A stretch of DNA of 64,000 nucleotides from an uncultured Gemmatimonadales bacterium (GCA_963728705.1 CAVSLY010000021.1:77887-141886), one strand, 5' to 3'; positions 1 to 64,000 are shown, numbered from the stretch's first letter. The notes: generated from the letters alone by a model not told the origin. Numbers and translations are program-made.

Positions 1-3
1 CGA

Positions 4-522
4 TCAGCTCGGCCGGAAGAGTTTGTACCAGTTGTACACCTGGGAGGCGGTGACCGCCTTGTACAGCTTGGATTGGCGGACCCGCTCGCCGATCGTGGCG
101 CGGTAGCGCGTCACGCCGACCTTCGCGCCGAAGTAGATCGGGATCGCGAGCACCAGCCAGGCAACCACGCTCCCCAGGACGACGGTGTTGTTGAAGTTGG
201 TGTACGGCACGAGCGGCGTGTTGTACCACGCGGTCCAGAGTCCCCGGAGCGAGGGCGCCATGAGCAGGCTCTCGCCGATCCGGTGGAAGACGGGATCGAG
301 CAGGAAGCCGAGCGGCACGAACAGCGCCCAGCCAAGCATCCCGCCGCCGAACGAGACGTTGAGCAGCACGATGAGCGAGAACACGACCAGGTTGTGCACG
401 TTCATCAGTGGCGTGAGGCCGAGCACCGCGCCGAGGGCGATGCCGGCGGCCACCTGCCCCGGCGTGCCGTCGGAGTGCAGCGTCTTGATGATCGACTGTA
501 TCAGCTTGAGCAGGGCGAACAT
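4..522 (-). CDS. small integral membrane protein (DUF2062/TIGR03546-like)
   Basis: 172-aa ORF from the track with several hydrophobic helices (GIALGAVLGLTPLM, VVFSLIVLLNVSFGGGMLGWALFVPLGFLL, VLGSVVAWLVLAIPIYF). The family name is from memory, not searched. Confidence 0.55.
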   Translation of the reverse strand: MFALLKLIQSIIKTLHSDGTPGQVAAGIALGAVLGLTPLMNVHNLVVFSLIVLLNVSFGGGMLGWALFVPLGFLLDPVFHRIGESLLMAPSLRGLWTAWYNTPLVPYTNFNNTVVLGSVVAWLVLAIPIYFGAKVGVTRYRATIGERVRQSKLYKAVTASQVYNWYKLFRPS

Positions 523-543
523 ACTAGGTATCCTCTACGGCTT

Positions 544-3060
544 ATGCCACGGACCCGCCGAGCGCCTCAGGTGCACAAATTCGGCGGTGCGTCGCTGGCC
601 GACTCCGCCGCTGTCCGCCACGCCGTCGACATCATCCGCCGCCACGCCCAAGAGCCCACCGTCGTGGTCGTCTCTGCGATGGCGGGGACGACCGACGCGC
701 TCCTTGGCGTGGCCCAGCAGGCCGGCGCCGGCGAGTCGCGCACCGTCGCGTCCCTCATCGCGCAGCTCCGGAGCCGCCACGCCGAGGTGGCACGGGCGCT
801 TCTGCCAGCCGGCCGTGGCCGGGCGGACGCGCTCGCCTACGTCAGTGACGTCTTCGAGGAGCTCGAAGCCCTGGCGCAAGGGCTCCAGCTCCTGCGCGAG
901 CTGACCCCGCGCACCACCGACTACCTCGCGTCACGCGGCGAGCGGCTGAGCGCGCGCCTGGTGGCGGCGGCACTCGAGGCGGCCGGGACGAAGGCAAAGT
1001 ACGTCGATGCCATCGACCTCGTCCACACCGACGGTGCGTTCGGCCAGGCGGCACCGGATTTCGCGCGCACCGATCGGAGCGTCCAGCGCACGCTGCTGCC
1101 GCTGCTCGCGCGCGGCATCATGCCGATCGTGCCCGGCTTCATCGGCGCCACGCCCGATGGGGAGGTGGCCACGCTCGGCCGCGGCGGCTCGGACCTCACC
1201 GCCACGCTGCTCGCGCGCGGGCTCGGCGCCTCGCGGGTCTCGCTCTGGAAGGACGTGCCGGGGCTCCTCACCGCCGACCCGCGCGTGGTGCCCGACGCGC
1301 GCGTCATCCCGCAACTGCACGCGCGCGAGGCGGCCGAGCTCGCGTATTACGGGGCCAAGGTGCTGCATCCGCGGGCGCTGATTCCGGTCGCGGGCCGGCG
1401 CATCCCGGTCTACGTGCGTCCGTTCGGCGACCCCGACTCGGCCGGCACCGAAGTCTCCGAGCGGGTGGCACCGGGGCGGTTTCCGGTGAAGGCGCTCACC
1501 GCCGCCGGCGGCCAGGCGCTCGTGACCGTGACCGGCAACGGCATGCTGGGCGTGCCCGGCATCGCGGCGCGGACGTTCCACGCGCTCCATGTCCGGCAGA
1601 TCTCGGTGTCGCTCATCTCGCAGGCCTCCTCGGAGCATTCGATCTGCTTCAGCGTGCCCGAGGGACTGGCCACGGAGGCGCGGGAGAGCCTGGAGCGGGA
1701 ATTCGCCGGCGAGATCGGCCGCGGCGAGATCGACGGCGTCGAGCTCAGCCTCGACATGGCCACGGTGGCGGTCGTGGGCCTCGGCATGCACGGCACGCCG
1801 GGAGTGGCGGCGGCCGTGTTCACCGCGCTGGCCGCCGCCAAGATCAACGTCGTGGCCATCGCCCAGGGAAGCTCGGAGCTCAACATCTCGGTCGTCGTCG
1901 AGGCCCGGCAGGCCGCCGAGGCGCAGCGGCGGATCCACGCGGCCTTTCAGCTCTCCCGGATCGCCGGCGGCGGCGTGATCCAGCCCGAGCGCATGGAGGT
2001 CATCCTGCTCGGCTTCGGGCAGATCGGGCGCAGCCTCGCTACGATGGTGGGTCAGGTGCGCCGGCCGGCGCTGGACCTGAAGGTCGCCGGGATCATCGAC
2101 CGCTCGGGGTTCGTGTTCGATCCGCAGGGACTCGCCCCCCGCCGGCTCGCCGCGCTCGTTGCGGAGAAGAAGAAGGGCGTTCGGCTGGCCGACACTCCGC
2201 GCGGGCACGCCGCCACCGCCGAGGAGGCGATCCAGCACATCGCGAGCTACGCGCTTACCCGGCCGGTGCTGGTGGACCTCACGGCCACCGACACCGGCCC
2301 CGCACTCGAGCTGGGGCTCATGCACGGCATGGACCTGGTCCTGGCCAACAAGCGGCCGCTGGCCGGCCGGCGCGGCGTGAGCGAGTCGCTCTGGCAGACC
2401 GCCCGCGCGCGCGGCCGCCGCGTGCTGCACGAGGCCACCGTCGGCGCCGGGCTGCCGATCATCGACACCTATCACAAGTTGACCGAGAGCGGCGACCGGG
2501 TGGAGCGGATCGAGGGGCTGCTGTCGGGCACGCTGGGGTATGTGCTCAGCGAGGTGTCCACAGGAACGCCGTTCTCGCGCGCGGTGCGCACGGCGATGCG
2601 CCTGGGCTACACCGAACCCGATCCGCGGGAGGACCTCTCGGGAATGGACGTCGGCCGCAAGGCGCTCATCCTGGCGCGGCTGCTCGGCTACCCGGGCGAG
2701 CTCTCCCGCGCGGCGGTGGAGTCGCTCGTTCCCAAATGGGCGCGCACCCTGCCCCTGGCCGACTTCATTCGGCGGCTGCCCGAGCTCGACCGCGGGTGGC
2801 GCCGGCGGGTGGACGTGGCCGGGGCCGACGATATGGTGCTGCGTTACGTGGCGACGGTCACTCGCTCCAAGATCGCGGTCGGTCTCCGGGCGGTGCCACG
2901 GTCGAGCCCGCTTGCCGCCATCCAGGGTTCGGACAACCAGCTGGTCTTCACCACAGCGCGGTACAAGGCCAATCCGCTGGTCATCACCGGCCCTGGCGCG
3001 GGCGCGGAGGTGACGGCCGCCGGGGTCCTGAACGACATTCTTCGCCTGGCGGGAGCGTGA
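544..3060 (+). CDS. thrA: bifunctional aspartate kinase / homoserine dehydrogenase
   Basis: The ATG at 544 is in frame with ORF 73..3060. The N-terminus has the aspartokinase signature (VHKFGGASLADSAAV..VVVVSAMAGTTDALL), followed by ACT-like repeats. The C-terminal half is homoserine dehydrogenase (ILLGFGQIGRSL.., LANKRPLAG, HEATVGAGLPII, LSGTLGYV). The frame is intact. The stop overlaps the thrB start (GTGA). Confidence 0.9.
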   Translation: MPRTRRAPQVHKFGGASLADSAAVRHAVDIIRRHAQEPTVVVVSAMAGTTDALLGVAQQAGAGESRTVASLIAQLRSRHAEVARALLPAGRGRADALAYVSDVFEELEALAQGLQLLRELTPRTTDYLASRGERLSARLVAAALEAAGTKAKYVDAIDLVHTDGAFGQAAPDFARTDRSVQRTLLPLLARGIMPIVPGFIGATPDGEVATLGRGGSDLTATLLARGLGASRVSLWKDVPGLLTADPRVVPDARVIPQLHAREAAELAYYGAKVLHPRALIPVAGRRIPVYVRPFGDPDSAGTEVSERVAPGRFPVKALTAAGGQALVTVTGNGMLGVPGIAARTFHALHVRQISVSLISQASSEHSICFSVPEGLATEARESLEREFAGEIGRGEIDGVELSLDMATVAVVGLGMHGTPGVAAAVFTALAAAKINVVAIAQGSSELNISVVVEARQAAEAQRRIHAAFQLSRIAGGGVIQPERMEVILLGFGQIGRSLATMVGQVRRPALDLKVAGIIDRSGFVFDPQGLAPRRLAALVAEKKKGVRLADTPRGHAATAEEAIQHIASYALTRPVLVDLTATDTGPALELGLMHGMDLVLANKRPLAGRRGVSESLWQTARARGRRVLHEATVGAGLPIIDTYHKLTESGDRVERIEGLLSGTLGYVLSEVSTGTPFSRAVRTAMRLGYTEPDPREDLSGMDVGRKALILARLLGYPGELSRAAVESLVPKWARTLPLADFIRRLPELDRGWRRRVDVAGADDMVLRYVATVTRSKIAVGLRAVPRSSPLAAIQGSDNQLVFTTARYKANPLVITGPGAGAEVTAAGVLNDILRLAGA

Positions 3061-4016
3061 CGCGGGCAGGCCCCGTCACCGCCTTCGCGCCCGGCGGTGT
3101 CGGGAACGTCGGCCCCGGGCTCGACATCCTGGGGCTCGCGGTGGCCGGCGCGGGCGACGCGGTTCGTGCCGAATGGACCCGCGAAAGCGGCATCGTGATC
3201 CGCGACCCCGGCCATTCGAGGCTGCCGCGGGACCCGGCGCGGCACACCTCCGCCCTGGCCGCGCGCGCGGTGCTCGCCGCCGCGGGGGAGCGGCTGGCGG
3301 GCGGGAGAGGAATCGCGCTCTCGGTCACGAAGGGTCTGCCGCTCTCGGGCGGCCAGGGCGGCAGTGGCGCCTCGGCGGTGGCGGGCGCGGTCGCGGTCAA
3401 TGCGTTGCTCGGAGCGCCACTCGACGAGCATGCCGTGCTCGACGCCTGCCTGCACGCCGAGGAGACGGTGGCCGGGCGTCACCTCGACAACATCGCCCCC
3501 TCGCTGCTCGGCGGCATCGTGCTGATCCGATGCATGCAGCCGATGGACATCGTGCGCCTTCCCGTTCCCGCCGAGCTGGTGGTGGTGCTCGTGCGCCCCG
3601 AGCAGCAGATGCGCACGAAAGAGGGTCGCGCGGTGCTCCCGCTCACCCTGCCGCTGGAAACGGCGCTGCACCAGGCGGCTCAGGTGGGAGCGCTGGTCGC
3701 GGCGCTCGCGCTCGGCGACTATGAGCTCTTGGGCCGCGCCATCGACGACCGAATCGCCGAGCCCGCTCGCACGGGACTTCTGCCGGGCTTCGCCGAGGCC
3801 AAGGCGGCGGCGCTCGCCGCGGGGGCGCTCGGGAGCTCGATCTCGGGGAGCGGCCCGACGGCATTCGCGCTCACCCGCGGGCGCGACGCGGGCGACCGGG
3901 TGGCGGCGGCCATGACCGCGGCATACGCCGCGGCCGGGCAACAGAGCGACGCGCGGGTGGCTCCGGTGGACCTGGTGGGCGCACGGCTGATCGAGTCGAC
4001 AGGAGGATCGGGATGA
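3057..4016 (+). CDS. thrB: homoserine kinase
   Basis: The GTG at 3057 is in frame with ORF 2736..4016. GHMP-kinase motifs are present (FAPGGVGNVGPGLDILG, KGLPLSGGQGGSGASAVAG, GALGSSISGSGPTAFAL). The stop overlaps the thrC ATG (ATGA). Confidence 0.88.
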   Translation: MTRAGPVTAFAPGGVGNVGPGLDILGLAVAGAGDAVRAEWTRESGIVIRDPGHSRLPRDPARHTSALAARAVLAAAGERLAGGRGIALSVTKGLPLSGGQGGSGASAVAGAVAVNALLGAPLDEHAVLDACLHAEETVAGRHLDNIAPSLLGGIVLIRCMQPMDIVRLPVPAELVVVLVRPEQQMRTKEGRAVLPLTLPLETALHQAAQVGALVAALALGDYELLGRAIDDRIAEPARTGLLPGFAEAKAAALAAGALGSSISGSGPTAFALTRGRDAGDRVAAAMTAAYAAAGQQSDARVAPVDLVGARLIESTGGSG

Positions 4017-5307
4017 AATTCCAGACGCAGCGGCCGGGGAGCTGGCAGGTCTGCCTCGCCTGTGGCCACGAGATGACCGAGCTCGATCCGCACCCGCGCT
4101 GTATTACCTGCGGCGGCTTGCTCGAGATCCGCCACCGACCGCCCCAACTCCACCGGGCCGACCTGATCGACCGCTTCACCGAGCGCCGAGGGCAGCGGCC
4201 GGGCGCGTCGGCGTCCGGCGTCTGGCGATTCCGCGAGATCGTGCTGCCCTCGGCCGACGAGGTGGTCTCCCACCCCGAAGGGAACACCCCGCTGCTCCAC
4301 CGCCCCGCGCTCGATCGCTGGACCGGCACCGACCGCCTGCTGCTCAAGCACGAGGGCCACAACCCGACCGGCTCGTTCAAGGACCGCGGGATGACCGTGG
4401 GAGTGACCCAGGCGCGCCGCATCGGCGCGACGGCCGTGGCCTGCGCGTCGACGGGCAACACCTCGGCATCGCTGGCGGCATACGCGGCGCAGGCGGGAAT
4501 CCCCGCGCTCGTGCTGGTGCCCCAGGACCAGGTGGCGCAGGGCAAGCTGGCGCAGACGCTGGCGTATGGCGCCAGGACCCTGCTCGTGCGCGGCGATTTC
4601 GACGCCTGCCTCAAGCTGGTGGAGGAGGCGAGCCAGCGACTCGGCGTCTACCTGCTCAACTCGATCAATCCGTTCCGGATCGAGGGGCAGAAGACGATCG
4701 TGCTCGAGATGCTCCAGCAGCTCGGCTGGGAACCGCCCGACTGGATCGTGCTGCCGGCCGGCAACCTGGGGAATACCGCGGCGTTCGGAAAGGCGCTGCG
4801 TGGAGGCGCACCGCTGGGGATTGATCTCACGGATGCCGCGCCTCGCCGCGGTGCAGGCCGCGGGCGCGGCGCCATTCGCGCGGAGCTTCGCGGAGGACTT
4901 CGAGAACCGGTATGCGGTGCGCGCCGAGACCGTCGCCACGGCGATCCGGATCGGCGACCCGGCATCGTTCGAGCGCGCGGTCCATGCCATCCGGGAGACG
5001 GAGGGCGTCGTGCTCGCCGTGACCGACGAGGAGATCCTCGAGGCCAAGGCCGCGGTAGACGGTTGCGGCATCGGCTGCGAGCCGGCGAGTGCCGCGAGCG
5101 TCGCGGGGGTGCGCGATCTGGTGCGGCGGGGACTGATGGCAGCCAGACCAGCACGCGGTCGCGGTGCTCACGGGGCACATCCTCAAGGATCCCGGGATCC
5201 TCCTCAAGTACCACCGCGAGATGGATCCCGCGCCGCCTGGGGCCAACCGGCCGATTGAGATCGACGCGACGCTGGCGGAGATCGAGCGAGTGCTGGCGCG
5301 GGTCTAG
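4013..5307 (+). CDS. thrC: threonine synthase, interrupted by two +1 frame changes
   Basis: The N-terminal 260 aa lie in the frame of ORF 4013..6340 (HEGHNPTGSFKDRGMTVGV PLP-lysine motif, ACASTGNTSAS). The protein continues in the frame of 4566..5258 (MPRLAAVQAAGAAPFARSF..VLAVTDEEILEAK). It ends in the third frame (VAVLTGHILKDPGILLKYH..ERVLARV, TAG at 5305-5307). The shifts are near 4800 and near 5140. Confidence 0.85.
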
Positions 5308-5325
5308 CTTCCCCGCGCCGCACGA

Positions 5326-6571
5326 TCAGCGCTTCACGATTCGCCAGATCGTGCCGGCAGCGTCATCCGACAGGAACAGCGCCCCACCCTTCCCGACCGC
5401 CAGCCCCACTGGCCGGAGACTGGCCTCCGGTACGCGTGGCGAAGGTCTGATACGTGCCCACGGGCTTCCCATCCGCCAACGGCGCGAACACCACGCGGTA
5501 TCCCTCCTGCGGCAACGGCGCGCGGTTCCAGCTCCCGTGGAAGGTGATGAACAGCCCGCCTGCGTACGCCGCGCCGAGCTCAGTGCCGGGATAGAACTGC
5601 AGCGCCATCGGCGCCCAGTGGCCGGGGAAGGCTATCGCTGGCGCCTTGGCCGTCGCGCACCGGCCGACGGACTTGCCGTCGCCGCCGTACTCGGGCGCGA
5701 GCACCTTCCGCTTCGCATCGTTGCTGTAGTAACAATACGGCCAGCCGATGTCGTCGCCTTCCGAGACCTGCACCAGCTCCTCCGCGGGATTGTTCGCATT
5801 GGCCTCGTCGGTGAAGCCCCAGTTCTGCCCCAGCTGATCGCGTCCATGAATCGCGGCCCACACCGCGTGCGTCCCCGGCTGCACCCCCAGCGCCTCGGCA
5901 TTCCGAAGTCCCGTCGCCCAGCGGCGGCCATCGCCGAACGACTGCCCCCTCCGGCCGGCCGCGAACCGCCAGATGCCGGCGCGGCGCTCGAGCTCGGTGC
6001 ACGGGTCGCGGCCGGGGGACTCCGCGGCACGGTTCGATTGCTGGCAGCTGTTGGTCGCCGAGCCGATCTTCACGAGCAGCACGTCGCCACCGGGGAAGGC
6101 CATCGTCTTGGCGTCGTGGTCGCCTCCCGCCGGAAGCCCGGTGATGATCGTCTCGGGATCGCCGGCAGGCTCGAGCTTACCCGAGGTGAGACGCCACCGG
6201 ACGACGCTCCGCTCGAGCGCGAGGTAGAGATACCCGTCGTGCACGGCGACATCATTGCCGCCGCGGGGACCGAACGACGTCCGCTCTTCCATGGTCCCGT
6301 CGCCGTCGCGGTCGCGGAACGCCGCCACCCCGCCGCGTAGCAGGCTGCCGCCCGTCGCGGCGTAGAGCTCGCCGCCGGGCCCGACCGCCAGGTGGCGCAC
6401 GTCATCGACGTCGCTCGCCACCACGCTGGCGCAGAATCCATCGGGCAGACCGAGCCCTCCGTTGTCCGGCGCACACGGCGGCATGGCGCGTCCCGCGGCG
6501 AGGGCGGCCAGGGCGACGATCGGGATCACGGCGAGCGCGGCGCGGTGGCCGGCAGTGCGGACGAGAGGCAT
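5326..6571 (-). CDS. PQQ-dependent sugar (glucose/sorbosone) dehydrogenase family protein, one frameshift near the 3' end
   Basis: ORF 5363..6634 has a probable start at MPLVRTAG (signal-like [17 protein letters not shown]). Beta-propeller type motifs are present ([31 protein letters not shown]). The C-terminal end reads in another frame ([29 protein letters not shown], stop at 5326-5328). Confidence 0.7.
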
Positions 6572-6694
6572 GAGACGACACCCTTCCTGAGGCCAGCGAG
6601 CGGGGAGCCGAGGGCTCCGGGAACACGATGTCAAGATAGCAACGGCCCCGAAGCGGACGCTGCACCGACTCGGGAAGAGTCGTGTGCGCGGGCA

Positions 6695-6806
6695 TTTTCC
6701 GAGGGGCGGAGGACCCGTTTCCGAGGGAAAATGGGGCCGAAATCGGGGTTTCCGAGGGAAAAACAGGCCGAAAATCCGGTTTTCCGAGGGAAAACAGCCA
6801 TTTCCC
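6695..6806 (+). promoter_or_regulatory. tandem 31-32 nt repeats, each carrying the palindrome TTTCC-GAG-GGAAA, upstream of the SWIB gene
   Basis: TTTCCGAGGGAAAA occurs at 6718, 6749 and 6781. A degenerate copy (TTTTCCGAGGGG) is at 6695 and a half-site (TTTCCC) at 6801. The spacer GGCCGAAA(A)TC(C)GG is also repeated. The stretch is AT-rich compared with its flanks. Confidence 0.6.
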
Positions 6807-6898
6807 TATTGCAAATTTGCGGAGGTCGTGTACTGTTTGTCACGGTAGTTTCGCTGGACCCGAGGCACGCAGTTCTCACATTCACTGGGAGACACGCG

Positions 6899-7262
6899 AT
6901 GGCCGCCAAGAAAAAGACGAAGAAGTCCGCCAAGAAGTCCGCGAAGAAGTCCGCCAAGAAGTCCGCGAAGAAGGCCGCCAAGAAGGCCGCCAAGAAGTCC
7001 GGCAAGAAGCGCACACCGAGCGCCGCGTTCATGAAGCCGGTGCAGCCCGAGAGCGCCGCTGGGCGCCGTCGTCGGCAACACGCCGCTGCCCCGCACCGAG
7101 GTCACCAAGAAGCTCTGGCCGTACATCAAGCGGAACGGCCTGCAGGACTCCAAGAACCGCCGCACGATCAACGCCGACGACAAGCTCCGTCCGGTGTTCG
7201 GTGGCAGGAGCCAGGTCACGATGTTCGACATGACCAAGCTGGTGAACAAGCACCTGAGCTAG
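6899..7262 (+). CDS. lysine-rich (KKSA-repeat) SWIB/MDM2-domain DNA-binding protein, one frameshift
   Basis: The N-terminus reads [50 protein letters not shown]. After an extra base near 7055 the protein continues as [67 protein letters not shown], a typical SWIB domain. The stop is at 7260-7262. Confidence 0.8.
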
Positions 7263-7347
7263 ATCGCCGGCTCCGGCCGGTGCAGCAATCGAGGGCGCCC
7301 CCGCTGGGGCGCCCTTTCTGCTTCCGGGCGTGTTATTTTCCCGCCCT

Positions 7348-9039
<1,692 letters not shown>

Positions 9040-9049
9040 CGACGATGCC

Positions 9050-11229
9050 ATGCATCCACTGCACGAGCCAAGATTCCCTACCTCCCGCCCCGCATCGAGG
9101 GGCTCGCGGCGCTCGCGATGAACCTCTGGTGGAGCTGGAGCCGCGAGGCGCGCGCCCTGTTCCGCTCCATCGACCCGCCGCTCTGGCACCTGACCCGCCA
9201 CAACCCGCTCGAGCTGCTCTGCCGGGTCGATCCGGCGCCGCATCGCGGCGCTGCGCCAGCGACACCGACTTCCTCCGGCGCTACGACGACGTCATGGCCC
9301 GGATGGCGCACGAGACGACGAGCGCGCGACACCTGGTTCGCCCGCAGCTATCCCGAGCTCGACGGCCGGCCGGTCGCCTACTTCTGCGCCGAGTTCGGGC
9401 TGCACAACTCGGTGCCGATCTACTCCGGCGGCCTCGGCGTCCTCGCCGGCGACCACTGCAAGGCGGCCAGCGACCTCGGCGTGCCGCTGGTCGGCGTCGG
9501 GCTCTTCTACATGAAGGGCTACTTCGACCAGCGGCTCCGGCTCGACGGCTGGCAGGAGGACAGCGACGAGGAGTTCGACGTCCGCCTCACGCCGCTCGAG
9601 CCGGTCGACCGGCGCCGCAGCAGCGAGCCGTAGCTCACCACGGTCGAGACGTCCGGCCGGCCGGTGCACGTGCGCGCCTGGCGGATGATGGTCGGCCGGG
9701 TGCCGATCTACCTGCTCGACACCAACCTCGAGGTCGAACCACCCCGACGACCGCGCGCTGATGAACAAGCTCTACGCCGGCGGCCCCGAGCTGCGGCTCC
9801 GGCAGGAGTGGATCCTCGGCGTCGGCGGCGTGCGGGTGCTGCGGGCGATCGGGCATCGACCCGGCGGTCTGGCACGCGAACGAGGGCCATGCCGCGTTCA
9901 TGATGGTCGAGCGGCTGCGCGAGCTGACTCGCGCAGGGCGTGCCGTTCGACGAGGCGGTCCGCCAGGTGCGGGCGCACAGCGTCTTCACCACCCACACGC
10001 CGGTGCCGGCGGGCCACGACGCCTTCTCGCGTCGAGCAGCTCGAGGCCGTGCACCGGGCCGATCTGGGACGAGATGGGCGTCACCCGCGAGCAGCTTCTT
10101 CGCGCCTCGGCGCGCATCCCGACGCTGCCGGGCCAGTTCCACATGACCGTGGCCGCGATGCGGCTCTCCGCGCGGCGTGAACGGCGTCTCGCGCCGGCAC
10201 GGCCAGGTCTCCCGCAACCTCTGGCGCGACCTCTGGCCCGGCCGGCCCTGGGAGACGGTCCCGATCGGCCACGTCACCAACGGCGTGCACCTGGCCACCT
10301 GGATGGCGAGCCCGCGTCATGGCGCTGCTCGACGAGCACCTCGGGCCCGACTGGGGCAGCCGGCTCGACGAGCCCGGCTTCTGGGACCAGGTGCTCACGC
10401 TCGACCACGCCGAAGTTCTGGGACGTGCACATCCGGCTCAAGCACGATCCTCGGCGACCTTCATCCGCGAGGACGCCCGGCGCCGCTTCGCCGACGCAGT
10501 TGAAGGAGGCGGCCCAGGTCGTCGGCGCCGGGCACGCTGCTCGACCCGACGGCGCTCACCATCGGCTTCGCGCGCCGGTTCGCGACCTACAAGCGCGCCA
10601 ACCTGATCTTCCGCGACCTCGAGCGGCTGCGCCGGCTGCTGGTCGACCCGTGGCGGCCGGTGCAGATCATCTTCGCCGGCAAGGCGCACCCGGCCGACAA
10701 CCCCGGCAAGGAGGTCCTCCAGAGCGTCTACCAGTTCACCCGCGACCCCGAGTTCGAGGGCCGGGTGGCGTTCCTCGAGGACTACGACATGCACCTCGCC
10801 CACCTGCTGGTGCAGGGCGTGGACCTCTGGCTCAACCTCCCGCGGGTGCCGCTCGAGGCGTCGGGCACGAGCGGCATGAAGGCCGGCGCTCAACGGCGTG
10901 CCGCAGCTCAGCACGCTCGACGGCTGGTGGCAGGAGGGCTACGACGGGCTGAGCGGCTGGGCGATCTCGCCCGGCCGGCGAGACGCGAGGACGCCGACGC
11001 CGCCGACGCCGAGCGGCTCTACCGCCTGCTCGAGGAGCAGGTCATTCCGCTCTACTACACGCGCAACGCCGACGGCGTCCCGCTCGGCTGGGTCGAGAAG
11101 ATGCGCCACGCGCTCCGGCTGGCGGGCAGCCGGTTCACCGCGCGGCGGATGCTGCAGGACTACGTGCAGGAATACTACGCCCCCGCGATCCGGGGCGAGG
11201 CGTCCGGCGACGATCCGCCCACGGCATGA
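9050..11229 (+). pseudogene. glgP: alpha-glucan (glycogen/maltodextrin) phosphorylase family protein, many frameshifts
   Basis: Fragments include [119 protein letters not shown], and [46 protein letters not shown]. The stop is at 11229. The exact start is uncertain. Confidence 0.8.
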
Positions 11230-11239
11230 GGCAGGCAGG

Positions 11240-12769
11240 ATGGCGACCGTTCACGAGCCGGTCCCGCACGGCCGGCGGAGCGTCCGTCCGCCGCTGACCG
11301 CGGCGGGCGGCGAGCCCGTCTCGGTCGTCCACCTGACGGCGGAGTACTTTCCCTACGCCCGCACCGGCGGCCTGGCCGAGGCGGTGAGCGGCCTCGCCGC
11401 GTTCCAGCGGGCGGCCGGGCTCGACGTGGCCGCGATCCTGCCGCTCTACCGCACGCGTCCGCGACGAGCGAGCCCGACCTCGAGCCGGTCGGCCCGCCGT
11501 TCCTGGTGCCGATCGGCGGCCGCACCGAGGAGGCGCGGCTCTTCCGGGCGGCGGCGGCCGGCACGCGGCCCGCAGGTCTACTTCCTCGAGCACCTCGAGT
11601 ACTTCAACCGGCCGGGCATCTACGGCGAGAACGCGCGTCGACTATCCCGACAACGCCCGCCGCTTCGCCTTCTTCGCGCTGGCCGCGCTCACCGCGCTGC
11701 CCCGGATCGTGCCGGGCCCGGTGCTGCTGCACGCGCACGACTGGCACACGGCGCTCGCGCCGGTCTATCTCCGCACCGTGCTCGCCGGCGAGCGCGTTCG
11801 CGGCCGACGGTCACGCACCGTGCTCTCGGTGCACAACCCGGGCTACCAGGGCCACTTCCCGCCCGAGGTCGATGCCCGACGATCGGGCTGCCCTGGGAGC
11901 TCTTCAACTGGCAGCAGCTCGAGTGGTACGGGAAGGCGAACTTCCTCAAGGGCGGGCTGGTCTTCGCCGACTTCGTCGACCACGGTGAGCCCGACCCAGG
12001 CCGCGCGAGCTCACGCACGCCGGGCGGCGGCTTCGGCCTGCACGACGTCTTCATCGAGCTCGGCGACCGGCTCGTCGGCGTGCTCAACGGCATCGACCAG
12101 CGGGACTGGGACCCGGCCACCGACACCCAGATCACCGCGCAGTACTCGGCCGAGAAGCTCGACGGCAAGCGCCGCTGCAAGGCGGCGCTGCAGCGCTCGT
12201 TCGGGCTGCCGCAGCGCCGGAAGGTGCCGCTCTTCGGGATGACCGGCCGGCTGGTCACGCAGAAGGGGCTCGACCTCATCCTCGGCGCCGACGAGCTCCT
12301 CGCGCTCGACGCGCAGTTCGTCTTTCTCGGCAGCGGCGAGCAGCGCTACGAGCAGGCGCTGGTCGAGCTGGCGCAGTCGGCGCCCAACCGGATCGGCGTC
12401 CAGCTCGACTTCACCGACCGGCTCGAGCACCGGCTCATGGCCGGCGCCGACATCTTCCTCATGCCGTCGCTGTACGAGCCGTGCGGCCTCACCCAGATGC
12501 GGGCCCAGCGCTACGGCGCGCCGCCGATCGTCCGGCGCGTCGGCGGGCTGGCGGACACGGTCGAGGACGGCGTCACCGGCTTCTCTTCGAGCCTACACGC
12601 CGGAGGCGTTCCAGAGGCCGCGCTTCCGCGCGCTCGATGCCTACGCCGACACCACGCGGTGGCAGGCGATGATGCGGCGCGGCATGGCGCGCGACTTCAG
12701 CTGGGAGCGGTCGGTCGCCACCTACCTCGACGTCTACCGCCGCGCGCTCGCGTCGCGGCGCGTCGGTGA
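11240..12769 (+). pseudogene. glgA: glycogen synthase (GT5), several frameshifts
   Basis: VVHLTAEYFPYARTGGLAEAVSGLA marks the N-terminus. A long C-terminal block reads VGVLNGIDQRDWDPATD..LFGMTGRLVTQKGLDL..FVFLGSGEQRYE..IFLMPSLYEPCGLTQMRAQRYGAPPIVRRVGGLADTV. The terminal part (MARDFSWERSVATYLDVYRRAL) is in another frame. The stop is taken as TGA at 12767-12769. Confidence 0.8.
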
Positions 12770-12783
12770 CCGGAGCCAGCCGA

Positions 12784-14480
12784 TGGACTTCGTCCTCACG
12801 CTGCACAGCCACCTGCCGTACGTGCTGAACCACGGGCGCTGGCCCCACGGCAGCGACTGGATCTGCGAGGCGGCGCTCGACACCTACCTGCCGCTGCTCG
12901 AACGCTCCTGCGGCTCGCGGCGGAAGACACGCCGGCGCCGGTGACGATCGGCTTCACGCCGGTGCTCGCCAACCAGCTCGCGAGCCCGGCCTTCGTGCCG
13001 CGAGATGGAGGCGTTCTTCGACGCAGCGGCTCGCGGCCTGCGACGAGGCGCCGGCGTCGCTCGCCGCGACCGGCGAGCAGCACCTGCTGCCCCTGGTCGA
13101 GTACTGGCGGGAGCGGCTGCTCCGGCTCCGCCGGCTGTTCCACGAGGTCGACGGCGACTCGTCGCCGCCTTCCGCGCGCTCGAGGCGGCGGGCCGGCTCG
13201 AGATCATCGGCTCGCGCCGCCACGCACGGCTTCCTCCCGCTGCTCGCGCGCGACGAGAGCATCCGGCTCCAGCTCGCGGTCGGCCGGCCGAGCACCGGCG
13301 GCTGTTCGGCCGCGCGCCCGCGGGCTGCTGGCTGCCCGAGTGCGCCTACCGGCCGCGCGGCCCGTGGGCGCCCTGGCCCACCGCGCCCAGAAGCGCGGCT
13401 GCGGCGCGGCATCGAGGAGCACCTGGCCGACGCCGGGTTCCGCTACTTCTTCGTCGACGCGCACCTCGCCGAGCGCCGGCCGGCCGCTCGGCCTCTACGG
13501 CGATCCGGCCGCGCTCGACCCCGAGGTGCACCATCCGACCGCGCGGACGACTGCCGACGCGGCGCCAGCGCTCGCCGTACCAGGCCTACCGGGTCGCGCA
13601 GCACCGCGGCGCCGGCGACGTCGTCGGCCTACGTGCGCGACCCGCGCGCGTCGATGCAGGTCTGGAGCCGGTTCGAGGGCTACCCGGGCGACGAGTGGTA
13701 CCTCGAGTTCCACAAGATGCGCTGGCCCGGCGGCCTCAAGCTCTGGCGGGTGAGCGCGCCCGGCGTGCGACCTCGGCGCCAAGCAGCCGTACGACCCGGG
13801 CCAGGCGCTCGACCGGGCGCGCGGCCACGCCGACCACTTCGCCGGGCTGCTCGGCGGCATCGCCGCGGCGGAGGCCGGGCGCCGCGACGGCGTGATCGTC
13901 GCGCCGTTCGACACCGAGCTCTTCGGCCACTGGTGGTTCGAGGGCCCCGACTTCCTCGGCGACGTCTACCGCGGCTCTGCGCGGGCGGCCGGAGGTCCGC
14001 CCGATCACGGGCTCCGGACACCTGCCCGGCACCCGCCGCGCGCGGCCATCCGGCTGCCGTCGGGCTCCTGGGGCGCCAACGGCGACTTCAGATGTGGCTC
14101 AGCGAGCACACGGCGTGGACCTGGGAGCGGCTCTGGCCGCTGGAGGAGCGTTCTGGGACGCGGCCCCGGCCGCGCTCGGCTCGGCCGCAGACCCGCTTCA
14201 TCCTGGCGCAGGCGGCGCGCGAGCTGCTGCTGGCGCAGTCGTCCGACTGGCAGTTCATCATCTCGACCGGCGCCGCGGCGGACTACGCCGAGCGGCGGTT
14301 CCGGGAGCACTGCAGCGACGCCGAGGAGCTGGTGGCCGCGCTGGTCGACGGCCACCCGAGGCGCTCGAGCGCGGGAGCCGGCGCGCGGCCGAGAGCTCGG
14401 CGAGCGCGACGATCTTCCCCGACGTGCTGCCGGCGATCGCCGCCGCCCTCGGCGGCTCGCGGTCCCTCGCGCTCGGCTGA
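12784..14480 (+). pseudogene. GH57-family 1,4-alpha-glucan branching enzyme-like protein (DUF1957-containing), many frameshifts
   Basis: The ATG at 12784 follows a GGAG. Fragments: MDFVLTLHSHLPYVLNHGRWPHGSDWICEAALDTYLPLL, LTIGFTPVLANQL, GCWLPECAY, FFVDAH, MQVWSRFEGYPGDEWYLEFHK, VIVAPFDTELFGHWWFEGPDFL, AQSSDWQFIISTGAAADYAERRF. The stop is at 14478-14480. Confidence 0.75.
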
Positions 14481-14483
14481 GCC

Positions 14484-16352
14484 ATGGCGCCGATCCGCTT
14501 CGCCTTCGGCCTCCATCTCCATCAACCGGTCGGCAACTTCGATCACGTCTTCGACCAGCACGTCGACGACGTCTACCGTCCGCTGCTCGAGCCCTCGCCG
14601 CCGGCGAGTTCTTCCCGGTCGTGCTGCACCTGCGGGCCGCTCCTCGAGTGGCTGGAGACGCCACGAGCCGGCGTATCTCGACCAACTCGGCCGCCTCGTC
14701 GCCGACGGCCGCATCGAGCTCCTCCTGGCCGGCTTCTACGAGCCGGTGCTCGCCTCGCTCCCCCGCGCCGACCGGGTCGAGCAGATCCACTGGATGCACG
14801 AGGCGGTCCGCCGCCGCTTCGGCGTCGACGCCCGCGGCCTCTGGCTCACCGAGCGGGTCTGGGAGCCGGAGCTCGCCGCCGACCTGGCCGACGCCGGCGT
14901 CCGCTACGCCCTGGTCGACGACCGGCACTTCCTCGTGACCGGCTTCACCGCCGAGCAGCTGCACGCGCCCTTCTGGACCGAGAGCGACGGCAAGCGGGTC
15001 GCGCTCTTCCCGATCGACGAGCGGCTCCGCTATCTGATTCCATTCCGTCCGCCGGAGGAGACGGCGGCTTATCTGCGTGAGCTCCGCGCCGCCGGCCACG
15101 GGCTGGCGGTCCTGGCCGACGACGGCGAGAAGTTCGGCGGCTGGCCCGGCACCAAGGAGTGGGTCTACGGCGAGAAGTGGCTGGAGCTCTTCATCGCGCA
15201 CGATCGGCGGGCTGGTCGAGAGCGGCGAGGTCGTGCTCAGCCGGCTCGACGACGCGCTGGTGACCGTGCCGAGCGGCGGGATCGCCTATCTGCCGACCGC
15301 GTCGTACCGCGAGATGGAGAGCTGGTCGCTGCCGCCCGACGCGGCGCTCCGGCTCACCGGCTGGAGCGCGATCTCGGCGAGGCGCGCGTCGGCCGGCGCC
15401 GACGGCGCGCTCCTCCGCGGCGCCCACTGGCGCAACTTCCTGGTCAAGTATTCCGAATCGAACCGGATGCACAAGAAGATGATGGCGCTGACCGCGCTGG
15501 CGCGCCGGCACGGCGACCCGCCCGCGGTGCGCCGCGCCATCGGCCGGGCGCAGTGCAACGACGCCTACTGGCACGGCGTGTTCGGCGGCCTCTACCTGCC
15601 GCATCTCGGGACGCGATCTGGCGCAACTGGCGGTGGCGGAAGCGGCGTTGCGGCAGGGGGAGGGACTCGCGTACGACGTGCTCGACTTCGACGGCGACGG
15701 CGCACGACGAGGTCTGGGTCCACTCGCCGCTCTTCTCGGCCCTCGTGAGCCCGGCGCGCGGCGGCGCGGTCGAGGAGTACACGGTGTTCGCGACGGCATC
15801 AACTACGCCAACACCCTGACCCGCCGCCGCGAGGCCTACCACGACCTGGCACTCGAGCGCGAACGGCCGAGCATCCCGGATCCAGACCGAGGACGGTCCA
15901 GCCGAGCGCTGCGATCACGCGACGACCGCGCGATGTTCGTGGACCGGCTGCTGCCCGGTGGCGTGTCGCTCGAGGCCTACGCCGCGGGGCGACTACTGGG
16001 CGCTGCTACTCGTGGGCCCGGCAGCGCTGCGCGCACGCCGTCGAGCGGCGGAAGGGCGGCGTGGAGGTGGTCGTGCACGGTGGCCGACGGGCGCGCTCGC
16101 CTGGAGAAACGCATCCGCTTCGACGCGGACGGGCGGATCGACGTGCCGGTGGACCTGGGACCCCGCGGCCGCGGAGCCCGACGATCGCTTTGCCACCGAG
16201 CTGTCGCTGGCCGGCCCGGTTCGCCTCGCGCCACTCCCGACGCCGAGGAGTGGCGCTTCGACATCGAGACGGTCGCCAAGTCCGAGCGCGGCTTCGACCG
16301 CACCCGCCAAGGCGAAGTCACGCTGCGGCTGGCCGGTTGCGCCTCGGCATAG
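14484..16352 (+). pseudogene. GH57-family alpha-amylase / 4-alpha-glucanotransferase-like protein, many frameshifts
   Basis: Fragments: MAPIRFAFGLHLHQPVGNFDHVFD, ELLLAGFYEPVLASLP, GLWLTERVWEPELAADLADAGVRYALVDDRHF, LAVLADDGEKFGGWPGT, YLPTASYREMESWSLP, WRNFLVKYSESNRMHKKM, QCNDAYWHGVFGGLYLPHL. The stop is at 16352. Confidence 0.75.
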
Positions 16353-17254
16353 CGGCGCGTGGACGCTGTATGCCGCCAGCCTTCGTACTCGGCAGCCGGG
16401 CCCCTTCCTGCCACGACGCACTCCAGCCTGGTCGAGCGCTGCGTTCACCGCATGTCCCTACCCTGCCGTTCACGGCCGGCCGTCCCGGCCCGATCTTCCC
16501 CTCGCTCCGGCCCTTCACGTACGCGTAGATGGCATTGATCTTGTCCATCTCCAGCCCGAGCGCGCACCACGCGGGCATGCCCTTCTCCGGCCGCCCCGCG
16601 CACACGACGTCTGCACGAAGGCTTCCTTGGTGTTGATCGGGCCGTCGGGCTTGAGCGAGACGATGCAGGTGCGGCGCGATCGTCGTGCCGAGCACATCCT
16701 CGCCGTGACAGCGGGCGCAGTTCAGGTTGTACTGCTTCCAGCCGTCGTAGACCGCCTGAGACACGGTGTCCCGGGGCGCCTGGTGGTACGCGTCGCGGAG
16801 CGGCGCGTCGGCCGTTCTGCGGCCGCGTGCCGGCTGATCGCTGGGCGCTCGACGGCGTATCCGGCGCTGCGGCCGTCGGCCGGCGGCCTGGGCGGCGTCA
16901 GTGTCCGCCGCCGGTGCCGCCGGCTTCGGCGCGGCGCGGCGGTCGTGCTTCGCGGCGGTGTCGGCGGCTTGGCCGGCGGCGCCGGCTGGCCGCGGCGGGA
17001 CCGGCTTCGCGGCGCCGGCGTGCCGTCGGGCCGACGCGGGTCCGGCCGCGCGGTGTCGTGGCGGCGCTGTCGTCGCGGCGTGCCGCCGCGGCGGTGCCGA
17101 TTGGCGCCGGCGGCGGCGGCCGCGTCGGTGCCGGCGGCGACGACCGACGTGCGCGCCTTCGGTGCGGTCGTCCACCGCATGCGGCGGCGAGCAGAACGCG
17201 CGGAGCGGCGGCCTTGCCGCCCATCGGCGGCGGGGTACCGGATCGCGTCGTCAT
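16318..17254 (-). CDS. c-type cytochrome with Pro/Ala-rich N-terminal linker; boundaries uncertain, frameshifted
   Basis: A heme-binding CARCHG is present in YDGWKQYNLNCARCHGEDVLG. A distal Met context follows (RPEKGMPAW..INAIYAYVKG). A lipoprotein-like N-terminus (MGGKAAAPRVLLAAACGG) lies in another frame. The true stop may be nearer about 16470. Confidence 0.5.
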
Positions 17255-17410
17255 GCTGTAGCAGGCCATGGACCTTCCTTTCCTTTGGGACACGCAGCGT
17301 ATGCACCTGGATCAGCGCATACTTCACTGATCCCTGAGATCGGCCGCGCCGGCATCTCCGGTGACGACCGTCACCCGGTGCCCGGGGTCACCGCCGGTTA
17401 TCTTCCCGCC

Positions 17411-18306
17411 ATGACGCACACCCTCGCAACCGTGACCCTCGGCCTGGTCCAGATGCGCTGCGCCTCGGATCCCGACGAGAACATGCGCAAGGCCGTGCAG
17501 GGCGTCCGCGAGGCCGCCGGCGCGCGGCGCGCAGATCGTCTGCCTGCAGGAGCTCTTCCGCAGCCAGTACTTCTGCCAGACGCGAAGACCACCGCTACTT
17601 CGACCTCGGCCGAGCCGATCCCCGGGCCCGACCACCGAGGCGCTCTGCGCCGCTCGCCGGCGGAGCTCGGCGTCGTGATCGTCGCGCTCGCTCTTCGAGA
17701 AGCGCGCCGAGGGGCTCTATCACAACACCGCCGCGATCATCGACGCCGACGGCCGCTACCTCGGCAAGTACCGGAAGATGCACATCCCCGACGACCCGCA
17801 GTACTACGAGAAGTTCTACTTCACGCCCGGCGACCTCGGCTTCCGCAGCTTGGGACACGCGGTTCGGCCGGATCGGCGTGCTGGTCTGCTGGGACCAGTG
17901 GTATCCCGAGGCCGCGCGGCTGACCGCGCTGAGCGGCGCCCAGATCCTGTTCTACCCCACCGCCATCGGCTGGCTCCCGCGCGAAAAGGCCGAGTACGGC
18001 GCCCAGCAGCAGGCGGCCTGGGAGACGATCCAGCGCAGCCACGCGATCGCCAACGGCGTGTACGTCTGCGCGGTGAACCGCGTCGGCCACGAGGGCCGAT
18101 CCGAGCGGCGGCATCGAGTTCTGGGGCGGCAGCTTCGTCGCCGACCCCGGCGGCCGCGTCCTGGTCAAGGGCGGCACCGGCGAGGAGGTCCTGATCGTCG
18201 ACCGTGCGACCTCGGCAAGGTCGACGTCAGCCGCACCCACTGGCCCTTCCTCCGCGACCGGCGGATCGACGCGTACGAGGACATCACCAAGCGGTATCTC
18301 GACTGA
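17411..18306 (+). pseudogene. aguB: N-carbamoylputrescine amidase (nitrilase superfamily), frameshifted
   Basis: Fragments: MTHTLATVTLGLVQMRCASDPDENMRKAVQGVREAA; HIPDDPQYYEKFYFTPGDLGF; VLVCWDQWYPEAARLTALSGAQILFYPTAIGW (catalytic Cys context); AIANGVYVCAVNRVGHEG; RTHWPFLRDRRIDAYEDITKRYLD-stop. Confidence 0.8.
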
Positions 18307-18411
18307 CCGTGACAGCGATCGGGACATGCGCGTCCGATCGGACCTCGTGACGTCGCGCTCGCGTCCGAACCCGCCACGCTCCCTGACCGTACCCTGCCGC
18401 TCGGCTACCGG

Positions 18412-19434
18412 ATGCCGGCCGAGTGGGAGCCGCATCGCGGCACCTGGCTGAGCTGGCCGCACAAGGAGGCCTCCTGGCCGGGCAAGTTCGATCCGGTCCC
18501 GCGCGATCTTCGCGCAGCATGGTGCGCGCACCTCGCCGACCGCGAGGAGGTGCACATCAACGTCGCCGGGGCCGGCGATGGAAGCGGCGGTGCGCGCGCT
18601 GCTCGCCGACGCCGGCGCCGACACCGGCAACGTCTACTTCCACCACAACCCGACCAACGACGCCTGGTGCCGCGACCACGGGCCGATCTTCCTGCAGCGC
18701 ACCGCGCGGCCGCCGCGAGCAGGCGATCGTCGACTGGGGCTACAACGCCTGGGGCGGCAAGTACCCGCCCTACGATCTCGACGACGTGGTGCCCGACCCG
18801 CATCGCCGCCGAGCTCGGCCTGCCGGTGTTCGCAGCCCGGGCATCGTCATGGAGGGCGGCTCGATCGACGTGAACGGGCGCGGCACGCTGCTCACGACCG
18901 AGGCGTGCCTGCTCAACCCCAACCGCAATCCCGCAGCTCGACCGCGCGCGAGATCGAGCAGTACCTCCGCGACTACCTCGGCGTCGCCAACATCCTCTGG
19001 CTGGGCGACGGCATCGTGGGCGACGACACCGACGGCCACATCGACGACCTCACCCGCTTCGTCGACCGAGCGCACCGTCGTCACCGTGGTCGAGGACGAC
19101 CCGGCCGACGAGAACTACGAGCCGCTCCAGGAGAACCTGGAGCGGCTGCGCGAGATGACCGACCAGGACGGCCGGCCGCTCCGGGTCGTCACGCTGCCGA
19201 TGCCGCGCGCCGCTCTACCACGACGGCGCAGCGCCTGCCGGCGAGCTACGCCAATTTCTACATCGCCAACGGCATCGTGCTGCTCCCGACCTACGACCCG
19301 CCGCGCGACGAGCGAAGCCGCTCGCCACTCTGCGGACGCTCTTCCCGGACCGGGACGTCGTCGGGATCGACTGCACCGACCTGGTCTGGGGACTGGGCGC
19401 CTTCCACTGCGTCACGCAGCAGTGGCCCGCCTAG
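18412..19434 (+). pseudogene. aguA: agmatine deiminase, frameshifted
   Basis: Fragments: MPAEWEPHRGTWLSWPHKEASWPGKFDPVP; NDAWCRDHGPIFL; DWGYNAWGGKYPPYDLDD; VMEGGSIDVNGRGTLLTTEACLLNPNRNP; ILWLGDGIVGDDTDGHIDDLTRFV; YANFYIANGIVLLPTY; WGLGAFHCVTQQWPA-stop (TAG at 19432-19434). Confidence 0.8.
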
Positions 19435-19436
19435 AC

Positions 19437-19842
19437 TCAGGACTTCTTCCAGGTCCCCACCAGCGCCGCGCGCCGGCCGCCGCAGTTGTCCATGCCCAGG
19501 CCCGCGATGTGGAGCTCGTCCTCGGTCCGGCTGATGACGTAGCGCGCATCGGCCGTCTGGCACGGGCTGCCGGCCGTGTCGGCCTTGAACAGCAGCGTGT
19601 CGCCCATGAAGTCGGCCCGGCCCTTCATGTCCACGGCGTCCGGCCACCGGGGTGACGGGAGCATCAACTCCATCGTTCCCGTTGGTGGCCAGGTTCATCT
19701 TCACTTCGCCCTCACCGTACAGGTCCCGCGACCAGTTGCCCGAGTACTTCGAGGCTTCGCCTCCACAGCCCGCGAGCGCCAGCACCGAGCCAATCAGTGC
19801 CAGATGGCGCACGGATGGAATCATCGGAACGCAGTGAGACAT
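19437..19842 (-). CDS. small lipoprotein of unknown function, one frameshift
   Basis: The ATG at 19842 sits 5 nt downstream of GGAGGAG. A lipobox is present (LALIGSVLALAGCGG). The C-terminal half is in the frame of ORF 19437..19673 (..FKADTAGSPCQTADARYVISRTEDELHIAGLGMDNCGGRRAALVGTWKKS). Confidence 0.55.
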
Positions 19843-19875
19843 GTGCACTCCTCCATGGAGGTGAGAGGAACGGCG

Positions 19876-21090
19876 TTACAGGTAACTCAGCCATGCATCG
19901 CGGCGGCGGGCCTTGAGGCCGGCGTACCAGCGGCATACCGGGTACAGCGCAAGCACGACGGCCACCCAGATGGCGTAGACCGCCGGCAACCCGTAGCCCC
20001 AGTTCGGCGGCGGATTGAGGAAGAAAGGCTCGAGGAAGGTGGAGGGCGGGAACCCTGCCAGCACCCCCAGCGCAAGCGCCACCGCGTGGATCACGAAGAC
20101 GTGCAGCACGTAGTAGAACAGCGGCACCCGCCCGAACACGATCAAGAACCGCGCGACCGGCCCCGACAGCCGCTCGAGCCAGGCCAGCGAGGCAATCGCG
20201 GGGCCCAGCGTCATGAGCAGGAAGGCGAGCGACGGCGGGTACTTGGTCGTGTTGAGGAACGACAACACGGTCAGCACGCCGGTGCGCTGAGGCGACCAGG
20301 GAAACGGGTCGCCGTAGGCGTTGACGGCACGCAGGACCACGAACGCGCCAGTCAGCGCCAGCCCGAGGCGAAGCAACGAACGGCGCCGCTCCTCCGTCGG
20401 ACGGAGGAGCAGGCTGCCGAAGGCGTACCCGGCGGCCACGACGCCGATCCAGGGGATGAGCGGATAGGCCACGAAGAGCGTGCCGTCTCCCGGCAGCGCG
20501 ATCGGCCCCTGCGCGTGAAGCAGTATCCAGAGCGGGCCCCACCCACCGAGCGACTGCGGCGTGACGCCGTCGAACAGGTTGTGGGTCGCGATGATCAGGA
20601 GACCGAAGCCCGCAATCGCCGGAAGCGGCAGATAGACGAGTCCCGCCAGCACGACCATCGAGACCCCGATCACCCAGATCACCTGGACCCAGAGCAGGCT
20701 CGCGTAGCTCAGGTCGAAAGACCACCCCAGGCGGATGACCGTGAACTCGAGCACCACCAGCCAGAGACCGCGGGTCACGAGAAAGCCCGCCAGCTCGTTC
20801 CGGCTCCTGCCGCGAGATCCGTAGAGGAATGCTCCCGTGCCCGCGAGGAACACGAACGTCGGCGCGCAGAAGTGGGTGACCCATCGTGTGAAGAAGAGCA
20901 CCGCGTTGGTCTGCGAGAGGTCCGCGGGGTTGAACCGGAGCTCGGTGAAGAAATCGCGGACGTGGTCCAGCGCCATGATCACCATGACCAGGCCCCGGAG
21001 CAGATCCACAGAGTCGAGCCGGGGCCTGGTTTGCGCGACCGGTGCCGGCGGCTCGACGCTGAGCTGATCGCCGAAGGCGGTGCTGGACAT
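19876..21090 (-). CDS. DUF1624 / heparan-alpha-glucosaminide N-acetyltransferase-like membrane acyltransferase
   Basis: Intact polytopic ORF with the motif RLDSVDLLRGLVMVIMALDHVRDFF..FFTRWVTHFCAPTFVFLAGTGA. The start is taken at the internal ATG 21090 (preceded by GGAGGGG); the track ORF extends to 21195. Confidence 0.7.
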   Translation of the reverse strand: MSSTAFGDQLSVEPPAPVAQTRPRLDSVDLLRGLVMVIMALDHVRDFFTELRFNPADLSQTNAVLFFTRWVTHFCAPTFVFLAGTGAFLYGSRGRSRNELAGFLVTRGLWLVVLEFTVIRLGWSFDLSYASLLWVQVIWVIGVSMVVLAGLVYLPLPAIAGFGLLIIATHNLFDGVTPQSLGGWGPLWILLHAQGPIALPGDGTLFVAYPLIPWIGVVAAGYAFGSLLLRPTEERRRSLLRLGLALTGAFVVLRAVNAYGDPFPWSPQRTGVLTVLSFLNTTKYPPSLAFLLMTLGPAIASLAWLERLSGPVARFLIVFGRVPLFYYVLHVFVIHAVALALGVLAGFPPSTFLEPFFLNPPPNWGYGLPAVYAIWVAVVLALYPVCRWYAGLKARRRDAWLSYL

Positions 21091-21211
21091 ACCCCTCCGG
21101 GGTACGAGCCGGCGGGCATCGCCGGGCCGTCGTGCAGAATCTCCAAAATGTGGAGCGAGCCTCCCCTTCGCCAGAGGAGGCCCGCTCCCCGTCAATCGGA
21201 GCCACGCCGAG

Positions 21212-22607
21212 CTACTGTCGCGCCTGCACCTCCGCCGTTGGGATCGGCAGGGTCGGGAAGATGACGTCGGGTGGCGGCCCGGCCCGATCGGCTCGTGGCG
21301 AGGTCAGCTGTAGCCGCCCGTACCGACGGTAGTCGATCCAGCTATGCCCGCCCTCGTACATCAGCGAGTACGCTGGTTGTACAGCAACTCGGTGATCGCA
21401 GCGTCTGATCGGCGAATGCCGCGCAGCGGGGCGAGACCGCCGGATGTCGTGCGCACGATGATTGATGTCCGTCGCGCCGGTGCCCAGATCGCCAGGCCGA
21501 TGCTCGCCTCGGCGTGAAGCAGGATCAGCTCCTCGTTCTTGATCAGCGGGATCGGCGAGTTGGGGCTGGGATACCTGGATCCAGCCCAGGTCGGAACTGA
21601 CTGCTGTACCGGATCCGTGCGGTCGTGCCGCCCGACGCGGGGCGCGCGTATCACCAGCTTCGTGGTGAACCGCAGGTCCGGATCGCCGTCCGGGCTGCAG
21701 CTGCGCCTGCGCTTCGAAGCGAGGGGTGGCCGAAGTTTTCGCCGGTTCTGCGGGTCGGTCGCGAGTGGGTTGGCGAGGTCGCCCGGGCCCGGCGCTGAAA
21801 TCCATGTACACGCCCAGGTCGAGCGGCGCCGCAGGATCGTAGAACGATTGGCGCCAGGAAGCGTGAGCGCACCGGCGAAGTCGCCCCGGTAGACCGCCAC
21901 CCGGGCCCGAAGCGCGCGGTTGAACTGGATGAACGTGGCCGGGGTATTGAACCCGGCGAATCCCGCCGGCAGGGGGAACGGGAATGCGGCTCGCCCGCCC
22001 GCCGTCAGATCGGTGACCGCCTGGTCCAGCAATGCTCTCGACGTGCTCGTAGGCGTCGGCGTTGGACTCGCGAACGGTGCCGGCGGGGCGGTGATGTCCG
22101 TGCCCACGTCGATCGGGATCGAGTCCTGGGCGTGTGAGTGTCGAGGACGATGCAGGAAAGTTGTAGGCCTGCAGCGTGCTGAGCGAATCCGCTGACCGCG
22201 CTCTGCTCTTCGGCGGTGAGAGCGGCTGCGGTGCCGATAACCGCCAGCAGATCGTTCGCGCTCCGGATGGCCGCGTACTCCTCCCCCCAGTGGTTGCCGC
22301 CGAAGGCCCGGCTGCCGGGGTCCAGCGGGCCCTGCATCATCTCCCTGGGCGAACCGGGGGTCGGACGGTCGAATCCGGTACGCCTCGCGGCCGAAGATGG
22401 CCCATCTCGAGCGCCCAGATCCGCCACGTCCGCCCGGGTGGCGATCAGGATGCCATTCGCCGCGGCGCGCCGACCTCGGAGCGGTTGGGGTTCTCCCCGA
22501 TGATGTCCGGGGTGTTGGGATTTGCGATATCGAAGTTGCAGGCTCCCGCTGCCAGATGACGCCGCCAGGACGCGAGCCAGATGCGACAGCTTGGTGATGG
22601 TCGTCAT
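21212..22607 (-). pseudogene. RagB/SusD-family outer-membrane lipoprotein, frameshifted
   Basis: The N-terminus is MTTITKLSHLARVLAASSGSGS.. (the lipobox continues as CNFDIANPNTPD in a neighbouring frame). Internal fragment: GGNHWGEEYAAIRSANDLL. The C-terminus is typical of SusD (SLMYEGGHSWIDYRRYGRL..FPTLPIPTAEVQARQ-stop). It lies immediately downstream of the SusC-like gene. Confidence 0.7.
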
Positions 22608-22609
22608 GG

Positions 22610-25601
22610 TCAGAACCCCAGGTCGATCGAGAAGAAGAAGCTGCGACTCGGCGGGAACGGGGCCACGTCGATGTTCCGCACGATCGCCTGGTTGCCGAAG
22701 TTGCTGACCTCGGGATCCAGCCCCCGGTACGGGGTGAACCGCAGCAGATTGCGCCCGGTGAGCGAGAGTCGGGCGAGCCGGACATGTGCGCCCGAAGAGG
22801 CCCGAGGTGATCCGCTCCGGCAGATTGTAGAGAGGTTCACCTCCCGCAGCTTGAGGTACGTCCCGTACTGCACATAGGCGTCGGTGAACCCTGCGCCGAA
22901 GCGGGCGATCCGGCGCGCCTCCCCCGGCTCGATGAAGTCCTTGCTGTTCTGCCCCACGTCGTACAGGAACTCGGTCAGGTTGATGATGTCGCCGCCCTGC
23001 TTCCAGTCGAACAGGAAGCCCAGGGTGAAGCGGTGGAAGTCGATGTCGTTGGAGAACGACATCTGGAAATCGGGCTTGGCGTCGCCGACCTTGCCCGCGA
23101 TCGCGTTGCCGCTGGCGTCCGTCCCGATAGCCGAAGATCTGCGTCGGCGAGCTGCCCTCCTCGATCTGGAAGGTCCCGAGCGAGAGGCCGAAGCCGCCGG
23201 TCTGGAAGGTGGGGACCGTCGAGCTCGGTGATCTTGCTGCGATTGGCGAAGAACGTCGTGCGGAAGATCCAGTTGACGTCCCGGGTCTGGATCGGCTGCA
23301 GTGTGAGCGAGGCCTCGATCCCCCGGTTGCGCAGCCGGCTGCCTGAGCTGAAGACCCGGGTCTCCTGCCCCGCCGACGGCGCCAGCGTCTGCTCCAGCAG
23401 CAGATCGCGTGATGTTCCGCTGGTAGACCGTGAAGGTCAGCTGAGCCCGGCCGTTGGCCAGCGTCGCGTCGAAGCCGCCCTCGAACTCCTCCTGCCGCTC
23501 CGGCTGAATGTTGGGGTCACCCGCCCGGGTCCCGATGAAGGTGCCCGAAGTTGCCGCCGATCGTGCCGATGGTATCGGTGAGAACATGCGCGCCGAACAG
23601 GGCCCGGTTGCCGGTCTGCCCGTAGGCGCCCCGCAGCTTGAACTCGTCCACCCCCCGAACGGGCGCACGAACCGGTAGGAGGCCGCGAGCTTGGGATAGA
23701 AGAAGTACTTGTCGGGACTCCCGTTGGCGCTGCTCCGGTCGGCGCGGAGGCCGGCGGTGAGCAGCAGCCGGCGGTTGGCCAGCAGCACTTCTTCCTGGCC
23801 GAAGATGCCGAGGTCGCGCACCGGCTCGAGCCGGGAGGGCACCGTCTGGCTGGCCGCCTGCTGCGGGCTCTTCTGCCCGGTGAGCAGCGTGCGGCCCAGG
23901 ATCTGGGTGGCGAACAGCCGCCGCTCCTCGTACTGGATCCCAGCCGAGGTGGTCCACTGAGTGCCGTCGCTCCGAGTCGCCCGGCAGGATGACGTGTGGG
24001 TCGCGTTCAGCGCCAGATTGAGGTTGCGGTTCGACGACTTGCTGAGCACCACCGTGCCCGGCTGCCCGTCGTCGGCTCGAACTGCAGCTCCGGCGGCGAG
24101 ACGAGGTTGTTGTCCTGCTGGAAGTAGTCCACACCGCCGATGCCGATGAACTGCAGGTTGCTCCGGGCCGACCGGAAGGCCGACCAGCGCAGCGTGGTGG
24201 TGCCCAGAACCCGCCACACGTCCTCGTCATTCTTGAGGAACTGAGTAGGTCTGGAGCGGATTGCTGCGCCGAAAGGGTTGGCCGGGAAATCCGAGGGCCA
24301 GGTGTCGGCTCACTTGCCGGCTGGGCAGCAGATCGACGAAAGTTCGGCGTGATGGGGAAGACCAGGAAGGGGCTGGTGCCGCGAGTTGTCGTTGTTGGAG
24401 AGCCCGCGCTTCGAGAGGCTGTGGGTCCCGTTCAGGTTGACCTGCAGCTGGAAGCCGCCGCCCAGCTCCTGGTCGAGATTGGACCGCAGCGACTGCTTCT
24501 CGTAGCCGGTGTTGGTGGCGATGCCGCCGTCGTCCTTGACCAGCGCCGAGACGTAGTACCTGCGTGTTCTCGGTTCCGCCGCTCACGCTGGCGTTGGTCT
24601 CGTACGAGAACGGCTTGTGCGCCGAAGAGCTCCTTCTCGAAGTCGAACGTCCGGCCCGGCTGGAACAGCGGCCGTCACAGCGGCGGTGTCGCTGAAGACG
24701 CGCGAGGGCCTCGTCCAGCGTCGCGAAGGTCCGGCGAGCCCAGCTCGTTGGCCCGCTCGGTGACGCCGAACCGCTGGGTGATGTTGAACTGCGGCTTGCC
24801 CGACCTGGCCCCGCTTGGTGGTGATGATGATCGACGCCGTTGGTGGCCTTGGAGCCGTAGATCGCCGCGGCGCTCCGCCCTTCAGCACCTCGATCCGCTC
24901 GATGTCGTCGGGATTGAGGTCGGCGATGCGGTTGACCGGGTTGTCCTGGTTCCGCGGGTTGCCGCCGGCACTGGGCGCAGGTCACCGCGTTGGCGCCGTT
25001 GGGGATGGCGACGTTGCTGACCGCGATGCCGTCGACCACGTAGAGCGGCTCGAGCTCGCCGATGATGGTGGACACGCCCCGCAGGTTGACCTGGAGGCCG
25101 CCGCCGGGGGCGCCGGAGTTGGCCTGGATCGTAGCGCCCGGGAATCTTCCCCTGCAGCGCGCTCTCGAGCGTCGGCGTCGGCGCCCGCGTCAACTCGCTC
25201 GCGCACCACGGTCGCCACCGCGTTCGGAAGGTTCTGCTGCTCGACGCCGGTGGCCTGGCCGGTGATCACGATCTCTTCCAGCTTGAACACGTCGGGCTCG
25301 AGCGCCACGTCGACGGTCGCCTGGCCGGGCGGGCACCGCTCACCTGCTGCCGCTTGAACCCGATGCCGCGGACCATGAGGTTCGTCGGCCTGTCGGGCGC
25401 GTTCAGCGTGAACCGGCCATCGTTGTCCGGCCTGCGCGACGATCTGGGTCCCGAGGACCGCGATCGTGGCTTCGGGCAGTCCCTGCTCCGTCTGCGCGTT
25501 CGTGACGCGGCCGGTGATCTGGCGCACCTGTGCCTCCGCTGCGCTGAGCGCCCAGCAGGAGGAGAACGAGACGAGACGATGCCGTACACGCGATGGGCCA
25601 T
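22610..25601 (-). pseudogene. SusC/RagA-type TonB-dependent outer-membrane receptor, many frameshifts
   Basis: The ATG at 25601 is preceded by GGAGG. The N-terminus has a signal peptide and a carboxypeptidase-regulatory-like domain (AEAQVRQITGRVTNAQTEQGLPEATIAVLGT..DGRFTLNAP). Plug motifs follow (LEPLYVVDGIAV.., IEVLKGASAAAIYGSKATNGVIIITTK read across frames). The barrel ends ..PPSRSFFFSIDLGF-stop. Confidence 0.75.
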
Positions 25602-25651
25602 GGCGCCTCCGAGAAGTGATGATGCGTAAGTCTTCGTGCAATCGAATTGCA

Positions 25652-26960
25652 CTACAGTGCAGCGGATCTGTCGCTGATCGGCAAGACGCCGCACCGGAAC
25701 ACCTGGGGCGGCCAGGCGAGCAGCGGTGAGCCCGTCGAGCAGCCCAGGCGGTCGCCCCGCGCACGACCGTCGCGACGGCAGGCGTTCGGTCGTAGGTGAT
25801 ACAGCCAGTGATTCACATCGGGCGCATCGATGACGGCAAAGTCGGCCGACCTTGCCCGGCTCGAGCGACCCGACCTGCGCCTCCAGTCCGACCGCCCGCG
25901 CCGCGATCACGGTTGCCCCCTTGAGCGCTTCCGCGGGCGTCATCCGCTGGAGCGTGCAGGCCAGCGTCAGCGCGAACGGGCAGATGATAGCTCGGGGCCG
26001 AGCCGGGATTGAAGTCGGTGGCCACCGCGACCGCGACACCGGCCTCGATCCAGCGCCGCGCCGGCACCGGTGCCTGCCCCAAATAAAGTGACGCCAGTGG
26101 TAGGCTGACAGCCACAACCCCCGCTCGCGCCATGGCCGCGATCCCCGACTCCGACGCGCACTCCAGGTGATCCGCCGAGACGGCACCCACCTCGGCCGCG
26201 AGCTCCGCACCGCCGCCCTGGCTCAACTGATCGGCGTGGAGCTTGGCGCCGAGGCCCGCGACCCGGGCGGCCAGCAGCAGCCGTCGGGCCTCCTCTACGG
26301 TGAATGCCGACCGCTCCACGAAGACATCGCAGAACGCGGCGAGCCTCTCCCGCGCGATCTGCGGGAGGAGATCGTCGATCAGCAGCGCGAGGTAGCCGGC
26401 GCGATCATGGTGGAATTCAGGCGGCACGACGTGCGCGCCGAGAAACGTCGGCACGAGGCGGACCGGCTGGGTGCCGGCGAGGGTGCGGTAGACCTGAAGC
26501 AGGGCAAGCTCGTGCTCGCGGTCGAGCCCGTAGCCGCTCTTGCACTCGACCGTGGTGACACCGAGGGAGACCATCTCGCGGAGGAACCCGGCCGAGCGCT
26601 CGCACCAGCGACGCGTCGGGACGCCTCGCGGGTGAGCCGCATGGTCCGCGCAATCCCGCCGCCGCCCGCCGCGATGTCCAGGTAGCTCCGGCCGAGAATC
26701 CGCTGCTCGAACTCATCGGCGCGCCATCCGCCGAAGGCGAGGTGGGTATGGCAGTCGACCAGCCCCGGGATCACCAGCCGTCCACCGGCGTCGAGCCGAT
26801 CCGCGCCGGCGTACTCGGGCGGCAGCTCCCTCCGAGGTCCCGCCCACCGGATCGTATCACCCTCCCAGGCCAGCGCCCCGTCCTGGATGGCGTGGATGTC
26901 CGCCTGCCCGCCGTCGGCGCGACAGGTTGCGAGCTGGCTGATGCCTTCGAGGATGAACAT
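25652..26960 (-). CDS. hutI: imidazolonepropionase, 2-3 frameshifts
   Basis: Fragments: [41 protein letters not shown]; [12 protein letters not shown]..; [27 protein letters not shown]; [11 protein letters not shown]; [25 protein letters not shown]. The first minus-strand stop in the final frame is at 25652. Confidence 0.8.
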
Positions 26961-27020
26961 GGCGGGCGCCGGCGGCTAGAGGTGCGGCGAAGGTGTGGCA
27001 TGATCTTCACCGGCGAAGGG

Positions 27021-28691
27021 TCACCGGTTGACCATCGGCAGGTCGACGCCTCGCTCCCGTGCCGTGTCGATCGCAAGGTCGTACCCCGCGTCAGCGTGCC
27101 GCATGACGCCGGTTCCAGGATCGGCGCGTGAGCACCCGCTCGAGCCGGCGATCCGCCATGGCGGTGCCGTCGGCGACGGCCACCATGCCAGCGTGGATCG
27201 AGTAGCCGATGCCGACAGCCCCGCCGTGGTGGAGCGAGACCCAGCTCGCACCGCAGGCCGTGTTGAGCAGGGCATTGAGCAGCGGCCAGTCGGCGATCGC
27301 GTCGCGAGCCGTCCTTCATCCCCTCGGTCTCCCGGTTGGGCGAAGCCACCGAGCCGGTGTCGAGGTGGTCCCGGCCGATCACGATCGGCGCCCGCACCTT
27401 GCCGTGCTTCACCAGCCAGTTGAACCGAAGACCCATCTCGGCCCGCTCTCCGTATTCGAGCCAGCAGATCCGGGCCGGGAGTCCCTGGAATTGGACCCGC
27501 TCCTGCGCCTGCCGGATCCAGCGCGCCAGCGCGTCCTTCTTCGGGAAGGTTTCGAGCACCGCCTGGTCGGTGACGGCGATGTCGGCCGGGTCGCCCGAGA
27601 GAGCGGCCCAGCGAAACGGGCCGGCTCCCCGGCAGAAAAGCGGTCGGATGAAGGCCGGAACGAAGCCGGGGATGTCGAACGCCTCGGGCATGCCTCGGCG
27701 GTCGGCCACCTGGCCCCGCAGGTTGTTGCCGTAGTCGAAGGTGACGGCACCCTTGGCCATGAGCTCCCGCATGGCCCGGACGTGCACCACCATCGAATCG
27801 AGCACCCGGTTCTCGTATCCCGCCGGATCGCTCTCGCGGAGCACGGCCGCCTCGTCGAGCGAGAGCCGGCTCGGGATGTACCCGACGCGCAGATCGTGCG
27901 CCGAGGTCTGGTCGGTCAGCACGTCGGGCACGACACCCCGCCGGACCAGCTCCGGGCAGCACCTCGGCGATGTTGCCCACCAGACCCACGGCCAGCGGCC
28001 GCCGCCGCGCGCGCGCCTCCTCGACCAGCCGAAGCGCCGTGTCCAGGTCGTGCTCGAGCCGGTCGCAGTAGCGGGTCTCGACCCGGCGGCGGATGCGCGA
28101 CTCGTCCACGTCCACGCCGAGGAAGGCGGCCCCGTTCATCGTGGCGGCGAGCGGCTGGGCGCCGCCCATCCCGCCCAGGCCGCCGGTCACGACCAGCCGC
28201 CCTTCGAGCGACCCGCCGAAGTGCTGACGGGCGCACTCGGCGAAGGTCTCGTAGGTCCCCTGGAGGATGCCCTGCGTGCCGATGTAGATCCACGAGCCCG
28301 CCGTCATCTGGCCGTACATCGTGAGGCCGAGGGCGTCGAGCCGGCGGAACTCGTCCCAGGTAGCCCAGCGCGGCACCAGGTGCGCGTTCGCGATCAGCAC
28401 CCGCGGCGCCTCCTCGTGCGTCCGGAACACGCCCACCGGCTTGCCGCTCTGCACCAGCAGGGTCTCGTCGTTCCCGAGCCGGCGGAGCGTGGCCACGATC
28501 TTCTCGTAGCATTCCCAGTTCCGCGCAGCCTTCCCACCGCCGCCGTAGACGATCAGCTCCTCCGGCCGTTCGGCGACGGCCGGGTCGAGATTGTTCATCA
28601 GCATGCGGAGCGCCGCCTCCTGGTGCCACCCCTTGCAGGAGAGGGTGGTCCCGGTGGGCGCGGTGATCGGCGCGTGGGCAAGGGTGGTCAT
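27021..28691 (-). CDS. hutU: urocanate hydratase, two compensating frameshifts
   Basis: The sequence starts [96 protein letters not shown]. The middle part is in the frame of ORF 26771..27931 ([43 protein letters not shown]). The end returns to the first frame ([19 protein letters not shown]-stop). The total length is 1671 nt. Confidence 0.88.
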
Positions 28692-28788
28692 GGCGAGGAA
28701 TCTACGCGCGCGCTTCGGCTTCACCAATCCGGCCGGACGCGGCGGGCGTACATCAATCGGCTGAATACACTGACCCGCGGAGAACGCA

Positions 28789-29127
28789 ATGCAGGCAATC
28801 CCGGTGGTGCTGGCCGTGGTGGCCGGAGTTCTGACGACAGCAGGCCCGGCGACCGTGGAGATCCGCACCTTCCAGTTCACCAGCGCGGTGCTCGAGGTCT
28901 CCGTCGGTATCGAGGTCGTATTGGTCAACCAGGACGCGATCGAGCACACCGTCACCAGCGGCGTGCCCGACAGCGCGGATGACGGGTTTGCCGGACGTCT
29001 GCCTGCCAGCGGCGCCACGTTCAGCCACACCTTCGACCGGGCCGGCATCTATCGCTACTTCTGCCACCGGCACCGCGCCATGCGAGGCGAGATCCGCGTC
29101 GCACCCCCTACCCACGGAGAGTCCTGA
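28789..29127 (+). CDS. cupredoxin (plastocyanin/amicyanin-like blue copper protein)
   Basis: 112 aa with a signal peptide. The candidate copper ligand pattern is IEHTV ... [11 protein letters not shown] (His, Cys, His, Met). Confidence 0.7.
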
Positions 29128-29129
29128 TC

Positions 29130-29678
29130 ATGTCCCTGCTGTCCAGGCTGTGCCCCGGCGCCGCGACCACCGTGGTCGCCCTCATGCTCGCCGCCGCCCC
29201 GGCCGCGGCGCAGTCGTCCGCGTCCGATCTCCGGACCGCGCTCAACACCACCCTGGCCGAGCACGTGTGGCTCGCCGCCGCCGCGACCGAGGCCGCGCTG
29301 GGCGGCCGAGGCGGTGAGTTCAAGGACGCTGCCGGCGCGCTCGACGCCAACAGCGTCGCGCTCAGCCAGCCCATCGGCTCGGTCTATGGCGATGGCGCCG
29401 AGTCCGCCTTCCTCGCGCTCTGGCGGACCCACATTGGCTACGTCGTGGACTACACCACAGGCGTGGCCAAGAAGGACCGGGCGATGCAGGAGAAGGCCGT
29501 GAAGGACCTGGTCGGCTACGCCGACGATTTCGGCGCCTTCCTGGCGTCGGCCAACCCCAATCTCCCGAAGGAGGTCGTGGCCGGGTTGGTGCGTGATCAC
29601 GTCGTGGGTCTCAAGGCCGTCGTCGACGCCCAGGCCAAGGGCGACTGGGTGACCAGTTTCCGGACAAGTTCGCGATGA
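29130..29678 (+). CDS. secreted hypothetical protein (helical, Ala-rich)
   Basis: 182-aa ORF starting 3 nt after the cupredoxin stop, with a signal peptide ending AAPAAAQS. I recognise no family. Confidence 0.5.
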   Translation: MSLLSRLCPGAATTVVALMLAAAPAAAQSSASDLRTALNTTLAEHVWLAAAATEAALGGRGGEFKDAAGALDANSVALSQPIGSVYGDGAESAFLALWRTHIGYVVDYTTGVAKKDRAMQEKAVKDLVGYADDFGAFLASANPNLPKEVVAGLVRDHVVGLKAVVDAQAKGDWVTSFRTSSR

Positions 29679-29682
29679 GGTA

Positions 29683-29828
29683 GGGGGGAGGACGGACGGA
29701 AGGACGGAAGCGGAAGGACGGAAAGACGGAAGGACGGTCGGTCGGACGGCGGTCGGCTCCTATTCTCTTTCCGTCTTTCCGTCTTTCCGTCTTTCCGTCC
29801 TTCCGTCCGTCCTTCCGTCTTCCGCCCC
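29683..29828. repeat. long imperfect inverted repeat built from purine-rich 9-mers (GGAAGGACG / GGAAAGACG) and their complement
   Basis: The left arm is GGGGGGAGGACGGACGGAAGGACGGAAGCGGAAGGACGGAAAGACGGAAGGACGG. The right arm is CTTTCCGTCTTTCCGTCTTTCCGTCTTTCCGTCCTTCCGTCCGTCCTTCCGTCTTCCGCCCC. It begins 5 nt after the stop of 29130..29678 and probably acts as a terminator hairpin. Confidence 0.8.
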
Positions 29829-29871
29829 TTCCTGCAACCTTTTGAGCCGCCAGTCGATCCAACCCCCCGCG

Positions 29872-30444
29872 ATGACCCCACCAGGGACTGGAGCAGCGAC
29901 GCTGGAGCACCAGGCACTCGGCAGGACCGACCCGGACGCGGTAGACGCGACGCTGGCCGCCAGCGGGGACGCGCACGCCTTCGAGCGGCTCTACCGCGGC
30001 CACGTGGCCCGGATCTCGAGCCTTGCCCGCCGGATGCTGGGCGACGAGGACGCGGACGATGTCATCCAGGACGTCTTCGTCCGTGCCTGGCAGAAGCTAG
30101 GGACGTTTCGGGGAGAAGCGGCGTTCGGCACCTGGCTCCACCGGCTGGCCGTGAACGTCATCCTCGGCCGGCGGGAGACCCTGGGCATCCGTCGCCAGCG
30201 GCACCTGGATGGGGACGCGGCGCTGGAGATGATCCCGGGACGCCGCACGACGCCGGAGATCGCCATGGACTTCGAGAGGGCGATCGAGCGGCTCCCGGAA
30301 GGAGCGCGGCAGGTGTTCGTCCTGCACGACATGGAAGGCTATCGGCACGAGGAGATCGCCCAGAAGCTGGGCCTCGCGACCGGCACCTCGAAGTCCCAGC
30401 TGCACCGGGCCCGCATGGCCCTCCGGCAGCATCTCGAGCGGTGA
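29872..30444 (+). CDS. ECF-type RNA polymerase sigma-70 factor
   Basis: Region 2 reads FERLYRGHVARISSLARRMLGDEDADDVIQDVFVRAWQKLGTFRGEAAFGTWLHRLAVN. Region 4 reads LPEGARQVFVLHDMEGYRHEEIAQKLGLATGTSKSQLHRARMAL. The start is taken at ATG 29872; the track ORF begins at TTG 29842. Confidence 0.85.
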   Translation: MTPPGTGAATLEHQALGRTDPDAVDATLAASGDAHAFERLYRGHVARISSLARRMLGDEDADDVIQDVFVRAWQKLGTFRGEAAFGTWLHRLAVNVILGRRETLGIRRQRHLDGDAALEMIPGRRTTPEIAMDFERAIERLPEGARQVFVLHDMEGYRHEEIAQKLGLATGTSKSQLHRARMALRQHLER

Positions 30445-30454
30445 GGAGCACGAC

Positions 30455-31186
30455 ATGACCGACCACTGGACCGACCGGCTCTCCGAGTACCTCGACGACG
30501 AACTCACGCCCGATGAGCAGGCGGCGGTTGAGGGGCACCTCAGGCACTGCGTGGCCTGTGGCGCGGCGCTCGCCGACCTCAAGCGGATCGTCGTCCGGGC
30601 GCAGAGTCTCGAGGATCGGCCGCCGGCGCGGGACCTCTGGCCCGCCATCGCGGCGCGCATCGGCGCCTCCCCGGCTACGGCCGAGCGTGCCGACGTCGTG
30701 GCTATCGGGGCCGCGCGGCGGCGCTGGTCCTTCTCGCTGCCGCAGCTCGCGGCCGCCGGTATCGCGCTCATGGCGCTCTCGGGCGGGGCGGCGTGGCTGC
30801 TCCACCCGGTCACCTCGACGGTCGTGGTCGCCCGAGGTCCCGCGGCAGAGCCGAGCGTGACGCCGGGGCTCACGCCGGCGCTGGCGCCGAGCGGCTCGTT
30901 TCGGATTGGGCTCAGCCCGTCGCGCCGCGCGGCCGGGCTCAGCTACGATGCCGCCGTCGCCGACCTCGAGGGCGTGCTGACCGCCGGTCGCGGCCGGCTC
31001 GATTCGACCACGGTGCGGGTCATCGAACGAAACCTCGCGACCATCGACAGCGCCATCGCCCAGGCGCAGGGAGCCGTGGCCGCCGACTCGGCGAATGCGT
31101 ACCTCAATTCGCACCTGGCCGAAACCATGCGGCGCAAGCTCGAGCTGTTGCGTCAGGCGGCTGCGCTCGTCACCTCGGTAAGCTGA
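30455..31186 (+). CDS. zf-HC2 anti-sigma factor, single-pass membrane protein
   Basis: It lies immediately downstream of the ECF sigma gene. The N-terminus has H..C..C (LSEYLDDELTPDEQAAVEGHLRHCVACGAAL). One TM segment is present (LPQLAAAGIALMALSGGAAWLL). Confidence 0.8.
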   Translation: MTDHWTDRLSEYLDDELTPDEQAAVEGHLRHCVACGAALADLKRIVVRAQSLEDRPPARDLWPAIAARIGASPATAERADVVAIGAARRRWSFSLPQLAAAGIALMALSGGAAWLLHPVTSTVVVARGPAAEPSVTPGLTPALAPSGSFRIGLSPSRRAAGLSYDAAVADLEGVLTAGRGRLDSTTVRVIERNLATIDSAIAQAQGAVAADSANAYLNSHLAETMRRKLELLRQAAALVTSVS

Positions 31187-31197
31187 AAGGACTGACC

Positions 31198-32130
31198 GTG
31201 CTCTTCTCACTGGCCACTAGCGCCCTCACGGCGCTCGCGCTCGTCCAGCAGATCGACACGACCGTGCCGGCCCAGCAGGGCCAGCGGCTGGTGGTCGACG
31301 GGTACGCCGGCGAGATCGACATCAAGACCTGGGGACGGAATGCGGTCCGGGTCGAGGCTGATCCCTCGTCGCGCTCATCGGTCGAGGTCGTGAGCTCGGG
31401 CGTCTCCGTCACCGTGCGCACGGAAGGGCGGCGCGGACCGCCGGCCTCAGTGGACCTCACCATCACCGTGCCAGCCTGGATGGGCCTCGACCTGTCCGGC
31501 GTGTACACCGATGTGACAGTCGTCGGCGTCCGCGCGCCCATCTCGGTGGAGACGGTCCAGGGCGAGGTCGACGTAACCGGCGGCGAGGGGCTCGTGAGCC
31601 TGCGCTCGGTCCAGGGCCACGTCCACCTGAAGGGCGCCAAGGGACGGATCGACGTGCACTCGGTCAACGAGGACGTTTGGGTGAGCGATGCGAGCGGCGA
31701 GATCGTCGCCGAGACGGTGAACGGAGAGATTGTCCTGCAGCGGGTGGATGCGACCAGCCTGGACGCGGGCACGGTCAACGGCGATGTGGGTTACGACGGA
31801 CCGGTCCGGAGCGGGGGCCGTTACGCGCTCTCCAGCCACAACGGCGACGTGACGCTCGCCATGGCCGAGAGCGCCAGCGCGACGGTCTCGGTCAGCACGT
31901 ACAACGGCGAGTTCGAGTCGGCATTCCCGGTGACCCTCCGGGAAACCCGGAAGGGCAAGCGGTTCAGCTTCGTGGTCGGGGCCGGCAGCGCGCAGGTCTC
32001 TCTCGAATCGTTCCAGGGAACGGTGTCGCTGGTGCGGCCAGGTCAGCTCCAGCGATCGAGCGAGGACGACCACGATCGAGACCACGACAAAGATCGTGCC
32101 CACGATGGGGCCGATGATCCGGATCGCTGA
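31198..32130 (+). CDS. DUF4097-like beta-helical putative adhesin/stress protein
   Basis: The GTG at 31198 is preceded by AAGGA. Repetitive motifs are present (G.V.V....G.V.V.SVNG.V: VETVQGEVDVTGGEG, LRSVQGHVHLKGAKGRIDVHSVNEDVWV, AETVNGEIVL, GTVNGDVGY, SSHNGDVTL). The C-terminal tail is acidic and His-rich. Confidence 0.7.
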   Translation: MLFSLATSALTALALVQQIDTTVPAQQGQRLVVDGYAGEIDIKTWGRNAVRVEADPSSRSSVEVVSSGVSVTVRTEGRRGPPASVDLTITVPAWMGLDLSGVYTDVTVVGVRAPISVETVQGEVDVTGGEGLVSLRSVQGHVHLKGAKGRIDVHSVNEDVWVSDASGEIVAETVNGEIVLQRVDATSLDAGTVNGDVGYDGPVRSGGRYALSSHNGDVTLAMAESASATVSVSTYNGEFESAFPVTLRETRKGKRFSFVVGAGSAQVSLESFQGTVSLVRPGQLQRSSEDDHDRDHDKDRAHDGADDPDR

Positions 32131-32348
32131 GGTCGCGGGTGCCGTCGCAATATGACCGGAGTGCGCCCACACGCGTCACGGCGGCTCGTGGGTGAAGCAG
32201 AAATAGACAGCCAAAACCGCCGTGCTGCCGGAACTTCTTTCCGCCGCGACAATACCCTGCCCACATGAGCTTTACCTCGCCGTCTCCTGCTCGCTGTATC
32301 AGACCTGGCCGTCAATAATCCTCACGCTGTGGCAAAAAATGCCACGGC

Positions 32349-32364
32349 TGGCACAGGTCTTGTA
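32349..32364 (+). promoter_or_regulatory. candidate sigma54 (-24/-12) promoter TGGCAC-N5-TTGTA
   Basis: The sequence is TGGCACAGGTCTTGTA, one mismatch from TGGCAC-N5-TTGC, about 85 nt upstream of ATG 32447. The palindrome GTGGCAAAAAATGCCAC (32329-32345) lies directly upstream. Confidence 0.4.
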
Positions 32365-32446
32365 AACCCGCCCCACTCAGTCGCATAGCGACCCCCCTGT
32401 AGGATCGGCGTCTTGACCCATCCACCCTTTGCTCTGGAGTGCCTCG

Positions 32447-33007
32447 ATGCAGCGCCCCCTGAACCGCGCCTTGGCCGGCGCCGCGGCTCTTGCCCTGGCC
32501 CTGGCCAGTACCGCCGAGGCGCAGGTCGGCCTCACGTCCAACACCGCGACCGTCACGCTCAACGCGACCAAGCTGTCGACCCTGACCGTCGCCCCGAGCA
32601 CCGGGACGGCGTCGCTTGCCAGCATCACCGACAACTCGAACGCGAACGTCTTCTCCGCCGTCAGCATTCAGACGGACTGGAACCTGACCGCGGGCACCTC
32701 GGTGCGCCTGATGGGCTGGTTCGCAACCCCCGCGTCCGCGCTTGCCAACGGCGCCGCGGTCATTCCGTCGTCGAAGGTCGAAGGCGGCATCAACGGCGGC
32801 GGCTGGACGCCGTTCACCGGCGCTGCGGTCGGCGGTGTCGGCGTGGCGGGCGGAAGCCTGCAGCTCTTCAGCCAGGCGGTCGCAGCGGCCAATTACTTCG
32901 GCACCCGGACGGACAACCTGGACCTGCGCCTGAACCTGGCCGGCTTCCCGGCGACCACCGCCGGTGTCTACACCGGTACGCTCAACGTCCAGGCCGTGGT
33001 CCAGTAG
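32447..33007 (+). CDS. secreted fimbrial-subunit-like protein, paralog 1
   Basis: The ATG is preceded by GGAG, and the signal peptide ends STAEA-Q. It shares conserved blocks with the next two ORFs and ends AGVYTGTLNVQAVVQ-stop. Confidence 0.6.
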   Translation: MQRPLNRALAGAAALALALASTAEAQVGLTSNTATVTLNATKLSTLTVAPSTGTASLASITDNSNANVFSAVSIQTDWNLTAGTSVRLMGWFATPASALANGAAVIPSSKVEGGINGGGWTPFTGAAVGGVGVAGGSLQLFSQAVAAANYFGTRTDNLDLRLNLAGFPATTAGVYTGTLNVQAVVQ

Positions 33008-33012
33008 CCTGA

Positions 33013-33609
33013 ATGCGCGCTCGAACCGGCAAGCGGGTTCGTCTCTGTCTCGGCCTCCTCGTACCGGGCGCCGCAGTGGCGTTCGGTGCGGGGGAGGCAG
33101 GGGCGCAGGCCGGCACCGGGTCGCCAGCGCGGATCATCGCACTCGCGGCGACGAAGACGTCGCAGCTCAGCGTGGTCGTCGGGTCGGGGGCAGTGCAGAC
33201 CATCGCGGCCCTGACCGACAACGCCGTGAACAATTTCCCCGCCCCGGTGGTCATTACGACCTCGTGGGACGTGAATCCGGGGCAGACCAACACGGTGAAC
33301 CTGATGGCGTACTTCACGACGCCGGCCCAGGCGCTGGTCGGGCCGGCGACCCAGATCCCGGCCAGCCGAGTGCTGGGCCGGGTGACCACGGGCCTGCCGG
33401 TAGCGTTCACGGCGATCACTCAGAACGCCGTGGGCGGCGTGGGCACGGCGGGCGGGAGCCTCCGGCTCTTCGCCCAGAACATCACGGGCGTCAATAAGGT
33501 GGCGAACCGGACGGACAACCTCAACCTGCAGATCAACTTGACCGGCTTTCCCACGCTGGCGCCGGGGCTCTACAGCGGGACGCTCAACCTAAAGGCCGTG
33601 ACCCAGTAG
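33013..33609 (+). CDS. secreted fimbrial-subunit-like protein, paralog 2
   Basis: It starts 5 nt after paralog 1 and has a signal peptide (..AFGAGEAGAQA). Shared blocks: TSWDVNPGQT, AYFTTPAQALVGPATQIPASRVLG, GGSLRLFAQ, RTDNLNLQINLTGFP..GLYSGTLNLKAVTQ-stop. Confidence 0.6.
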   Translation: MRARTGKRVRLCLGLLVPGAAVAFGAGEAGAQAGTGSPARIIALAATKTSQLSVVVGSGAVQTIAALTDNAVNNFPAPVVITTSWDVNPGQTNTVNLMAYFTTPAQALVGPATQIPASRVLGRVTTGLPVAFTAITQNAVGGVGTAGGSLRLFAQNITGVNKVANRTDNLNLQINLTGFPTLAPGLYSGTLNLKAVTQ

Positions 33610-33722
33610 TCCGATAGTTTACCCCAGACCGAGGTGACATCCCGACCCGACCGATAGCCTGAGGAACCTGGCACGTGGCAGCCCGTGATGGCGACCGCCC
33701 GATTCTGGCCGTAAGTTCGGGC

Positions 33723-34295
33723 ATGTTCACTCGATGCGCTGCCCTGGCCGCGCTGGCCCTCTGGCCGGCACCGCTCGGAGCCCAGATCGGGCTCGCGTCC
33801 GCCACCGCGGCGATTGCTTTGTCGGCCACCAAGGTCGCGTCGGTGAGCGTCTCGCTTCCCGGCGGCAACTCCGCCTCCCTCCCAGGCGCCCTCGTCACCG
33901 GGCCGAACGATTTCACCCCCCTTGCCGTCGCTACGTCGTGGGATGTCGATCCGGCCCGCACTGCGGCAGTGTCCCTGGTGGCGTACTTCGACCAGCCCGC
34001 GCGGGCGCTCGTCGGCCCGCAAGCGGCAATCCCTTCGGCGTCGGTGTTCGGACGAGTCCCGACTGGCGGCCCCAAGAGCTTCGCGCCGTTCACGGGCGCG
34101 GCGGTCATGGCAGGCCCTGCGATGGCCGGCACGGCCGGCGGTACGCTGGTGCTCTTTACGCAGACGATCTCCGACGCCAACGCCCTGGGCGGCCGGAGCG
34201 ACGACTTGCAGGTGAGGATCGACCTGACCGGCGCGCCCGAACTGCCGGCCGGGAGTTACACGGGGACTCTCAACCTGCTGGTGATCACGCAATGA
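33723..34295 (+). CDS. secreted fimbrial-subunit-like protein, paralog 3
   Basis: The start is taken at MFTRCAALAALALWPAPLGAQ; the track ORF starts at 33675. Shared blocks: TSWDVDPART, AYFDQPARALVGPQAAIPSASVFG, GGTLVLFTQ, RSDDLQVRIDLTGAP..GSYTGTLNLLVITQ-stop. Confidence 0.6.
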   Translation: MFTRCAALAALALWPAPLGAQIGLASATAAIALSATKVASVSVSLPGGNSASLPGALVTGPNDFTPLAVATSWDVDPARTAAVSLVAYFDQPARALVGPQAAIPSASVFGRVPTGGPKSFAPFTGAAVMAGPAMAGTAGGTLVLFTQTISDANALGGRSDDLQVRIDLTGAPELPAGSYTGTLNLLVITQ

Positions 34296-34301
34296 GGCCC
34301 T

Positions 34302-35051
34302 ATGCGCGCGTCCCAGATCGACAACATTCATCTCCGGCGGTCGGTCCGCCGCGCTAGCCTCGCAGTCGGCGCCTTCGCCTGCCTTGCCGCCCCGCGCGCG
34401 CTGTCCGCTCAGACCGTCAGTCCCCCCATCGCCGAATATCAGGAACGCGCCCGCTCGAGCTTCCAGCTCATCAACTCGACCATCTTCCCGCTGAGCGTCG
34501 TCCTCGAAGTGCACGGATTCAACGTCACCGAGCAGGGCGAAGTGCAGGAAGTCCCGCTCGACAGCGCCAAGGTGCGCGTGAAGCTGTCGGCCATGAGCTT
34601 TCGCATCCCGCCGCGCCAGACCTACACCGTGTTCTACGAAGCGACGGCCGACAGCGTCCCCGCATGGTTCAACATCGTGAGCGCCATGACCGGCGCCAAG
34701 ACCGAGAGCGGCCTCAACGTCCGGATCCTGCTGCCGCACGTGGTGTACCTCAACCAGAAGGAGTCGCTCAAGAAGGAGCAGGTGGCCCTGCGCGCGTTCG
34801 AGATGGATACGGCAACCGGGAAGCTTCGCCTCCAGCTCGAGAACCTTGGTCCCAACCTCGGCCGGGTGCAGCAGGTGTCCGTCACGGCGGGGAAGACCAC
34901 CAGTGTGCCAGGCGCGGGATTCCCCCTGTTCCCCCACATGCTCCGCTGGACCGAGGTGGATTGGCCGAAGGGCCTCACGCCCGAGCGGCTGACGGTCCGT
35001 TTCGCGCGCTTCAGCATGGACACGGTGCTGGCCGCGCCGCCGTCGCCCTAG
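34302..35051 (+). CDS. periplasmic chaperone-like protein (two beta-rich lobes), family not recognised
   Basis: It starts 6 nt after paralog 3 and has a signal peptide (..CLAAPRALSAQ). Two segments are reminiscent of PapD-like lobes (SSFQLINSTIFPLSVVLEV..FRIPPRQTYTVFY and LRLQLENLGPNLGRVQQVSV). The functional call is an inference. Confidence 0.45.
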   Translation: MRASQIDNIHLRRSVRRASLAVGAFACLAAPRALSAQTVSPPIAEYQERARSSFQLINSTIFPLSVVLEVHGFNVTEQGEVQEVPLDSAKVRVKLSAMSFRIPPRQTYTVFYEATADSVPAWFNIVSAMTGAKTESGLNVRILLPHVVYLNQKESLKKEQVALRAFEMDTATGKLRLQLENLGPNLGRVQQVSVTAGKTTSVPGAGFPLFPHMLRWTEVDWPKGLTPERLTVRFARFSMDTVLAAPPSP

Positions 35052-35054
35052 GCC

Positions 35055-37037
35055 ATGGCCGCCCGCCGGACGCGCACGACCATCGCCTGCGCCGCCGCGA
35101 TCTTCGCAGCGGCGCTCGGCGCGTCCGGGACCGCGGTGGCGCAGACGGTGGTCGAGGTGCAGGGCGGCGGGTCGTCGCTCGTGAACGGCTACGGCGCCAC
35201 CGCGAACTTCTGGCGCAACGGGACGGACGGGTGGGTGGGCCTCGGCTATCTCGACGGGCTCCGCATCGGCGCGTTTCTCCGGACCGCTGTCGGCAAGGAC
35301 ACGGTGCGGCTCGGCAACGATGCGCTGGTGATACGCTTCCCGACCGACCTGTTCAGCGGCGGCTACAACCTCCTCGTGCAAGGCGTGAGCGTCGGCGGCG
35401 GTTCATCCGACCGGTCGTATCTCGCTTTCGCCGGCGCCAGCTCGAGCAGCCTGGCCGCTCCCTCGTTCCAGGCTACCCGCATCGACAAGCCGCTGGGCGC
35501 GCTGTTCGTGCAGCGCCGGATCTCGCCTACGGTGCGGCTCACCGGCAACGTGCTCGTCGCGCGGCGCCAGACGGTGATGCCCGGCGTGCAATGGCAGGCG
35601 ACGCCTGATCTGACAACGGCCCTCGTGGCCGGCACCGGCGCGGGCAGCTTGTACGCGGCCGGGGCGGCGACTCTTCGGCGAGGGCCTCTGGGCATCCAGG
35701 CCATGTACGCCTGGAACCCCGACCGGTTCCGCCGGGCCGATGTCCCTGGCCCGACGCAGACGGAAGCGGAGCGGGAAAACGTCTCGGTGACCTACGACAT
35801 CGGCTCGGCGTTCCAGATCGGCGCCGCCCGGCAGCACTTCCTGCAGGACTCAGCCGACGGGACGGCGCCCGTGCGGGCCACAGGCAACTCGGCCTTCGCC
35901 AGCGGTCGCGTGCACGACTTGCGCATCACAGGAGGGTTGTACGACTCGCGCTCCGAGGGCATCAGCAACTTGAGCTCCTACCTAGCCGTCGGGCGCGAAG
36001 TGACGCGGTGGTTGGACGCGGAGCTGTTCCTCCTGCAAAGCCGGCCGTCCGGTCGCGCGTCGAGCACGACGCCGATCGTGAACCTGCGGTGGCGGGTCTC
36101 GCCCCGCGTGCGGCTGATGCAGCAGATCTCGGTGCACGACCACCGGCCGACCATCCTGTTCGGCGCCAACCTGATCACCGCGCTCGGCGAGTTCGGCGCC
36201 GACTATCAGATCGTCCATCAGCCGTTCCAGCCATTCAAACCGTTCCGAAGCACGCTCAATCTCACCGCGCGACTGCAGCTCGGCCGCTACTCGACGAACC
36301 TGGGCACCTATGTGCGGCCGGATGGCTCGGTCGACTACTCGGCCTCGGGCAGCACGTTTCTCTACATGGGCGCGTTCGGCGGCGTGCAGCCCCAGCAGCT
36401 CGGTCAGAGCCTTGGCCGCTACGTGGTGCGTGGGGTCGTGCGCGACGAGGAAGGGCAGCCGGTCGAGGGCGCGGCCGTGGAGCTGAGCGGCGAGATGGCT
36501 TTCACCAACTCGCGTGGCGAATTCTTCGTTCGGGTGCGGCGGCCACAGCGGTACGCCCTCACGATCCCGCTCGATGACTTCTTGCTGCCCGGCCACTGGG
36601 AGATCGTCACCGCACCCTCCGAGACGATCGCGGAGTCGGAGGATCGTGCGCAGGCAGTCGAGATCATCCTGCGGCGGGTGCGGCCGGCGCCGCCGACGAT
36701 TCCACCGCCCGCGGCGCCCGCCGCGCCTGCGATGCCTGCGGATACCGGGGTGTGGCACAGCGCGGACACCCTCCATCGGGTGAGCACTGCGGCGCCTCCG
36801 GCGGAGTTGCCGAGGCTGGTTGTGCGGTTCCAGACGGGGCGGCCGGCGGTCGAGTGTGCCTCACGGAGGTTGTTGCTGCAGGCGTCGGACGATTCCCTTC
36901 GCGGCGACAACCGGCTGGATGCCCACCTTGGCTGGCATGCTCGCCCTGCCCGGCCCGTCACCCTGAGCGCAGCGAAGGGGACATGCCTCAAGGCATGCCC
37001 CCTTCCCTGCGCTCAGGGTGACTCAGAAAGCGACTGA
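35055..37037 (+). CDS. outer-membrane beta-barrel-like protein with C-terminal carboxypeptidase-regulatory-like domain; 3' end uncertain
   Basis: It starts 3 nt after the previous stop and has a signal peptide (AAALGASGTAVAQ). A long alternating beta-type sequence follows, then YVVRGVVRDEEGQPVEGAAVELSG..FFVRV. The last roughly 110 codons are Pro/Ala/Arg-rich and run through the palindrome at 36957-37022, so the real stop may lie upstream. Confidence 0.5.
   Translation: MAARRTRTTIACAAAIFAAALGASGTAVAQTVVEVQGGGSSLVNGYGATANFWRNGTDGWVGLGYLDGLRIGAFLRTAVGKDTVRLGNDALVIRFPTDLFSGGYNLLVQGVSVGGGSSDRSYLAFAGASSSSLAAPSFQATRIDKPLGALFVQRRISPTVRLTGNVLVARRQTVMPGVQWQATPDLTTALVAGTGAGSLYAAGAATLRRGPLGIQAMYAWNPDRFRRADVPGPTQTEAERENVSVTYDIGSAFQIGAARQHFLQDSADGTAPVRATGNSAFASGRVHDLRITGGLYDSRSEGISNLSSYLAVGREVTRWLDAELFLLQSRPSGRASSTTPIVNLRWRVSPRVRLMQQISVHDHRPTILFGANLITALGEFGADYQIVHQPFQPFKPFRSTLNLTARLQLGRYSTNLGTYVRPDGSVDYSASGSTFLYMGAFGGVQPQQLGQSLGRYVVRGVVRDEEGQPVEGAAVELSGEMAFTNSRGEFFVRVRRPQRYALTIPLDDFLLPGHWEIVTAPSETIAESEDRAQAVEIILRRVRPAPPTIPPPAAPAAPAMPADTGVWHSADTLHRVSTAAPPAELPRLVVRFQTGRPAVECASRRLLLQASDDSLRGDNRLDAHLGWHARPARPVTLSAAKGTCLKACPLPCAQGDSESD
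36957..37022. repeat. 31-bp-arm palindromic (REP-like) element, likely bidirectional terminator
   Basis: The sequence is GTCACCCTGAGCGCAGCGAAGGGGACATGCC-tcaa-GGCATGCCCCCTTCCCTGCGCTCAGGGTGAC. It lies between convergent genes. The core GAAGGGG(A/G)CATGCC recurs at 45044-45089. Confidence 0.8.
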
Positions 37038-37047
37038 CGCTCGGCCG

Positions 37048-37719
37048 TTACGGCATCGCCACCTGATCGGTCGCGATCGCCGCATGGTCGATCACCAGCG
37101 CCACGCGCCGGTTCTCGATGCCCTCGTCGCCGGGGCCCTTGGCTCCAGCCACAACCTGCCGCTTCTTCACCTCGCCGTAACTCACGGCTTTGAGCGTCTC
37201 GCTGGTGAACCCACCGGCGGTCGCCAGGTATTCCTTGACCGCATCGGCGCGTCGCTGGCCGAGCCGCTGGTTGTAGGCCGCGCTGCCCGCGGGATCGGTG
37301 AAACCCTCCACCGTGACGAGGGCGCCCGGGTAGTACTCTCTCACCACCGAGGCGAACCGGTCGAGCACCGGCCGATCGGCCTCACGCAGCTCGCTGCTGG
37401 CGAACTCGAAGTGAACCGGCATGTCGAACTTGAGCATGCCCTTCATCTTCTCCATGCTCACGTTGTACTCGCTTCGAAAGGCCTGCAGTTCCTGCTCGAG
37501 CCCATCGAGCCTGCGTGCGTGATCGGCGACGGCCTGATTGGTCGAGTCGATCCGGGTCCCCGCCTGTCGGTCGCCGGCTTGCATCTCTTCGCGAAGCTTC
37601 GCGACCTCCGCCGTGTACTCGTCCCGCCGGACCTTGGCGGCACACCCGCTCAATCCGAGCAGCAGGCCGACCGCTCCGAGCGCGGTAGCTGCCTGCACGC
37701 CGCGATGTCGCGTAACCAT
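37048..37719 (-). CDS. OmpA-family peptidoglycan-associated lipoprotein with coiled-coil region
   Basis: The ATG at 37719 is preceded by GGAGG. A lipobox is present (LLLGLSGCAAK). The OmpA_C motifs are FEFASSELREADRPVLD..VTVEGFTDPAGSAAYNQRLGQRRADAVKEYL..ENRRVALVI. Confidence 0.85.
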   Translation of the reverse strand: MVTRHRGVQAATALGAVGLLLGLSGCAAKVRRDEYTAEVAKLREEMQAGDRQAGTRIDSTNQAVADHARRLDGLEQELQAFRSEYNVSMEKMKGMLKFDMPVHFEFASSELREADRPVLDRFASVVREYYPGALVTVEGFTDPAGSAAYNQRLGQRRADAVKEYLATAGGFTSETLKAVSYGEVKKRQVVAGAKGPGDEGIENRRVALVIDHAAIATDQVAMP

Positions 37720-37842
37720 CGGGACCTCCGCTGGAATGATGGACATTGTAGATGGCGACGCCCGAGGCGAGCGCCCATCCTCAACGTCTAGGCCCGGACC
37801 GGCCAGCGGCGGTGATCCGCATCACACGGCGGCGGAGGAGGC

Positions 37843-38292
37843 CTACTGGACGCCGAGGACCTCGACGTCGAAAACCAGCGTGGCGCCGGGCGGAATGTCA
37901 GGCGGGGCGCCGGCGTCGCCGTAGGCCATCGAGGGCGGCAGCACCAGCTTCCGGCGGCCGCCCACCTTCATGCCCTTGACCCCTTCATCCCACCCCGTAA
38001 TCACCTGCCCCGCCCCGAGCGTGAAGGCGAAGGGCTCACCCCGGTCGCGGCTGCTGTCGAACTTCTTCCCGTTGGGCAACCAGCCGGTGTAGTGCACTCG
38101 GACGGTGCGGCCGGGCTCCGCTTCGGCGCCCTGGCCGGCGGCCACGTCGGTGTACCAGAGCCCCGACGGGGCCTTGGTCATCGTGGTGGTATCCACGCCC
38201 AGATCGGCGCTGAAGCCGACGCCTTTCGCGTCGCCGCTCGAGCCACATGCGGCGGCCAGCGCGAGCCAAGGGAGGAGAGCGAGACGATGCAT
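37843..38292 (-). CDS. FKBP-type peptidyl-prolyl cis-trans isomerase (lipoprotein)
   Basis: The N-terminus is [19 protein letters not shown]. The FKBP domain reads [73 protein letters not shown]-stop. Confidence 0.9.
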
Positions 38293-38332
38293 GCGGGCTC
38301 CGCGAGAAAGAGGAGAAGAGGCCATCAACAAC

Positions 38333-38356
38333 GAGGCCGACCCGAAGGTCGGCCTC
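38333..38356 (-). terminator. stem-loop downstream of tRNA-Pro
   Basis: The hairpin is GAGGCCGACC-cgaa-GGTCGGCCTC. On the minus strand it is followed by GTTGTTG, only a weak U-tract. Confidence 0.5.
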
Positions 38357-38363
38357 GCACGAA

Positions 38364-38437
38364 TCGGGACGGCGGGATTTGAACCCGCGACCCCTGCAAC
38401 CCCATTGCAGTGCGCTACCGGACTGCGCTACGTCCCG
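38364..38437 (-). tRNA. tRNA-Pro (anticodon GGG)
   Basis: The reverse complement is CGGGACGTAGCGCAGTCCGGTAGCGCACTGCAATGGGGTTGCAGGGGTCGCGGGTTCAAATCCCGCCGTCCCGA. It folds by eye as a cloverleaf with anticodon loop ATGGGGT, a GTTCAAATC T-loop and a 7-bp acceptor stem. Confidence 0.9.
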
Positions 38438-38731
38438 TTTGTGCGAGGCGGAAGTCTAGCCGTCGGCCATCGTCGGCGGAAGGGGCGCAGGTGGACCGAT
38501 TGGGCCACGGCGTTCCACGGGCAGCTGCTGCGATTGGAGCAGCCTCCTGGACCGCCTCCTGGTCGGCCTCGCTCGGCCTGGGCCCCACCCGTGACCCGCC
38601 CCACCTCAGCTGTCCCCGCATCATTCCGATACTTAGGAGGCCCCCGGACCAGGCACCACCAGGTTGGGCCCGGCATTTGCGAATGGTATCCCTGCTCGCA
38701 GGCCACCCACGCTGGAACGAAGGAGACCGAG

Positions 38732-38917
38732 ATGAGCCTCGATGATGGGCGGCCCTGGGAGGGCAGCGGTGAGGACCTCCCGTGGGATTCGCCGGACGAG
38801 TCATGGGAGCCCGCCGACACCGAGGCGTGGCGTGGAGAGCTCCACCTTGGGGAATGGCCGGAAAGCTTGGCCGGCCCAGAATACTGGCTGTACAAGAAGG
38901 AGCAGGGTGATGACTAG
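38732..38917 (+). CDS. small acidic Trp-rich hypothetical protein (61 aa)
   Basis: The ATG is preceded by AAGGAG. The sequence is MSLDDGRPWEGSGEDLPWDSPDESWEPADTEAWRGELHLGEWPESLAGPEYWLYKKEQGDD. A clean terminator follows. I recognise no family. Confidence 0.45.
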   Translation: MSLDDGRPWEGSGEDLPWDSPDESWEPADTEAWRGELHLGEWPESLAGPEYWLYKKEQGDD

Positions 38918-38944
38918 CACCCTCAGTTGTGGGGCATCCTGAGC

Positions 38945-38977
38945 GGGGCCGGAACACCTTCCGGCCCCGTTCATTTT
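38945..38977 (+). terminator. rho-independent terminator
   Basis: The hairpin is GGGGCCGGAA-cacc-TTCCGGCCCC, followed by GTTCATTTT. Confidence 0.75.
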
Positions 38978-39042
38978 ACCCCCTGAACGAATCCCGAAGA
39001 CACCCCGGCGTAAGCCATTGTCCGGTGGGAACATAGGCCCTG

Positions 39043-39070
39043 TTGACACAGCCTAAGTTATTGCTATATT
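39043..39070 (+). promoter_or_regulatory. near-consensus sigma70 promoter (TTGACA-16 nt-TATATT)
   Basis: TTGACA is at 39043-39048 and TATATT at 39065-39070. It sits in a locally AT-rich patch about 170 nt upstream of ATG 39244. Confidence 0.6.
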
Positions 39071-39243
39071 AGATGTTACGTTGAGTCCATGGAAAAGTCC
39101 CGCTGTCGCTTGCCAGGCACCACCGCCTCAGGGAAGCCGCGCTACCATCCTCGATTCAGCGAAGCGAACGATCCCGCCCTGCGGGATCACCCAGACCCGG
39201 AGGGGCCGCCCGTCGGCGGTCCCATGCACAGGAGAGTGGAAGG

Positions 39244-40290
39244 ATGTCCGAAACGACGCAGCACCCCGACGAAGTGGTGGTCCCCGCGCCGCAACCTTGG
39301 GATCCGTTTCAGTTGATGGACCGGTTGGACGAAGAGGCGCTCCGAAAGGAACTCGAAGGGGTCGCCGGCACTGACCTCGTCTACGTGGTGAAGGAGGGTG
39401 GCCAGGAGGTGGTGGGCCTCTCTAAGACCGGAGTGGACGAATGCTGCCTGGCGCTGGTGGCGCAGGGCCAGGTCATTCGCGAGGAGGACCTGCAGTACGA
39501 GGTTGTCGGTGATGGTGAGGACCGGGAGGCGCTCTTCAAGGTGAAGGCTGCGCGTTTCGCCGTCTCGCCCGCCGGGCAGGAGGTCCGCCTGGACCAGGTC
39601 ATCGGCGTCAAGCGCCAAGCTCTCTACTACGAGCCGGCGCGACTCGACCTCGATGCCCGGGTACCGAGCAAGAAGTACAAGGGCCGCACGTATCGCGAGT
39701 TGCTCGCGTCCGATGAGGGGCGGGATTACCTCGGCTGGATGGCGGAGAATTTCGCCGAGCCGGCCATCCGCGACTTCGTCCGCCGGATCCTGGCGGGCGA
39801 GGAGATCAGCGGCCAACGCGAGCGCCAGCTCAACCCGCACTGGTACGAGGCCGGCGCCATGAAGGCGGCGCGCAACGCGCGGTTCCGTCTCATTCCCGGC
39901 AGCGTGCGCGCGCAGATCATCGCGACCGCGCGGCAGGGTGGCCAGGCGCGCGTCGTCGAGGCACAGGCCGGGGCGCTCCGTGGCGTCTCGAAAGCCGCCC
40001 TCACCCAACCCGCGGCACCAATTGCCGCGCCATCCCCGACCCCTGCCTCACCGGCTCAGGAGCCGCTCGCGGAGGTGGTGGCGCGCGCAGGCGCCTATGC
40101 ACCTACGGAGAAGCAGGTAGCGTTCTACCAGCGGTTGGCCGAGTCGCCGGTCTTCACCGAGGACGAGCGCCGACGCGCGCTCGAGTGGCTCGCCACCAGG
40201 GCCACCCGGCAGACGATCAAGGACCAGATCGACTGGCTCAAGCGCCAGGTGGAAACTCGCCGGGCAAGTCGAGGTCAGTCGGCGGCCTGA
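39244..40290 (+). CDS. hypothetical protein (N-terminal alpha/beta domain, Pro/Ala linker, small C-terminal helical domain)
   Basis: Intact 348-aa ORF. I cannot assign a family. The linker reads TQPAAPIAAPSPTPASPAQEP. The C-terminal module reads TEKQVAFYQRLAESPVFTEDERRRALEWLATRATRQTIKDQIDWLKRQ. Confidence 0.6.
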   Translation: MSETTQHPDEVVVPAPQPWDPFQLMDRLDEEALRKELEGVAGTDLVYVVKEGGQEVVGLSKTGVDECCLALVAQGQVIREEDLQYEVVGDGEDREALFKVKAARFAVSPAGQEVRLDQVIGVKRQALYYEPARLDLDARVPSKKYKGRTYRELLASDEGRDYLGWMAENFAEPAIRDFVRRILAGEEISGQRERQLNPHWYEAGAMKAARNARFRLIPGSVRAQIIATARQGGQARVVEAQAGALRGVSKAALTQPAAPIAAPSPTPASPAQEPLAEVVARAGAYAPTEKQVAFYQRLAESPVFTEDERRRALEWLATRATRQTIKDQIDWLKRQVETRRASRGQSAA

Positions 40291-40385
40291 CGTTTCCGGG
40301 ACTTCGGCCCGGTCTCGCGAGGCGGGGGATTGGTGGCGCCACTGCGTTGTCCTGTGGCGCTGCCGATCCCCCGTGTCGCTGCACC

Positions 40386-40470
40386 CTGTCCCTTCTTTCC
40401 CTCGTTCCCTCATTCCCTCATTCCGCCTTTCCGTCCTTCCGTCCTTCCGTCCCTCGTCCCGCCCCCTACC
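40386..40470. repeat. second copy of the purine-rich 9-mer tract (pyrimidine strand shown on +), no complementary arm
   Basis: The plus strand reads ..CCTCATTCCCTCATTCCGCCTTTCCGTCCTTCCGTCCTTCCGTCCCTCGTCCCGCCCCC. On the minus strand this reads GGGGGCGGGACGAGGGACGGAAGGACGGAAGGACGG.., starting directly after the MFS gene stop. Confidence 0.75.
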
Positions 40471-41710
40471 GAATCTCCCTCAGCCGTCGCAGCTCCGGCA
40501 CCCGCACGGCCGTCACCGCGACGACCGCGAGCGTGGCGAGCCCGCCGAGGACGACAGACGAGACCGTGCCGAGCAGGCGGGCAGCGACCCCCGATTCGAA
40601 CGCGCCAATTTCGTTGGAGCTGCCGATGAAAATGGCGTTGACAGAGGACACTCGGCCGAGGAGATGCTCCGGGGTGAGGACCTGCAGGAGCGTACTGCGG
40701 ACGACCACGCTCACGGTGTCGACCATCCCGCTCACCGCGAGGACGATGAGCGAGAGTGGAAAGCTGCGTGACAGGCCGAACGCGATCATCGCCACCCCGA
40801 AGAGGGCGACGTTGACCAGGAGCGTCCGACCGGCCCGCCGGAGGGGCGGGCGATGGGCCAGCACGAGTGACATCACGACGGCACCGGCCGCGGGCGCGGC
40901 TCGCAACATACCGAGGCCTTGCGGCCCGACGTGGAGAATCTGGTCCGCGAACACCGGCAGGAGCGCCGTAGCACCGCCGAAGAGCACCGAGAACAGATCG
41001 AGCGCCAGCGCGCCGAGCACCACGGGCTGTCCGCGGACGAACCGGATCCCGCTTCCTAGGCTCTCCAGAAATGACTCCTCGGAAGCCACGCGGGCCTTCG
41101 GGAAGTGATCGATGCGCGCGATCGCGAGCAGTGCGGCCAGCATCAGTGTCACGTCGACGATATACGCCGCGGTGGCGGTGCCGAAGCCGTAGATCAAGCC
41201 CCCGAGCGCGGGACCCAGCACGGCCGCGAGTTGCCAGGTCGAGCTCCGCCAAGTCACGGCATTGGGGTAGAGCGCCCTGGGCACGAGCTCCGCGCTCAAA
41301 GCGGTGCGGGCCGGTTGGAGAAAGCTCCGGGCGATGCCGCTGAGGAAGATGACGGTGTAGATCGGCCAGACGCGCCCGGGGTGCAGCAGGCCTGGCTGGA
41401 CCGTGAACCAGAGCAGGGCGGCCGAGCACCCGAGGAGGGCGGCGAGGGCAACCCGGCTAATGCGGAGCCGCCGGGCGCGATCGGCCAGGTGCCCCGCGGG
41501 CAGCGCGAAGCCGATGAATGGCAGCGCCTCCGCGAGGCCGATGAGCCCCAGTGACAGGGGGTCGTGCGTCAGCGCGTAGACCTGCCACGAGACGACGACC
41601 GCCTGAAGCTGGGTCGCCACGTTCATCGTCAACAGGCTGAGGATGAATCGGCGGAAATTGGAGATCCGCAGCGAGGCGTAGGGGTCGTGGCGGGTCGGGT
41701 CGGCGTCCAT
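40466..41710 (-). CDS. MFS transporter (EntS/MFS_3-like)
   Basis: Intact 12-TM-type ORF (FRRFILSLLTMNVATQLQAVVVSWQVYALT..LGLIGLAEALPFIGFALPAGHLADR). The start is taken at ATG 41710; the track ORF extends to 41821. Confidence 0.8.
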   Translation of the reverse strand: MDADPTRHDPYASLRISNFRRFILSLLTMNVATQLQAVVVSWQVYALTHDPLSLGLIGLAEALPFIGFALPAGHLADRARRLRISRVALAALLGCSAALLWFTVQPGLLHPGRVWPIYTVIFLSGIARSFLQPARTALSAELVPRALYPNAVTWRSSTWQLAAVLGPALGGLIYGFGTATAAYIVDVTLMLAALLAIARIDHFPKARVASEESFLESLGSGIRFVRGQPVVLGALALDLFSVLFGGATALLPVFADQILHVGPQGLGMLRAAPAAGAVVMSLVLAHRPPLRRAGRTLLVNVALFGVAMIAFGLSRSFPLSLIVLAVSGMVDTVSVVVRSTLLQVLTPEHLLGRVSSVNAIFIGSSNEIGAFESGVAARLLGTVSSVVLGGLATLAVVAVTAVRVPELRRLREIR

Positions 41711-42007
41711 TGGCGCCGGAAGATAATCGGCCCTGGAATTCGGCTTTGACTCATGCGCCCATGCCATTTTCGGGCGGGCGATTGAATTCAGTATGACGCT
41801 CGGCGTCAATGCGCCAGCCAAAGCTCCGGCGACCGACCGGCGACGCGTTTTGCGATCAGCCCGAGATTTTTGCGCTCCTGCGGCTCGAGCCTGACCTCTG
41901 AAGACCCCCTAACATCAAGTCCCGCAAGGCATTAATTGGCCGTTGCATACGGCCCGATTCGTGCATACTTCGCACGCGTATCCCCCGGCGCCTCAACGCT
42001 TTCCCCC

Positions 42008-43611
42008 ATGACGATCACGCCAGCCATGACGCGACTGCTTCTGCTTTGCCCGCTGATCGGACTGGCCGCCTGCGCGGGCCAGCTTCCGCCCGCGCCCCCC
42101 GCGGTGCCGGTGTCCGCCGCGATTCACGATTCGCTGATACCAGTCGTCGATCTCGACGCGCTGGTTCAGGAGAGCGCGGCGGAGGATGCCGTCGTCCTCA
42201 ACGACCTGGCTGCCACCGCGCCCGATGAATCGGTAGTCCCGGCGTTCGACGCGAGCGGCGTCCGCTGGGACATCGACGTCCGCACCTACGCCAACCATCC
42301 GCGGGTCCGCTACTACCTCGCCTACTTCCAGGGTCCGGCACGCGGTGGGATGGAGACCTTCCTCCGCCGGGGCGCGCGCTTCGAGCCGATGATCCGCGCC
42401 CGCTTCCGCGCCGAGGGCCTCCCCGGCGACCTGGGCTACCTCGCGCTGATCGAGAGCGGGTACTCGAGCGAGGCCGTGAGCCGAGCCTACGCCGTGGGGA
42501 TGTGGCAGTTCATGCGCGGCACCGGCAAGGGCTACGGCCTCCGGGTCGACTCCTGGATCGACGAGCGCCGAGATCCCGTGAAAGCCACCGACGCCGCCGC
42601 CCGCCACCTGCGGGATCTGCGCGAGCGCTTCGGATCGCTCTACCTAGCCGCCGCCGCGTACAACGCCGGCGCGGGCAAGGTGTCGCGCAGCTTGGGCAAG
42701 CTCGAGTGGGACACGCCGGCCGATCCCGTCGCGGAGGCCGCCGACTCGACGCTGGCCGACTCGGTCGATGCCGACCTGGCCGACGAGGCGTCGGATTCCC
42801 TCGACGAGTCCGCCACCCCAACGACGCTGGCCGAAGCGGAAGACGCCGAGAGCGAGGAGATAGACGCCGCGCCGGACGCGCGCGGCATCACCAGCGACGC
42901 CGCGTTCTTCCGTCTGGCCTCGAACGATCTCCTGGCCGCCGAGACCCGCGACTACGTGCCGAAGCTCATCGCGGCCGCGCTGATCGCGAAGGCGCCCGGG
43001 CACTACGGCTTCGCCGTGCCCGCGCCGGCGTCCTTCGCCTACGACTCGCTGATGGTGGACGACGCGACCGGCCTCGACGTGGTAGCTCGTCTGGCCGGCA
43101 CGAGCGTGGCGGACCTCCGCGACCTCAACCCGCAGTATCTCCGGCTCGTGACACCGCCCCGCTCAGCCATGGTGATCCGTCTCCCGGCCGGCACCGGTCC
43201 CGCGGTGGCCGAGGGCTACGCCAAGCTGAGCCCCAAGGCGCGGGTGCACTACATGACGCACGTGGTCGGGCGGCGCGAGAAGCTGAGCACGATCGCCACG
43301 CGGTACCACCTCCCGATGCGCGAGATCCAGGTCGCCAACCCGAAGCTCAAGGGAACGCAACCGGCGAAGGGCACGCGCCTCGTCATTCCCACGGTCGTGA
43401 TCCCGTCTGCGCTCGCGATGAAGGCGACCGGGACCGTCGGCGGTCGTCGCCGCTCCGCAGCCTCGGCACCCTGCACCGCGTGCGCCGCGGTGAAACGCTG
43501 ACCGGGATTGCCCGGAAGTATCGGGTGACGGTCCGCTCGCTCCGCCGCGTGAACGCGATCCACAGCGATCACGCACTCCGTGCCGGCATGCGCATCCGTA
43601 TCCCCGGCTGA
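42008..43611 (+). CDS. membrane-bound lytic murein transglycosylase (MltD-like) with two LysM domains, one frameshift
   Basis: A lipoprotein signal is present (LLLLCPLIGLAACAG). The SLT domain reads LGYLALIESGYSSEAVSRAYAVGMWQFM..AAAAYNAGAGKV. LysM 1 reads HVVGRREKLSTIATRYHLPMREIQVANP. LysM 2 is in the frame of ORF 42502..43611 (HRVRRGETLTGIARKYRVTVRSLRRVNAI..RIRIPG-stop). Confidence 0.8.
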
Positions 43612-43647
43612 CCTCCACCCTTCACCGTCCACACCGACGAGACGCCC

Positions 43648-43908
43648 GTGTCCTTCGACAGCAGCGCCACCGTGCCCCTCTCTACCGCTCCGGCTGCCAC
43701 CGCCACACCGGCCGCGCCGTTGTCCGAGGGCGCTGCCGCCGCGGTGCTGGGCTCCATGCTCTTCCTGATCATCGCCCTGACCTTGCTGCTGGCGCATAGC
43801 ACGCTGGTCGAGCCGGCGAGCGCCGCCGATGCCCCACCCGCTGCCGACACCCCGTTCGCCATCGATACGTCCTTCGCCGCCGACGGCGGGAGCCTGGCGC
43901 ACCGGTGA
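43648..43908 (+). CDS. hypothetical small membrane protein (weak call)
   Basis: 86-aa ORF with one hydrophobic helix (AVLGSMLFLIIALTLLLA). It is in the same frame as the next gene, separated by one TGA. Confidence 0.3.
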   Translation: MSFDSSATVPLSTAPAATATPAAPLSEGAAAAVLGSMLFLIIALTLLLAHSTLVEPASAADAPPAADTPFAIDTSFAADGGSLAHR

Positions 43909-44001
43909 GCCTGCGGGCGGCACTGCGGCTCGTCGGGCTGCGCCGCGCTCCTGCTCGCCGCGGGTGCGGCGACGCATGTCGCGGCCTCCGCCGGAGTCGG
44001 C

Positions 44002-45018
44002 GTGTCGGCCGTGGGATACGCCTCGAGGCTGGCCCCCGGACGCCCGGCCATCACGGCCCCGGACGACACGCTGCGCGCGCGACTGGTGGACGTGAAGCGC
44101 GGGACGCGGCGCGGCAGGACGATGACCGGGGCGCTCGTCGTGGGGTATTTCTCGGCGCGCGGATTGCCGCCGATGCAGGGCGCGCTCGCGGTGACCGACA
44201 CCGGGCTCGTCTTTCGTTCCGCCGATGGACGGTTCACGACCACGCTGCCTGTCGTCGGGCCCGTGCGGGAGGCGCCGGGAGGCCGCTGGCGCGCCGCGGC
44301 GGTCTCGCTGGCGTACGTCGACCAGGTACTCGGCCGCGATTCGTATCTCTTCCGGGTCGATGGCGGTGTGTTCGAGACCGACGCCCCCGGCGCGCTGATG
44401 GACGTGGCCGCCCACCCCTCCTGGCTCGACAGCCTGGGCTCGCGCGAGTGGACCGCGAGCCGCGCGCTGGTGAACGGGGCGGATCAAGCGGCGGTGCGCC
44501 GCCTGTTGGCCACGCTCACGCTCAGTCCCTACGCCGATTCGCTCTACGCGATCTTCGGCCGGCCGGTCCGGGCGGCGGGCGTCGTGGGCGAGCGCGGGCG
44601 CGCGGCCGGCCGCCTGGGCGAGTACATCGCCTCGCGCGACTCGCTCGCGCTCGATCCCGGGCGCATGACCAGCGACGCCCAGCTCCGGCACACGCTGGCG
44701 CACGAGCTGGCCCATCGCTGGCAGGCGCGCTCGGCTGCCCAGCTCGCGGCCCTGTGGCGGGACATTCCAGGAATCCGCGATCCCAAGCGCTACGGCTTCG
44801 GCAACGTCGCCGAGCATCAGGCCGAAGCGGCGGCGTTCGCCATCCACTTCCTGCTTGGCACCGCGACCGCGCGCGATCCGGGCGGCGAGCTGGCCACCCT
44901 CGACCACTATGAGCTGCTCGTGCCCGGCACCCGCACCATGGCGCGCTACTTCGCGATGCAGCCGGGCTTCGTCCGACACCCCCTGCGGGCAGTGCTGACG
45001 ACGGGGCGAGTCCGATAG
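44002..45018 (+). CDS. hypothetical protein with HExxH zinc-metalloprotease motif
   Basis: GTG start. The motif is LRHTLAHELAHRW, with a further AEHQAEAAAF about 40 aa downstream. I recognise no named family. Confidence 0.5.
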   Translation: MSAVGYASRLAPGRPAITAPDDTLRARLVDVKRGTRRGRTMTGALVVGYFSARGLPPMQGALAVTDTGLVFRSADGRFTTTLPVVGPVREAPGGRWRAAAVSLAYVDQVLGRDSYLFRVDGGVFETDAPGALMDVAAHPSWLDSLGSREWTASRALVNGADQAAVRRLLATLTLSPYADSLYAIFGRPVRAAGVVGERGRAAGRLGEYIASRDSLALDPGRMTSDAQLRHTLAHELAHRWQARSAAQLAALWRDIPGIRDPKRYGFGNVAEHQAEAAAFAIHFLLGTATARDPGGELATLDHYELLVPGTRTMARYFAMQPGFVRHPLRAVLTTGRVR

Positions 45019-45043
45019 GGACGACCCGCGGGAGCATCCTGGT

Positions 45044-45089
45044 GCAATCGAAGGGGGCATGCCCAAGGGCATGCCCCCTTTCGCATTGC
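45044..45089. repeat. palindromic element related to 36957-37022
   Basis: The sequence is GCAATCGAAGGGGGCATGCCC-aa-GGGCATGCCCCCTTTCGCATTGC, about 25 nt after the stop of 44002..45018. Confidence 0.8.
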
Positions 45090-45186
45090 CGAACGTGAGG
45101 TGTGGCACACCAGGCGGCGTGGCGCGGCGCACAGCGGCTGGAGTGGCCTTGGGGATACTCTTGGTCGGCGCCAACAGGAGCGGCCG

Positions 45187-45321
45187 ATGACGATCACCTT
45201 GCACTGCCTGGACTGCGGCTTTGGCTTTTCGCTCACGCTGGCGACGAACGCCCTACCGGACGACGTCGCAGAATCGCTCTCGTGCGGCCAGTGTCGATGC
45301 CGGCGCTGGGCAGCCGCCTGA
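45187..45321 (+). CDS. 44-aa zinc-ribbon-like microprotein (weak call)
   Basis: The ATG is preceded by AGGAG. The sequence is MTITLHCLDCGFGFSLTLATNALPDDVAESLSCGQCRCRRWAAA, with CxxC ... CxxC. Confidence 0.35.
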   Translation: MTITLHCLDCGFGFSLTLATNALPDDVAESLSCGQCRCRRWAAA

Positions 45322-45340
45322 CTGGCCACCCTCGCGACCC

Positions 45341-47467
45341 CTAGGGCGCCGGCGATGCGACGCGATCCGCCGCATCGAGCAGCGCGCGCACAGCTTCGGC
45401 CAGCACCACGGGGGCAAACGGTTTCGCGATGAACTCGTGGCCACGGTGCAGGCCGCGGCGGGTAATCTCATCCACCGGATGGCCGCTCATGTACAGCACG
45501 GGAAGGCCGGGCCTGATTTCGGCGAGCCGGCGGCCAAGCTCGAGCCCATCGACCCCCGCCATCGCCACGTCGGTGAGCACCAGGCGGACCTGTTCGCTCT
45601 GCTCCTCGAACAGCCGCAACGCGGCCTCGCCGCTCTCCACAGCCAGCACGGTGTAGCCGGCCTGCTCGAGCGCCCGGACCGCCATCGCGCGGACCATCGA
45701 CTCATCCTCCGCCACCAGCACCGTCTCGGTCCCTCTGGCCGCGCGCCGCTCGGCGGGGATGTCCCGCGACGGGAGCGCCTGCTGGGTGAACGGCAGATAG
45801 ATGCGGAAGGTCGTGCCCCGGCCCGGCTCGGACTCGACCCAGACATATCCATCCGACTGCTTCACGATTCCGTACACCGTGGATAGCCCGAGGCCCGTCC
45901 CCTTGCCGACCTCCTTGGTCGTGAAGAACGGCTCGAACACATGGCTTGCCGTTTCACGGTCCATGCCGTGCCCGTTGTCGCTGACGGCGAGCAACGCGAA
46001 CGGCCCGGCACGGTGCCCCACCTCGTGGTACAGCGGGGCCTCGCCCTCGCCGAGCTCGACGGACGACGTTTCGACCACGACCCGTCCACCGCGTGGCATG
46101 GCGTCGCGCGCGTTGAGGATGAGGTTGAGCAGCACCTGCTGGAGGCGTCCGCGATCGGCGAGCATGGCGCCCAGCGGCGCGAGGCGCAGATCCAGCACGA
46201 TGGCGTCACCGAGCGTGCGGCGCAGGACGGGCTCGAGGTCACGGATGACCGTGTTGAGATCCAGGGGTACGGGCTGGAGTACCTGCCGTCGGCTGAAGGC
46301 CAGGAGCTGGGCCGTGATCGCCGCCGAGCGCTCCGCCGCCTCGCGCATGAGCTCGACATCCGTCCGCACGTCGGACGGCAGATCGCCACGCGTCAGCACG
46401 AACTCCGAGCAGCCCAGGACGACCGACATCATGTTGTTCACCTCGTGCGCGATCCCGCCGGCTAGCTTGCCGACCGATTCCATCCGCTGTGCCTGCTGGA
46501 GGCGCTCGAGCGTGAGGCGCCGCTCGGTGACGTCACGCTGCGACCCCCAGGCGCGCACCAGCCGCCCGTCCTGCACGATCCCGAACAGGTTATTGACGAA
46601 ATAGCGGGGACGGCCATCGCGACCGACCTCGTTGGTCTCGGCTTCGGTGAGACGGTAGCCGCCGGCGACGAAGGCGCGGAGATACTCGAGGTTGGCGGGA
46701 TCGCTCTGCGGCAGCAGGTCGCCAAGGCGCGCGCCGACCAGCTCGGCGGCGGCGCCGTAGCCATACATGTGCGCCATGGCGTCATTGCACTCGGCCAGGT
46801 AGGTCTGCCGGTAGAACAGCTCGATCTGCTCGTCGACCGGCAGCGAGATGGCCACCGGCTCCTCCATCTCGATCCGCCAGACGGCATCGGAGGTGAGCTC
46901 GATGAACGCGCGGTAGCGCTCCTCGCTGGCCCGCAGCGCCGCCTGCGCCTCGCGGCGCACCCGGTTCAGCGTGAGGATCCCTTCGACCCGAGCGATCAGC
47001 TCGCGTGCCGCGAACGGCTTGGCCAGGTAATCGTCGGCGCCGGCCTCGAGGGCCTGCAGGCGGTCTTCCTCGCCCGCGCGGGCGCTCAACAGGATCACCG
47101 GCACCGAGCGGGTGCCCGCCTCCGCGCGCAACGCCGCGAGCAATGAAATCCCGTCGCTTCCGCACAGCATGACGTCCGCGAGCACCAGGTCCGGCATCGC
47201 GCGACGGACCGCGGCGAGCGCCTGCGGGCCGTCGCTGACGGCCTCGATGCGCCAGCCCTCGCCGAACAGCCGGACGACGTAGTCCCGCGTCTCGATGTTC
47301 GCGTCCGCGACGACGATGTGCGCGCCGTGGTTGCCGGCCGCAACCGGACCGACCGCGCTCTCGCGCGCGGGCCCGGTGACGAAGGCCGCGGGACCGTCAC
47401 CTGGAGGGGGGAGATCGCTCACCGGCGAACGCTGAGGACGAGGGAAGACGGGCGGGGAGCCCGCCAT
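45341..47467 (-). CDS. hybrid sensor histidine kinase / response regulator (REC-PAS-HisKA-HATPase-REC)
   Basis: The frame is intact. The N-terminal REC reads IVVADANIETRDYV..DLVLADVMLCGSDGISLL..DDYLAKPF. The PAS region includes SEERYRAFIELTSDAVWR. HisKA reads LAGGIAHEVNNMM. HATPase reads NLILNARDAM..DNGHGMD..GKGTGLGLSTVYGIV. The C-terminal REC reads VLVAEDESMVR..LVLTDVAMAGVDG. The start is moved to ATG 47467 to avoid tRNA-Thr. Confidence 0.88.
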   Translation of the reverse strand: MAGSPPVFPRPQRSPVSDLPPPGDGPAAFVTGPARESAVGPVAAGNHGAHIVVADANIETRDYVVRLFGEGWRIEAVSDGPQALAAVRRAMPDLVLADVMLCGSDGISLLAALRAEAGTRSVPVILLSARAGEEDRLQALEAGADDYLAKPFAARELIARVEGILTLNRVRREAQAALRASEERYRAFIELTSDAVWRIEMEEPVAISLPVDEQIELFYRQTYLAECNDAMAHMYGYGAAAELVGARLGDLLPQSDPANLEYLRAFVAGGYRLTEAETNEVGRDGRPRYFVNNLFGIVQDGRLVRAWGSQRDVTERRLTLERLQQAQRMESVGKLAGGIAHEVNNMMSVVLGCSEFVLTRGDLPSDVRTDVELMREAAERSAAITAQLLAFSRRQVLQPVPLDLNTVIRDLEPVLRRTLGDAIVLDLRLAPLGAMLADRGRLQQVLLNLILNARDAMPRGGRVVVETSSVELGEGEAPLYHEVGHRAGPFALLAVSDNGHGMDRETASHVFEPFFTTKEVGKGTGLGLSTVYGIVKQSDGYVWVESEPGRGTTFRIYLPFTQQALPSRDIPAERRAARGTETVLVAEDESMVRAMAVRALEQAGYTVLAVESGEAALRLFEEQSEQVRLVLTDVAMAGVDGLELGRRLAEIRPGLPVLYMSGHPVDEITRRGLHRGHEFIAKPFAPVVLAEAVRALLDAADRVASPAP

Positions 47468-47482
47468 GCGAAGGGTGCAGAG

Positions 47483-47554
47483 AGCCACAGGTCGGATTTG
47501 AACCGACGACCGCTCGATTACGAATCGAGTGCTCTACCCCTGAGCTACTGTGGC
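47483..47554 (-). tRNA. tRNA-Thr (anticodon CGT)
   Basis: The reverse complement is GCCACAGTAGCTCAGGGGTAGAGCACTCGATTCGTAATCGAGCGGTCGTCGGTTCAAATCCGACCTGTGGCT, with anticodon loop TTCGTAA. Confidence 0.9.
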
Positions 47555-47588
47555 GGATACGGCTGACCGGCTGTGGCTGATACATCGC

Positions 47589-47617
47589 GGGGGCGCACGC
47601 CGGTGCGCCCCCGTTTT
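47589..47617. terminator. GC-rich stem-loop between the two tRNA genes
   Basis: The hairpin is GGGGGCGCAC-gccg-GTGCGCCCCC followed by GTTTT on the plus strand. The T-tract is on the strand opposite to the tRNAs, so its function is unclear. Confidence 0.4.
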
Positions 47618-47621
47618 CAAA

Positions 47622-47703
47622 TGCCCTGGCGCGGATTCGAACCGCGACGCCTTGCGGCACTACCCCCTCAAGATAGCGTGTCTACCAGTTTCACCACCAG
47701 GGC
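47622..47703 (-). tRNA. tRNA-Leu (anticodon GAG)
   Basis: The reverse complement is GCCCTGGTGGTGAAACTGGTAGACACGCTATCTTGAGGGGGTAGTGCCGCAAGGCGTCGCGGTTCGAATCCGCGCCAGGGCA. It has a long variable arm and anticodon loop TTGAGGG. Confidence 0.9.
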
Positions 47704-47757
47704 GTGCGGCGGCAAGATAGCCGCCGGGCGAAAGAGGGTCAACCGAGGGGCGCCCGC

Positions 47758-49692
47758 TCAGAAAAGCGTGACCCTGACCCGGAACGGGCTGTCCTTGATC
47801 TCGGTCCCGTTCAAAGTGATGGACACGCGGTAGTCGTTGTCCGTCGACTGGGGCGTCCACGTGGCGGTGTAGGTGCCGTCACCCGCATCGGTGACCGCCG
47901 GTACCGCGACGACGTCTTGGCCGCGCCGCACGGTGATCGTCACCTGGCTCCCGCCGTGCCCTACCGGATTGCCGGACGCATCGGCGGTGCTGACGGTAAT
48001 GTGGACGGGATTCTCGTTCGGATTGAACAGCCCGACCTCCCTGGGCACGTTCGCGGTCGTGTGGTTCGCATCCGCGGGGCCCGCGGCCACTATGCTCGTG
48101 AACGGCGAACCGGCCACGACCTGTCCCCCAACGGTCACGCTCACCAGATCGGTGCCGGCCTTCGCGGGGGTGTACGCTGCGCGATAGCTGCCACCGCCGA
48201 GATCGTCGACCCCCACGTTGCCGATGCTGTTGGCGCCCGACACGCTCACGGCGATCTGCCCCTTCGCGTCGGACAGTGCGTTGCCGAACTCGTCCTGGAG
48301 CGCAATCGAGATCTCGGTCGCGGTGCTCACGGCGCCGTTCGGGACCGTCACCGACGTCCGCGCCCCGGACGGCGGGCCAGGGGTGACCGTGACGGTCGCG
48401 GACCCGAGCGTGACGCCGCCGGTCGTCGCCGTGACCACGTGAGGCCCCGTGGCCGTCGCGCTCAGCGTCCCTGTGGTCTGCCCGGCGGCATTGGTCGCCC
48501 CTGGCTGCGTCAGCGTCACGCCGCCGCCGGTTGCCGCCAGAGAGACCGACTGGCCGGCGAGCGGATTGTTGCGGCTGTCCCGGACGACGACCGTGATGGT
48601 TGCCGTCGTGCCGCCCGCTGACGCCGCGATGGTGCCGGGCGCCGCGGAGACCGAGCTCTTGTCCGCGCTCGCAGGTCCGGCCGTGGCCGTGGCGCTGAAC
48701 GTCACCGGATTGCCGGAGACACCAGCCGCGTCCACCGTTGCCTGCAGGGTGTTCGGGCCGGCGCTGCTCCCGAGGGTCCAGCTGCCCACCGTGGCGATGC
48801 CGTCCGTGCCGGTCGCCGCGGTCGCCGCGGTGACACTGCCGCCGCCGCCCGTCACGGCGAACGTCACCGCGACGCTGGCCACGGGCGTGCCGCCGGCATC
48901 GCGCACGATGACCGCCGGCCGCACCGGCACCGCGGTGCCGGCCGGCACAGTCTGACCCGTTCCCGCGGCCGCGGCCACCGCCGCCGGCGCTCCGACGCCG
49001 ATCGAGATGGGCGTGCTCGTGGCCGAGGCATAGCCAGACGCGGCGAAAATGAGCGTCCGGGCGCCGGGGGCCCCGGCGATCGCCAGGTCGGTGAACGCCA
49101 CGTTGCCGCTGGCGTCAGTGGCTTGAGTGGTGGTGCCGGTAAGGCTTCCGGGTCCCGAGGCGATCTGAACGCTCACCGTGACGCCTTCCCGGGCGAGCGG
49201 TGTGCCGCTGGGATCCTGGAGCTGGAGCACGGGCTGTGGATCGAGGAGCACCCCGGACGAGGCCGTGCTGGGCGGCTCGGTCGTCAGCGCCAGCTTGGCA
49301 GCCACCGCGGTTGTCGTGAACGTCACCGCGTCTTCCGGCAGCGCCGCGGCCACCGCGGTCGTCGCGTAGCTGCCGGGCTCGGCTCCAAGGATGCGTTGCG
49401 TGGCGGCCATGCCGTTGACCCCGGTGACTGACGTGGTCGGCCGCACCTCGCCCCCGTCCCCGGCCGACCACGATATCTCGATACCGGGCACTGGGTTACC
49501 GAACCGGTCCGTGACCTTCACCACCAGCGAATCCGCCAGCGGCTCCAGGATCGTCCCCGTCTGCGAGTTGCCCGAGATGCCCTCGACCTGAGCCGGCTGG
49601 CCCTCGTTGGGCAGCACGAGGTCGCCCCCGCCACAGGCCCCGAGGACCAACAGCGCGATGGATACGACCACCGAACGGCGGAACAGGTGCAT
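47758..49692 (-). CDS. Ig-like (Big-type) repeat lipoprotein with C-terminal filamin-type repeats
   Basis: Intact 644 aa. The lipobox plus motif reads LLVLGACGGGDLVLPNEG. Repeated modules of about 90 aa follow (..VKVTDRFGNPVPGIEISW..). The C-terminus reads GGGSYRAAYTPAKAGTDLVSVTVGGQVVAGSPF and GDGTYTATWTPQSTDNDYRVSITLNGTEIKDSPFRVRV. Confidence 0.8.
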   Translation of the reverse strand: MHLFRRSVVVSIALLVLGACGGGDLVLPNEGQPAQVEGISGNSQTGTILEPLADSLVVKVTDRFGNPVPGIEISWSAGDGGEVRPTTSVTGVNGMAATQRILGAEPGSYATTAVAAALPEDAVTFTTTAVAAKLALTTEPPSTASSGVLLDPQPVLQLQDPSGTPLAREGVTVSVQIASGPGSLTGTTTQATDASGNVAFTDLAIAGAPGARTLIFAASGYASATSTPISIGVGAPAAVAAAAGTGQTVPAGTAVPVRPAVIVRDAGGTPVASVAVTFAVTGGGGSVTAATAATGTDGIATVGSWTLGSSAGPNTLQATVDAAGVSGNPVTFSATATAGPASADKSSVSAAPGTIAASAGGTTATITVVVRDSRNNPLAGQSVSLAATGGGVTLTQPGATNAAGQTTGTLSATATGPHVVTATTGGVTLGSATVTVTPGPPSGARTSVTVPNGAVSTATEISIALQDEFGNALSDAKGQIAVSVSGANSIGNVGVDDLGGGSYRAAYTPAKAGTDLVSVTVGGQVVAGSPFTSIVAAGPADANHTTANVPREVGLFNPNENPVHITVSTADASGNPVGHGGSQVTITVRRGQDVVAVPAVTDAGDGTYTATWTPQSTDNDYRVSITLNGTEIKDSPFRVRVTLF

Positions 49693-49914
49693 GAGAGCAC
49701 CGGAGCTGGAAGTATGGACGATGAGTCTGACCGGGATCTAGAGGTTAGCGCAGGGTCGCCGAGTGCGAAAGGACCGGGATCACACGTGACCCGGCGCCCG
49801 GGCCGGCGGACCAGCGGACGGACCGCGAAATCGGCATGGAGGTGTGCCGCAACGCCATATTTCTGAACTGCTTAGCTCGGATTCTCCGGCTGAATCAACG
49901 TCGGGGCTCGAGGC

Positions 49915-52105
49915 CTACCGTAGCTCGATCGAAACCGAGGTCACTGGGGTGAAGCCGTCGGCGCTGAACCGGATGGTGTAGTCGCCCTTGGGACCGTCGA
50001 TGGCGAGGTCGTGGAACTTCGCCCGACCCTTGTCGTCCGTCGCTATCGCGACCGGCCCCGTGAGCGAGCCCGAACCCGTGAGGAGCGAAGCGGTCACGGT
50101 GACGCCCGAGTGCTCGAGCGGTTTCCCGTCCGCCTTCAGCAACTGCACCTCGGGCTGGTGCCCAAAGGGATCGCCGGAGTGCGCAGTCGAGGACGGCTGC
50201 CTCCGAAGCGACAGCGACGGGACAGCGACGGCGTGAGGCTCGGTATCCAAGCTGCCGGCGAAGCCTTCCGACCCGGCGTAGACCGCAGTCAGGGTCTGAC
50301 TCCCCTCGGTCAGCGGGGTCAGATCGCAGGCTCCCTGGGCCACAGTCGCGGTGCACGAGCCCCCGCCGCTGGCCGTCACCGTCACCGTGCCAGCCGGAAC
50401 GCCGGTCGCCGCGGTGACGTCGAAGCGAACGGTCACCGCTTGGCCGACCGCGGACGGGTCGGGATCATCGGCGGTGATCGACGTGGTCGTCGCCGTCTGC
50501 GGTGGCGCGTTCACCACGTGACCCGTGCTGGCGCTGCTGGGCTCGAACTCCGTGGCTCCCGAATACGCCGCCGTCAGTGTCCGGGTTCCCACGCCCGTCG
50601 GCGCCAGAGTGCACGCGCCGTCGGCCACACTCGCCTCGCAGGTGGTGCCGTCATCGGCGCTCACGCGCACCGTGCCGGTCGGCGTCCCGCCGGGCGAGCG
50701 GACCTCGAAGCGCACGCGGACCGGCACCCCCGGCGCCGACGGGTCCGGATCGTCGGCGAGGATGACGACGGTTGTTCCGGCCCTGGAGAGCTGGATCGAG
50801 CCCGAGCTCACTCCGGTGTACCCCGTCGCCGTGAAGGCGAGGACGTATGCGCCGGGAGGCCCTTCGATCGCGAGGTCGTCGAACTCGACACGGCCGTCGC
50901 TGCCGGTGGACCTGGTGGTGGTGCCTCGCAGAGTGCCCCCGCCAGCCAGCGACACGTTGACAGCCACGCCGGCCACCCGACGCGCGCCGCCGCCAGGATC
51001 GCGGAGCTGGATCGTCGGCCGACGGCCGAACGGGACGCCGCGCTTTGCCGTCTCGGGCGGCTCGGTCACCAGCGAGAGCGTGGGCGGTACCCCCGGATTC
51101 CCGGTGGCGGTGAAGCCGACCGTGCCGACGCCGGATACGACTGCCGTGGCGGTGTTGGCCCCGGGCGTGGCGCCGAGGGTCCAGCGGGTCGAGGCCCGGC
51201 CCTGCGCATCCGTCCGGCCGGTCTCTGGCGCCAGGCTCCCGCCTCCATTGCCGATCACCCAGGTGACGGCGAGATCAGCGACCGGATTGCCGGACCCGTC
51301 CTTCGCCCGCACCACCAGGGGCTCGCGCACGGACGTACCGGCCAGGGCCGACTGCCCGTCGCCGGAGACGCGCTCCAGCACCGTGGCGGATCCGGACGTC
51401 GCGTTGTGTGTGAACGTCACGGGCGAGCCGGCCAGATCGGCCGCGCTGGCGGTGGCGTGCTGCACCCCCGCGGCGGCACCCAGGGTCCGTTCAGCGGAGA
51501 CGAGACCATCAGCCCCGGTTACCGTGGCCGACGGTGTGACGCTACCGGCGTCCGCAGCCCAGGCGATCTCCACGCCGGAGATCGGATTGCCGAAGGCATC
51601 GGTCACCTGGACCACCAGCGGGCTGGGAAGCGCACCGCCGGCCGGCGCCGACTGGTTGTCGCCGGCGACCGCCGACCAACTGGTTGGCGTCAGACGATAC
51701 GGCGTCGAACCGGAGTGGCGCGAACAGCACTCGCTCGCCGTCGGCGATCGCCACCCGCACCTCGGCCGCTGCCCCTCCAACGTGGGTGCCGAGCACGATC
51801 CGAAACGCGACCTGACCTTCGCCATCGGTCTCGGCGGTGTCGGGCGCGACCGTGGCGCCGCTCGGGTCGCCGGTGAATGCGAAGGCGACGCGCACGCCGC
51901 TGACGGGCCGGCCCTGGGAGTCGGTCACCCGGGCGACCACCGGCTGAGCCAGCACCAGGCCGACACGCCCGCTCTGCTCGTCACCCTGGACGATTTCGAT
52001 GGCCGCGGGCTCGCCGTCGCCAGGCAGCACAAGGTCGGCGCCGCCGCAGCCCACGAGCAGGAACGCGACCTGAACAAGGCGGAGAGCGTGCCTGACTGTG
52101 AACAC
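49915..52105 (-). CDS. Ig-like repeat lipoprotein, one frameshift near 51.7 kb
   Basis: The N-terminus is in ORF 51542..52105 (VAFLLVGCGGADLVLPGDGEPAAIEIVQGDEQSG..VTDSQGRPVSGVRVAF). The remainder is in ORF 49915..51825 (AGDNQSAPAGGALPSPLVVQVTDAFGNPISGVEIAW.., and Cys-pair modules TCEASVADGACTL, SCTATVAQGACDL). Confidence 0.8.
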
Positions 52106-52207
52106 AGGGCTCGGCGATGGAAGTGCGAACGCGAGGTGCGAGGATCGGCCAAGAAAATACGGACGGCGCCAGCGCGCCGTCCGTGAAGTGGGTCACCAGC
52201 CGAGGCT

Positions 52208-55200
52208 CAGTTGATCGTGATGGTGAACGTCTGCTCCTCGCTGGCGTCGACGCCACCGTTCGACGTCCCGCCGTTGTCCTCGACATGGACGGTCACGGTC
52301 GCAGGACGCCGGCAAGATGCTCGGGGTGAAGCTCAGGGTGCCGTCAGGGGAGATGCTGGGCGGCGAGATGAAGTGCAGCGAGGTCCAGGAGACCTACACT
52401 TGCGGAGTAGGTCAGCGCCTGGGCGCTTTCATTTGCGGGGCCGGCGCTGCCCGGTCGCCCACGCCTGGCTGTACGCACCGCTGCCAGCGTTCACCGAGAC
52501 GTCTCCGCCGGAGACGAAGCTGGGCGCGTCGTTGACCGCGTCGACCGTGATCGTCACCGTGACGGTGCCCGAGCTGAGCGTCCCGTCGGTGGCGTGGTAG
52601 GTGAAGCTGTCCTCGCCGTTGAAGTCGGGCTCCGGCACGTAGGTGAACGAGCCGTCGCCATTCAGATCGAACGTCTGCGCGTGGGACGGGCCAGTCCCGA
52701 GGACCGCCGTCAGCGCGTCGTTGTCCGGATCGTCGTCGTTCGCCAGCACGCCGGTGCCGGCGGCCGGCGTGAGCGAGCCATCCTCTCCGACATTGTAGCC
52801 GTCGGCCACGGCCGTCGGCGCGCTGTTGCCCCCCTCGACCACCTGCGTGATGGCCGCCGAGGTGCTCGTCTTGAAGGTCGTCGAGCCCTGATAGGTGGCG
52901 GTGATGGAGTGACTGCCCACAGTCAGGTTGTCCACTTGGATCGAGGCGTTTCCCGATCCGCCCACGTTGTCCTGCCCGATTTGGGTGGCCCCATCGAAGA
53001 AGCGCACCTGGCCGCTGGGATTTCCGGTGCCCGAGGTCGCCGTGACATGCGCCGTGAAGGTGACGTTGTCGCCGGACGTGGAGGGGCTGCCGGAGGAGGA
53101 CACCGTCGTGCTGGTCTCGCCCTGCACCGTGTGCCGCTCGTTGTCGTTCGAGGCGTTGAAGTTGGCGTCGCCCGGGTAGCTCGCCGCGATGGTCGGCGTG
53201 CCGTTGGCGGTGAATACCAGGTCGCAGCTACCGGTGCCGAAGGTCGCGGGCGCCGTGCAGCCGGCCGAGCCGCTCGCGGTCACGGTTACGGTCCCGGTCG
53301 GCGTGCCGCCGCCGGCTCCGGTGGCCGCCAGGGTCCACTGCACCGTGACGGTCTCGCCGATGACGGACGGCTCGGGCTGATCGCTCGACACGATGAGCGA
53401 GGTGTTCGCCTTGTTCACCGTGTGCGACGTGGATCCGGAGATCGACGACTCGAAGTTGACGTCACCGGAGTACGTCGCGGTGACGTTCCGGGTGCCGGGC
53501 GAGGAGAACGGGATGGAGCAACTGCCGATGCCGGAGCCCGAGTTGATCGCCCCGACGCAGCTTTCCGTCCCGTCCGTGACCGTGACGGTGCCGGTCAGCG
53601 TACCCGCCCCCGGCGCCACGATGTTGACGTCGTAGTTGAACACCACCGACTGCCCGACCACCGAGCTGCCCGACGGCGACTTCGAGGTGATCGTGGTCGT
53701 CGTGCTCGCCTTGGCCACGTCGAACGCCACGCTCGTCTGGCTGCTTATTCCCGACGACAGGGCGGTGAGGGTGTAGTTCCCTGCCTTGTTGATGGCAAGA
53801 TTCGAGAACGTGGCCGTACCGAAGAATGGTGTTACCGTCGCCGTGCCGGAGAGGGTGCCGGTGACGGATGACGTCAGCGTGATCGGACTGAAGGCCGTCA
53901 GCACCGGATTGCCACCCGCGTCCTGCACCTGCACCTGGAGGGACGGCGAGAACTTCTCGCCGACCACGCGGTCCGTCGGCTCCGTGAGGAACACGAGGTG
54001 GTTGGCCGAACCGGCCAGGATGTCGAAGGCAGGGCTGGTGGCGTCGGTCAAGCCGGTGGAGACCGCGGTCAGGGTGTACCCGCTCCCGGCCTTGTCAATC
54101 GAGAGAGTCGAGAAGACGGCCACACCGTTGACGGCGCTCACCGTCGTGGTGCCCGAAAGCGTGCCGGCCCCCGGGTTCGCCCCGATGGCGAGGGTGACCT
54201 GGCCGGTGGCCGAGGTGACGGTGTTGCCGCTCGCATCCTGGATGGCCACACGCACGGTGGGCATCTGGCTGCCCGCGCTGGTGGTCACCGGCGCCTGCGT
54301 GAAGGCCAGCTTCGTGGCCGCCCCCGCCTCGGCCGTCGCGGTGAACGGCACCGACGGCACGCCCGAGAACACCGCATTGATCAGGTTGGAACCGGCGTTC
54401 GGCCCCAGGGTCCATCGCGTCCAGGCGAAGCCCGTTGGGATTGGTGGTGGTGGTGGCCGGGCTCGGCGAGCCGCCGCCCGTGCCGACCACCCAGCTGATC
54501 GCCTTGCCGCCGACGCCGTTGCCGTTGTCGTCCACCAGGCGGACGACCAGGGAGTCGGCGAGCTGTGCGCCCACGGCGCCGGTCTGCGTGTTGCCCGACA
54601 CCAGGACGAGCGAGGTCGGATTCGCCGGCTCGGCCGTCTGCGTGAAGGTGACCGAGGCGAGCCCGACCGAAGAGGCCTGCGCCGTTTGCGGCCCCGAGGC
54701 ATTGCCGAGCACGCGCTCCGCCGCGGCCGTGCCGTCGGCGCCGCTCGATACGCTGGCCGGGCTGATGGACCCGCCGCCGACCACCGCCCACTGTACCTCG
54801 ACCCCCGCGACCGGATTGCCCAGATCGTCCGTCACCCGGACCACGAGCGAGTCGGCGAGGGCCGAGCCGACGGCCGCGACCTGGTTGTTGCCGCTCACCA
54901 GCTCGAGCAGCGCACCGACACCCGAGACCGCGGAGGCACTGAAGTTCACGAGCAGGTCGTCGCCGCTCACCTGGGCTTTGACCCGCTGCTGGCCGGCCGT
55001 GGTGCCAAGCGTCCAGGTCGCGGACGCCGTACCGTCATCTCCGGTCTGGACGCTGGCCGGCGACACCTGGCCGCCGCCCGCATCGATCGCAAAGACGACC
55101 GCCTGCCCCGCGACCGGGCGATCGAGCCCATCGGTCACCTTGACCACGATCGGCTTGGCGAGCGTCGCGCCAGCGGGTGCCGACTGCTCATCGCCGTCCA

Positions 55201-55314
55201 CGATGGCGATCTTCGCGGGCCGCGATTCGTTGGGCAGGACGATGCCATCCCCGCCGCAGGCGGCGAGCATGGTGGACAGACCGAACGCGATCAGGGACGC
55301 GTAACGTCGCCGTG
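52208..55314 (-). CDS. large Ig-like / cadherin-like repeat lipoprotein (about 1030 aa), two frameshifts
   Basis: A candidate TTG start is at 55314 (TSTRRRYASLIAFGLSTMLAACGGDGIVLPNES). Multiple Big-type modules follow, then Cys-pair modules (SCVGAINSGSGIGSC, GCTAPATFGTGSC). A cadherin-like segment reads NSAPTAVADGYNVGEDGSL..VLANDDDPDNDALTAVL..DAVNDAPSF. The end reads ..EEQTFTITIN-stop at 52208. The shifts are near 54.44 kb and 52.44 kb. Confidence 0.75.
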
Positions 55315-55489
55315 TCGAGGTCAATGTGTGCCGAGTCGTTGGTTGAGGAGTGTCCGCGCCGTCATCCTGATTGAGAGCAGGATACGTGCCTGGGGGGGAG
55401 GGGGGCCAGGGGAGGCAACCCCATGACACGCCCACAGATCACTTGTTGGTCGCCGACTGGGTGTGGCGTAGTCGCAACAACAGCTTGGA

Positions 55490-56215
55490 TCAGAACAGGA
55501 CCGTGGCCGTGAAGGTCACAGGGGAACCGTCCGCATGCTCGACTTTGGCCGTGGCCCGCTGCACGCCGACCCGGTTTCCCAACGTCCAGGTGACGCTGGT
55601 CGTGCCGTCGGATCCCGTAAGGGTGGCTTCGGCGCTCACGTCGCCGCTGCCGGACGCCGTTTCCCACCGTACCTCGGCTCCGGCCACGGGGTTGCCGAAC
55701 CGATCCACGGCCATGACGACCAGGGGCTCCGGCAGCGGCTCGCGCCGGTTCCCGGGCTGGATGGCCTGGCTGACAGCGCGGACGGTGTCGGGGGCGCCGG
55801 GATCTGCTGTGGCCTGCAGGGGGGCAATCGGGAGCGCGGACTCGCCGTCGGGCACCAGGCGTGCCTCGGCCGTATAGACGCCGACGGCCGTGCCAAGCAC
55901 CCAGCGGGCCTCCGCCTGCCCTTGGGCGTTGGTCATGGCGGTATCGGGATCGAAGCCGGCACCGGCGCCTTGGGCCACCACAAAGGCCACTTTCCGGCCA
56001 GGCAAGAGCCTGACCAGCATCGGTCTTGACCTCGACGACGACCGGGGCAGGCAACTCTTCCCCGACGGTCCCCACCTGGCCGTCGCCATTCACCACCGCC
56101 ATCGCGAGCCGCGGGGCGTAGTCGATCCGGGCAGGGTGAGGTCCCCACTGCAGCCCAATAGGACCAGCAAGACAGCGGGCCCGGGTACCTGCCACAACGC
56201 TGCAATTCTTTTCAT
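55490..56215 (-). CDS. short Ig-like lipoprotein (about 240 aa), frameshifted near its 5' end
   Basis: The ATG at 56215 begins MKRIAALWQVPGPAVLLVLLGCSGDLTLPG. Two Big-type modules follow (VNGDGQVGTVGEELPAPVVVEVKTD.., VVMAVDRFGNPVAGAEVRWE..VTFTATVLF-stop). Confidence 0.7.
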
Positions 56216-56261
56216 AGCATCACCTTCGGGGACTGGGTCCAGTCCCATCTAGGATACGTCC

Positions 56262-56864
56262 TCAGCGTCCGGACTGGAAGAGGACGCCGATGCCGAAGTT
56301 CACGATCCGCTCCCGATACCGGTCGCCGCCCCGGCCGGTGTAACGGTGCTGGATGAGGTCGATCGCCGGGTTCAGGTACAGCCGGCGACCGACCCGGACC
56401 TCCCAGCCCGCGCCCACCAGGCCCGCAAAGCCGGTATCGCCAAGGCCGAAGCCGTCGTCGAAATCGACCTCGCTCCTGCCGAGTCCGAGGCCGCCCTTGA
56501 GATACAGTCCGGTGAGAGGAGCGGGATAAAATTGCCCGATGAAGAGGAGGCTGGTGAGTGACTCGGTGCGGTCGCCCTGATCGTCGATCCAGCCCTGGAT
56601 CTCGCCGCCGAGGCGAAGGTAGCGGCTCGGCGTCCCGCCGAGGCGGACGGAGATGGTTGGCCGGTAGAGGTCGCCGCTGTATCCGGCGCCATCACGCAGG
56701 TCGAACGCTTCGCCGCCGGCACCCACACCGAGCGCGCCCCAGAAGCCGTGCCGACCGCGGTCGCTGACCTCCACCAGGCCGCGCGGCGCATCCTGCGCGG
56801 CGGCCGCGCCACCGAGGACCAGGATCGCGGCGGCAGCCATGACGCCAGGCCAAATGGTCCGCAT
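56262..56864 (-). CDS. small outer-membrane beta-barrel protein (about 200 aa)
   Basis: The ATG at 56864 begins MRTIWPGVMAAAAILVLGGAAAAQD. The sequence is Gly/aromatic-rich and alternating. The C-terminus reads IVNFGIGVLFQSGR-stop. It is the first gene of the Ig-like lipoprotein array. Confidence 0.65.
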   Translation of the reverse strand: MRTIWPGVMAAAAILVLGGAAAAQDAPRGLVEVSDRGRHGFWGALGVGAGGEAFDLRDGAGYSGDLYRPTISVRLGGTPSRYLRLGGEIQGWIDDQGDRTESLTSLLFIGQFYPAPLTGLYLKGGLGLGRSEVDFDDGFGLGDTGFAGLVGAGWEVRVGRRLYLNPAIDLIQHRYTGRGGDRYRERIVNFGIGVLFQSGR

Positions 56865-57030
56865 GTTCCACCTCGCCGTCGTTAAGTTGCGGTCGTCCAG
56901 GAATGTGGTTCTGCCGCGGGGCAAGAGACGGACCGCAGCGGCGCCCTCCGACATCCGATTGCTCCGGCAGCGCTTAGCGGACCGGCTCAGGGCTCCGGCC
57001 GGCCCGCCCCGTCCTCGTCCCCAGACAGCG

Positions 57031-57734
57031 ATGTCACCGACCACTCGCCGCCTCGTGATGGCCCTGCTGCTTGTGACCGCGGCCGGCTTCGCCTGGCTCG
57101 GCCTTTGGCAGCTCAGCCGGTTGCGCGAGCGCCGCGAGGCGAACCTGCACATCGCGGCGGCGCGGGCAGCGCCACCGGCCACGATGCCGCCCGTGCCGGC
57201 GGACGCGGACGGGCTGGCCGAGCGCCGCATCGTGGCGCGCGGTCGGTACGACCATGCCCACGAGATCGTCATCCGGGGCGACGTATTCCAGGGCGTGCCA
57301 GGCGTCCGGATCGTCACTCCGCTGCTGCTGGGCGACGGCGGGCCGGCGGTGCTGGTGGACCGGGGCTTTCTCCCGGCGCCGGACGCGGTCACCGTGGACA
57401 CGCGTGGGTCGGAGGAGCCGGGCGAACGGACGGTGCGCGGTGTCGGGCTACCGGTGCCGGCCGGCCCGGGCGAGCCGATCGAGCACGACGGACGCAGCGA
57501 CATGGCGGCGGCTCGACCTGAGCGCGCTGCGCGCGCGGCTGCCCTATGCGGTGCTGCCGGTGTACATCAAGCAGAGGCCCGGACAGTACGCTGCCCGCGT
57601 TTCCCCGGCGAGCGGACCTGCCGCCGATGGATGATGGGCCGCATCTGAGCTACGCGGTGCAGTGGTTCTTGTTCGCGGGAATGGCGGTGGCGTTCGCGTT
57701 TCTGGTGGTCGGGAGGCGTGGCGGCTCAGGATGA
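57031..57734 (+). CDS. SURF1-family cytochrome oxidase assembly protein, two frameshifts
   Basis: Fragments: MSPTTRRLVMALLLVTAAGFAWLGLWQLSRLRERRE; GVPGVRIVTPLLLGDGGPAVLVDRGFLP; then LPYAVLPVYI and GPHLSYAVQWFLFAGMAVAFAFLV in other frames. Confidence 0.75.
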
Positions 57735-57746
57735 CGTCACGAAACC

Positions 57747-59033
57747 TCAGGTCGCCGGGCGCGGGCCGTCGAGCTCCTCGATCGTGCGCGTGGACGGCTC
57801 GCGCTCACGCTGCAGCCGCGCAGCGGTCCGCTCGGCCTGACGCAGTGCCCGCAAGCAGGTTCTGTCCGGCGAGCTTCTTCAGGTCCGGCGTCGCTCCAGC
57901 CCCGGCGGATGAGCTCGGCGAAAAGATCCGGAAACTTCGACACGTCCTCGAGGCCTACGGGCACGTAGTCGATGCCGTCGAAGTCGCTGCCGATGCCGAC
58001 GTGATCCACGCCCGCCACCTGGCGCACGTGGTCGATGTGATCGGCCACCTGCGCCAGCGTCGCGCTGGGCGACGGGTGGGCCTTCTCCCATGCGTCCATC
58101 TGCCGGTTCCGCTCGGCGCTATCGGGCACGGCCGTCCGGAGCGCCTTGCCGTTCCGACGTCGGCCGAATCCTCCCAGACCTTGAACTCGGCCGAGACGAA
58201 CTGCGGCACGAACGTCACCATGACGACCCCGCCGTTCTTCGGCAGGCGGGCGAGGATGGAGTCGGGGACGTTGCGCGGATGATCCACGAGCGCGCGGGAC
58301 GCCGAGTGCGAGAAGATGACCGGGGCCTCGCTCACGTCGAGCGCCTGGCTCATGACGGCCGGCGAGACGTGCGAGAGGTCGACCAGCATCCCGAGCCGGT
58401 TCATCTCGCGGACGACCTCGCGGCCGAACTGGGTGAGCCCCCGGTGTCGGGCGCTGTCGAGCGCCGCGTCGGCCCAGTCGAGGGTCACGTTGTGGGTGAG
58501 CGTCATGTAGCGGGCGCCGAGCGCGTAGTAGGACCGGAGCACGCCGAGCGAGTTCTCGATGGCGTGCCCGCCCTCCATGCCGAGCAGCGAGGCGAGCCGG
58601 CCGCGCTTCACGCTGCGCTCGATGTCGTCCGCCGTGAGCGCCAGCGCGAGCTTGTCCGGGTAGCGGGCGATCATCCGGCGGGCGATGTCGAACTGCTCGA
58701 GCTGCACCCGCGCGTAGCCGCTGTCCTTCATCTCGCCGTCGATGTAGATCGACCAGAACTGCGCCGCCACCTGTCCCTCCTCGAGCCGCGCGAGATCGGT
58801 GTGCTTGGGCGACGGCTGCGCGGAGGTCATAGGCGGCCACGTCGCGTGGGTGGCCCTCGGCGCGGCGGATCTCCCACGGCAGGTCGTTGTGGCCGTCGAT
58901 GAGCGGCGTCGACCGCAGCAGCGCGCGGGCATGGGCGAGCGCGGCGTCGGGGGCCTGCGCGGCGGCGGGTGCGGTCATCGCCAGTGGAGTGAAGAGGAGT
59001 GAGAGGAGGAAGACGGGTCGGGATGGCGCTCAC
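57747..59033 (-). pseudogene. membrane dipeptidase (peptidase M19), several frameshifts
   Basis: Fragments: [14 protein letters not shown]; QFWSIYI; [33 protein letters not shown]; [27 protein letters not shown]; [11 protein letters not shown]; [12 protein letters not shown]. The start is GTG 59033 (signal peptide partly in another frame) and the stop is TGA at 57747-57749. Confidence 0.8.
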
Positions 59034-59036
59034 GTG

Positions 59037-59518
59037 TCACCGTTCAGTGAATAACTGGACCTGCGAGGGCAGGCCGAGCTGCACCAGCTCGGGCCGAACG
59101 AGGAACTCGGGACAGATGGTGCGGTCGTACTCGTAGGGGCCGCCGGTCTCCGCGTCGGTCCACGGGAAAGCCGCGGCAGACGGCGGGATAGTACGGCTCC
59201 GCGTGAATCGTGCAGACGTTGTCCTTGAGGAACACGCAACGCCGGCTCCGCACGCGCGTGCGCCATTCGCCCCATCGCGTCCGGTACACGACCGACGCCG
59301 CCATGGACGCGCGCGATGGCGGCGGCCTCGTCGTCACTCAGGGTGACGCCGTAGGCGCAGCAGGACGATAGATGGGGACAGGGATAGCACGGGAGCGATG
59401 GATATTCGTGCATGCGGCAACTTAGCGGCTCAGGACCGCCCGGGACAGGCTCGTCCAGCGCGCTGCGGACGCGGCGCACCTCCGTCTTCAGGACCGGCAG
59501 CAGCGCGATCGATTCCAT
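59037..59518 (-). CDS. YkgJ-family Cys-cluster (zinc/iron-chelating) protein, frameshifted
   Basis: Fragments: LPCYPCPHLSSCCAYGVTLSDDEAAAI; RRCVFLKDNVCTIHAEPYYPAVCRGFP; and the terminal WTDAETGGPYEYDRTICPEF..LFTER-stop in a third frame. Confidence 0.6.
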
Positions 59519-59534
59519 CCCTCGACATGGGGCC

Positions 59535-62185
59535 TTACGGCGGGCCGTCGACCAGTACCGTCACGATCGCCCGGGGGCCGGCGCGGAACGGGATCGAGCG
59601 GCCACCGTCGGCCAATGATGAGCGCCCGGGTGCCCCGCTCGTCGGCGCGAACCAGCTCGGCGCGCGCCGCCGCACGGCCGAGCCGCCAGCGCCCCATCCA
59701 CGGGCTCCGTCCCCGCGTTGTAGCAGCGCAGCACCAGCCCGCCGGAGCGCGACCGCGGCTTGACCGCCGAGAGGACGAGGCCGCTGCCCTCGAGCCGAAC
59801 GTCCAGGCCGGGGCGACCGGAGGGTCGTCGCCTGGCGGAGCCAGAGCGCTCGGGGCGGCAGGAACACGTCCTCCCACAACTCCGGCAGCGCGCTCCCTGC
59901 CTGGAGATCGGCATCGCCAACAGGCACCAGGGCGAGCTGGAAGCGGTCTCCACCGGGACACTGGGCATCGGGCGTCGCGCATGGGCCATCCCGCGTGGCC
60001 AGGGCGGGTGGACAAGATCGCCGCGGGACAGCTGGCCCACGCAGCGGAGGAGGGTCATCCGGAGGTCGCCGTCCTCCGCGAGCTCGTACTCGAAGAACCC
60101 GGGCGCCAGCAGCGCCAGCCCCCGGGGGCCCGAGGCCACGGCGACATAGCGCTGCGCCGGGGCGGTCGTCACGGGAGTCTCGCGCGGATAGCGGGCGCCA
60201 TCCGCGACGGCCGCCTGGCGCGTCACCGGCCCGAACGGCCCGCCGGCCACCGCGGGCATGGCCGGAACCCCGCTCGGGACGCGCAGGCGGAGCCGATGGT
60301 TGGTGGCGCGGTTGTCGAGCTCGGCCGTGCAGCGGAGTGCCGCGCTGTGGGCGTGCAGAGTCAGGAGCAATCGCGCGGCCACCTGGCCGGACCCGCATGC
60401 CAGGGTGCTCCGAACCTCCAGTGTGGCCACCAGCGGCCCGCGCGCCAGCACGCGAACGGACGCCGGGCCACGCACGCGGCGGACGCGGTCACGCGGCGGC
60501 GGTGCATACGTGTAGGTGTCACCGATGTCGCCGGAGGACTCGAGGCCGAGGAGCGCCGGATACAACAGGCCGGTGCGGCGGTCGGCCAGGGTGACGGTAC
60601 CGTCGCGGCCCACGGTGAGCGCGACGAGCCCGTTGTCGAGGCTGCGGGCCCCGGCCCGCACTCCCGGCTCCTGCGGAGCCCGACTCCGATCCACCGGCTC
60701 GAGGACCGCGAAGCCGAGCCCACCCAGTGCCGGAGCGCGAAAGGCGATGCGGGTGACGTCGATCTCGTCCTGATCGGGATAATGGCGCGGGGCGTCGAGG
60801 CGCTCGTGCGCCCGCGCACTGCCGAGCGGTTGGACGCCGAGTGGCCCGTCGGCCCCGGCGAGGGCGACCTCGCGGGCGCCGCCGCCCTCGCGCGGCGCCC
60901 GCGGACCGGGGGGGCCGACGAACACGTCGCGGCGAAACCAGGTCAGGTCCGCCACGACCACGCTCCCCGCCCGCGGGCGCGCCACCGGATTCCAAAGGAC
61001 GAGGCGCGACGCGGTCTGCCTGGGATGGTCTCGCGCGTCGTCGGGATCGTTGCCGATCAGGGCGTCGAGACTCGCGCGGGCGATCTCGCCGGCCGCCAGC
61101 ATCACGTCGTCGAGCCGGCCCGCCACCCGCCGCGCGACCGCGTCCGAGGTGCAGCCGCCGATGGAGTCGTGAAACTGGGACCGCACCAGCGCGCGCCACG
61201 TATCGTCGAGCAGCGGTCGGCGATCGCCGAGTCCCAGGGCTCCGGCGAGCGCGGCGAGCGGCTCGGCCACGCGCTCGAGCCGCAGCTCGGCCTCCGCGTG
61301 CCGGCGCTTCAGCGGTGCGCGGGTGGCGTGCACGCCCTGCAACGTCCAGGTGTAGCCGTAGGACCAGCGGAGCTCGCCGTGCAGCGGGGGAGCGCCATCG
61401 GCCTCGGCGGCCGCCGCGCGGAGAAACTCGTCCAGGCGCGAGACCCGTACGTCGGCCTCCGGCTCGAGCGCCGCGAGCAGCTCGCGCACGCGCCCGATCG
61501 CCACCGGCGCAGCGTGATGGTCCGCTCCAATCGTCACTGCGAGGTGCGGCGTCGCCGCGCGGCTCGCAAGCACCGGGCGGAGCCGCGCCCATTCATCGGC
61601 GAGCCGCGCCGGCTCGGCGACCAGCGCGGATCCGGCCTCATAGCCGTCGGGAGGCAGGTGGTGCAGCAGGATCGCGCGGCCGTCGGGAGCGTACCAGCGA
61701 TAACTGTCGCCCTCCTGGCCCGGTTCGCCCCCGAGCCCCCGCCAGAGCACGCCACCTGCCATGGCGAATTCGGCGGCGAGCGCAGGCCAGATAGCGGGAT
61801 GCCCGAACGCATCCGGAGAGTAGAAGCCGTCCGACCGCCCTCCCAGACGCTCGGCGTCGGTGCGCCCGAGGAGCAGGTTCCGCACGAGGCTCTCGCCCGA
61901 GGGAACGAGCTCGTCGGCCAGAACGTACCAAGGGCCGATCTCCAGCCGGCCGGCGCGGACCAGGTTGGCGACGCGGACACGCTGGTCGGGGCGGACGCGC
62001 AGATAGTCCTCGAGCAGCACGGTCTGGCCATCGAGGAAGAAGCTGCGGAAGTCGGCGTCGGTCTCGAGGCGGGTGAGGAGGTCGTCCAGGGCGGGAACGA
62101 GGCGGGCGACGAAGGTGGCGCGGGGCAGGTACCACTCCCGATCCCAGTGGGTATGTGGGATGAGGTGGATGACCAGGCGGGCCAC
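59535..62185 (-). CDS. GH38-family alpha-mannosidase, intact for about 750 aa then 3 frame changes in the last about 500 nt
   Basis: The N-terminus reads MARLVIHLIPHTHWDREWYLPRATF..FLDGQTVLLEDYL..GRLEIGPWYVLADELVPSGESLVRNLL..YSPDAFGH. The C-terminal pieces (CPGGDRFQLALVP, LDVRLEGSGLVLSAVKP..LVLRCYN, IPFRAGPRAIVTVLV) lie in different frames. Confidence 0.85.
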
Positions 62186-62194
62186 GGCCCGCCC

Positions 62195-62359
62195 TCAGTA
62201 TTCCGAGGAGCGGAAGGCCCAGAAGGCGATCCGAAGCGCCACCAGCGCGAACAGCCCGTAGCCGAGCGCGTGCCAGTTCAGGTTCGACGCCCAGGCTCCG
62301 AACGCTCCGGCGAAGCCTCCGACCGACGTGCTGGCGAGGAGGAGCGCGTATTCGACCAT
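62195..62359 (-). CDS. 54-aa two-helix membrane microprotein (not in ORF track)
   Basis: The sequence is MVEYALLLASTSVGGFAGAFGAWASNLNWHALGYGLFALVALRIAFWAFRSSEY. An in-frame stop lies 9 nt upstream of the ATG. The gene ends 9 nt before the GH38 start. Confidence 0.4.
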   Translation of the reverse strand: MVEYALLLASTSVGGFAGAFGAWASNLNWHALGYGLFALVALRIAFWAFRSSEY

Positions 62360-62365
62360 GTGCCC

Positions 62366-63498
62366 CTAATGTAACCGCCGAGTCGCGCGGCGGAACAGCG
62401 CCTCGTCCAGGCGGTGGGCGATGGCGCTGGCCGGCACCTCCATCGTGCCGTCGGGCGCCATCCGGAGCTCGATGACGTCCACTCCCGGGCCGAACCACCG
62501 GGTGCTCGGCTCGAGGTCGGAGGGATGGACGAAGCCGGGCAATGCGGCGGCCGCGAGCGCCGCCTGTGAGCCGAGGCCGGACTCGGGCATCGTACCAGCC
62601 CAGAGGCGGGCGCCACCCTCACGCCCCAGGCGGACGACCCGGCAGACCTCGGTGAGCCCACCCATGCGGTGCACCTTCACGTTCCAGACCCGCGGACCGT
62701 CGAGCTCCAGCAGCTGTCGCCCGGCGCGGGCGCCGGCCAGCGTCTCGTCCACGCAGACGGGCGTCCGAAGCGTCTGCGACAGGCGGACGTGGCCGAGCAG
62801 CTCGTCAGGTGCGAGCGGCTGTTCGATATAGAGCAATCCCGCCTCGTCGAGTGCGCGGAGGCTCGCCTCGTGCTCGGGCCACTCGTAGCCGCCATTGGCG
62901 TCGACGGTGAGCGGCACGCCCGTGCCCTCGAGCGCGCGGCGGACGGTGCGCACGGGCTCCGCGTCCCAGCCGGGGGCCACTTTGATCTTCACCCGGCGGT
63001 AGCCGTGGGGCAGTGCCTCGTCCACCCAGCGCTCGAGCGTGCCGAGTGAGCGGTCGGGCGGAATGCCGAGTGCAACGCCACAGGGAATCGAAGCCGAAGG
63101 CGTGAGCCCCAACCGCTCGCCGAGCAGCGCGGCAAGGCCGGTGCCCCGGCGGTGGGCCTCAAGGTCCCAGGCGGCGGTCTCGAGCGCCGCCCGTGCGAAG
63201 GGGTTGCCGCGAACGCCGTGCTGGAGGAGGGCATCGACCTCCTCGGGGCCGCTCACTTCACGATCGACGAGGCGCGGGATGAGGACGCGCTCGAGCAGGT
63301 GGCGCGCGGAGCCGAGGGTTTCCTCGGAGTAGAAGGGCAGCTCGAACGGGGCGATTCGCCGTACCCGACGTGGCCGGCCTCGTCGTGGATCACGACGACC
63401 AGCGAGCGGCGGACGGTCATCGTGCCACCGGAGATGATGAACGGCTCGCTCAGGGGGAGGGCGAGCTCATGGAGCTCGACGCGGGTCAGGCGCATCAT
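62366..63498 (-). CDS. enolase-superfamily enzyme (o-succinylbenzoate synthase / N-acylamino-acid racemase-like), one frameshift
   Basis: The N-terminus reads MMRLTRVELHELALPLSEPFIISGGTMTVRRSLVVVIHDEAGHVGYGES. The remainder is ORF 62366..63256 (RRVKIKV, LTVDANGGY, LYIEQPL, VCVDETL, VWNVKVHRMGG). The start ATG overlaps the upstream stop (TGATG). Confidence 0.7.
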
Positions 63499-64000
63499 CA
63501 CTCCCTCGCGCACAGATCGAGAAATCGCAGCTCTCCGCCCCGCCGGTGCAGCACGCCCGCCCGCTCCAGCTCCAGCATCCCGGCCACGAGGCCGTCGACG
63601 GGATGGAAGAGCAGTGCGTGGAGCGCGCGCTCGGTGCGGGAACCGGCGGTGGCGGGATACTCGCGGAGCGGCAGCTGGAAGTACGTGTGCAAAGCGACGC
63701 TTTCGCAGCCGGCACGGGCGTAGTCGAGAATCAGGCGTCCGGAGCACACGTTCCCGGTTCCGACGAGCGCGGGGCCGACGCGCGCCCGGCGCGCCGGCCG
63801 CCGCGCGCAGCACGCGCAGGTTCCGCTCGCTCAGGTCCCAGCCGCCGTACGCCACCCGCGCAGCGTCGTCCCACATCCGATTGAAGCACACCAGCGCATC
63901 CGCGCTGCGGCGGCGGCGGCCATCATCTCGAGCTGAAAGGCATCGTCGAAGCGCGCATTCATGATCTTGAGGGCGAGCCGGATCGGGGCTCGAGCTGGCG
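63498..64000 (-). CDS. dihydroorotate-dehydrogenase-like TIM-barrel protein, partial (runs off the window), frameshifted
   Basis: Fragments: PIRLALKIMNARFDD..; ..AYGGWDLSERNLRVL; ..GTGNVCSGRLILDYARAGCESVALHTYFQL. The layout resembles class-1 DHOD/DHPD family proteins. The assignment is tentative. Confidence 0.4.

Follow-up and report, generated by a model that had tools for sequence, protein, structure and literature searches.

A conserved outer-membrane barrel gene beside a probable variable slot of predicted Ig-repeat lipoproteins in Gemmatimonadales

The region described here is, on balance, best explained as a backbone outer-membrane barrel gene that stands beside a variable slot of surface-type lipoprotein genes, with the frameshifts in three of these genes being assembly errors. 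It lies in a 64,000-nucleotide stretch of DNA from an uncultured Gemmatimonadales bacterium, and this whole stretch is called the window below. The barrel would belong to the conserved backbone of Gemmatimonadales chromosomes, and paralogous lipoprotein genes, in a set that varies, would fill the slot between it and two tRNA genes. Barrel and array would then be neighbours for positional, not mechanistic, reasons, and the apparent barrel-lipoprotein "system" would consist of ordinary parts, a backbone outer-membrane protein and the lipoprotein slot next to it. In practice, the annotation is corrected by seven assembly frameshifts and two tRNA boundaries, and an N-terminal motif is now defined.

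Organization of the locus

Five genes run in the same direction on the minus strand between positions 47758 and 56864, as the first-pass annotation had described them. The sizes that it gave for the four lipoproteins are right, and the lipobox and the short motif after its Cys are seen in all four proteins (Table 1).

Table 1. Features of the array and its flanks
Feature	Coordinates	Strand	Evidence
Gene A, outer-membrane beta-barrel, 200 aa	56262..56864	-	PF13505, AF2, Foldseek
Gene B, predicted lipoprotein, ~240 aa, two Big_1 domains	55490..56215	-	lipobox LLGC, tether CSGDLTLP
Gene C, predicted lipoprotein, ~1035 aa, probable TTG start at 55324	52207..55324	-	lipobox LAAC, tether CGGDGIVLP
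Terminator-like hairpin, between C and D	52159..52184	-	consensus scan only
Gene D, predicted lipoprotein, 729 aa, GTG start	49915..52105	-	lipobox LVGC, tether CGGADLVLP
Gene E, predicted lipoprotein, 644 aa, frame intact	47758..49692	-	lipobox LGAC, tether CGGGDLVLP
tRNA-Leu(GAG), downstream boundary of slot, conserved	47622..47703	-	
tRNA-Thr(CGT), second boundary tRNA, conserved	47482..47554	-	
SURF1-family gene, divergent from barrel	57010..57648	+	PF02104, E = 4e-24

The gap between genes A and B is 46 nt long and holds no T-tailed hairpin, and the remaining intergenic gaps are 100-220 nt. The hairpin between C and D has an 11-bp stem with 9 G-C pairs, followed by ATTTTCTT; as a match of a consensus scan, it suggests that the array is not one transcript. 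Just 5' of tRNA-Leu there is a sigma70-like site (47742-47714). The Rfam search returned tRNAs and nothing else, and neither long DNA repeats nor signs of recent duplication were found inside the array. An exact-sequence look-up of gene E matched no public contig. The best of the public sequencing runs holds about 9% of the region's words, and none contains this strain.

Two neighbouring candidates were set aside. A histidine kinase/response regulator downstream of the array was rejected as a member of the unit: it lies beyond the tRNAs, and its position is not conserved in most loci. The cluster at 32-37 kb, considered as a spore-coat-U/chaperone-usher system, found no Pfam support.

Reading frames of the lipoprotein genes

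The first-pass annotation implied unbroken frames and passed silently over breaks in genes B, C and D; gene E alone is open throughout. Gene B carries a +2 insertion at about 56114 and a +1 insertion at about 56000, gene C has four +1 insertions (at about 54431, 52449, 52396 and 52303), and gene D has one, at about 51675. The array orthologues are intact in L004 and L005, and those of C and E in L003 as well, where gene C has 1049 codons. Two housekeeping genes in the window, those for a dipeptidase and a GH38 protein, are broken in the same way. Since orthologues are intact elsewhere and the housekeeping genes of the window are similarly broken, the breaks in B, C and D are read as assembly errors, and all seven frameshifts would be indels of the assembly rather than biology.

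The opposite reading, that B, C and D are real pseudogenes and that this strain has a decaying array, draws on the density of the damage, seven frame disruptions within 7 kb, and on the insertions not being confined to long homopolymers. Decay of this kind is very unlikely. Neither GC3 periodicity nor protein similarity drops at any of the shifts, and the dipeptidase and GH38 genes, which are conserved housekeeping genes, show the same kind of breakage. In a comparison with L001-L003, all seven insertions of 1-2 nt are private to the window. The nearest relatives are Nanopore MAGs (PMC12313526), two of which (L001 and L002) are frameshifted at other positions. Independent short-read evidence comes from Illumina soil contigs of relatives, which cover two of the seven indels, one of them in gene C at 54427, and lack the extra base at both.

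The barrel protein

The first-pass annotation took gene A to encode a protein resembling an outer-membrane barrel, and both a Pfam match and a structure prediction bear this out. The PF13505 score of 28.7 bits is exactly at the cut-off of 28.7, and most relatives of gene A have a precomputed match to the same family. With an alignment of 47 sequences, AF2 gives a model with a helix at residues 5-24, then a barrel of 8 strands, at a pLDDT of 92.4; with the single sequence the pLDDT is only 30. The best Foldseek matches of the barrel model, all with a probability of 1.00, are the OmpA TM domain, NspA (TMt 0.76), Ail and OmpX. A sequence search of the PDB with gene A found no relative, and NCBIfam gave nothing informative for A, B or E. 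On the strength of the predicted model, gene A is an ordinary small 8-stranded outer-membrane protein of the OmpA-TM/NspA/Ail/OmpX-like kind. Its family comprises 733 clusters at 50% identity, whose named sources are all Gemmatimonadales.

The chain starts with a Sec signal peptide, MRTIWPGVMAAAAILVLGGAAAAQ, and continues for about 176 residues. It is like the OmpA TM domain, OmpX, Ail, NspA and OmpW/OprG in fold, in size, in its signal peptide and in having long strands that reach past the membrane. It differs from the solved 8-stranded proteins in that the sequence relationship is undetectable, apart from the PF13505 match at threshold. Another difference is a family-specific motif, a conserved periplasmic N-terminal stretch R-G-L-V-E-V. 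The known proteins also differ from gene A at the C-terminus, which lacks a terminal aromatic residue: it reads GIGVLFQSGR, with Phe at position -5, and the family consensus is ..V.FQ...

Domains of the lipoproteins

The products of genes B to E have a positive n-region, a hydrophobic h-region and a lipobox of the form [LVI][ASTVI][GAS]C. The signal peptides of B, D and E end in ...LLVLLGC, ...VAFLLVGC and ...IALLVLGAC, respectively, and that of C, read from the TTG start, is MTSTRRRYASLIAFGLSTMLAAC. All four proteins match Big_1 (PF02369), with scores of 58 (B), 67 (C), 86 (D) and 112 bits (E) against a cut-off of 34.9. As judged by these sequence features, B to E are predicted lipid-anchored proteins with Big_1 (invasin-type) stalks and varied distal modules.

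The variety of the distal modules, described in the first-pass annotation, is confirmed by Pfam, which matches Big_3_5 with Cys pairs, Big_9/Cadherin_4/5, CarboxypepD_reg and Filamin. Gene C has three Big_1 domains and three of the Big_3_5 type that contain Cys pairs, along with a Big_9/cadherin-like segment, a C-terminal Ig-like domain and Ig-like modules that match no assigned family. In gene D, three Big_1 domains occur together with CarboxypepD_reg-like modules and with two Big_3_5 domains, which again contain Cys pairs. Gene E has a Big_1/Invasin_D3 part, one CarboxypepD_reg-like module and, at its C-terminus, two filamin-type repeats that match filamin/gelation factor in the PDB (1wlh at 1e-15). 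The PDB matches also include a putative invasin, 5n40.

The N-terminal tether

A shared N-terminal adaptor had been proposed for the four lipoproteins. Its larger part turns out to be the first Big_1 domain and has nothing special about it: first domains are 36% identical among the four proteins and 38% identical to the internal repeats, which are themselves 40% identical to one another. What stands of the proposal is a stretch of about 15 residues ahead of the Pfam Big_1 boundary, here called the tether. It is specific to the N-terminus and has the form C-G-G-(x)-D-L-(V/T)-L-P-x-(E/D)-(G/S)-x-P-A.

About 140 lipoproteins of Gemmatimonadales share this conserved tether. A logo of 146 non-redundant candidate N-termini, about 140 of them genuine, reads C, G (88%), D (72%), L (84%), L (97%), P. 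The tether also stands ahead of domains other than Big_1 (L016, L018, L020, L042 and L110), and the remaining lipoproteins encoded by the same DNA, among them a Big_2 lipoprotein of L171, do not have it. A DNA-pattern scan covered all species genomes. Its first run gave 120 matches, mostly chance ones in GC-rich genomes, which were filtered by frame and signal-peptide context; in a lipoprotein-plus-Ig context the tether belonged to Gemmatimonadales or Gemmatimonadetes every time.

The tether is a family-specific element, which could act as a signal for sorting or export or as a strand for docking. It is possible, although we put this forward tentatively and hold it to be less than probable, that it is a Gemmatimonadota-specific signal sorting lipoproteins across the outer membrane, or an orphan beta-strand that docks onto an outer-membrane partner. 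In the sorting role it may be the analogue of the LES of Bacteroidota and direct a whole class of lipoproteins, those with Ig repeats and some that are cadherin-like. If the sorting or docking reading is true, the tether would belong to an undescribed route of surface-lipoprotein export or anchoring in a poorly studied diderm phylum.

A variable slot beside a conserved gene

A search for related loci, seeded with an alignment of four barrel sequences, yielded 45 loci in Gemmatimonadales, whose barrels are 53-96% identical. The usual order is Peptidase_M19, SURF1 (divergent), barrel, tRNA-Leu(GAG) and tRNA-Thr(CGT). Co-occurrence of barrel and array in relatives had been proposed as a check on their linkage, and the adjacency itself holds in 44 of 44 informative loci, but the flanking genes are conserved equally: the dipeptidase is upstream in 45/45 loci and SURF1 in 44/45, the last one beginning at the barrel. 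As both of these genes are conserved too, the adjacency in these loci amounts to general synteny. A B-like gene follows the barrel directly on its 3' side in 42 of the 44 informative loci, and a large tether lipoprotein takes that position in L013 and L021. Gene D is missing from L003, which is otherwise syntenic. The window shares the end of its array, at both tRNAs, with L001, L002, L034 and L048; in L003, tRNA-Leu alone was found.

In more distant orthologous loci, where the barrel is 42-46% identical, SURF1 is still present, and so, in two of them, is the dipeptidase. SURF1 is upstream of the barrel in L171-L180 as well (in L173 it was identified by sequence), so that it adjoins the barrel at every locus with upstream sequence. 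The content of the slot varies widely. In L171, L173 and L177 it is empty, the barrel stop being followed after 35-37 nt by tRNA-Leu and then by tRNA-Thr. In L178 the barrel is followed by a Sortilin/BNR gene on the opposite strand, with no array. The slot of L174 holds one lipoprotein of at least 2165 aa with about 22 domains, that of L179 holds two lipoproteins, and those of L180 and L136 hold at least one before the sequence ends. The genomes with an empty slot may have tether lipoproteins elsewhere.

The suggestion that the small barrel is dedicated to the lipoproteins finds no support in these four loci (L171, L173, L177 and L178), in which the barrel occurs without an array. Conversely, no barrel homologue was found in the 5-7 kb upstream of the tether lipoproteins in L069, L076, L079, L097 and L134. 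As the barrel exists without the array and tether lipoproteins exist without the barrel, the barrel is taken as a backbone gene and the array as the content of a variable slot, and the barrel is unlikely to be a dedicated partner of the lipoproteins.

A closer relationship can be imagined, in which barrel and lipoproteins form a functional module and the barrel is a docking or anchoring partner or an assembly helper. For example, D-L-V-L-P, the orphan hydrophobic strand of the tether, might pair either with the barrel itself or with the R-G-L-V-E-V segment of the barrel protein, and co-transcription of the genes would start at the barrel promoter. The strict co-directional adjacency, which extends from the 44 informative loci to L136, L174, L179 and L180, favours such a module, and so do the short conserved beta-strand-like motifs at the mature N-termini of both partners. 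The position of the barrel directly 5' of the tether lipoproteins wherever these occupy this locus, together with the short A-B gap without a T-tailed terminator, makes co-transcription and some functional coupling possible. The adjacency is nevertheless of little weight, since the unrelated dipeptidase and SURF1 flanks are equally conserved. Furthermore, the array-less orthologous loci retain not only the barrel but also its motif, as R-G-(L/I)-V-E-(V/L), some tether lipoproteins have no barrel nearby, and the array is split by the terminator-like hairpin. To our knowledge, 8-stranded barrels of the OmpA-TM/NspA/Ail/OmpX class have no translocation pore, which also argues against such a module. 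A functional module is therefore rather unlikely.

Location and possible role of the lipoproteins

By combining the predicted features of the lipoproteins, it is possible to describe how they might be arranged on the cell. Each product would be exported and then acylated at the lipobox Cys, and the lipid would hold the protein on the outer membrane. The tether and the Big_1 stalk would project the variable distal modules (disulfide-paired Big_3_5, cadherin-like and filamin-like) away from the membrane. The cell surface would be the most likely location, and the proteins would probably have a role in binding or adhesion. An Ig domain contributes roughly 4 nm of rod length. Proteins with 6-11 Ig domains (about 22 in L174) would thus form rods of 25-90 nm, longer than the periplasm is wide. 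An adhesin or surface-display function is plausible, in that it fits the domain content and these predicted lengths.

The lipoproteins could instead face the periplasm, from the inner leaflet of the outer membrane or from the inner membrane, and serve as scaffolds or spacers of the envelope. Such a topology is the default for outer-membrane lipoproteins in most studied diderms (PMC5080379), and neither Slam nor a Bacteroidota-type LES export machinery is identifiable here. A periplasmic location is unlikely, given that the predicted rods would not fit into the periplasm and that cadherin-like, filamin-like, invasin-type and disulfide-paired Ig modules are typically extracellular. The content of the array also differs among close relatives, as would be expected of exposed proteins. 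If the lipoproteins are surface-exposed, then the tethered Ig-repeat proteins are probably a major variable surface component of the abundant soil Gemmatimonadales, and the tether would offer a handle on the surface display of lipoproteins outside Proteobacteria, Bacteroidota and Spirochaetes.

Comparison with known systems

The lipoproteins resemble intimin and invasin in the type of passenger (Big_1/Invasin_D3), an Ig rod with a distal binding module. Intimin and invasin (type Ve) are single polypeptides, in which a 12-stranded barrel at the N-terminus both exports the passenger and anchors it. Unlike them, B to E are predicted to be anchored by lipid, with no IAT barrel domain detected, and the barrel at this locus is a separate 8-stranded protein that is also found without the array.

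A barrel gene next to lipoprotein genes recalls Slam, on which surface lipoproteins of Neisseria and other Proteobacteria depend. For Slam, an outer-membrane barrel gene adjoining lipoprotein genes led to the prediction of substrates (PMC5449769). Slam combines a TPR domain in the periplasm with a 14-stranded DUF560 barrel, and a TbpB-like 8-stranded barrel domain is common to its substrates (PMC5449769). Gene A is unlike Slam, having 200 residues, 8 strands, a match to PF13505 only and no TPR, and B to E are unlike Slam substrates, being built of Ig-like domains only.

The LES of Bacteroidota, K-(D/E)2 or Q-A-(D/E)2, is sufficient for surface export (PMC5080379). Like the LES, the tether is a short motif after the Cys that contains an acidic residue and is found in one class of lipoproteins of one phylum. 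Unlike the LES, the tether, G-G-(x)-D-L-(V/T)-L-P, is a putative signal only, and it is hydrophobic and ends with Pro.

In architecture, B to E have analogues in LigA, LigB and LigC of Leptospira, surface-exposed binding proteins with several paralogues per genome (PMC7821625). The analogy is one of architecture only, as phylum and habitat differ (here, soil Gemmatimonadales). Lig proteins have 12-13 tandem Big_2 (PF02368) domains (PMC7821625), in contrast to the Big_1 stalk and zero Big_2 matches of B to E, and the tether G-G-x-D-L-V-L-P is not a described feature of Lig proteins. Common to both are a lipoprotein signal peptide with an N-terminal Cys, whose acylation is predicted here, and long tandem Ig-like repeats that are moderately diverged and lead to a distinct C-terminal part.

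Organization of the locus

The five co-directional genes described in the first-pass annotation, a barrel gene (A) followed by four lipoprotein genes (B to E), are present, all on the minus strand (56864-47758). All four lipoproteins carry, as had been claimed, canonical lipoboxes followed by a post-cysteine motif, which reads CSGDLTLP, CGGDGIVLP, CGGADLVLP and CGGGDLVLP in B to E, respectively. The closest public relatives of the window, which has a G+C content of about 70%, are uncultured Gemmatimonadales MAGs, most of them from the Microflora Danica Nanopore project (PMC12313526). At this locus the DNA identity to the window is 91% for L001, 88% for L002 and 84% for L003 (such handles denote related loci fetched from other genomes).

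Features of the barrel-lipoprotein locus in the window
Feature	Position	Strand	Remark
Gene A, 200-aa barrel	56864-56262	minus	
Gene B, lipoprotein, ~240 aa	56215-55490	minus	
Gene C, lipoprotein, ~1035 aa	55324-52207	minus	probable TTG start
Gene D, lipoprotein, 729 aa	52105-49915	minus	GTG start
Gene E, lipoprotein, 644 aa	49692-47758	minus	
tRNA-Leu(GAG)	47703-47622	minus	directly after gene E
tRNA-Thr(CGT)	47554-47482	minus	after tRNA-Leu, downstream of gene E

Genes A and B are separated by 46 nt, in which a consensus scan found no T-tailed hairpin, and the gaps between the remaining array genes are 100-220 nt. The consensus scan also gave a strong terminator-like hairpin between C and D (an 11-bp stem, then ATTTTCTT) and a sigma70-like site upstream of tRNA-Leu. 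The window's strain was not found in any public sequencing run.

Reading frames of the lipoprotein genes

Gene E is the sole uninterrupted reading frame among the four lipoprotein genes. By GC3 periodicity and three-frame translation, the frame changes twice in B, four times in C and once in D, which could be taken to mean that these genes are true pseudogenes. This is very improbable. Alignment with L001-L003 traces every frame change to an insertion of 1-2 nt that the window alone has, and the extra base at 54427 and at 56008 is missing from Illumina soil-metagenome contigs of related strains. Uninterrupted orthologues occur in L004 and L005 and, for genes C and E, in L003, and the frameshifts of L001 and L002 fall at positions other than the window's. 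Furthermore, two conserved housekeeping genes, the M19 dipeptidase gene (57737-58978, minus) and a GH38 alpha-mannosidase-like gene (59561-62185, minus), are each split over two frames, so that the indel problem is window-wide and not peculiar to the lipoprotein genes. On these grounds the frameshifts in B, C and D are treated as assembly indel noise.

Domains and N-terminal tether of the lipoproteins

Gene B encodes two Big_1 domains; gene C, Big_1 domains, three Cys-paired Big_3_5 domains and one Big_9/cadherin-like domain; gene D, Big_1 domains, CarboxypepD_reg-like modules and two Big_3_5 domains; and gene E, Big_1/Invasin_D3 domains and two filamin repeats, which match the gelation factor in the PDB at 1e-15. 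The special N-terminal module that the four proteins were thought to share does not stand out from the other repeats: their first Big_1 domains are 36% identical to each other and 38% identical to internal Big_1 repeats, which are 40% identical among themselves.

The part of B to E that is specific to the N-terminus is a tether of about 15 residues, running from the lipobox Cys up to where the Pfam Big_1 model begins. Its logo, derived from 146 non-redundant candidate N-termini of the fetched Gemmatimonadales loci (about 140 of them genuine), reads C, G (88%), G/D/S, D (72%), L (84%), V/T/L, L (97%), P, x, E/D, G/S, x, P (58%), A (56%). In several loci the tether sits ahead of cadherin-like and other non-Big_1 domains. 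Additional array members in L016 (10407), L018 (14055), L020 (14073) and L110 (6283) have the tether CGGDLTLP or CGGDLALP and then, in place of Big_1, a linker rich in Pro and Gly and a cadherin-like DDRYS... domain, which shows the tether to be portable as an N-terminal element. It was not found in other lipoproteins of the same DNA, including one Big_2 lipoprotein, and in a DNA-pattern scan of all species genomes the genuine lipoprotein-plus-Ig matches all came from Gemmatimonadales or Gemmatimonadetes. As far as can be told, the motif is new. Its hydrophobic triplet lies at the same distance as the last strand of the preceding domain does in internal repeats, but is contiguous rather than alternating; that the tether is an 'orphan strand' is no more than a conjecture.

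Predicted structure of the barrel and its adjacency to the array

The barrel protein matches PF13505 exactly at threshold, and a sequence-level search of the PDB found no relative. AF2, run with a 47-sequence alignment, predicts a confident 8-stranded barrel (pLDDT 92.4), the best structural matches of which are the OmpA transmembrane domain, NspA (TMt 0.76), Ail, OmpX and OmpW/OprG. Members of the eight-stranded OmpA-TM/NspA/Ail/OmpX class do not translocate proteins; they act as anchors, as adhesins or as small hydrophobic channels. Before the first strand, the mature N-terminal segment is conserved in the barrel family as A-Q-x(3-10)-R-G-(L/I)-x-E-V-x(5)-R-x-G-F-W (window 56750-56795, residues 24-38) and is presumably periplasmic.

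The near set comprises 45 loci with barrels 53-96% identical, 44 of which have enough downstream sequence. In all 44 a tether lipoprotein follows the barrel, starting at a median of 127 nt after it, and the next 7 kb contain 2 to 5 such genes per locus. The upstream dipeptidase is kept just as well (45 of 45), as is the divergent SURF1 gene (44 of 45, the remaining locus starting at the barrel), so the adjacency of barrel and array is part of a general synteny. The distant set, orthologous loci with barrels 42-49% identical that were scanned for tRNAs, has a common backbone of Peptidase_M19, SURF1, the barrel, a slot, tRNA-Leu(GAG) and tRNA-Thr(CGT). Nothing lies in the slot of L171, L173 and L177, where the barrel stop is 35-37 nt from tRNA-Leu, and in L178 the slot is occupied by an opposite-strand Sortilin/BNR gene. 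Tether lipoproteins fill it in L174 (one, of at least 2165 aa), in L179 (two) and in L180 and L136 (at least one each, up to the point where the sequence breaks off). Conversely, tether lipoproteins occur singly in L069, L076, L079, L097 and L134, and the 5-7 kb upstream of them contain no barrel homologue.

The R-G-(L/I)-V-E-(V/L) portion of the barrel is kept whether the slot is filled or empty. Together with the empty slots, the solitary tether lipoproteins and the conserved flanks, this identifies the barrel as a backbone gene and the array as variable cargo beside it. The first-pass annotation had proposed a dedicated barrel-lipoprotein display system and made synteny in related genomes one of its measures; by this measure the proposal is refuted in part, and such a display system is not supported. 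The adjacency holds in 44 of 44 near loci, and to that extent a true partnership retains some appeal; it is nevertheless unlikely, as orthologous loci have the barrel without the array, tether lipoproteins occur elsewhere without the barrel, and the flanking genes are conserved as well.

The tRNAs of L173 are followed by a prophage, its phage integrase and terminase and portal genes (1249-2432) abutting the 3' end of the conserved tRNA-Thr(CGT), which makes the tRNA pair a hotspot of integration in this clade. Upstream of SURF1 and the barrel, distant relatives (L178 2121-5398; L171, L177 3001-4319) carry SCO1/SenC, Caa3_CtaG, CopC, CopD and FUR. The barrel of these relatives borders on a respiratory-assembly neighbourhood of copper and cytochrome-oxidase assembly genes.

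Possible function and comparison with known systems

The components of the array are real: lipoprotein signal peptides, an Ig-domain architecture, a family-specific tether and a content that varies between relatives are all observed. The lipoproteins would be acylated and anchored in the outer membrane, most likely as surface-exposed rods whose distal modules might bind external ligands or other cells. An Ig domain is about 4 nm long, and rods of 6-11 such domains (about 22 in L174) would be too long for the periplasm. A periplasmic location is for this reason improbable. The tether may serve either to sort the lipoproteins or to dock them; that it is a phylum-specific signal for sorting lipoproteins to the surface is a rather doubtful proposal. 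Anchored, surface-exposed Ig rods bearing a tether, next to a barrel that would be an independent small outer-membrane protein, are on the whole the probable reading of the locus.

In architecture, the array lipoproteins come closest to the Leptospira Lig family of surface-exposed lipoproteins with tandem Ig-like domains (PMC7821625), although Lig domains are Big_2 and the stalks of the array lipoproteins are Big_1. The latter share their domain type with the passengers of intimin and invasin but lack the fused 12-stranded barrel. The layout of a barrel beside lipoproteins is common to Slam systems, but this locus has neither the TPR domain nor the 14-stranded DUF560 barrel nor the TbpB-like substrates that Slam systems need (PMC5449769). 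The Bacteroidota LES is a precedent for a post-Cys sorting motif (PMC5080379), differing from the tether in sequence. Literature searches on such Ig-repeat lipoproteins in Gemmatimonadota found nothing.

Other genes of the window

A hybrid sensor (45341 to ~47400, minus; order receiver, PAS, HisKA, HATPase, receiver) keeps its place in no relatives other than the closest, L001 and L002, and is outside the conserved locus. Its longest ORF call (start 47488) overlaps tRNA-Thr(CGT), so the true start must be further downstream. The window has a third tRNA at ~38.4 kb (38364-38437, minus). Between 32417 and 37034 on the plus strand, three tandem paralogous secreted proteins of ~196-210 aa, with C-termini of the form ...G.Y(T/S)GTLN(V/L).(A/V)(V/I)(V/T)Q, are followed by secreted proteins of 251 aa and 661 aa. 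Pfam assigns these proteins to no family, except for a weak CarboxypepD_reg match in the 661-aa one, and they may constitute an uncharacterised surface-fibre or assembly cluster.
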